DNA from: Peptococcaceae bacterium
GTDB lineage: Bacteria; Bacillota; Peptococcia; Peptococcales; Peptococcaceae
Length of the DNA stretch: 24,000 bases
Direction: 5' to 3'
Assembly (NCBI GenBank): GCA_017399005.1
Contig: JAFQEO010000039.1
Location: 376-24,375 of the forward strand
Shown here: positions 1 through 24,000 of the stretch, one piece after another
How the letters are laid out: each line of letters opens with the position of its first letter
How positions within the stretch are numbered: position 1 is the stretch's first letter
Made by a program: the position numbers and the translations under genes
Notes under the pieces: generated by a model
Database searches by the model: none
Seen by the model: only the letters and a program-made list of their open reading frames with translations
Told to the model about the DNA's origin: nothing

Positions 1-210
1 GGATGACAAAATCTCTTCAATACGCTTTAAGGAAAAGTCAAGTTCACGGTAAAAGAGAATCTCTTGCATACGAAGAAAAGATTTTTCGTCGTAAAAGCGA
101 TAGCCTGTAGTTTTGTCAACAAAGGCTGGTATCAACAATCCTATTTCATCGTAATAATGCAGTGTGCGCACACTTACACCCGTAAAATCGGCAAATTCTT
201 TAATCTGCAT
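1..210 (-). CDS. MerR-family transcriptional regulator, N-terminal winged-HTH part (C-terminus lies beyond the window start)
   Basis: Missing from the ORF track because the window edge cuts it. Hand translation of the minus strand from ATG 210..208 gives [70 protein letters not shown] with no stop. '[14 protein letters not shown]' plus 'GYRFY' is the classic MerR (TipA/Mta-type) signature. GAGGTG sits at 228..223 but its spacing to the ATG (12 nt) is long. Confidence 0.85.
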
Positions 211-236
211 TTTCAATTTTATCACCTCACAACAAG

Positions 237-267
237 AGCATACACTATGACGGAGCGTGAGAGTCAA
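237..267 (-). promoter_or_regulatory. MerR-type promoter with 19-bp spacer (TTGACT-19-TATGCT) upstream of the merR-like gene
   Basis: On the minus strand, -35 TTGACT is at 267..262 and -10 TATGCT at 242..237, with a hand-counted 19-nt spacer (261..243). Overlong 19-20 bp spacers are the hallmark of promoters activated by MerR-family DNA distortion. Only a weak dyad (GAC-N11-GTC) is visible in the spacer. Confidence 0.45.
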
Positions 268-313
268 TACCCTTTTGAAAAAATATGGATTGATGTTCGA
301 AAAATTCTAATTG

Positions 314-496
314 TTATTCTTCATTGTCTCTGTTTTGTCCATCAAATGCTGTTCCAATGCCGACACCAATACATAAACCAATCGATATCCAGACTGGTAT
401 ATTGTTGGCTGCAGCACCAATTGCAACACCGACGGAAAGACCGATGCCCATAAAAATCGGTAAATAATGGGGGTTATCTTCCTGTTTATGTTTCAT
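314..496 (-). CDS. Small glycine-rich (glycine-zipper-like) membrane protein, hypothetical
   Basis: ORF 314..520. I prefer ATG at 496 (MKHKQEDNPHYLPIFMGIGLSVGVAIGAAANNIPVWISIGLCIGVGIGTAFDG...) over the TTG at 520. A G-rich SD (AGGGGGGAA) lies upstream. It has two hydrophobic GxxxG-rich segments and sits between the MFS and merR-like genes. Confidence 0.55.
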   Translation of the reverse strand: MKHKQEDNPHYLPIFMGIGLSVGVAIGAAANNIPVWISIGLCIGVGIGTAFDGQNRDNEE

Positions 497-549
497 ATAG
501 ATATGTTCCCCCCTATTCAACTTCCAATTTGCCTGTCTGTTTTATTCTC

Positions 550-2037
550 CTACCGCTTCTTCTGCGGTTTAATCAGCAATGTACAGAACAGAGAAATCAC
601 CAGGAACACGGCCAGATACAGATAGTCGGTATTTACGGCCTGGATGGCGGCCAGGCGATATTCCATGGTGCCTTCCTGCGGGATACCGGTGTTGCCGGCT
701 GCCAGATAGTAACGGTTCAGGTTGAGGCTCAGCACTACGGTTAAGATGTTGGTGGATACCACCTGCACCACCTGTTTGCCCCAGTTATACAGCGAGGAGG
801 CATGGCCGGACAGTTCCGGCGGCACGGCGCTTAAGCCGTAGTTGGTCAGCGGCATCTGCAAGAGCGATAACCCGGCATAACGCATGGTAAAGCAGATTAA
901 CACAAATACCGCATTGCTGTCGATTTTTAAATTGCACAGCCCCAGATTGCCGACTAGCACAATCAGCACCCCGCCGGTAATCAGCGTGCGCACAAACCCT
1001 TTTGCATGAAGCCGGATGGCGATGGTATTTGCCACCAGCATGGAAAGTGCCGGAATCAGCAGAAACATCCCGGTTTCCGCCGGCGACCAGCCTCTGCCGG
1101 TCTGAAAATAAAACTGGCTCAGCATGGCGTTGATGCCCAGTGTCATCGCCAGAGTGCACTGCACCAGCATAGCCAGCGCAAATGGCTTAAATTTCAGCAC
1201 TCCAAAATTCAAAAGCGGATGGGACGTATGGAACTGCCGATACACAAAAATCAGCTCCAGTGCCAGCCCGGTTAACAGGCAGCCCCAGAACAGAGCCGAC
1301 CTCCAGCCCCAGGCATCGCCCTCGGTAAAGGCAATCATAATCATACCGGTACCGATGGATACCTGCAGAATACCGAAGAAATCAAATTTATCGGTGTTTT
1401 TACCCTCTTCTGCCGGAATGCTCTTATAGCCAATCCACAGCACCAGCAGCACAAAGGGAATATTAAACAGAAACAGGAAGTGCCAGCTGGAAAAAGTCAG
1501 CATAATCCCTGCCAGTGTAGGTCCGATGGTAACCCCCACCGACTGGAACATCATCGCGGTACCCAGATAAGGCTCCTGCTGTTTTTTCGGAATATAGCGG
1601 TACAGCATAGCCACAGTGCTTGGCACCACAACACCACCGGCAATCCCTTTTAAAAAGCGGAAAGCCACCAGCATATAAAAGCTGGTGGAACAGGCACAGC
1701 CCAGCGAGCTGAGCCCCATCACCGCAATGGCCGACAGAAACACCTTACGATAACTGTACCGTTCACACAGATACCCGGCCAGCGGCATCATCATACCCAG
1801 CGGCAGCATATAGCCCACCACTACCCACTGCACCGTATTGATATCCACATGGAAAATAGACATATAAGACGGCAGCGAAATATTCACCGTCGATGTATTC
1901 AGCATTGTAATCAGGTTGGTCAGCATTACCGCCACCAGAAACTTGCGGTTGCGGCTGGCCGATGCTTTATCCAGTTCTGCAGGTTCCCCCATAGTCGTCA
2001 TCTTCTTTCTAAAATCATTCAAACGAAAATCATTCAA
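550..2037 (-). CDS. MFS transporter, DHA2 (EmrB/QacA-like, 14-TMS) drug:H+ antiporter family
   Basis: The 495-aa ORF is hydrophobic throughout, and its ~14 predicted TM segments and length fit DHA2. It is adjacent to a MerR regulator. The start is uncertain: ATG 2037, or internal ATGs at 2001/1992 (MTTMGEP...), and none has a strong SD. A possible extended -10 promoter (TGcTATAAT) lies on the minus strand at 2071..2063. Confidence 0.85.
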   Translation of the reverse strand: MNDFRLNDFRKKMTTMGEPAELDKASASRNRKFLVAVMLTNLITMLNTSTVNISLPSYMSIFHVDINTVQWVVVGYMLPLGMMMPLAGYLCERYSYRKVFLSAIAVMGLSSLGCACSTSFYMLVAFRFLKGIAGGVVVPSTVAMLYRYIPKKQQEPYLGTAMMFQSVGVTIGPTLAGIMLTFSSWHFLFLFNIPFVLLVLWIGYKSIPAEEGKNTDKFDFFGILQVSIGTGMIMIAFTEGDAWGWRSALFWGCLLTGLALELIFVYRQFHTSHPLLNFGVLKFKPFALAMLVQCTLAMTLGINAMLSQFYFQTGRGWSPAETGMFLLIPALSMLVANTIAIRLHAKGFVRTLITGGVLIVLVGNLGLCNLKIDSNAVFVLICFTMRYAGLSLLQMPLTNYGLSAVPPELSGHASSLYNWGKQVVQVVSTNILTVVLSLNLNRYYLAAGNTGIPQEGTMEYRLAAIQAVNTDYLYLAVFLVISLFCTLLIKPQKKR

Positions 2038-2182
2038 AATAAATCAAACACTCTAACAAAATATTATAGCACATTTCACTATAGACTGAAAACGAGAAAT
2101 CCTGTACCACACCTTCTCGGTTCATCATTCCGCGGACATATGTTTATCACATAAAAACAATACTTATTTTGTAAAATAGAAC

Positions 2183-2211
2183 TTTACATCTATTTCCAAT
2201 CGTGATATACT
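2183..2211 (+). promoter_or_regulatory. Sigma-70/SigA-type promoter of the helicase gene (TTTACA-17-TATACT)
   Basis: -35 TTTACA is at 2183-2188, followed by a 17-nt spacer and -10 TATACT at 2206-2211. It lies in an AT-rich region about 60 nt upstream of the ATG at 2274. Confidence 0.5.
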
Positions 2212-2273
2212 GCCTTTCAACAAAATTTACCAGAGATAACACCTTTACACACATCAGGGAAGGAGACCATTTT

Positions 2274-3866
2274 ATGACACAAGAACTTGTAATTCCCCAT
2301 GCTGCCGAACCCGAACTTCTGGACAATGCACCGGTACCCGTTGCAGAACCCATTGCCGAACCGGTTGCAGAACATCCGGCAAAACCCGTCCCGGCGGCCA
2401 GACCGTGGGACCGGGCAAAAGCACCGGAAACCGTGGAGGAAACCATCAACTGCTATGAGCCAAACGATGTAGGCAATGCCCGGCGCTTTCTGGATATACA
2501 CGGAAACACGGTACGATTCTGCGCTGCCGAAGACCAGTGGTATGCGTTTAACGGCATCCAGTGGAGTACTGCCACCACCGCCCATGTTGAGCGAATGGCC
2601 TTTCAGTCTCTCGAGGAATCCTACCAGAAAGAGGCACAGTATTTTAAAGAGCGGGACGATTTCGGCTATTTTAAAGACCTCCGCAAACAGACAGCAAAGC
2701 AGGGCATCGATGCCGGTAAAGCCAGAACCGTCAGCGACTGCGTAAAAGCCTCTGCCTTTTTAAATATCATCGAGCCGGAGGAGTTTAACAACGACCCTTA
2801 CTGGTTCCATGCAAAAAACGGTGCCCTTTATCTGAAACCGACCACGGTTATGGATAACGGAGAGGAAATTTTCCGTTATGAAGCAAAGCTAGGGAACAAT
2901 CCCAAACACTACTTTACCCGTACCGCCGGGGTATCCCTTCCGGGGCCGGAAGATTTGCACGATACGCCGCAGTGCCCCACCTGGGTTCAGTTTGTATACA
3001 CCTGTGCAGGGAAGGACCGAGCGGTATACAAATATCTGCAGAAAGCGGCCGGATACTCGGTGTTAACCGGTGATATCTCCGAGCAGAAGGTATTCTGCCT
3101 GCTGGGTGCCGGACGCAACGGCAAGTCGCTGTTTATCAACACACTGGCCGAGATTGCCGGTGACTACGCCTGCAAAATCGAATCGTCCATTCTGTGCCGC
3201 AACCGGTTTAACGAGCAGGACACCGACACCGCCAAAGAGCTGTTCCGCATGAAAGACAGCCGGTTTGTATATACCAGCGAATTCGGAAGCAGCAACACCT
3301 TGAACGAAGCCTTCATCAAAGCCATTACCGACGGCGGTAAAATCAGTGCACGGCAGCTTTACAGCTCTGCCATTGAATACACACCAACCTATAAGCTGTG
3401 GTTTTCCACCAACCATATGCCAAATCTGCAATCCATCGACGAAGGCATTCGCCGCCGCATTGTGGTAATTCCGTTCCGCAGCCAGATTCCGGAAAACCAG
3501 ATTGACCGTTCTCTGGCCGATAAACTGCGGGCCGAATACACTCAGATCCTGATCTGGCTGCTTCTGGGCTATAACGCCTATCTCTGTGAAGGGCTGGAGC
3601 CTCCAGAAGCCGTGCGCAGCGCCACCGCCAGCTACTTTGAGGAGCAGGACGTATTCCAGCGGTTTTTAAACGAATCCTATGTAATCGACCCAAACGGCAA
3701 AATCGCCGCCCGCACCCTCTATCAGCACTATCAGGGCTGGTGTGCGGAAAACGGCGAGAAAGCCGTGAGCAATAATAAGTTTGGAATGGAAATAACACGG
3801 CTTGGTGTAGAAAAAGGACGCGGAAAGCATGGAATTTTCTACCGCCTGAATGAAAAAACCTTATGA
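2274..3866 (+). CDS. Phage/plasmid 'primase' P4-family / D5-like SF3 helicase (replication initiator-helicase of a mobile element)
   Basis: ORF 2202..3866. The likely start is ATG 2274, preceded by GGAAGGAG (MTQELVIPH...). SF3 helicase motifs are present: Walker A LLGAGRNGKS, motif B FVYTSE and motif C LWFSTNHMP. An upstream 'NDVGNARRF' / D5_N-like region is typical of the P4-family C-terminal domain (COG3378-type) proteins. The N-terminal ~70 aa are Pro/Ala/Glu-rich, and I could not recognise a Toprim or AEP primase catalytic domain. Confidence 0.85.
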   Translation: MTQELVIPHAAEPELLDNAPVPVAEPIAEPVAEHPAKPVPAARPWDRAKAPETVEETINCYEPNDVGNARRFLDIHGNTVRFCAAEDQWYAFNGIQWSTATTAHVERMAFQSLEESYQKEAQYFKERDDFGYFKDLRKQTAKQGIDAGKARTVSDCVKASAFLNIIEPEEFNNDPYWFHAKNGALYLKPTTVMDNGEEIFRYEAKLGNNPKHYFTRTAGVSLPGPEDLHDTPQCPTWVQFVYTCAGKDRAVYKYLQKAAGYSVLTGDISEQKVFCLLGAGRNGKSLFINTLAEIAGDYACKIESSILCRNRFNEQDTDTAKELFRMKDSRFVYTSEFGSSNTLNEAFIKAITDGGKISARQLYSSAIEYTPTYKLWFSTNHMPNLQSIDEGIRRRIVVIPFRSQIPENQIDRSLADKLRAEYTQILIWLLLGYNAYLCEGLEPPEAVRSATASYFEEQDVFQRFLNESYVIDPNGKIAARTLYQHYQGWCAENGEKAVSNNKFGMEITRLGVEKGRGKHGIFYRLNEKTL

Positions 3867-3878
3867 TTATCCTGTTTG

Positions 3879-4041
3879 GGTGTAGTCGGGTGTATATCTG
3901 GTGCAGCTTTGGTGTAGGCACTTTTGTGTCAACCAATAGGCCGGTGTAGGAGTGTAGGACTTTTTAGAAAAAAATTAAAAATCGAAACAATATTATAAAA
4001 AACTTTCCAAAAAGTACTACATGTCCTACACCACCTACACC
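3879..4041. repeat. Iteron cluster flanking an AT-rich spacer; putative replication origin
   Basis: GGTGTAGG-type 8-mers occur at 3879-3886 (GGTGTAGT), 3889-3895 (GGTGTAT), 3900-3906 (GGTGCAG, degenerate), 3911-3918 (GGTGTAGG), 3943-3950 (GGTGTAGG) and 3951-3958 (AGTGTAGG). Inverted copies lie at 4025-4031 (CCTACAC) and 4034-4041 (CCTACACC). GGTGTAGGAGTGTAGGAC (3943-3960) and GTCCTACACCACCTACACC (4023-4041) form a near-perfect inverted repeat around 3961-4020, which has only 10 G/C in 60 nt. Confidence 0.55.
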
Positions 4042-4093
4042 CTGTATCCTTTTCAATCTTGACGCATAGATTCTAATATGGTAGTATATATTT

Positions 4094-4186
4094 AATAAAA
4101 GAGTTGTTGCGTGACGGCAACCCTGAGAATTATCTAAACGAAGATTACCCCGTCGACTTTTCCGAGGAGCAGACGGGGTAGTTTTT
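4094..4186 (+). ncRNA. Candidate small RNA, copy 1 (orphan antitoxin-like sRNA)
   Basis: The promoter has -35 TTGACG at 4059-4064, a 17-nt spacer containing TG, and -10 TAGTAT at 4082-4087. The transcript carries hairpin GTTGT/GCAAC (4103-4122) and the intrinsic terminator TACCCCGTC(4146-4154)...GACGGGGTA(4172-4180)+GTTTTT. There is no ORF or SD and no downstream plus-strand gene, so it is not a leader. The TSS is estimated. Confidence 0.5.
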
Positions 4187-4199
4187 CACCTGTAAAATA

Positions 4200-4228
4200 A
4201 GCCGGTACTGACTATCCAGATACCGGCT
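4200..4228 (-). terminator. Intrinsic terminator of the LRR lipoprotein gene (bidirectional hairpin)
   Basis: Stem AGCCGGTA (4200-4207) pairs with TACCGGCT (4221-4228). T-rich runs follow on both strands (TTTTCT on plus, TTATTTTAC on minus). Confidence 0.7.
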
Positions 4229-4244
4229 TTTCTCGTTTATTCAG

Positions 4245-5162
4245 TTATACGGTCAGAAAATCTACCAGTTTCTTCTCTGCTACATTCTCGATGTTAATAC
4301 CAGTTGCTCCATTTGGAACCTCAATGATGAATTTCAGAAGGTTTCCTTCAATGACTACGTTCTCCGGTATACCTTCCCACTCATCCCGGCTGATTTCCTC
4401 TACATCTGGCTGCTGTAATACAATCTGACGGGTAGCATAATCCAGACTCACAAATTTTAATTTATTCGAATAGCAATTCATAAATGCATCGTCGTACACT
4501 GACAGATGCCGTAAATTCGGTGTATTATCAATTTGCAACTCGGTAATCTGATTATTCGAACAGTCAACCGAAACCAGATTCGGCGCACTGCTGATATCCA
4601 GTTCTGTCAAACGGTTGAAACTAACATCTATACTCTGAATGTTCGGCAGCCCTTCAAGGTCTAACTCCGCCAGCTGACCGCCACTGCAATGCAGACCTTT
4701 CAAAGCTGGAAGATAATCATAGGAAATTTTTGTAAGTTCTTCATTGCCAGCACAGCTCAAATCCTCCAGATTCTTTGCGTTGCTTAAATCCAATTCTTTC
4801 AGGTTATTGTAAGGACAAGTGAGATATACAATACTTTCTGGAAGAACCAGAGTTTCAATATGGTTACTGTGAACATTCAAAAACGTCAGCCCTGTAAGCG
4901 CTGATACATCTAACGTTCCCGCAACAGGCTGTTCCCCGTAATAAAGAGCTATACTTTCTACTCTTCTAGGGTTATCCTTACTCCAGGAAGTAACAAAATC
5001 CCACGCTTTCACGTCATCCTTCGGTACATCCCAGCCGTGTTCATCAATCAGCTGATTAATGGCCGCAATATCGTTCTGGTCATATTCGGCCCCACAGCCA
5101 GTCAAACAGCAGACAAAACATAACAGCAATCCGATAATCAGCACATATTTTGGTGTTTTCAT
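4245..5162 (-). CDS. Leucine-rich-repeat (LRR) lipoprotein, surface-exposed, function unknown
   Basis: The 305-aa product has signal peptide MKTPKYVLIIGLLLCFVCCLTGC with lipobox LTGC. Repeated ~22-aa LRR units are present (LKELDLSNAKNLEDLSCAGNE, LAELDLEGLPNIQSIDVSFNR, LTELDISSAPNLVSVDCSNNQ, ITELQIDNTPNLRHLSV). AGGAGG lies 9 nt upstream. GC content is visibly lower than in the flanking genes. Confidence 0.8.
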   Translation of the reverse strand: MKTPKYVLIIGLLLCFVCCLTGCGAEYDQNDIAAINQLIDEHGWDVPKDDVKAWDFVTSWSKDNPRRVESIALYYGEQPVAGTLDVSALTGLTFLNVHSNHIETLVLPESIVYLTCPYNNLKELDLSNAKNLEDLSCAGNEELTKISYDYLPALKGLHCSGGQLAELDLEGLPNIQSIDVSFNRLTELDISSAPNLVSVDCSNNQITELQIDNTPNLRHLSVYDDAFMNCYSNKLKFVSLDYATRQIVLQQPDVEEISRDEWEGIPENVVIEGNLLKFIIEVPNGATGINIENVAEKKLVDFLTV

Positions 5163-5194
5163 AAGGTATCGCCTCCTGTCATTGTGTTAATTTT

Positions 5195-5223
5195 ATTATA
5201 ACAGAAACTCCTATCCGGCTCAA
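5195..5223 (-). promoter_or_regulatory. Promoter of the LRR lipoprotein gene (TTGAGC-17-TGtTATAAT)
   Basis: On the minus strand, -35 TTGAGC is at 5223..5218, followed by a 17-nt spacer and an extended -10 TGtTATAAT with TATAAT at 5200..5195. Confidence 0.55.
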
Positions 5224-5244
5224 TTTTTATTTTCAAATCACAAA

Positions 5245-5389
5245 TCTGTTATCCTCTTGACGCATAGATTCTAATGTGGTAGTATATACTTAATAAAAGA
5301 GTTGCTGCGTGACGGCAACCCTGATACTTTGTTTCTTGAGAATTACCCCGTCAACATTTCCTAGGTGCGGACGGGGTAGTTTTATGCCC
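5245..5389. repeat. Direct repeat copy 2, left part (sRNA promoter + sRNA)
   Basis: See copy 1. The central ~30 nt (5325-5343) diverge from copy 1, while the promoter, first hairpin and terminator arms are conserved. Confidence 0.8.
5292..5384 (+). ncRNA. Candidate antitoxin small RNA, copy 2, convergent with the 28-aa peptide gene
   Basis: The promoter has -35 TTGACG at 5257-5262, a 17-nt spacer with TG, and -10 TAGTAT at 5280-5285. It carries hairpin GTTGC/GCAAC (5301-5320) and terminator TACCCCGTC(5344-5352)...GACGGGGTA(5370-5378)+GTTTTA. It ends 23 nt from the stop codon of the convergent peptide ORF. Confidence 0.5.
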
Positions 5390-5406
5390 TTTTACAGGCG
5401 GTTCAA

Positions 5407-5493
5407 CTATTTTTCGCCATTAAAAAGGGCGATTACTGCTACGATTAGTAAGCCGAATGTAAATAAACTCGTTAAGGCTTCCCATGTTACCAT
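5407..5493 (-). CDS. Unannotated 28-aa hydrophobic peptide, candidate type I toxin (holin-like-toxin-type)
   Basis: Below the ORF-track size cutoff. Hand translation from ATG 5493..5491 to TAG 5409..5407 gives MVTWEALTSLFTFGLLIVAVIALFNGEK, a single TM helix with a short polar N-terminus and a charged C-terminus. A strong G-rich SD (AAAGGGGGTGGGAG) lies directly upstream, and a dedicated promoter lies ~70 nt upstream. From memory it resembles the ~25-35 aa 'putative holin-like toxin' peptides of Firmicutes. Confidence 0.55.
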   Translation of the reverse strand: MVTWEALTSLFTFGLLIVAVIALFNGEK

Positions 5494-5569
5494 AGCTCCC
5501 ACCCCCTTTAAGCGGGCTACCGTCCACTGCTATCCATTGTGAAAAACAATGTGCAACAACTCTGTCCAC

Positions 5570-5598
5570 ATTTTACCATGCGAACAGACATTCTGCAA
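5570..5598 (-). promoter_or_regulatory. Promoter of the 28-aa peptide mRNA (TTGCAG-17-TGgTAAAAT)
   Basis: On the minus strand, -35 TTGCAG is at 5598..5593, followed by a 17-nt spacer and an extended -10 TGg+TAAAAT with TAAAAT at 5575..5570. The predicted ~70-nt 5' UTR contains the CATTG/CAATG hairpin. A possible SD-sequestering pairing (UAGCCC...GGGAGCUA) is also present. Confidence 0.55.
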
Positions 5599-5625
5599 TA
5601 CGTTTTCCAAAATAAAATTAACATT

Positions 5626-5677
5626 CTGTAAAATAAGCCGGTATCACTCTCGATACCGGCTTTTATCATTTATTCGT
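5626..5677. repeat. Direct repeat copy 2, right part (shared terminator segment)
   Basis: CTGTAAAATAAGCCGGTA-N10-TACCGGCTTTTaTCaTTTATTC matches 4190-4243 of copy 1. In copy 2 it is separated from the sRNA by the ~235-bp peptide cassette. Confidence 0.75.
5636..5661 (-). terminator. Intrinsic terminator of the XRE-family gene (bidirectional hairpin)
   Basis: Stem AGCCGGTA (5636-5643) pairs with TACCGGCT (5654-5661). On the minus strand it is followed by TTATTTTAC, and it lies 9 nt after the stop codon at 5670. Confidence 0.7.
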
Positions 5678-6311
5678 CTTTCATAATATACTGTTTATCG
5701 ATTGCCAGATTCACCAGAACGGCTGCACACATATACACCACCAGCACCAGCACTTCAAACAGCAGGCTGGAGTATGGCCTTGGATAAAATGCTGCAGCGG
5801 CGCTCATGGCAAAGCGAACGGGGAAGTACAGCCCCAGCCACGCGGATATTTTATAAAACCGGCGGCGAAAGGCTTTTGTCTGCACGGTCTGTTTGCCGGT
5901 GTTTTTCTGATAGGCATATTCAAAACCGCCAATGGCTGCCACAAAGGGCAGAAAGCTTAAAAATGCAAAGACTACATTCTGCAGAATCACCACGCTCATA
6001 AACTGAATCAGCAGAACCATAACCTCTAATGTAATCAGATAAATGAGTATGCGGCCAATGTCGTTTTCATCGGCAGCCGGTACGGGCTCCTGCACTTGCG
6101 TTTTGTATTCATCCACATCATCGTTTAAGAGATAATCGGCACTCACGGCAAATACTCTGCTTAACTGCCGGATGTTGTTTGCATCAGGCAGAGCGGAGCC
6201 CGACTCCCAGCGCGAAATTGCCTGCCGGGATACGTTCAGTTTTTCCGCAAGCTGCTCCTGGCTCATCCCCTCTTTTTTGCGAAGCATTAAAATTTTGTCA
6301 CTCAGTTTCAT
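5670..6311 (-). CDS. XRE-family HTH transcriptional regulator with C-terminal multi-pass membrane domain
   Basis: ORF 5670..6347. The likely start is ATG 6311 (MKLSDKILMLRKKEGMSQEQLAEKLNVSRQAISRWESGSALPDANNIRQLSRVFAVSADYLL), preceded by AGGGGTGA. This is a canonical HTH_3/XRE motif followed by about 4 hydrophobic TM segments. Confidence 0.8.
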   Translation of the reverse strand: MKLSDKILMLRKKEGMSQEQLAEKLNVSRQAISRWESGSALPDANNIRQLSRVFAVSADYLLNDDVDEYKTQVQEPVPAADENDIGRILIYLITLEVMVLLIQFMSVVILQNVVFAFLSFLPFVAAIGGFEYAYQKNTGKQTVQTKAFRRRFYKISAWLGLYFPVRFAMSAAAAFYPRPYSSLLFEVLVLVVYMCAAVLVNLAIDKQYIMKDE

Positions 6312-6419
6312 AAAATCACCCCTGCTGTCGGTTTTGTTTGCTCTCATTATAGCAGACAGGCGGTTTTTAAGCTATCACTTACGGGTTGCAATTCCGCAAC
6401 AAGAGGTTACATCGGGTAG

Positions 6420-7712
6420 TTACACGCTAAACCATTCCTCTTTGTATCGCTTATCCAGATAGTTTTTCAGCATCCAGACGATGGCAAAGGCCAGAACAAA
6501 CAATGCCAGATAGACTTTCCAGATTAGCATATAGCTCCCGGTGGCATCGAATACCAACCCGGATAAGAATGGCCCGAAGGATGCACCAATGGTATAGGCA
6601 ATGGTGGTAAGGCTTAAAATATCGGCATAATCACGCTGGCCGAAAAATCCGCTGACAATCTGCGGCATTCCTACGCTGGTGAAAATGCTGCCGCAGCTGT
6701 AGCAAAGCGCAAACAACAATGCCAGAAACGGTGCATCGGCCAGAAGCAGACAAACCATAGCCAGTATAAAGGTTCCAGCCATAAACAGTATCCCTGCACG
6801 GGTACCTCTGGCATCACACACCATACCCAGCACGATTTTGGCAACTACAATACAAACAGCCTCAAACGAGAACACAAAGGCAATAAACCCTGCCGTATGG
6901 CCAATGTCTGTCAGATAAGCCGCAATATGCATGTGCACCCCGCCGATTACCAGCGACCAGATGCAGATAGCAGCCAGAAACAGCCAGAAATAGCTTTTTG
7001 TACGAATATCACCGAGTTTGGCCCCGGGTGCCGGTGTTTCTGTTCTGTTATCTTCTATACTATCCTCAATATCCTCGATATTCTTCTGTTTTGTTTTTCG
7101 TCCCCGATATGGTTCCGCACCGCGTTCTGCAGGATCGCGATACGCAAACATCCAGGTAAGCGGCAGACAGAAGATTGCAATCAAAGCCCCCATTGCCACA
7201 TAACTGAACTGCCAGCCGAACCGGGCTAAAAGTGCCGTCAGCACCGGTGACAGAATCGCCATCCCGAACCCGCTTCCGGTAAAGGCAATCCCCATTGCCA
7301 GCCCCTTACGGTCGATAAACCAGTTATTGATTAACAGCGACCCTACCATCTGCGTACATCCGGCTGTGCCGATACCTACAATAGCTGCAATAATATAAAA
7401 GTGCCACGGTGCACGGGCCAGTGAATAGGATGCAAAGCCCCCGGCCACTAACAGGACACATACGCCCACCACATACCGCGCTGGATACTTTTTCAGCATT
7501 TTTGTAACTACAGGCAGAGCAAAGGCCACTGCCACACCCGAAATAGTAAACAGGAGTGAAAATGCGCTGCGTTCCATGCCAAGCCCCTCGGTTACCGGCA
7601 CCAGAAACATACTGTGCAGATTCTTAATAACGGCAAAGTTAAAAAACATCAATATAAAACAGTAAAACACAATTCCAAAGCAAAACAAACTCTGCTGTTT
7701 CTGTTGTTTCAT
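6420..7712 (-). CDS. MFS transporter (12-TMS; MCT/oxalate-formate-antiporter-like), paralogue 1
   Basis: The 430-aa hydrophobic product has loop motif NNWFIDRKGLAMGIAFTGSGFG, typical of the OFA/MCT-like MFS subfamily. GGGGAGGAAA SD is present. It lies 26 nt downstream of its paralogue. Confidence 0.85.
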   Translation of the reverse strand: MKQQKQQSLFCFGIVFYCFILMFFNFAVIKNLHSMFLVPVTEGLGMERSAFSLLFTISGVAVAFALPVVTKMLKKYPARYVVGVCVLLVAGGFASYSLARAPWHFYIIAAIVGIGTAGCTQMVGSLLINNWFIDRKGLAMGIAFTGSGFGMAILSPVLTALLARFGWQFSYVAMGALIAIFCLPLTWMFAYRDPAERGAEPYRGRKTKQKNIEDIEDSIEDNRTETPAPGAKLGDIRTKSYFWLFLAAICIWSLVIGGVHMHIAAYLTDIGHTAGFIAFVFSFEAVCIVVAKIVLGMVCDARGTRAGILFMAGTFILAMVCLLLADAPFLALLFALCYSCGSIFTSVGMPQIVSGFFGQRDYADILSLTTIAYTIGASFGPFLSGLVFDATGSYMLIWKVYLALFVLAFAIVWMLKNYLDKRYKEEWFSV

Positions 7713-7738
7713 GTTGTTTCCTCCCCGGAATCCTGCAT

Positions 7739-9007
7739 TTATTCTTGCATTTCAGAGCAGAACCACAGACTGTTATACCGCTTGTCCAGATGACTTTTCA
7801 CAAGCCACAGCAGAACTGCCGATACGCTAAACAGCACCAGATACACCATCCAGATGATACGGTAACTGCCCAGGGCATCAAAGGCCATCCCGGAAACAAA
7901 CGGCCCGAAGGAAGCGCCCAGAATATACGCCATGTTCACAATTCCCAGAATATCGGCATAACTTTTCTGCCCGAAGAAACCGCCAATTAACGATGGTATC
8001 CCAACGCTGGAAAACGAAATCCCGCAACCGTAGGAAACCGCAAACAGTACTGCCAGAACCGGCTGTTCTGCCATCAGAAGAAGTACCAGCCCCAGTGCAA
8101 AGGTGCCGGCCATAAAAAGCAGCCCTGCTTTGCTGCCTTTGGCATCAAAAATCATACCGGCTGCAATTTTCCCGATTATTAGGCTCACAGCCTCTACCGA
8201 ATACACCATTGCCACAAACTGTGCCGTATGCCCCACATCGGTCAAATAAGCCGGAAAATGAGAATGTATGCCGCCAATAGCAAAAGACCATCCCGCCATA
8301 CCAATCAGAAACATCCAGAAGAACCCTTTGCCGCGAATTGCCTTCAGTTCCGGCCCCTCCGGTTTGCTTATTTCAGTGGTGTTTTCTGTTTCTTTGCCAG
8401 AGCCGTCCCTGTAAGGCCGGGCGTTTTTCTCCGCCGGGCTGACAGCAGCCAGAAGCAGCGTTAGTGGAATACATACCGCCAGCATAACAATCCCGCAGAG
8501 CAGATAAGCCGTGCGCCACCCGTAAACGGTAATCAGATGGGTAACCACCGGTGAAAGCAGAGCAGCCCCAAAGCCGCTGCCGGTGAGGCCAATCCCCAGC
8601 GCCAGCCCTTTGCGGTCTTCAAACCAGTTATTGATTAACAGCGATGCCACCATCAGGGTGCATCCAGAGTTGCCGGCGCCCATTACAACGGCAATGGCAA
8701 AAAACTGCCAGAGTTCTGTTGCCTGTGAGAACATCGCAAAGCCCCCGCCAGACATCAGGATAGATACCGAAACAACAATCCGTGCAGGATATTTCTGCAG
8801 CAGTTTTGTCACCACCGGCAGCGAAGCCACCCCGGAAAGGCCGCTTATGGTAAACATCAGCGAAAAGGCGCTGCGCTCCATGCCCAGCCCTTCCGTCACC
8901 GGAACCAGAAACAGACTGTGCAGACTTCCCACAATGGTCTGCATCAGAAACATCAATATAAAGCTATAACCAACGATACTGAAACACCGCAATGTATTCT
9001 TTGTCAT
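7739..9007 (-). CDS. MFS transporter (12-TMS; MCT/oxalate-formate-antiporter-like), paralogue 2
   Basis: ORF 7739..9061. The start is placed at ATG 9007 (MTKNTLRCFSIVGYSF...), preceded by AAGGAG at 8-nt spacing. It aligns with the downstream paralogue along its whole length (e.g. LHSLFLVPVTEGLGMERSAFSLMFTISG vs LHSMFLVPVTEGLGMERSAFSLLFTISG). Confidence 0.85.
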   Translation of the reverse strand: MTKNTLRCFSIVGYSFILMFLMQTIVGSLHSLFLVPVTEGLGMERSAFSLMFTISGLSGVASLPVVTKLLQKYPARIVVSVSILMSGGGFAMFSQATELWQFFAIAVVMGAGNSGCTLMVASLLINNWFEDRKGLALGIGLTGSGFGAALLSPVVTHLITVYGWRTAYLLCGIVMLAVCIPLTLLLAAVSPAEKNARPYRDGSGKETENTTEISKPEGPELKAIRGKGFFWMFLIGMAGWSFAIGGIHSHFPAYLTDVGHTAQFVAMVYSVEAVSLIIGKIAAGMIFDAKGSKAGLLFMAGTFALGLVLLLMAEQPVLAVLFAVSYGCGISFSSVGIPSLIGGFFGQKSYADILGIVNMAYILGASFGPFVSGMAFDALGSYRIIWMVYLVLFSVSAVLLWLVKSHLDKRYNSLWFCSEMQE

Positions 9008-9070
9008 TCTAAAATCTCCTTGTAAACCGTTTCTCATTTTTATCATTTTCATAATCTTCATTTATTATTA

Positions 9071-9099
9071 ATGATAGCATGCCCGATTTATACATACAA
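9071..9099 (-). promoter_or_regulatory. Possible promoter of the tandem MFS operon (TTGTAT-17-TATCAT)
   Basis: On the minus strand, -35 TTGTAT is at 9099..9094, followed by a 17-nt spacer and -10 TATCAT at 9076..9071. This is consistent with the ATG 9007 start rather than 9061. Confidence 0.4.
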
Positions 9100-9157
9100 A
9101 TATCATTTTCACGCCGCATATCAGGATATTCATTTATATTTTATTATTGAACATAAA

Positions 9158-9189
9158 ACAGGCGCTGTCCGGTAATGGATAGCGCCTGT
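9158..9189 (-). terminator. Intrinsic terminator after pgi (bidirectional hairpin)
   Basis: Stem ACAGGCGCT (9158-9166) pairs with AGCGCCTGT (9181-9189). TTTTATG follows on the minus strand and GTCGTTTTT on the plus strand. Confidence 0.7.
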
Positions 9190-9196
9190 GTCGTTT

Positions 9197-10486
9197 TTAT
9201 TCCACTTCTTCTGCGTCTACAGTGTCATTTTTCAAAAAGGTTAAGAGTTTTTCTTTGTAGCGTTCTACGCCCGGCTGTACGAACGGGTCTAAATCGCTCA
9301 GCATGCAGCTTACGGCGCAGGCTTTTTCAAAGAAGTACACCATTTTCCCGAAGGAGTATGCGGAGATTTCCGGCAGGGTAATTACGATGTTTGGTGTGCC
9401 GTTTTCCAGATGGGCTTCTTTTACGCTTTCACGCACCAGCTGGTTCATCTGGTGCAGGGTTTTGGCATGGTCGGTAATGCCGTCCGGCAGCATGATATCG
9501 TAGGTAACGTCCTCGATGATGACTGCGGTTTCAAAGAAGTCCTGACGGCCTTCCTGCAGGAACTGGCCTAAGGAGTGCAGATCGGTAGACATCTGCATGG
9601 ATACCGGGAATACACCCTGGCCGTTCTGGCATTCGCTTTCACCGAAGAGCTGTTTCATCCATTCGGTGAAGTAGCGCAGTTTGCCATCGTATACTTCAAA
9701 TACCTCCATGCGTTTGTCCTGCTGTTCTTTTAACAGATGGCGGGTCAGCGCATAGCGGTAGCAGTCGTTGGTGGTTAAATCCGGATCTGCGGTGGCAGCC
9801 TGTGCCTGACGGGCACCCTGCAGCACTGCCTCTAAATCGATACCGGCTACGGCAATCGGCAGTAACCCAACCGGTGTTAATACGGAGAAGCGGCCTACGA
9901 TGTCATCAGGCACATCAAATGTGGTGTAGCCTTTTTCGTTGGCTTCATCGCGCAGTTTGCCTTTGCTTCCGGTTACCACATAGATGCGTTCGTTTGCTTC
10001 GTCGCCGTATTTCTCTTCCATGAATTTTTTGAACATCTCAAATACAATCATCGGTTCCAGAGTGTTGCCGGAACGGGAAATCACACAAACGGCAACTTCC
10101 TCTTTGCGTAAACGATGGAACAGTTCATGGTAGTACACGCTGCTTAAATGGTGGCCTGCAAAATAGATTTTCGGCAGGTTGCGTTCTTTTGCAAAGAATT
10201 CGTTATAAAACGGAGACTGTAATAATTCCAGACATGCTTTAGCACCTAAGTAAGAGCCGCCCACACCGATTACCACAAAAGCTGTGCACTGTTTCTGGAT
10301 TCTCCATGCAGTGGTCATAATCTGCCATACTAAATCGCCTTCCACAGCCGACGGATAATCCACCCAGCCGGTGAAACCGTTTTTGCCGCTGTGCAGTTCT
10401 TCGTGAATAGCATTTACCTTTTCCTGATACTGAGCCACTGGCAGTTCGGCAATGGCCTGAGAAACATCTACTCTGATTTCAGACAT
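9197..10486 (-). CDS. pgi: Glucose-6-phosphate isomerase
   Basis: The 429-aa product has the Firmicute-type short Pgi layout. Motifs include VVIGVGGSYLGAKA and VISRSGNTLEP (SIS domain), and FDVPDDIVGRFSVLTPVGLLPIAVAG. AAAGGAG SD is present. Confidence 0.9.
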   Translation of the reverse strand: MSEIRVDVSQAIAELPVAQYQEKVNAIHEELHSGKNGFTGWVDYPSAVEGDLVWQIMTTAWRIQKQCTAFVVIGVGGSYLGAKACLELLQSPFYNEFFAKERNLPKIYFAGHHLSSVYYHELFHRLRKEEVAVCVISRSGNTLEPMIVFEMFKKFMEEKYGDEANERIYVVTGSKGKLRDEANEKGYTTFDVPDDIVGRFSVLTPVGLLPIAVAGIDLEAVLQGARQAQAATADPDLTTNDCYRYALTRHLLKEQQDKRMEVFEVYDGKLRYFTEWMKQLFGESECQNGQGVFPVSMQMSTDLHSLGQFLQEGRQDFFETAVIIEDVTYDIMLPDGITDHAKTLHQMNQLVRESVKEAHLENGTPNIVITLPEISAYSFGKMVYFFEKACAVSCMLSDLDPFVQPGVERYKEKLLTFLKNDTVDAEEVE

Positions 10487-10517
10487 AATAATCGCTCCTT
10501 TGTATATGAATTCCTAA

Positions 10518-11525
10518 TTAATAGCCCTGCGGATTCTGCCGCTGCCAGTTCCAGGCATCCCGGCACATATCCTCAATGGTGCGGGTGGCTTTCCAGCCCA
10601 TCTCCCGCTCTGCTTTGGACGCATCGGCATAAAACTCGGCAATATCGCCTGCCCGACGGTCATAGATTTTATATGGAATGGTCAAATCGTTGGCTTTTTC
10701 AAAGGCATGTACCAGCTGTAATACGCTGACACCGCTGCCGGTGCCCAGATTATAAATCAGTACACCTTTCTCCTCGCACAGTTTTTCCAGTGCTTTCACA
10801 TGGCCGATGGCCAGGTCCATTACATGAATGTAATCGCGCACCCCGCTGCCGTCCACAGTTGGGTAATCGTTGCCCCACACGCGCAGATGGTCCCGCTTGC
10901 CGCTTGCCACCTGGGTAATGTACGGCATCAGATTATTCGGGATACCCTGCGGGTCTTCACCGATACGGCCGCTTTCATGGGCCCCGATTGGATTAAAATA
11001 ACGCAGCAGCGCAACGGACCAGTCTGGCTCCACATTGGCAACATCTTTCAAGATGCGCTCACTCATCACTTTGGTTTCCCCGTACGGATTGGTGGTTGGC
11101 AGTAAATCCATGGTTTCCACAAACGGGATGGCATTTTCGCCGTATACCGTTGCGGAAGAGCTGAACACAAATTTATTCACGCCGTGGCGTTTCATCACAT
11201 TGCATAAGGTTAATGTGCTAACCACATTGTTATAGTAATAGCGTACCGGCTGCTCCACCGATTCGCCCACCGCTTTCAGCCCGGCAAAATGAATCACGCC
11301 GTCAATCTGCTGCTCGGTGAAGATGTTTTCTACTGCCGCCTCGTCGGTGACATCCACCTGATAAAAGGTAATCGGTTTACCGGTCAGTTCCTGCACACGG
11401 CGCAGCGATTCCTCCTTGCTGTTGCACAGATTATCAGCCACCACAACCTCGTGCCCTGCCTCCAGCAGAACCAGACAGGTGTGGCTCCCGATGTATCCGG
11501 CACCGCCTGCTACTAAAATACGCAT
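10518..11525 (-). CDS. galE: UDP-glucose 4-epimerase
   Basis: The 335-aa product starts MRILVAGGAGYIGSH (Rossmann GxxGxxG). It carries the YGETK catalytic Y-x3-K context and the LRYFNPIGAH and DGSGVRDYIHVMDLA blocks typical of GalE. Confidence 0.92.
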   Translation of the reverse strand: MRILVAGGAGYIGSHTCLVLLEAGHEVVVADNLCNSKEESLRRVQELTGKPITFYQVDVTDEAAVENIFTEQQIDGVIHFAGLKAVGESVEQPVRYYYNNVVSTLTLCNVMKRHGVNKFVFSSSATVYGENAIPFVETMDLLPTTNPYGETKVMSERILKDVANVEPDWSVALLRYFNPIGAHESGRIGEDPQGIPNNLMPYITQVASGKRDHLRVWGNDYPTVDGSGVRDYIHVMDLAIGHVKALEKLCEEKGVLIYNLGTGSGVSVLQLVHAFEKANDLTIPYKIYDRRAGDIAEFYADASKAEREMGWKATRTIEDMCRDAWNWQRQNPQGY

Positions 11526-11710
11526 CTATCAAAACCCTCTTTCTGACAGGATTATTATCACTACCTTATTATTTTATCACACTTTAAAGCCCTGTCCAAC
11601 AGGATTTCCGCCAGTCTGAAAGATTTTGCCAGAATTTAAGAAAATCTTTGCAGAATCATAACAAATCCATCAAAACTTTATGCTACAATATACCTGTTCC
11701 TTACAGGACT

Positions 11711-11740
11711 TTGACAAGAAATGATGAAATCCTGTATAAA
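11711..11740 (+). promoter_or_regulatory. Promoter of the Cthe_2159-like gene (TTGACA-18-TATAAA)
   Basis: A consensus -35 TTGACA is at 11711-11716, followed by an 18-nt spacer and -10 TATAAA at 11735-11740. It is flanked by and overlaps CCTGT/ACAGG dyad elements. Confidence 0.5.
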
Positions 11741-11768
11741 CCATAAAACAGAAACGAGGTATGAAGTT

Positions 11769-13268
11769 ATGAAAAAAAGATATGCATTATCCGCGGCACT
11801 GATTGCCGGATTGCTCTGTTTTGGATGCAGCAGTGCGGACAGCGGCACTATTAAAATTGCCCTGAGCAATGAAGCAGTTACCATAGGTGACAAGGCCGTT
11901 CAAACTCTTACCGAGGGCAGCAGCCGTGCGGTTTACAGCTCATCCATCGTGGAAACCCATGAGGATGTGGCTGCGGAATACAAAGATACCGAAAATACAA
12001 TTATTCATATCACCCAGGCCGGTGATTACGAATTCACAGGCACCATGGACAATGTGCAGATTCGTGTAAATGCTCCAGAACAGGAAGTGAATCTGATTTT
12101 AAACGGTGTGGAACTCTCAAACCACACTGCACCTGCTATTTATATTGAAAATGCAGCCGACCGTAAAACAGCCGGGGAAGCCGGGGCAAGAATCACGCTG
12201 GCGGAAGGCAGCACCAATATCATAAACGGCTCTCATGTGGCTGAATACACCGATGAAAACGGTGTGGAAATTGATAACGACGGAGCCGTCTCGTCCAATG
12301 TATCGCTGCTGATTGACGGCACCGGCACATTACAGGTAACCGGTGATAAAGAGGGTATTGAATCCAAAATGCATCTCACCATTAATGGCGGCACCATCCA
12401 GATTGCATCCAGCGATGATGCGCTCAATGCCAGTGAGGACAGTGTATCCACCATCACCATCAATGACGGCATCATCAACTGCGCTATTGCAAACGGTTCC
12501 GAAGGAGACGGCATTGACTCCAACGGCTATATTTATGTAAACGGCGGATTTGTTGTGGCACAGGCCCACAGTTCCAGTCAGGACAGCGGCCTGGATGCGG
12601 ATTTAGGCATTATCATCAATGGCGGCACCGTATGTGCCACCGGCAATATGTATGAGGAAATCTCTGATGAATCGGCACAGCAGCATGCACAGTTCTATTT
12701 TGCAGAAAAGCAGAAAGGCAATGTGCCAATGGTTATCACCGACACCGACGGCAATTATGTACTGGCTTATACACCAGTCAACGATTTCAGTATTCTGGAA
12801 TTCTCCTCTGCTGATTTAGCGGATGGCCAGACCTATTATCTGTATAGTGGGGGCAATCTGACCGGCTCGGTAACCAACGGTATCTACACCGAGGTAGAAA
12901 GTTACACCGGCGGCATCCAGCTGGCTCACAGAGGCATTATGCAGGGCGGCGGTCGTCCGCAGATGCCAGCCGGAGAAATGCCGGAAGGCTTTGATCCATC
13001 TCAGATGCAGCGCCCGGAAGGTCAGAACCCGCCGGAAAGACCGGAAGACAGCCAGAGACCAGAACGTCCACAAAACCAGATGCCGGAAGGCTTTGACCCT
13101 GAAAATCTGCCGGCACCTCCGGAAGGATTCGACCCGTCTCAAATGCAGGGTGGTTTCCCGGGCGGCAAAGCGAATTTTGATAAAAATACTCCGCAATCCG
13201 TTGAATTTACCGTTAGTGCAGACAGCCGCGTATATCACGGCATCGCACCATACACCGAAACCGAATAA
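11769..13268 (+). CDS. Secreted/lipid-anchored carbohydrate-binding beta-helix protein (Cthe_2159-like family) with Pro-rich repeat tail
   Basis: ORF 11721..13268. The start is placed at ATG 11769 (MKKRYALSAALIAGLLCFGCSS, signal peptide with a Cys lipobox-like site) with GAGG 9 nt upstream. Repeated 'I.INGG...I....DGIDSNG / DDALNA' turns resemble the Cthe_2159 (PF14262-type, from memory) family. The C-terminus carries MPEGFDPSQMQ-type repeats. Confidence 0.7.
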   Translation: MKKRYALSAALIAGLLCFGCSSADSGTIKIALSNEAVTIGDKAVQTLTEGSSRAVYSSSIVETHEDVAAEYKDTENTIIHITQAGDYEFTGTMDNVQIRVNAPEQEVNLILNGVELSNHTAPAIYIENAADRKTAGEAGARITLAEGSTNIINGSHVAEYTDENGVEIDNDGAVSSNVSLLIDGTGTLQVTGDKEGIESKMHLTINGGTIQIASSDDALNASEDSVSTITINDGIINCAIANGSEGDGIDSNGYIYVNGGFVVAQAHSSSQDSGLDADLGIIINGGTVCATGNMYEEISDESAQQHAQFYFAEKQKGNVPMVITDTDGNYVLAYTPVNDFSILEFSSADLADGQTYYLYSGGNLTGSVTNGIYTEVESYTGGIQLAHRGIMQGGGRPQMPAGEMPEGFDPSQMQRPEGQNPPERPEDSQRPERPQNQMPEGFDPENLPAPPEGFDPSQMQGGFPGGKANFDKNTPQSVEFTVSADSRVYHGIAPYTETE

Positions 13269-13277
13269 CATAGCAAA

Positions 13278-13312
13278 AGCCAGCCGAAATCAATCGGCTG
13301 GCTTCTGTTTTA
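13278..13312 (+). terminator. Intrinsic terminator
   Basis: Stem AGCCAGCCGA (13278-13287) pairs with TCGGCTGGCT (13294-13303) and is followed by TCTGTTTTA. Confidence 0.75.
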
Positions 13313-13433
13313 TACAGATTATCCGGCAGGCGTCGCCGCTCCTGCATCTCTTTTGACCACTAGGGTGTGTGGTTGCAACGAAATTTACCACCTCAGATAA
13401 TCTCCTTACAATTATATACTAATTATATTCTGC

Positions 13434-13811
13434 TTATTCCTTTTTGTAAAGAACCTGTTTATTACGCAGATAGTTCTGTAACCGTTTTTCGCTAATCCGC
13501 CAACATGAAATAACAGAATTCTTATATGTTATATTATCTTGTGAAGTGCAAATACGCAAAACAAGCTGTAAGTATTCATTCTCCAACTCAATCCTTTTAA
13601 ACACCAGCCCCGAATTTTTGTGTTTGTCAGCAATAATGTAATCCGGAGATTCTATCGCCAGTTTTAAATATTGAATAATATCAGGATATGTCTCAGGATG
13701 TCGTTCTAAAATATGCTGCAGTTGATTATCCGTTAAAATCACTTCATCTGTCGCTACATCGTCTGTTATGCATTTATAAATTTTTCGGTCAATCTTCCCG
13801 AGTTGATACAA
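13434..13811 (-). CDS. Small hypothetical protein, possible PBECR-type (Barnase/EndoU/ColicinE5-D/RelE-like) nuclease-fold protein of mobile-element origin
   Basis: The 125-aa product has an apparent TTG start at 13811 with AGGAGA 10 nt upstream, and no in-frame ATG is available. From memory, the motif 'VILTDNQLQHILERHPETY' resembles the 'xLTxERxxHIxxRHP' N-terminal signature of small phage/ICE-borne PBECR-family proteins. The region is low in GC. Confidence 0.5.
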   Translation of the reverse strand: MYQLGKIDRKIYKCITDDVATDEVILTDNQLQHILERHPETYPDIIQYLKLAIESPDYIIADKHKNSGLVFKRIELENEYLQLVLRICTSQDNITYKNSVISCWRISEKRLQNYLRNKQVLYKKE

Positions 13812-13887
13812 TAGGATAACATCTCCTCATACAAGTTACCATTATTATATCACTTTTGGGAATATTTTCAATGCTTTTTCAGTATTA

Positions 13888-14712
13888 TTATTCCTCCTGT
13901 TCTGGTATTGCCCACGGCTGCATAATATCTGCAAGTTTTTCATACTTCCATGTATAAATGCTGCTGGAATCCTCTCGCAGTGTTCCCTGCGGATAAATAA
14001 TATGCAGTGCATCCGGGAACCAGACAAGATACTCCAACGAAAACAGAGCTTTCATTTCGTCACGCATGGTTTCTTGCCCAGGAGGGAGTTTATTCAACAA
14101 AGCATCGCAGATTCCCTCTTTCGGAATGATAAACATATCTGTTGAGGGAATCACATCCCCCGTTATGCGGTCAAATGCTGCACACAAATACAAATCCGTT
14201 CCCGTATTCGCTTCTACATCAACTGGAATATACACGGAAGTAAGAAACCACATCACTTTGTCATTAGACGCTGCAGGAGCTACAGACTGATCCACAAAGG
14301 CTTTAGAATATCCTTTTCCTTGTTTCTGCAGAGTCAGATATCCAGAATATCTTTTCTCCAGTTCTTCACCAATGTCATAAAGAATCCCCTTCTTTACATA
14401 ATATGTCTTCACGTTTTTCTGAGCCTCTGCGGTTAAGTCATCAAAGCTCTCCTGTCCGCCAACGTACACGTTCTCCGGGCTGATACTGCATCGTTCTCTC
14501 AATAATTCTGTTCCATCCGCAAGCCGGTAATAATTTGTATCACCCCATTCATCGTTCCATAAATCCACACAGGTTCCATCTGTTAACGTATAGATATTTT
14601 CCTGCACCAGATGATATTCTATTTCCGGTTCTTCAAGTTTTGGATATTCGCATCCAGTAAACAGCAGCATTGAAAATAAAAGCAGCATCCATAACAGTTT
14701 TCGTTTCATCAT
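13888..14712 (-). CDS. Lipoprotein, function unknown
   Basis: The 274-aa product has signal peptide MMKRKLLWMLLLFSMLLFTGC with lipobox LFTGC. Its start overlaps the stop of the upstream gene (ATGATGA), which implies translational coupling. GC content is low. Confidence 0.75.
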   Translation of the reverse strand: MMKRKLLWMLLLFSMLLFTGCEYPKLEEPEIEYHLVQENIYTLTDGTCVDLWNDEWGDTNYYRLADGTELLRERCSISPENVYVGGQESFDDLTAEAQKNVKTYYVKKGILYDIGEELEKRYSGYLTLQKQGKGYSKAFVDQSVAPAASNDKVMWFLTSVYIPVDVEANTGTDLYLCAAFDRITGDVIPSTDMFIIPKEGICDALLNKLPPGQETMRDEMKALFSLEYLVWFPDALHIIYPQGTLREDSSSIYTWKYEKLADIMQPWAIPEQEE

Positions 14713-15014
14713 AGCACCTCTTTTCTATAGAATCCACCTTCCCAGTCCCAGAACACATAAATGTAATCTCCATCATTATCACCCTTCACAGAATAAACCC
14801 GCATTGTTATATGACTGTTTTCCACTTTTCCAAGATAGGTTCCGCGGTCTTTACGGCTAAAATCCGTGAAAAGGTCTCTTTCATAAACTACATCATTGAT
14901 TGTGATACGTTCATTTTCTAATCCGCTGACGGTTCCTATAACTTTATTATTGCTATAGTACATCACTCCCGCCAGACAAATCAGCAGAACAAAAAACGCA
15001 AGCACTTTTTTCAT
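14709..15014 (-). CDS. Small N-terminally membrane-anchored protein, function unknown
   Basis: ORF 14709..15035. The start is placed at ATG 15014 (MKKVLAFFVLLICLAGVMYYSNNK...), preceded by GGGAGGG. It has a single N-terminal TM/signal anchor. Confidence 0.7.
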   Translation of the reverse strand: MKKVLAFFVLLICLAGVMYYSNNKVIGTVSGLENERITINDVVYERDLFTDFSRKDRGTYLGKVENSHITMRVYSVKGDNDGDYIYVFWDWEGGFYRKEVL

Positions 15015-15092
15015 AAGACACCCTCCCGGAACCATTGTATGTTGCCACTTTGAATATCAGCTGATATTTCTACAAATTCAGTATAACATAAA

Positions 15093-15118
15093 AAGGACTT
15101 TCGCGCACGAAAGTCCTT
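15093..15118 (-). terminator. Intrinsic terminator of the transketolase operon
   Basis: Stem AAGGACTTTCG (15093-15103) pairs with CGAAAGTCCTT (15108-15118) across a 4-nt loop. TTTTATG follows on the minus strand. Confidence 0.75.
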
Positions 15119-15131
15119 CATAAATCTCTTC

Positions 15132-16067
15132 TTATTTTTTTGCGATTACGGCTTTTGCTTTTGCCGCGATGTTTGCTGCGGTTAAGCCGTATTTTTCCAG
15201 CAGTTCGTCCGGCAGACCGGATTCACCAAATTTATCTTCCACGCCTACGCGAGCCATTGGAACCGGGCAGTTTTCTACTAATACTTCTGCCACAGCGCTG
15301 CCTAAGCCGCCATAGATGTTGTGTTCTTCTGCGGTTACCACTGCGCCTGTTTTCTGAGCCATTTCAGTAATCAGCGCGTTATCCAGCGGTTTGATGGTGC
15401 TGATGTTTACAACCGCTGCGGAAATGCCATCGGCTGCTAATAATTCAGCGGCTTCCATAGCTTTGCTTACCATGATGCCGGTACCAATCAGGGTTACATC
15501 GGTACCTTCTTTCAGCACAACGCCTTTACCGATTTCAAATTTGTAATCGTCACCCAGTAATACTGGAACTTTTGGACGGCCTAAACGAATGTATACAGGG
15601 CCCTGATGTTCCGCCGCTGCCATTACCACCTGTTTTGTTTCCACACCGTCGGCAGGAACGATAACGGTCATGTTTGGAACTGCACGCATTAATGCGATAT
15701 CTTCCAGCATCTGATGCGAACCGCCGTCTTCCCCTACAGTTAAGCCTGCATGGGTAGCTGCAATTTTCACATTCAGGTTTGGATATGCGATAGAGTTACG
15801 AATCTGGTCGTAGGCACGGCCCACTGCAAAGACTGCAAAGCTGCTTGCAAACGGAATTTTGCCGGCAGCAGCAAAGCCAGCTGCGGTGCCTAACAGGTTC
15901 TGTTCTGCGATGCCTAAGTTAAAGAAACGTTCCGGATATACTTTTTTGAAATCGTTTGTTTTGGTAGATTTGGACAGGTCGGCGTCCAGTACGACAACCT
16001 TGTCATTGATTGCGCCCAGTTCAGCTAAAGCCTGACCATAAGCGTCACGTGTTGCGATATTGGCCAT
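15132..16067 (-). CDS. Transketolase, C-terminal (pyrimidine-binding + C-terminal domain) subunit
   Basis: The 311-aa product has blocks ATRDAYGQALAELG, FFNLGIAEQN and THAGLTVGEDGGSHQ, typical of the split transketolase B subunit. Confidence 0.9.
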   Translation of the reverse strand: MANIATRDAYGQALAELGAINDKVVVLDADLSKSTKTNDFKKVYPERFFNLGIAEQNLLGTAAGFAAAGKIPFASSFAVFAVGRAYDQIRNSIAYPNLNVKIAATHAGLTVGEDGGSHQMLEDIALMRAVPNMTVIVPADGVETKQVVMAAAEHQGPVYIRLGRPKVPVLLGDDYKFEIGKGVVLKEGTDVTLIGTGIMVSKAMEAAELLAADGISAAVVNISTIKPLDNALITEMAQKTGAVVTAEEHNIYGGLGSAVAEVLVENCPVPMARVGVEDKFGESGLPDELLEKYGLTAANIAAKAKAVIAKK

Positions 16068-16082
16068 TGTTCTGTTCCTCCT

Positions 16083-16898
16083 CTAGTTCAGTTCTTCCAT
16101 AGCCTGTGCTACCTGTTCTGCATTAGGAGCACTGCCATGCCAGCCTGCCTGGTTTTCCATATAAGATACGCCTTTGCCTTTTACGGTTCTGGCTACGATA
16201 ACACTTGGTTTGCCTGTTTCTGCTTTGGCAGCTTTGATGGCATCGGCAATCTGACCGAAATCATGGCCGTCGATTACCTGTACGTGCCAGCCAAATGCTG
16301 CAAATTTTGCATCAATCGGATTTGGAGACAGAACATCGTCGATATTACCGTCAATCTGTAAGCCGTTGTTATCTACAAAGGCAATCAGGTTGTCCAGTTT
16401 GTAGTGAGCTGCAGACATGGCTGCTTCCCATACCTGCCCTTCCTGCAGTTCGCCGTCGCCCAGCAGAGTATATACATAGCTTGGTTTTTTATCCAGCTGA
16501 CATGCCAGCGCAATACCGGTAGCCGCGGAAAAACCTGTCCCTAAAGAACCGGTGGACATATCTACACCAGGTACTTTTTTCATATCTGGATGACCCTGCA
16601 GATGGGAGCCGATTTTACGCAGACTCATTAAATCTTCCACAGGGAAGAAGCCTTTGCGTGCTAATGTTGCATACAGCACAGGTGCTGCATGACCTTTGGA
16701 TAATACAAAACGGTCACGGTCTTCCCATTTTGGTTCAGCCGGGTTCACGTTCATTTCTTCAAAATACAGATAAGTTAAAATTTCTGCCGCAGACAGAGAA
16801 CCACCTGGATGGCCGGATTTCGCCGCACCAATCATGGAAACAATGTCTTTTCTGATTTCTTTTGCCTGTTCTTTCAGCATCTGTTCATTCACTGGCAT
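16083..16898 (-). CDS. Transketolase, N-terminal (thiamine-diphosphate-binding) subunit
   Basis: The 271-aa product has blocks [19 protein letters not shown] and the TPP-binding motif [14 protein letters not shown]...NN. It lies 15 nt upstream of the C-terminal subunit gene. Confidence 0.9.
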
Positions 16899-17021
16899 TT
16901 CCCCCTACTTTATGATAATCATTACGCAAATCTGCGCTATAATTCAAAATAAATGCTATATTATTATACCATATTCCCTGCCGGTTGTTTAGCCCGAAAT
17001 CAAAATATTTCTGTAAATCTG

Positions 17022-17930
17022 TTATCCTCGATTGGCACTCCGGGCAGATGTCTGTTTCTGATGTCTCGCTGTCCAGATATGCATCAGGCTTCCAGCCAGA
17101 TAAACAGCCAGCCCTGCCCAGATAAACAGAAACACAACAAAATCCTCTGCTGTGAAGGCTTCGTTATATAACAGCACACCCAGAATCAGGCTGATCGTCG
17201 GTGAAATATATTGAAAAAAGCCGACTGCTGAAAACGGAATCAGTTTTACGGCCTGACCATACAGCAATAACGGAAGAGCAGTGGCAACACCGCTGAACAC
17301 AATCAGCAAAAGGATTCCAGCACTGCTTCCGGCTGCACCCTGCCCATTGCCTTCCATCCAGAACAGCGAGGCCAGAAACACCGGAAAAATACAGGCGGTT
17401 TCCAGAGTCAGGGAGGTGAGCCCGTCCAGATGCAGTGTTTTTTTCACCGCACCGTATGCTGCAAAGGTAATTCCCAGGGCCAGACTAATCCACGGAATCT
17501 GCCCGAAGCGGAAAACCATCAGCAGAACCCCGGTAGCTGCAAGGCCGATTGCCAGCCACTCCATTTTAGACAACTTCTCTTTAAAGACACAGGTACTGAG
17601 CAGAATCACCAGCAGTGGATTCAGATAATACCCCATGCTGACATCAATAATATGGCTGGAGTTTACAGCTGCAATGTAAGTACCCCAGTTCATCGTAATC
17701 AGTACCGATGCAATCAAAATCCGCAGCATACGCTTTGGCTGTTTCAGTTCCGCTTTTATCTGCGGCCAGCATTTTTTCACCATTACCAGCAGCACACAGA
17801 AGAAAAACGAAAATACAATCCGCGCACTTAGAATATAAATTGGAGAAAGATGATCCAGCACTTTCCAGTAAATCGGCAGAAGCCCCCATATACAATACGC
17901 CGCCGCTGCGGCAAAATATCCGTAGTTCAA
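17022..17930 (-). CDS. rarD: EamA/DMT-superfamily permease, RarD-type
   Basis: The 302-aa product has 10 predicted TMS. Its N-terminus AAAAYCIWGLLPIYWKVL...ILSARIVFS matches the RarD signature region. It has an apparent TTG start at 17930 with AAGGAAG 8 nt upstream, and the first internal Met is ~50 aa in. Confidence 0.8.
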   Translation of the reverse strand: MNYGYFAAAAAYCIWGLLPIYWKVLDHLSPIYILSARIVFSFFFCVLLVMVKKCWPQIKAELKQPKRMLRILIASVLITMNWGTYIAAVNSSHIIDVSMGYYLNPLLVILLSTCVFKEKLSKMEWLAIGLAATGVLLMVFRFGQIPWISLALGITFAAYGAVKKTLHLDGLTSLTLETACIFPVFLASLFWMEGNGQGAAGSSAGILLLIVFSGVATALPLLLYGQAVKLIPFSAVGFFQYISPTISLILGVLLYNEAFTAEDFVVFLFIWAGLAVYLAGSLMHIWTARHQKQTSARSANRG

Positions 17931-18027
17931 AATAATCGCTTCCTTGTCATTTATTTTTCACAAGAATACTCCCTTTAAATTTTTATTATAGCATGACACT
18001 CTGGAATTGCCCATCCAAAATAAAAAA

Positions 18028-18051
18028 CCAGCACCTAAAATTAGATGCTGG
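18028..18051 (-). terminator. Intrinsic terminator
   Basis: On the minus strand the sequence is CCAGCAtctaattttaggTGCTGG followed by TTTTTTATTTT. The hairpin overlaps the last codons and stop codon of the 74-aa ORF. Confidence 0.7.
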
Positions 18052-18265
18052 TACATATAAATTCTCTAATTTCATTTTCAGAATAAACCATCAACGATAC
18101 GTTCTCTTTTTCCACTCTGTTCAGATAATGATTAAAACCAAGACCAAATACAGCAAACAGTACCAGACACAAAAGCAGCCACAGCACAAGCATTGCAATT
18201 CCAACTGCTTTTAAAAAGCCCCCGGCAGCCTCTGCCGCTTTATCACCTATCGTTTTGTTGTTCAT
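18041..18265 (-). CDS. Small membrane protein, hypothetical
   Basis: The 74-aa product has a strong SD, AGGAGGTG, 5 nt before the ATG. Its central segment is strongly hydrophobic (GIAMLVLWLLLCLVLFAVFGLGF). Confidence 0.6.
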   Translation of the reverse strand: MNNKTIGDKAAEAAGGFLKAVGIAMLVLWLLLCLVLFAVFGLGFNHYLNRVEKENVSLMVYSENEIREFICTSI

Positions 18266-18371
18266 GCGACCACCTCCTGATATTATCCCGTTACTTGTAT
18301 TTATTTTAATTGTATCAGATGTCCCAGTATCTGTATAGAGATTATATTAGATCCAAATACAATTATTTTAC

Positions 18372-18400
18372 TTGTATAAAGTTTCTCTGTCTTTTATAAT
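18372..18400 (+). promoter_or_regulatory. Promoter (TTGTAT-17-TATAAT) of the 18434 gene
   Basis: -35 TTGTAT is at 18372-18377, followed by a 17-nt spacer and a consensus -10 TATAAT at 18395-18400. Confidence 0.5.
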
Positions 18401-18433
18401 ATTTTTGTAAATTATTTTCCGGAGGTGTTCTGC

Positions 18434-19042
18434 ATGAAACCATCGAAAAAACCGATTCTGATTATTCTCTGTATGCTGCTGTTTTCTGCTGTGCTGGGAA
18501 TCTGGATACATACAAGCGGATATATTGAGTTTCAGAACAGTGGATTGGCTTATCTGCATCGCAGCCAGGACAAATATGATTTGATGCACCAGACAGATGC
18601 TAACGCCTATACTATGGAAATTGACTTAAACGATTTGGAGAGCAACATTGGTAAACGGCTGTGGGAAGACGGCGAGCAGTATATGGAGGTTGCTTTAGTA
18701 GACAGTAACGAACGAAATGCCGGAGGCTACCGCATCTTTTTCCGTTCCCACGGCGTGTATGATTTTAACGGCGGGCACTTAACCAGCGGCATTAAACACA
18801 GCCGTCCCCGTGAAAACTGCACACAATATGAAATCGTCGCAGATTTAATCACAACATATAACGGCAAATCCTATCTGGCAAACTATCAGGGAAAAACCGG
18901 GCTGAATGAGCAAGACGGCGATTATTTCGGCTTTTATCTGTTCCCGGATGAAGCCTATGATGAAGGTGTGCCACTGGAAAACGCAGGGAAAGTCACCATC
19001 ACCTTATATAATCTGACCGAACACACATGGACAAGAAAATAG
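18434..19042 (+). CDS. Membrane-anchored/exported hypothetical protein
   Basis: ORF 18425..19042 begins with GTG. I prefer ATG 18434 (MKPSKKPILIILCMLLFSAVLGIWI...), with GGAGGTG 6 nt upstream. It has an N-terminal signal anchor and no recognisable family. Confidence 0.7.
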   Translation: MKPSKKPILIILCMLLFSAVLGIWIHTSGYIEFQNSGLAYLHRSQDKYDLMHQTDANAYTMEIDLNDLESNIGKRLWEDGEQYMEVALVDSNERNAGGYRIFFRSHGVYDFNGGHLTSGIKHSRPRENCTQYEIVADLITTYNGKSYLANYQGKTGLNEQDGDYFGFYLFPDEAYDEGVPLENAGKVTITLYNLTEHTWTRK

Positions 19043-19048
19043 CATAAA

Positions 19049-19088
19049 CAAACCCCGGTATCCGATAAAAATCAGATGCCGGGGTTTT
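19049..19088. terminator. Bidirectional intrinsic terminator between convergent genes
   Basis: A long hairpin, AAACCCCGGTATCCGAT-aaaa-ATCAGATGCCGGGGTTT, is followed by TTTTC on the plus strand. The minus strand has a U-rich tail (GTTTATG). Confidence 0.75.
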
Positions 19089-19095
19089 TCTATAT

Positions 19096-20985
19096 CTATT
19101 CCATTACTCGTACTTCGCCGGTGTGGGTGACATCGTAGCCGCCCAGTTCGGTTAACCGCTGTTTGAAAGCATCGGAGGACAGAATGGTGATAAACTGCTG
19201 CACGCGTTCATCTTCCAGATATTCGGCAGGCAGCAGAAAATCGTACTGCTCGTTTGCCAGCGGAATAAAGTCTAAATCCATAGCTTTTGCAGCCGAGTAT
19301 ACGCCTAAGCCTGTATCAGCCACACCGCTTTTTACACTGATGGCAACGGCCATATGGGTGGCGTATTCTTTTTCGTAACCATTGATTTCCTCCACAGTCA
19401 TGCCGTTCTGTTTTAAGGTATAGTCAAACAGGATGCGTGTACCCGCCCCGCGCTGACGATTAGCAAAGGATAATCTGCGTTCCCGCAGGTCATCGATGCC
19501 GGAAATCTGTTTGGGATTGCCTTTTGGCACCATGAAGCCCTGAATACGACCCACACCGCTGATTAACACCATTTTCTGCCCCGGGAAATACTGACGCACA
19601 TAGGATTCGTTATATACGCCGGTTTCCTCATCCAGCAGGTGAATCGGCGCCATATGGCACTCTTTGCGGCGCAGCGCCATAATACCGGATAAACTGCCCA
19701 CATGAGCCGAGGATACCGGCATCTGATCTGCCAGCACGTCAATCATCATATCATGGCTGCCGGTGATAACCAGTGTTTTTTTGATTTCGCCCAGAGGACG
19801 CAGCAAGCGAACCTCTACTTTGGCACCAGCCTCTAACCCTTCGCACAGGCGGTCCACTTTTACAATGCCGTCGGCTTTTACCATACTCATTACCGCAGCG
19901 GCACCGCGCTCCAGTGGAGTGGTTACCAGACGGTCATTTACATAGCCCACAGCCACACGCAGCAGCTCGGCATTTTTGAAAGAGCTAACCAGACGTTTGG
20001 TCAGCGAAGCCTCTACATATTCCTCATTCTGTTTGCCCTGACCGGTCACACGATAAATCAGCGGACGCATGAATAAATCAAACACCAGATAAGCCGATAC
20101 CGGATAGCCCGGAATACCGATTACCGGTTTGCCCTGCACCACGCCTAAAATAGTCGGTTTGCCCGGTTTGATGGCAATGCCGTGATGAATAACTTCTCCC
20201 AGTTCTTCAATAATATGCACGGTGTAGTCTTTGCTGCCCGCAGACGAACCGGCATTGACGATTACCATATCGTTTTCCTGCACAGCCGTTGTGATAGCCT
20301 GACGCAGCAAATCCGGATTATCGCGCACGATGGTATAACGGTTTGGCTCCCCGCCGTATTCCTCGGTTAATGCGGCAAATACACGGGAGTTGGATTCCAT
20401 CAGACGGCCCGGTTCCAGCAGAGCCGGATCTTCAATTAATTCGTTGCCGGTTGGAATAATCCCCACACGCGGTCTGCGGTATACTTTCACAGTGGTGATA
20501 CCGCCAGCCAGCAGTGCCCCTAAATCAATCGGGCGGATTTTATGACGGGATGGCAGAATCAGATCGCCGGATACAATGCTTTCGCCAACGGTACGCACAT
20601 GTTCCCACGGATAAGCCGGAGCAATAATGGATACGGTGCCGTCTTCGTTCTGCAGCACCTGTTCAATCATAATCACGGCATTGAACGGATGCTTAATCTC
20701 ATTGCCGGTATTCACGTACACAAAATCGGTATCCTGTTTTAATGTCAAAGGCTCGGTATCGGTGGCAGAGAATGTCTGCTCCGCAACCACTGCAATGCCA
20801 TCCATAGCAGCCGCATTATACACCGGGTCACAGAAGCGGGCAAAAATCGCCTCCCATGTTACACGCCCAACGGCATCCAGCACGGGAATTTCTTCCATAG
20901 TGCCCTGTAAATCACCCAGTGCCTCTAAATAATCCTGCAGCGCCTGCTGGTCGTCATTATTTTCAATATAGGTATTTCGTTTCAT
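19096..20985 (-). CDS. MoeA-family molybdopterin molybdo-/tungsto-transferase fused to a C-terminal PBP-like (oxyanion-binding-type) domain
   Basis: The first ~400 aa of the 629-aa product have MoeA architecture (MoeA_N, MoCF-binding block VIVNAGSSAGSKDY, IAIKPGKPT, MoeA_C). The last ~220 aa (LVITGSHDMMIDVLAD...GAGTRILFD...DTGLGVYSAAKAMDLDFIPL) resemble the PBP-like domain found in ModE-type and related proteins. Confidence 0.85.
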   Translation of the reverse strand: MKRNTYIENNDDQQALQDYLEALGDLQGTMEEIPVLDAVGRVTWEAIFARFCDPVYNAAAMDGIAVVAEQTFSATDTEPLTLKQDTDFVYVNTGNEIKHPFNAVIMIEQVLQNEDGTVSIIAPAYPWEHVRTVGESIVSGDLILPSRHKIRPIDLGALLAGGITTVKVYRRPRVGIIPTGNELIEDPALLEPGRLMESNSRVFAALTEEYGGEPNRYTIVRDNPDLLRQAITTAVQENDMVIVNAGSSAGSKDYTVHIIEELGEVIHHGIAIKPGKPTILGVVQGKPVIGIPGYPVSAYLVFDLFMRPLIYRVTGQGKQNEEYVEASLTKRLVSSFKNAELLRVAVGYVNDRLVTTPLERGAAAVMSMVKADGIVKVDRLCEGLEAGAKVEVRLLRPLGEIKKTLVITGSHDMMIDVLADQMPVSSAHVGSLSGIMALRRKECHMAPIHLLDEETGVYNESYVRQYFPGQKMVLISGVGRIQGFMVPKGNPKQISGIDDLRERRLSFANRQRGAGTRILFDYTLKQNGMTVEEINGYEKEYATHMAVAISVKSGVADTGLGVYSAAKAMDLDFIPLANEQYDFLLPAEYLEDERVQQFITILSSDAFKQRLTELGGYDVTHTGEVRVME

Positions 20986-20997
20986 ATTCTTAACCTC

Positions 20998-22221
20998 CTA
21001 CAGCAGATGCACTAGTACCTGCTGGTTCTGTTCCAGCCCTTCCTGATGGGCTTCCAGTACAATATAGCCGTCGCTGTGCCCCAGCAGATGAATCATGCCC
21101 GATTTGCCGAAAATCGGAACAGCCACAAATCCGTTCTGCTCCTGCTGCAGCGAAACCATCTGAAATGTGGTTTTGCCCGGAGCCGAAGGCAGATTAATGG
21201 AAAGCCGTGCCGGAACCAGCGTTTCCTGCAAATTGAGCCCCCACTGTTTCAGAATGGTACTCATCAGCACACGGAATACGGTCATAGCTGCGGATGGATG
21301 CCCCGGCAGCCCCATCACTGGTTTTCCGTCTGCTCTGCCGACAATGGTCGGTTTGCCCGGTTTGATGGCAATGCCTTTTACAAACACATCTTCACCGCAT
21401 AGCTCCTGCATCAGCCGATAGGTATAATCCCGTTCCCCGACGGAACTGCCTCCCGATGTCAGCAGCACATCGGCCTGTGCCAGCCCTTCTGTCATGGCCT
21501 GTTTCAGCGCTTCGTAATCATCTTTTACAATGGCGCGATAGGTCACCTCGCCACCCCACTGGGCAATAATCGATGCAAGACCATAACTGTTGATATCCCG
21601 AATCTGCCCGATGTTTTGCGGCTGGTCAATTTCAATAATCTCATCACCGGTGGAAATAATGGCAAACTTCACCGGACGGTACACTTTTACTCTGCCAATG
21701 CCGCAGGCTGCCAGCATGGCAATATGTTTTGCCGTCAGCCAGGTGCCCCGGCTCAGAATAGCCTCGTCCTGCCGCAGGTCATCCCCGCGGGCAATCACAT
21801 TTTCACCGGGCGAAACCGGTTTATATACGGCAATGGTATCGGCATCAAACTGCTCGCTGTATTCCACCATCACAACACTGTCAGCACCTTCCGGCAGCAT
21901 ACCGCCAGTCGGCACTGCAACAGCCTGGCCTTTCTGCAATGTCATTTCTGCTTTCTGCCCCATCCGCACCGAACCGGCTGCCATCAGAAGCGATGGGAGG
22001 GATTCCCCGGCACCAAAGGTATCGGCCGCTTTAACCGCATAGCCATCCACAGTGGAACGGTTAAAATCCGGCACATTCTCTGCAGCCGATAAATCTTCTG
22101 CCAGAAAGCGGTTCTGTGCCTGTAATAACGATACTTCCTCTATTTCTAACCGGTTATCGGGAAAATGGTTCCTCAGACGCTGCAGCGCCTCTTCCAGACT
22201 GATTACCTGAAAAAAATCCAT
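20998..22221 (-). CDS. moeA: Molybdopterin molybdotransferase MoeA
   Basis: The 407-aa product has blocks LEEALQRL, NRSTVDGYAV, VLLTSGGSSVGERDY, IAIKPGKPT and GLPGHPSAAM, which are canonical MoeA blocks. Confidence 0.9.
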   Translation of the reverse strand: MDFFQVISLEEALQRLRNHFPDNRLEIEEVSLLQAQNRFLAEDLSAAENVPDFNRSTVDGYAVKAADTFGAGESLPSLLMAAGSVRMGQKAEMTLQKGQAVAVPTGGMLPEGADSVVMVEYSEQFDADTIAVYKPVSPGENVIARGDDLRQDEAILSRGTWLTAKHIAMLAACGIGRVKVYRPVKFAIISTGDEIIEIDQPQNIGQIRDINSYGLASIIAQWGGEVTYRAIVKDDYEALKQAMTEGLAQADVLLTSGGSSVGERDYTYRLMQELCGEDVFVKGIAIKPGKPTIVGRADGKPVMGLPGHPSAAMTVFRVLMSTILKQWGLNLQETLVPARLSINLPSAPGKTTFQMVSLQQEQNGFVAVPIFGKSGMIHLLGHSDGYIVLEAHQEGLEQNQQVLVHLL

Positions 22222-22863
22222 CTAGCACACTCCTCCTGTTGATGCACCGTGCAGATGCACAATGCGGTCACATAATTCCTCTGCCTGCCGGGCATTGTGT
22301 GTAATCATAATCACCGTTTTGCGATATTCTCTCGCATACTCCTGAATCATCTGCTCCATAAAGCTGACCGATGCCGCATCAATGCCGGACATTGGCTCGT
22401 CCAGCAGAACCAGCTCCGGTTCAAAAATCAGTGCTCGTGCCAGAGCAACCTTCTGACTTTCCCCGCCCGATAACTTATGGGCGTACTGCTTTGCCAGCTT
22501 TTCAATACCCAGCCGTGCAATCATCGCATCGGTTTTCTGTTTAATTTCAGCCGATGGCCGATGACGCAGCTGAAGCGGATAGGCAATATTATCATAAACC
22601 GAACGTTTTAACAGATAAGGTGTCTGAAACACCATGGTCATCTGCTGATAAAGCGGTTTGCTCAAAGGCTGCCCATTGTAATAAATATGCCCGGTATAAT
22701 CGGTATCCAGTCCGGCAATGAGCCGCAGAAGCGTGGATTTTCCGGCACCGTTGTCACCGACCAGCCCGGTAATCTTTCCGGATTCAAATGTTTCGTTCAG
22801 ATTTTCAAAAACGAGTTTCTGGCCGTATCGTTTGCTGACCTGCTCCAGTCTTACTTCCATCAC
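22222..22863 (-). CDS. tupC: ABC transporter ATP-binding protein, tungstate-type (TupC-like)
   Basis: The 213-aa product has Walker A GDNGAGKST, ABC signature LSGGESQKVALARAL and Walker B LVLLDEP. It overlaps the permease gene by 4 bp and abuts moeA. The tup assignment rests on neighbours and subunit sizes. Confidence 0.75.
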   Translation of the reverse strand: MMEVRLEQVSKRYGQKLVFENLNETFESGKITGLVGDNGAGKSTLLRLIAGLDTDYTGHIYYNGQPLSKPLYQQMTMVFQTPYLLKRSVYDNIAYPLQLRHRPSAEIKQKTDAMIARLGIEKLAKQYAHKLSGGESQKVALARALIFEPELVLLDEPMSGIDAASVSFMEQMIQEYAREYRKTVIMITHNARQAEELCDRIVHLHGASTGGVC

Positions 22864-23558
22864 ACATCAGCCCTCTTTTCTTTATAGGTATACAGCACGG
22901 AGTTGATAAGCAGCGAAATCACAATCAGAATCATCCCCAGCGCAAAAGCCATGGCATAATCGCCCATAGAGTTCAGCATGGAAATGGTTGTGGTAATTAC
23001 CCGGGTATCCCCTTTGATATTGCCGCCGACCATCATAACCGCGCCTACTTCCGAAATAGCACGGGAAAAACCGTTTACGGTATAGATAAACAGTTCGCTT
23101 TTCAGTTCACTGATTACCATAAAGGTTGACTGTATGCGGCTGGCACCCAGCGTCTGGCCCAGTTTCTGAATCTCGCGACCGCGATGTTTCACCATCTCAT
23201 AAGTTAAACAGGCAATGAGCGGTGATACCAGAATCACCTGTGCAATAATCATAGCCGTAGGTGTATACATCAGCTGCAGATGACCCAGCGGCCCGCGGCG
23301 TGACAGACATACCGATACCAGCAGCCCTACTACAACCGACGGCATACTCATCATGGCATTTAATACACGAGACAGCACCCGTTCCCCGCGAAACGAGCGA
23401 AGCCCGATAAATGTAAACAGCGGAATAATCACCAGTGCCGCAATCACAATGGCACTGCCCGATACCCGCAGTGATAATCCTACAATTCCCCAGAGTTCCG
23501 CATCACCGGAAAAAATCAGATCCAGTGCTTTCCAGAACCCGGCAATAATATAATCCAA
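22860..23558 (-). CDS. tupB: ABC transporter permease, tungstate-type (TupB-like)
   Basis: The 232-aa product has ~5-6 TMS. The 'FSRAISEVGAVMMVGGNIKG' loop is characteristic of TupB-type permeases. GGAGGGAGAGG SD is present. Confidence 0.75.
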   Translation of the reverse strand: MDYIIAGFWKALDLIFSGDAELWGIVGLSLRVSGSAIVIAALVIIPLFTFIGLRSFRGERVLSRVLNAMMSMPSVVVGLLVSVCLSRRGPLGHLQLMYTPTAMIIAQVILVSPLIACLTYEMVKHRGREIQKLGQTLGASRIQSTFMVISELKSELFIYTVNGFSRAISEVGAVMMVGGNIKGDTRVITTTISMLNSMGDYAMAFALGMILIVISLLINSVLYTYKEKRADV

Positions 23559-23663
23559 TGGCCTCTCCCTCCATAGAATGCGTTCCTATCCAAAGAACGC
23601 GGTCAATCCAGGTTTATCTGGTTATGTATAGTATAAATGCTGTCTTCTGTTTTGAATAGTATG

Positions 23664-23694
23664 TAAAAACGGGCACCCCTTGCGAAGCACCCGT
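23664..23694 (-). terminator. Hairpin + U-tract after tupA (partial terminator/attenuator within the tup operon)
   Basis: The minus-strand RNA is ACGGGUGC-uucgcaagg-GGUGCCCGU followed by UUUUU. The stem needs two G.U pairs, so it folds only in the minus-strand transcript. Confidence 0.5.
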
Positions 23695-23711
23695 CTGTTG
23701 TAAAACTTAAA

Positions 23712-24000
23712 TTATTTTGCGTCTGGAGTGAACAGTGGAGAACCGAATTCTTCAACACCGAATTCACCGATCAGTTTCTGGCCGTTTTCGCTTACCAGCC
23801 AGTCAGCAAATGCTTTCGCACCTTCTGCATTGATCTGATCGTTTTTCTCTGGGTTTACAGTGATAACACCGTATGGGTTCAGCATGTCAGCGTCTTTTTC
23901 ACATACGATTTCCAGTTCCAGAGTATCTACCATGGACAGATAGGTTGCACGGTCTGTAATGGTGTAAGCCTGTTTTTCGTCAGCCATTTTCAGAACATCG
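23712..24000 (-). CDS. tupA: Tungstate/oxyanion ABC transporter substrate-binding protein, C-terminal part (N-terminus beyond window end)
   Basis: The frame stays open through the window end, with no stop in the codons above the Met at 23987. The C-terminal sequence ...NPYGVITVNPEKNDQINAEGAKAFADWLVSENGQKLIGEFG is typical of TupA-type (PBP_like_2) binding proteins. Confidence 0.75.
   Translation of the reverse strand, partial: DVLKMADEKQAYTITDRATYLSMVDTLELEIVCEKDADMLNPYGVITVNPEKNDQINAEGAKAFADWLVSENGQKLIGEFGVEEFGSPLFTPDAK

What the first reader, a model, noticed from the sequence alone, without database searches (positions are those of the whole stretch)
2183..4041. Rep-helicase followed immediately by an iteron / AT-rich / inverted-iteron structure: satellite- or plasmid-like replicon module embedded in the chromosome
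The P4/D5-type SF3 helicase gene (2274-3866) is followed within 13 nt by six direct GGTGTAGG-like 8-mers. Next comes a 60-nt stretch with only 10 G/C, then two inverted copies of the same 8-mer. The innermost iterons form a near-perfect 18-19 nt inverted repeat across the AT-rich core. In phage-inducible chromosomal islands (SaPI/PICI type) and many plasmids, the origin lies directly 3' of the rep/helicase gene and consists of iteron sets flanking an AT-rich melting region. This locus has that layout. No integrase, repressor, packaging or att sequences are recognisable in the window, and the upstream neighbour is a chromosomal-looking efflux gene. The module is therefore either a remnant or part of an uncharacterised minimal element whose cargo may be the downstream LRR lipoprotein, TA and XRE genes. 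The protein lacks a recognisable primase catalytic domain and has a Pro/Ala/Glu-rich N-terminal extension.
Basis: partly seen in the sequence, partly recalled or inferred. Interest (0 to 1): 0.62.

Follow-up and report, generated by a model that had tools for sequence, protein, structure and literature searches.

The report
Origin-like repeat family with its helicases
The repeats after this helicase gene are real and are built like a phage or satellite replication origin, but the locus is not an inserted plasmid or satellite: it is one of three helicase-plus-origin pairs, and at least 13 helicase-less copies of the same 165-base element are scattered through the chromosome of an uncultured ruminant-gut bacterium, an arrangement not described for this kind of replication module.

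Summary
A 530-aa helicase of superfamily 3 without a primase domain (2274-3866) is followed 12 nt after its stop by six direct GGTGTAGG-type iterons. Next come a 60-nt stretch with 10 G/C and two inverted iterons.

The layout matches the annotated origin of Lactobacillus phage A2, the closest annotated phage homologue, and the published SaPI origins. Every member of the helicase clade that I examined has one such element at its 3' end. The iteron sequence changes together with the protein's C-terminal winged-helix wing.

The satellite, plasmid or cargo reading is only partly supported. No integrase, att site, tRNA or packaging gene lies nearby, and the neighbouring genes are not conserved as cargo. 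The helicase is under purifying selection (dN/dS about 0.2) and has diverged as much as its chromosomal flanks.

New finding: the ~165-nt element is a dispersed repeat family confined to one Peptococcaceae genus, with about 17 copies in this genome and only 3 beside a helicase. Orphan copies share iteron types with the resident helicases. Units of different type form head-to-tail arrays.

No GC-skew switch occurs at any copy, so they are not routine chromosomal origins. This scan has noted similar scattered orphan origin-like arrays on other DNA.

The parts
2183..2211 (+). Promoter-like site of the helicase gene (TTTACA-17-TATACT, TG-extended)
   Evidence: The sequence is conserved in the orthologous loci of G010 and G002.
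2274..3866 (+). Primase-less SF3 initiator-type helicase, 530 aa. It has a disordered Pro/Ala/Glu-rich N-terminus (aa 1-60), D5_N (69-243), an SF3 ATPase with Walker A GAGRNGKS (276-394) and a C-terminal winged helix (459-518).
   Evidence: The AF2 model has pLDDT 89.4. Foldseek matches are ASFV C962R, SaPI5 PriRep 7OLA and MPXV E5. dN/dS is 0.16-0.29.
3876..4043 (+). The ~165-nt origin-like element (one unit of the dispersed family), beginning 10-12 nt after the stop codon
3879..3918 (+). Four helically phased direct iterons (GGTGTAGT, GTGTATAT, GGTGCAGC, GGTGTAGG; spacing 11, 10, 11)
   Evidence: G002 has one extra 11-nt iteron here.
3929..3939 (+). Conserved box TCAACCAATAG between the outer and inner iterons. 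It is kept across units with different iterons.
3943..3960 (+). Inner pair of direct iterons, GGTGTAGG-A-GTGTAGGAC
3961..4013 (+). A-rich, AT-rich core (7 G/C in 53 nt), the presumed melting region
   Evidence: It is conserved in length (about 55-60 nt) in all units.
4023..4041 (-). Two inverted iterons (GTCCTACAC-C-ACCTACACC on the + strand)
2100..9160 (.). Variable chromosomal region between MFS_A and PGI. It holds the helicase and element, a duplicated sRNA, an LRR lipoprotein gene, a type I toxin-antitoxin pair, an XRE regulator and two MFS genes. The region is absent in four species of the genus.
   Evidence: The boundaries are approximate because the intergenic DNA is too diverged for exact ends.

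Best explanation
Window 2274-4043 is a solitary, chromosomally resident pair: an initiator-type SF3 helicase without a primase domain, plus its cognate origin-type DNA element.

Mechanism, inferred by homology: the C-terminal winged helix of the helicase reads the TG-initial iterons. Hexamers assemble on the phased direct iterons and on the inverted iterons at either side of the A-rich core and melt it, as shown for SaPI Rep proteins. Priming would have to come from the host.

The pair is not an integrated satellite or plasmid with cargo. It is one of three paralogous helicase+element pairs in this 2.4-Mb Peptococcaceae genome. The same ~165-nt element also occurs in at least 13 further copies without a helicase, in ordinary intergenic DNA. 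Five of these copies carry the TGTAGG-type iterons of the window's helicase and could therefore be bound by it in trans.

Helicase clade and element family are confined to one genus, and each helicase type has its own iteron type. The logic therefore resembles that of REP elements and their RAYT genes: a vertically kept gene plus a cloud of matching non-coding sites.

Shown here: the anatomy, its conservation, the co-variation of iteron and wing, the dispersal, the arrays, purifying selection, and the absence of mobility genes and of a GC-skew switch. Inferred: binding, melting and any firing of replication. How the units spread is unknown. One copy that retains only the last ~45 codons of a helicase shows that loss of the gene is one route to an orphan.
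For: - Layout and statistics.
- All helicases of the clade examined (about 20 loci with enough downstream DNA, 44-77% identity, from G000, G002, G003, G005, G007, G010 and metagenome contigs) carry exactly one unit starting at or just after the stop, and none upstream.
- The iteron core differs between paralogues: TGTAGG, TGGCGG, TGACGA, TGCAAT, TGGCA, TGGTG, TGAAGG, TGACGT, TGTGTA, GTGTTG. Three independent pairs with the same wing sequence have the same iteron, and different wings go with different iterons. In G010 the iterons at the orthologous locus have changed on both arms together.
- Phage A2, the best annotated phage homologue at 33% identity, has its annotated rep_origin starting at the 3' end of the gene, with direct iterons, about 60 nt of AT-rich DNA and inverted iterons.
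- Ten of the 14 closest viral homologues have the same dyad layout downstream. Overall the figures are 10 of 76 loci against 1 of 339 control windows.
- SaPI Rep/ori is described as having the same anatomy, with the CTD wing reading the iterons (PMC9371898; bioRxiv 10.64898/2026.10.17.759575).
- The fold matches SaPI5 PriRep 7OLA (TM 0.71 on the target) and the ASFV and poxvirus D5-type helicases.
- Dispersed family: nhmmer and the covariance model R1 find 16 strong copies in G000, plus the copies collapsed in assembly at C18, C8 and C27. Matches occur in 11 of 14 other genomes of the genus and in 0 of 26 genomes of other genera.
- Orphan flanks are housekeeping genes.
- Heterotypic head-to-tail arrays. 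One orthologous site carries three different unit types in three species.
- Truncated-helicase intermediate at C8.
- Selection and residence: dN/dS is 0.16-0.29. The G000-G002 helicase dS of 0.68 compares with PGI 0.75, epimerase 0.63 and MFS_C 0.91.
- No tyrosine integrase lies near any of the three paralogues, and the nearest serine recombinases are about 28 kb away. Contexts in independent assemblies are also chromosomal.
Against:
- The helicase lacks a primase and no primase gene is adjacent, unlike SaPI, A2 and P4, so it may not be able to start replication on its own.
- No GC-skew switch occurs at any of 12 copies tested, so they do not act as regular chromosomal origins.
- Copies within G000 are at most 86% alike, apart from one collapsed pair, so there is no sign of recent spread.
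- G008 has 9 units and no helicase of the clade, so orphans persist without the protein and could simply be relics.
- The genome is a metagenome-assembled genome of 39 contigs that often break at these repeats. Copy counts and array structures are therefore lower bounds and could include assembly errors.
Confidence: 0.6

Rival explanations
1. Integrated satellite (PICI/SaPI-type), plasmid or prophage, or its decaying remnant, with the downstream LRR, TA and XRE genes as cargo.
For: - The rep+ori anatomy is that of SaPI and phage A2 modules.
- The region between MFS_A and PGI is present or absent among species.
- More distant homologues do sit in mobile contexts: G039 has a terS-like gene after the origin. 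The two remote paralogues in G000 (C9:79098, C31:9694) lie next to tyrosine integrases. Small plasmids of Thermaerobacter and Clostridium carry full-length relatives.
Against: - No integrase, att repeat, tRNA, repressor-antirepressor pair or packaging gene lies within at least 8 kb upstream or 20 kb downstream, in the window and in an independent 38-kb scaffold.
- All three close paralogues, and relatives in other assemblies, are equally solitary.
- The neighbours differ between G000, G002 and G010.
- The ORF is intact, with dN/dS about 0.2 and a dS equal to that of the flanks, which does not fit a decaying remnant.
- No relative above 38% identity was found in viral contigs, phage records or plasmid records, and the element itself was not found there.
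- None of 16 short metagenome contigs shows circular ends.
Confidence: 0.12
2. Decoy or capture sites: the orphan units, and especially the heterotypic arrays, are kept by the host to titrate or misdirect initiator helicases of incoming phages or satellites. This would resemble the 'phage-encoded resistance' given by cloned phage origins. The resident helicases would be captured relatives.
For: - Many iteron types are present, and several have no cognate helicase in the genome.
- Arrays join different types head to tail, sometimes behind a conserved leader, and types turn over at an orthologous site.
- G008 has units and no helicase.
- I recall that the phage A2 origin was used experimentally as a defence. 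This is from my own knowledge of the A2 replication-module literature; I did not read the paper here.
Against: - No phage with a helicase of this clade or with these iterons was found.
- PADLOC has no match to the helicase.
- No acquisition machinery lies next to the arrays.
- Every helicase keeps its own unit, which a pure decoy model does not need.
Confidence: 0.1
3. A generic MITE-like or REP-like intergenic repeat that spreads by an unrelated transposase or by recombination. Its adjacency to helicase genes would come from an insertion preference, not from a functional link.
For: - The copies are dispersed, intergenic and about 165 nt long with inverted arms. They are often found at 3' ends of genes or between convergent genes, sometimes in tandem, and contigs break at them.
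Against: - Position and orientation relative to the helicase stop codon are fixed in about 20 loci, with none upstream.
- The iterons co-vary with the helicase wing.
- The 10-11-nt phased direct repeats and the asymmetric layout equal those of proven origins.
- The inverted repeats are internal rather than terminal, and no target-site duplication is seen.
- No transposase family is associated. PDDEXK_2 genes flank one relative only and are unlinked in G000.
Confidence: 0.08
4. A structured RNA or a transcription terminator or attenuator. The inverted iterons would form a long hairpin at the 3' end of the upstream gene.
For: - The inner arms can pair as 18-19 bp.
- 25 of 33 units are co-oriented with the upstream gene.
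- Sub-threshold Rfam hits to hairpin families.
Against: - No Rfam family reaches its threshold.
- The four outer direct iterons and the conserved box pair with nothing.
- Several orphans lie after an ordinary terminator.
- 8 of 33 units are in the opposite orientation.
- The loop would be a 55-60-nt A-rich tract.
- The arm 'co-variation' is equally expected for a protein site repeated in both orientations.
Confidence: 0.04

Closest known systems
SaPI / PICI pri-rep-ori replication module (Rep1, PriRep5; PMC9371898; bioRxiv 10.64898/2026.10.17.759575)
   Same: A self-loading-type helicase with three tiers (N-terminal domain, SF3 ATPase, C-terminal winged helix). The origin lies immediately 3' of the gene. 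Short iterons are disposed in opposite orientation around an AT-rich region, with at least two on each side. Iteron specificity differs between paralogous helicases.
   Different: There is no primase, either fused or upstream. There is no integrase, att site, regulator set or packaging genes. The locus is not inducible-island-like in context. It is chromosomally fixed, with flank-like divergence. Many helicase-less copies of the origin are scattered in the chromosome, and units form heterotypic arrays. Sequence identity to PriRep5 is only about 18% over the fold match.
Replication module of Lactobacillus phage A2 (primase-helicase ORF35 plus the annotated rep_origin, NC_004112)
   Same: It is the closest annotated phage homologue (33% identity over aa 64-523). 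Its origin starts at the 3' end of the gene and has direct iterons, a spacer, a further iteron, about 60 nt of AT-rich DNA and inverted iterons.
   Different: The A2 protein is 770 aa and has an N-terminal primase. The module lies in a phage genome among other replication genes (helicase, SSB, Sak4). No dispersed orphan copies are known.
Satellite phage P4 alpha protein with ori and crr
   Same: The protein matches TIGR01613 (P4-family primase C-terminal region). Iterons are read by a C-terminal domain, and a second iteron-bearing site (crr) exists apart from ori.
   Different: P4 alpha carries the primase. Its iterons (TGTTCACC) and layout differ. crr is a single site 4.5 kb away within the same replicon, not a genome-wide family.
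REP/REPIN elements and their RAYT genes (for logic only)
   Same: A single-copy, vertically inherited gene is flanked by the repeat type that matches it, with many non-coding copies of that type dispersed in intergenic DNA. Different gene types have different repeat types, and tandem clusters occur.
   Different: RAYTs are HUH-type transposases acting on about 20-30-nt hairpins. Here the protein is an SF3 helicase with no nuclease domain, and the unit is a 165-nt origin-like dyad. Mobilisation by the protein has not been shown.

Membership tests
SaPI/PICI-type rep-ori module | Rep is a ring helicase (SF3 or MCM-like) with a C-terminal winged-helix origin-binding domain | tested here: met
   Pfam D5_N, DUF5906 and Pox_D5. 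AF2 pLDDT is 89.4, and Foldseek matches 7OLA (SaPI5 PriRep) with TM 0.71 on the target. SF3 motifs are invariant in 59 relatives.
SaPI/PICI-type rep-ori module | The origin lies immediately downstream of rep, with iterons in opposite orientation around an AT-rich region and at least two on each side | tested here: met
   Six direct and two inverted iterons around 3961-4013. The definition is taken from PMC9371898.
SaPI/PICI-type rep-ori module | Primase (Pri) encoded upstream of rep or fused to it | tested here: not met
   There is no primase domain. The upstream gene is a divergent MFS transporter.
SaPI/PICI-type rep-ori module | Part of an integrated island with integrase, att sites, master repressor and packaging or interference genes | tested here: not met
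   None was found in the window, in the 38-kb scaffold L038, or near the paralogues.
SaPI/PICI-type rep-ori module | Rep binds and melts its own origin, and the element replicates after induction | not testable with these tools
The only indirect evidence is the co-variation of iteron and wing.
P4-family primase-helicase (TIGR01613 region) | Match to the P4-family C-terminal (helicase) region above the curated cut-off | tested here: met
   TIGR01613 scores 228.8 bits against a cut-off of 108.7.
P4-family primase-helicase (TIGR01613 region) | N-terminal primase domain (prim-pol or Toprim type) in the same protein | tested here: not met
   PHROG primase profiles align only from position 310-376 onward. 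All of the roughly 65 clusters of the clade are 480-615 aa and have no primase Pfam domain, whereas relatives at 35% identity or less are 750-850 aa and carry PF22763 or PF09250.
MITE / REP-like dispersed repeat | Multi-copy, short, non-coding, intergenic | tested here: met
   There are 16 strong copies in G000, about 20 in G001 and about 25 in G002. The flanks are housekeeping genes.
MITE / REP-like dispersed repeat | Terminal inverted repeats and a target-site duplication, or a cognate transposase | tested here: inconclusive
   The inverted iterons are internal, and the left arm extends about 75 nt beyond them. No duplication is visible at the ends of copies or at one empty site, but the flanks are too diverged for exact ends. 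No transposase is linked.
Chromosomal (secondary) replication origin | GC-skew polarity switch at the site | tested here: not met
   The skew sign is the same on both sides of all 12 copies tested. The cumulative-skew minimum lies elsewhere, at about 86 kb on contig C31.

The most novel reading that the evidence does not exclude
A helicase of the replication-initiator type has been kept by a bacterial lineage together with a genome-wide set of origin-like docking sites. The sites would not be mere relics. They would be used either for conditional local over-replication of chromosomal neighbourhoods, or as arrays that collect origin units of different specificity (leader, then unit, then unit, then a long palindrome) and so trap foreign initiators. 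Either use would be a new class of chromosomal system built from a replicon module. The scan's notes suggest that analogous scattered arrays exist in Bacteroidota, Planctomycetota and FCB-group bacteria.
Probability: 0.15. Interest if true: 0.85.

Novelty: new variant of a known kind. Interest (0 to 1): 0.62.

Why it matters
Helicase-plus-iteron origins are textbook parts of phages, satellites and plasmids. Here the same module is found stripped to two parts (no primase, no integrase) and kept under selection in the chromosome for as long as the species have diverged. It is also multiplied into a family of docking sites that mostly lack the gene.

If the helicases bind these sites, a bacterial chromosome carries dozens of places where a foreign-type initiator can open DNA. 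This bears on genome stability, on local gene dosage, on phage-host conflict and on how short repeat families arise.

In practice the family breaks assemblies of these gut bacteria. It also offers about ten natural wing/iteron pairs for working out the DNA-recognition code of SF3 initiator helicases.

Tried and rejected
- Known RNA families: only skipping-rope RNA elsewhere in the window. Nothing reaches threshold in the element, the arrays or the long palindrome.
- tRNA or tmRNA as an integration anchor: none.
- Integrases: tyrosine integrases lie only beside the two remote paralogues, and serine recombinases lie about 28 kb away.
- Defence-system profiles: no PADLOC match to the helicase.
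- PDDEXK_2 nucleases flank one relative but are unlinked in this genome, so I dropped this lead.
- Close relatives in phage records, plasmid records and viral contigs: none above 38% identity, and the element gives no BLAST match. The 14-mer box gives only chance hits in viral contigs, none of which the model confirms.
- Episomal form: no terminal overlap in 16 short contigs.
- Orientation relative to replication: 9 copies one way and 7 the other relative to GC skew. There is no skew switch.
- Exact ends and target duplication: not resolvable.
Full report
**Observation.** ORF 2274-3866 has the RBS GGAAGGAGA and a promoter-like site TTTACA-17-TATACT at 2183-2211. It encodes a 530-aa protein with Pfam D5_N (aa 69-243), the SF3 ATPase family DUF5906 (276-394) and the Pox_D5 winged helix (459-518), and it matches TIGR01613.

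Twelve nucleotides after the stop come four direct iterons spaced 11, 10 and 11 nt apart (3879-3918). They are followed by a box TCAACCAATAG (3929-3939), two more iterons (3943-3960), a 53-60-nt A-rich core with 7-10 G/C, and two inverted iterons (4023-4041). All four exact GGTGTAGG copies in the 24 kb lie here, and no shuffle reached the observed count. Genome-wide frequency gives about 0.005 expected copies in such a stretch.

PHROG primase profiles align only from about position 310-376 onward, so the primase part is absent. An AlphaFold2 model (pLDDT 89.4; residues 1-37 disordered) matches the helicase parts of ASFV C962R, SaPI5 PriRep (7OLA) and MPXV E5.

**The element is cognate to the helicase.** The genome is a metagenome-assembled Peptococcaceae genome from ruminant gut, and the window lies near the start of a 107-kb contig. 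The genome has two further paralogues (54% and 50% identity). Relatives in the genus have orthologues and paralogues at 48-77% identity.

Downstream of every one with enough sequence, the layout recurs: 3-5 phased direct iterons, the box, 2 iterons, about 55-60 nt of AT-rich DNA and 2-4 inverted iterons. The iteron sequence, however, differs. A covariance model finds exactly one unit at the 3' end of each helicase and none upstream.

Iteron cores all begin with TG and then vary: TGTAGG, TGGCGG, TGACGA, TGCAAT, TGGCA, TGGTG, TGAAGG, TGACGT, TGTGTA. Helicases with the same C-terminal wing (three independent pairs) have the same iteron, and different wings go with different iterons. At the orthologous locus of G010 the iterons have changed on both arms together.

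The closest annotated phage homologue, the Lactobacillus phage A2 primase-helicase, has its annotated rep_origin beginning at the 3' end of the gene, with the same layout. Ten of the fourteen closest viral-contig homologues also show the layout. Overall the figures are 10 of 76 loci against 1 of 339 control windows.

Published work on SaPIs describes this anatomy and shows the C-terminal wing reading the iterons (PMC9371898; bioRxiv 10.64898/2026.10.17.759575). I therefore take it as well supported that 3876-4043 is an origin-type binding site for the protein encoded next to it. Binding and melting are inferred, not shown.

**It is not an ordinary island.** Upstream lie MerR/TipAS, a small gene and the MFS pump. 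In an independent 38-kb scaffold these are preceded by FtsEX, CtpB, NifU and HydF. Downstream lie an LRR lipoprotein, a type I toxin-antitoxin pair, an XRE regulator, two MFS genes, PGI and an epimerase. There is no tRNA. No tyrosine integrase lies near any of the three paralogues, and the serine recombinases are 28 kb away. The other two paralogues, and relatives on long contigs of other assemblies, are equally solitary among housekeeping genes.

The region between MFS_A and PGI is variable:
- It is empty in G004, G005, G006 and G008.
- It has other content in G007.
- In G002 it holds the helicase in a different neighbourhood: GltS-like gene, amidohydrolase, LysR, MFS_D, helicase, element, small ORF, toxin-antitoxin pair, MFS_B, MFS_C.

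So the locus is polymorphic among species, but the proposed cargo is not conserved. The LRR gene sits between two copies of a duplicated sRNA.

The helicase is under purifying selection (dN/dS 0.16-0.29). Its synonymous divergence between G000 and G002 (0.68) equals that of the flanking PGI (0.75), epimerase (0.63) and MFS_C (0.91). The element is about 85% identical between these two species, above the roughly 55% that I estimate for neutral sites at that dS. This points to long vertical residence with selection, not to a fresh insertion or a decaying remnant.

The clade comprises about 65 protein clusters of 480-615 aa, all without a primase domain; every source name given is a Peptococcaceae genome and the rest are unnamed metagenome contigs. 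Below it, identity drops sharply to 35% or less, and those relatives are full-length primase-helicases.

**The element is a dispersed family.** A genome-wide search for the iteron and the box found further units with no helicase beside them. Profile searches give 16 strong copies in G000, plus copies collapsed in assembly at the ends of C18, C8 and C27:
- Five orphans have the TGTAGG-type iterons of the window's helicase (C9:18842, C21:8345, C36:83507, C31:109594, C9:67003).
- Three have the CTGAAGG type of the C38 helicase.
- Five have types with no cognate helicase in this assembly.

Orphan flanks are ordinary genes: an MBL hydrolase, an amidohydrolase, ArgH, a histidine kinase and RNase R.

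The family is found in 11 of 14 other genomes of the genus and in none of 26 genomes of other genera searched. Counts reach about 20-25 copies in G001 and G002, and G008 has 9 copies but no helicase of the clade. Copies in G000 are at most 86% alike. The exception is the ATGACGA-type pair, and one member of that pair (C8) retains only the last ~45 codons of a helicase. This is an intermediate showing that gene loss can leave an orphan.

Some orphans are conserved at orthologous sites (G000/G001, G000/G010). One site is empty in G002, and one site carries three different unit types in G000, G010 and G008.

Units of different type often abut head to tail. Some arrays follow a conserved leader (TTATTAACATTTTTTAGGAG) and are followed by a ~240-nt long palindrome.

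Units avoid divergent promoter regions, and 25 of 33 are co-oriented with the upstream gene. Their orientation is unrelated to GC skew, with 9 one way and 7 the other. No skew switch occurs at any unit, so they are not routine chromosomal origins. The skew minimum lies at about 86 kb on contig C31.

**Interpretation.** The best-supported reading is a genus-specific system. It consists of primase-less initiator-type helicases, each with a matching origin-like site at its 3' end, plus a cloud of matching and non-matching helicase-less sites.

In mechanism it should work like a SaPI Rep/ori pair: the wing reads the iterons, hexamers load on either side, and the AT-rich core melts. Without its own primase, and without any mobility genes, whether it ever fires is open.

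In logic it resembles REP elements and their RAYT genes. Alternatives are weighed in the rival section: integrated satellite or remnant, decoy arrays, unrelated MITE, RNA hairpin. None of them explains the fixed gene-element geometry, the wing/iteron co-variation and the solitary, selected state all together.

**Limits.** The genome and its relatives are fragmented metagenome assemblies that break at these repeats. Exact ends and any target duplications could not be resolved. No close relative or element copy was found in the phage, plasmid or viral collections, and no circular contig was found.

**Relation to earlier notes of this scan.** Notes on other genomes describe chromosomal primase-helicase/origin cassettes without integrase, and scattered orphan origin-like arrays, in Bacteroidales, Prevotellaceae, Pirellulales and FCB-group bacteria. 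These are unchecked AI notes. One of them prompted my genome-wide search here, and that search gave the result independently for this genome. Two literature searches found no description of such dispersed families.

Noticed in passing
window 5257-5385 (+) and 5407-5493 (-); duplicate at 4059-4190 (+): This looks like a type I toxin-antitoxin pair. A promoter-driven sRNA of about 130 nt with two hairpins (one compensatory change in G002) converges on a 28-aa hydrophobic peptide, MVTWEALTSLFTFGLLIVAVIALFNGEK. The peptide matches Pfam Hol_Tox at E 1.4e-4, just under the cut-off. A second, toxin-less copy of the sRNA (85% identical) lies right after the origin-like element, so the LRR lipoprotein gene (4245-5162) sits between the two copies.
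   Followed up: partly
window 13318-13401 (-): A skipping-rope RNA (Rfam RF02924, 59 bits) lies directly downstream of a PBECR2-type nuclease gene (13434-13811, -) and two genes without family matches.
   Followed up: no
G000 C27:150-400, C8:67-307, C21:63051-63289; also L194, L197, L199, L200, L202, L204, L011: A long imperfect palindrome of about 240 nt (GCTCTGGAGATT...CCCCGTCGCCGG...GGCGACGGGG...TCCAGAGC) is a second repeat family. It very often lies just downstream of the origin-like units or arrays. It has no Rfam match. It could be a single-strand initiation signal or an unrelated MITE.
   Followed up: partly
G000 C28:3414-3738 and C28:14854-15028; G001 C193, C235, C62: Head-to-tail arrays of origin-like units of different iteron type are preceded by a conserved leader, TTATTAACATTTTTTAGGAG. 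The same type-4 to type-3 junction recurs in G000 and G001.
   Followed up: partly
G000 C8:74116-74392: A truncated helicase remnant (last ~45 codons, with an internal deletion) is followed by an ATGACGA-type unit identical to the one after the intact C18 helicase. This explains three contig ends (C18, C8, C27).
   Followed up: yes
G000 C39:31910-36003 (outside the window, about 28 kb downstream): Three to four large serine recombinase genes lie in a row, one of them with a stop codon. Their relation to any mobile element was not examined.
   Followed up: no
G000 C31 at about 86 kb and C35 at about 146 kb: The cumulative GC-skew minimum and maximum suggest that the chromosomal origin and terminus lie on these contigs.
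   Followed up: no
window 550-2037 to 9197 and orthologous loci: The interval between the MerR-linked MFS pump and PGI is a hot spot of gene turnover in this genus. It is empty in four species. Elsewhere it is filled with different sets of MFS paralogues, a GltS-like transporter, an amidohydrolase and LysR regulators.
   Followed up: partly

Follow-up and report, generated by a model that had tools for sequence, protein, structure and literature searches.

The window, the whole stretch of 24,000 nucleotides, probably contains a type I toxin-antitoxin cassette of the same kind as TxpA/BsrG/BsrE (Hol_Tox); the organism that carries it is an uncultured gut member of the Clostridia. The 3'-overlapping type I architecture that the first-pass annotation had proposed for this locus is upheld in silico, the two predicted genes being convergent and conserved, with covariation in their RNA helices. 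The whole unit was found at about 73–80% identity in 23 other distinct sequences of differing contexts, and its features are therefore far beyond chance. The elements of the cassette are as follows.

5407..5493, minus strand: toxin ORF of 28 residues, with a single transmembrane helix and a charged tail
5496..5509, minus strand: very strong Shine-Dalgarno sequence (AAAGGGGGTGGGAG / AAAGGGGGUGGGAG), sequestered in the predicted consensus structure
5570..5598, minus strand: toxin promoter, -35 TTGCAG at 5598..5593, 17-nt spacer, TGgTAAAAT at 5578..5570 (sequence reading)
5290..5563, minus strand: predicted toxin mRNA of about 274 nt, reaching from A5563 as far as the U-rich tract past the 3' helix (both ends deduced)
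5553..5563, minus strand: 5' strand of the long-range helix (AGAGUUGUUGC), counterpart of P1 in bsrG mRNA (consensus structure)
5298..5308, minus strand: 3' strand of the long-range helix (GCAGCAACUCU), the same bases forming the sRNA 5' end on the plus strand (consensus structure)
5519..5524 with 5316..5311, minus strand: second long-range helix, GACGGU with GCCGUC, 100% paired, two positions varying one-sidedly
5386..5399, minus strand: 4-bp GC hairpin (GCCC/GGGC) that separates the peptide stop codon from the sRNA terminator, preserved in 96.5% of cells
5257..5285, plus strand: sRNA promoter, TTGACG at 5257-5262, 17-nt spacer, TGgTAGTAT at 5277-5285 (promoter scan)
5292..5383, plus strand: predicted antitoxin sRNA of about 92 nt, with full complementarity to the 3' UTR of the toxin mRNA (sequence and fold)
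5301-5319, plus strand: sRNA 5' hairpin (sequence and fold)
5344-5352 / 5370-5378, plus strand: sRNA terminator, 9-bp GC core followed by UUUU at 5380-5383 (sequence and fold)

The putative toxin peptide and its family

Re-reading of the minus strand at 5493..5407 recovers the claimed ORF, which encodes MVTWEALTSLFTFGLLIVAVIALFNGEK, laid out as MVTWEAL-TSLFTFGLLIVAVIALF-NGEK. Against the Pfam Hol_Tox profile (PF16935) this peptide scores 22.1 bits (E = 1.4e-4), 1.2 bits under the gathering threshold of 23.3, and aligns with profile positions 1–23 of 34. Close homologues (65–80% identical to the window peptide) reach 28.1 bits, a precomputed PF16935 match is present in six of ten homologues, and TxpA obtains 31.3 bits on the same model. 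The query of the homologue search was a tandem duplicate of the 28-residue peptide, and its E-values are approximate. The hallmarks of Hol_Tox/TxpA-BsrE-like peptides, which we take to be an N-terminal M-x-T-[YFW]-[EQ]-[AS]-L, a polar or charged C-terminus, a length of about 30–60 residues and one transmembrane helix, agree with the window peptide in size, single transmembrane helix, N-terminal motif and charged C-terminus. The kinship with Hol_Tox claimed earlier is thus borne out by the scores of the window peptide and its homologues and by the six precomputed matches: judged by sequence, the subfamily belongs to Hol_Tox, the window peptide by itself being borderline. Annotations as 'holin-like toxin' were equated with the TxpA family by Fozo et al. 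2010 (PMC2887945), where TxpA-like genes had already been predicted or reported in Clostridiales.

The first-pass annotation had also asked whether homologous loci carry frameshifts or stops in the peptide frame, or rather bear the mark of purifying selection. The frame is intact in all 23 aligned relatives, all indels are multiples of three, and the variable columns at codon positions 1, 2 and 3 number 11, 4 and 25 of 29, respectively. The dN/dS of about 0.08 corresponds to strong purifying selection.

Searches of other families bear on a different identity of the peptide, namely a phage lysis accessory or membrane regulator (holin/antiholin partner) or a ComI-like state-specific killer instead of an addiction toxin. 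On that view the timing or gating of peptide expression, or of read-through into the endolysin gene, would fall to the antisense RNA, and the window copy would be the leftover of a phage module. The best NCBIfam match of the window peptide is indeed ComI (NF052249, equivalog) with 20.8 bits, and ComI is reported to selectively kill competent cells (10.1101/2024.02.02.578676). Overall, scores on this model range from 18.3 to 22 bits, so far under the equivalog cut-off of 55 that the window peptide is no ComI orthologue. With the phage holin family PHROG 3488 the window peptide gives nothing and two homologues give insignificant matches (E = 0.014–0.027), whereas phrog_9488, a phage family of unknown function, is weakly matched. 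A tblastn search of the peptide against plasmids and phages yielded a single, non-significant match, from Aerococcus (E = 7), and none from phages. In loci L039–L043 the cassette occupies the space from a Phage_r1t_holin gene to an Amidase_3 endolysin gene and shares their strand, as a lysis accessory would. However, the cassette in general has two promoters of its own and behaves like an insertion, the majority of copies lie outside lysis cassettes, and characterised type I modules occur in prophages too (PMC6562991). We therefore consider a lysis or ComI-like function improbable.

The predicted antisense RNA

The sRNA promoter, the hairpins, the GC-rich terminator with its U-tract and the 23 nt between the end of this tract and the peptide stop codon were all confirmed as claimed; promoter, two hairpins and U-tract are kept in the relatives with compensatory changes. 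TTGACG is invariant wherever the module sequence extends that far, and the extended -10 element, TGnTA(G/C)(G/T)AT, is conserved in 24 of 24 modules. The predicted sRNA folds with -35.1 kcal/mol (z = -4.8), a value reached by none of 200 shuffled sequences. In the consensus of 21 copies, compensatory pairs are observed at columns 11/27, 57/88 and 58/87, involving both the terminator and the 5' hairpin. Screening of Rfam, whose antitoxin RNA families include RatA, gave no match over 5290-5386 or 4092-4188, whether gathering thresholds or a limit of E = 10 were applied; weak Rfam matches near the sRNA were dismissed as hairpin look-alikes. The co-folding proposed as a check gives, for the cis copy and the toxin 3' UTR, a predicted duplex of -182.6 kcal/mol, compared with -46.8 +/- 4.2 kcal/mol for shuffles.

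These elements could in principle be read without any separate sRNA, the hairpins then belonging to the 3' UTR or terminator of the mRNA for the peptide, and the plus-strand promoter being a coincidental match. Elements of the 3' UTR do serve a long-range helix of the mRNA itself (see below), which could explain part of their conservation. On the other hand, TTGACG-17-TGnTAnnAT stands at a fixed distance in 24 of 24 modules, outside the end of that helix, and the G-U pairs of the 5' hairpin are consistent with the plus-strand sense. As the first-pass annotation had pointed out, the U-tract is one-sided: it borders the strong stem on the plus strand only. Moreover, two copies that lack the toxin (window 4057-4186; L026 582-712) retain the promoter, both hairpins and the U-tract. 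The reading without an sRNA thus appears very improbable. The sRNA accompanies the peptide in every locus that was retrieved via the peptide alone, and the in silico evidence points to an antisense RNA that has a gene of its own and is complementary to the toxin mRNA.

The 77-residue plus-strand ORF at this locus, earlier suspected to be spurious, is conserved among modules neither in frame nor in length; its stop-free stretch varies in both, and indels of the sRNA region are not multiples of three. ORFs of 20 and 25 residues within the sRNA are likewise without conservation.

Predicted structure and extent of the toxin mRNA

The toxin promoter, the structured 5' UTR of about 70 nt and the strong Shine-Dalgarno sequence are all present where they had been placed. 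The promoter, in the form TTGnnG-17-TGnTAnAAT, is conserved in 22 of 24 modules; in the remaining two it is displaced by 1 nt or has its 5' part replaced. The start predicted at A5563 leaves a 5' UTR of 70 nt. The toxin mRNA is predicted to fold with -101 kcal/mol (z = -5.9), and 98% of cells are paired in the consensus structure of 23 homologues. Here AGGGGGUG of the Shine-Dalgarno sequence pairs with the I-A-L-F codons (columns 64-71 / 161-168), and the mean probability of being unpaired in the predicted mRNA is 0.27 for the Shine-Dalgarno sequence and 0.001 for the AUG. According to thermodynamic modelling, binding of the sRNA would change the accessibility of the former little (0.27 vs. 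0.35), which speaks neither for nor against an effect on translation.

The 5' end of the mRNA carries the 11-mer AGAGTTGTTGC (5563..5553), whose repetition was verified by re-reading: it is exact at 4100-4110 in sRNA copy 1 and matches in 10 of 11 positions at 5298-5308 in copy 2, as claimed. The consensus structure joins 5563..5553 to 5308..5298 in 23 of 23 sequences, with a compensatory change at columns 7/303 (C-G in 14, U-A in 9), and G-U wobbles are allowed in the sense of the toxin mRNA, the minus strand, only. A terminator scan recovers the weak minus-strand hairpin that had been described near 5290, followed by TCTTTTATT, at 5319..5304; the local hairpin ahead of the toxin-sense U-rich tract is imperfect in most relatives. 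The covariation between the two 11-mers supports the earlier claim that the peptide mRNA reads through the sRNA gene: since this helix joins its 5' and 3' ends, the modelled toxin mRNA should span the entire sRNA gene.

Inverted 11-mers at 5563-5553 and 5298-5308 would also be expected of a miniature mobile DNA element with terminal inverted repeats recognised by a recombinase. Such recognition would account for their co-variation, and the repeats bound a cassette of about 265 bp that is seen in many contexts and in tandem arrays. Nevertheless, conservation runs about 35 nt past both repeats, up to both -35 boxes, and the junctions lie at the promoters, not at the 11-mers. The repeats are imperfect as DNA and always pair as toxin-sense RNA, one helix position being U-G in 17, C-G in 4 and U-A in 2 sequences. 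Neither a target-site duplication nor an association with a transposase was seen. We regard a mobile element of this type as barely credible, and retain the 11-mers as the two strands of an mRNA helix.

Recurrence of the cassette and the orphan copy

The unit of about 330–350 nt recurs in 24 distinct sequences including the window, in at least five unrelated contexts. Peptide ORF, sRNA and sRNA promoter are found in 24 of 24 modules and the toxin promoter in all except L032. The contexts comprise the same primase/HTH neighbourhood, ParA/LytTR loci, tandem arrays and prophage lysis cassettes (holin-endolysin gap). In the window the cassette adjoins a D5_N primase-helicase gene; elsewhere, copies occur on an IMG/VR contig and within prophage lysis cassettes, and among the relatives are one MAG with the label Peptococcaceae and another from uncultured Clostridia. 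Scanning viral contigs with the sRNA pattern yielded one real match (L013) and one chance match (L012), and the same pattern gave 22 matches in metagenomes, 4 of them real (L018, L026, L032 and L035) and the others GC-rich chance matches. A viral scan with the pattern of toxin 5' UTR and ORF gave no match.

The second sRNA copy to which the first-pass annotation alluded is real. Together with two terminator hairpins it gives the following features.

4057..4186, plus strand: toxin-less sRNA copy (orphan antitoxin), 85% identical to copy 2, promoter 4059-4087, RNA about 4094-4186
4199..4229, strand unassigned: terminator hairpin AAGCCGGTA...TACCGGCTT past the orphan copy, paralogous to 5635-5662 (sequence)
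5635..5662, strand unassigned: two-way terminator hairpin, flanked by the HTH gene (5670-6347, minus strand) and the toxin promoter, far border of the cassette (terminator scan)

The orphan copy has the same fold as copy 2 (z = -4.2), and its predicted duplex with the toxin 3' UTR amounts to -127.5 kcal/mol (shuffles as above).

Comparison with known systems

As in bsrG/SR4 of the Bacillus subtilis prophage SPbeta, the cassette combines a small single-pass membrane toxin with a highly structured mRNA of about 270–300 nt (PMC3834814). In bsrG mRNA, nt 1-35 pair with nt 232-262 to form helix P1, the 3' half of which is bound by SR4 (PMC3834814). A long helix likewise links the mRNA 5' end with the 3' region here, the Shine-Dalgarno sequence is sequestered, and the convergent antitoxin is complementary to the mRNA 3' end and to the 3' strand of the helix; both systems have a mobile-element or prophage location. 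On the other hand, SR4 is longer (about 180 nt) and its 5' part is non-complementary, whereas the sRNA described here has about 92 nt and is entirely complementary, and the carrier is an uncultured gut Clostridia bacterium instead of Bacillus. With txpA/RatA of the B. subtilis skin element the cassette shares a Hol_Tox toxin with N-terminal M-x-T-[YW]-E-[AS]-L, convergent genes overlapping at their 3' ends and a very long, near-perfect Shine-Dalgarno sequence; by analogy, RNase III-dependent decay would be the expected mechanism (PMC6562991). The sizes differ, with 59 residues for TxpA and 222 nt for RatA compared with 28 residues and about 92 nt. In length the peptide is closer to the toxins of bsrE/SR5 and bsrH/as-bsrH of B. 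subtilis and to ComI of pBS32 (29–30 residues). ComI has been placed in the BsrE-like type I toxin family via InterPro in a preprint that does not mention an antisense partner (10.1101/2024.02.02.578676). Relative to RatA, SR4 and SR5, the sRNA is without similarity detectable with Rfam, and the likeness of the RNA partner is one of design, not of sequence. The B. subtilis systems studied all pair at their 3' ends, sequester the ribosome-binding site and sit on prophages (PMC6562991); matching this type, the cassette has convergent genes, a paired Shine-Dalgarno sequence and AUG, and a mobile-element or prophage setting.

In hok/sok and aapA1/IsoA1, too, long-range 5'-3' pairing closes the full-length toxin mRNA, as modelled here. 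In those two systems the mRNA closed by this fold-back is activated via 3' trimming and the antisense RNA targets the 5' region, whereas the antisense RNA of the present cassette covers the mRNA 3' end.

Proposed mechanism and implications

Transcription, transcript ends, toxicity, RNase III dependence and biological role are what we infer in the following model. The predicted 28-residue single-pass membrane peptide would be encoded by a minus-strand mRNA that runs from 5563 to about 5290, some 274 nt. Alone, this mRNA would be translationally quiet, its Shine-Dalgarno sequence and AUG being base-paired and its 5' end being clamped onto its own 3' UTR by the long-range helix of 11 + 6 bp. From a near-consensus extended -10 promoter, the plus strand would produce an sRNA (5292-5383, about 92 nt) that converges on the toxin mRNA and is perfectly complementary to the final 90 nt or so of the latter, a stretch that contains the 3' strand of the clamp. 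If RatA/txpA and SR4/bsrG are a guide, the 3' regions would pair into a long duplex, which would be cut by RNase III before degradation of the toxin mRNA by 3' exonucleases; pairing of the sRNA may also re-fold the freed 5' region of the mRNA. If the sRNA were lost or lowered, the peptide would be made and could permeabilise or depolarise the membrane, and its release in this way would stabilise the carrier mobile element or prophage. The orphan copy at 4057-4186, having lost its toxin, could serve in trans as an extra antitoxin.

The cassette might, though this seems unlikely, go beyond addiction and act as a weapon-and-shield pair in conflicts among phages, mobile elements and the host. In prophages, copies in the holin-endolysin gap would then employ the peptide for adjusting or reinforcing lysis or abortive infection. 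Toxin-less sRNAs, such as the one at 4057-4186 beside the primase element, would be retained for the 'anti-addiction' immunity that they provide in trans, silencing incoming homologous toxin mRNAs via the 3' strand of the clamp.

As a toxin-antitoxin cassette of a type already known, the locus is well supported yet unsurprising, since the holin-like toxin family is known and the cassette recurs in many gut Clostridia and prophages. Type I systems are sparsely charted beyond Bacillus, Staphylococcus, Enterococcus, C. difficile and enterobacteria, and both their toxin peptides and their RNAs are missed by annotation. The comparative support defines a compact, portable cassette of toxin and sRNA in uncultured gut Clostridia and their prophages, and indicates the bsrG-type mRNA design, with a 5'-3' helix whose 3' strand is the antitoxin target, well beyond Bacillus. 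The sRNA sequence and structure are concrete enough to seed an RNA family, and a candidate membrane-active peptide gene is flagged that had been left unannotated. The cassette reading would also explain why this region may resist cloning when its antisense promoter is left out.

Organization of the cassette

Both strands of positions 5100–5800 were re-read and the ORFs there listed. The peptide ORF, its Shine-Dalgarno (SD) sequence, both promoters, the hairpins and terminator of the small RNA (sRNA) and the repeated 11-mer were all found as the first-pass annotation had described them.

Elements of the cassette in the window
5598..5570, minus: toxin promoter TTGCAG-17-TGgTAAAAT (direct reading)
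5509..5496, minus: Shine-Dalgarno sequence AAAGGGGGTGGGAG, just ahead of the peptide ORF
5493..5407, minus: peptide ORF, encoding MVTWEALTSLFTFGLLIVAVIALFNGEK
5257–5285, plus: sRNA promoter TTGACG-17-TGgTAGTAT (promoter scan)
5292–5383, plus: predicted sRNA of ~92 nt (5' hairpin, then strong terminator plus U-tract)

The ends of both transcripts are predicted: toxin transcription would start at about A5563, giving a 70-nt leader, and the sRNA (fold of −35.1 kcal/mol, z = −4.8) would end 23 nt from the peptide stop codon. The 11-mer AGAGTTGTTGC, at the predicted 5' end of the toxin mRNA, also stands, in the same orientation, at the 5' ends of both sRNA copies of the window, and the promoter scan found the same sRNA promoter at a second site (4059–4087). 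The 77-aa plus-strand ORF, already suspected to be spurious, is not conserved among the modules. In the window and in the related loci L026 and L036–38 the cassette always has the same neighbour, a gene for an HTH_3 protein carrying a membrane domain at its C-terminus (5670–6347, minus, in the window); the terminator of this gene (5635–5662) abuts the toxin promoter.

The peptide family

The proposed resemblance to Hol_Tox (PF16935) was checked by HMM and holds for the core of a homologue, MVTWEALTCMFTFGLLLVAVIALFIGNNK, which exceeds the cut-off of 23.3 bits (28.1 bits); the window peptide itself falls marginally short of it (22.1 bits, E = 1.4e-4). What we take to be the TxpA sequence reaches 31.3 bits on the same model. 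Homologues were searched with a tandem duplicate of the peptide, so that E-values are approximate, yielding ten clusters with peptides 50–79% identical; their gene calls run too far upstream, through the conserved leader. The top NCBIfam match of the window peptide is ComI, with a score far under the ComI cut-off, and a lysis accessory or ComI-like role is an improbable, though not negligible, alternative to a type I toxin. A 2024 preprint assigns ComI itself to the type I toxins of the BsrE-like family (10.1101/2024.02.02.578676). The annotation "holin-like toxins" denotes TxpA-family members, and TxpA-like genes have already been found in Clostridiales (Fozo et al. 2010, PMC2887945).

The peptide is conserved as a protein: in 23 aligned modules its frame is unbroken, indels comprise whole codons only and are confined to the C-terminal tail, variable columns number 11, 4 and 25 of 29 at codon positions 1, 2 and 3, and pairwise dN/dS is about 0.07–0.08.

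Conservation across loci

Related loci were gathered in two independent ways, by exact peptide identity and by an sRNA-only DNA pattern, and comparing the module with all 50 loci by BLAST yielded 24 distinct modules. Every peptide-retrieved locus contains the antisense sRNA and its promoter, and every real sRNA-retrieved locus the peptide; both promoters keep their hexamers, 17-nt spacing and TG extension. The sRNA pattern occurs in only two species-representative genomes, both uncultured Clostridia-class MAGs.

Genomic contexts of the related loci
L011, L026, L036–38: primase/HTH neighbourhood as in the window
L001–5: acetyltransferase/Rce1
L006, L048–49: ParA/LytTR
L007–8, L045: ABC/SASA
L044: three tandem module copies
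L009, L010: arrays in which modules and a second peptide type alternate
L039–43: prophage lysis cassettes, the module filling the gap between holin and Amidase_3 endolysin
L013: IMG/VR contig

In L039–L043 (e.g. L041 208–2174) the cassette lies exactly between the Phage_r1t_holin and Amidase_3 endolysin genes, on a strand common to all, so the antisense sRNA promoter would fire against late-operon read-through. The arrays of an uncultured Clostridia MAG (L010 1–771; L009 7100–8000) alternate with the peptide MTYELYGAIIATLTLVVAVIALVRKK, which scores only 13.5 bits on Hol_Tox and is accompanied by a different sRNA-like sequence; toxin and sRNA promoters of adjacent units stand back to back. Two modules (L009 7460–7520, L044 2316–2621) carry a ~22-nt GC hairpin, ACCCCACCAGAAAGGCGTGGGG, between SD and toxin ATG, possibly silencing translation or supplying an anti-SD element. 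In L032 (15–354) the 5' part has been replaced, and with it the toxin promoter and the 5' strand of the long-range helix (described below) are missing; this module retains the leader from ATGGATAGC on, the ORF and the sRNA.

RNA structure and proposed mechanism

RNAalifold on 23 toxin-sense sequences predicts a closed toxin mRNA, in which alignment columns 3–13 (AGAGYUGYUGC) pair with columns 297–307 (GCARCRRCUCU), a second helix (GACGGU/RCYGUC) extends this 5'–3' pairing across a 5' hairpin, and both SD and AUG are base-paired to the ORF's distal half. All cells (100%) of the 11-bp helix are paired; at one position 14 sequences have C-G and 9 have U-A, and three others change on one side via G-U. 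Read on the opposite strand, these G-U pairs would become A-C mismatches, so it is the toxin-sense RNA that is under constraint, and the toxin mRNA must then cross the entire sRNA gene; the predicted helix thus supports the read-through that had been proposed. Controls on the whole structure gave favourable but modest results: none of 500 shuffles reached the observed covariation score, and sliding the partner lowered pairing to 35–55%. As the fold had been built from these very sequences, the control is biased in its favour. That the cassette is instead a MITE-like element with terminal inverted repeats is scarcely credible, as conservation extends past the repeats and the wobble pattern is of RNA type.

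In the alignment of 21 sRNA copies, both orphans included, the 5' hairpin and a 14–15-bp terminator are kept, with compensatory changes at three pairs; comparison of the sRNA with Rfam gave no family match. The toxin-less copies and the invariant sRNA promoter argue against the reading in which there is no independent sRNA, which we consider very unlikely.

By analogy with RatA/txpA and SR4/bsrG, the sRNA would pair with the last ~90 nt of the toxin mRNA, the duplex would be cut by RNase III and the mRNA removed by exonucleases. Computed duplex energies are −182.6 kcal/mol with the cis sRNA and −127.5 with the orphan one, versus −46.8 ± 4.2 for shuffles. In the model, SD accessibility is 0.27 without the sRNA and 0.35 with it bound, so that a translational effect is not predictable.

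In the probed 296-nt bsrG mRNA, nt 1–35 pair with nt 232–262 (helix P1) and a short GC helix contains the SD. The complementarity of SR4 takes in SL3, the terminator and the 3' half of P1; once bound, SR4 releases the 5' strand and sets off cleavage by RNase III (PMC3834814). The B. subtilis systems studied all show 3'-end pairing, a sequestered or over-strengthened RBS and a location on prophage-like elements, and encode toxins of 29–59 aa (PMC6562991). The cassette shares this design as predicted, and the subfamily of its toxin belongs to the same Pfam family; we therefore assign it to this already known kind. New are the clostridial host range, an unrelated and very compact predicted sRNA, the module arrays, the position inside lysis cassettes and a predicted orphan antitoxin copy.

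Orphan sRNA copies and surroundings

Promoter and sRNA are duplicated at 4057–4185 (85% identity), where there is no peptide gene; the copy beside the peptide gene differs by an extra 240-nt segment holding that gene and its promoter. A paralogous terminator hairpin, AAGCCGGTA...TACCGGCTT, follows each copy. L036 and L011 have primase and HTH flanks as in the window and a single module each; by comparison the window has acquired, after the primase element and before the module, a block comprising orphan sRNA, terminator and an LRR lipoprotein gene. In the close relative L026 (582–1136), a toxin-less sRNA copy and a 132–139-aa membrane-protein ORF (717–1136, minus) converge, and the 3' end of this ORF overlaps a remnant of the toxin stop region; the sRNA may now serve against another gene, or the arrangement may be a recombination scar.

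Directly downstream of the D5_N/DUF5906 primase-helicase gene (2202–3866), in a flank common to L026 and L011, iteron-like GGTGTAGG repeats (direct at 3910, 3943 and 3952, inverted at 4023–4040) surround an AT-rich core; the region 3910–4040 resembles a replication origin or else the terminus of an integrated element. Elsewhere, the window contains a skipping-rope RNA (Rfam RF02924; 13318–13401, minus; 59.2 bits, gathering score 36.7, E = 4.7e-12), two adjacent paralogous MFS transporter genes (6420–9061, minus) with a common 281-nt repeat of 70% identity (7237–7517/8541–8821), and a third MFS gene (550–2037).
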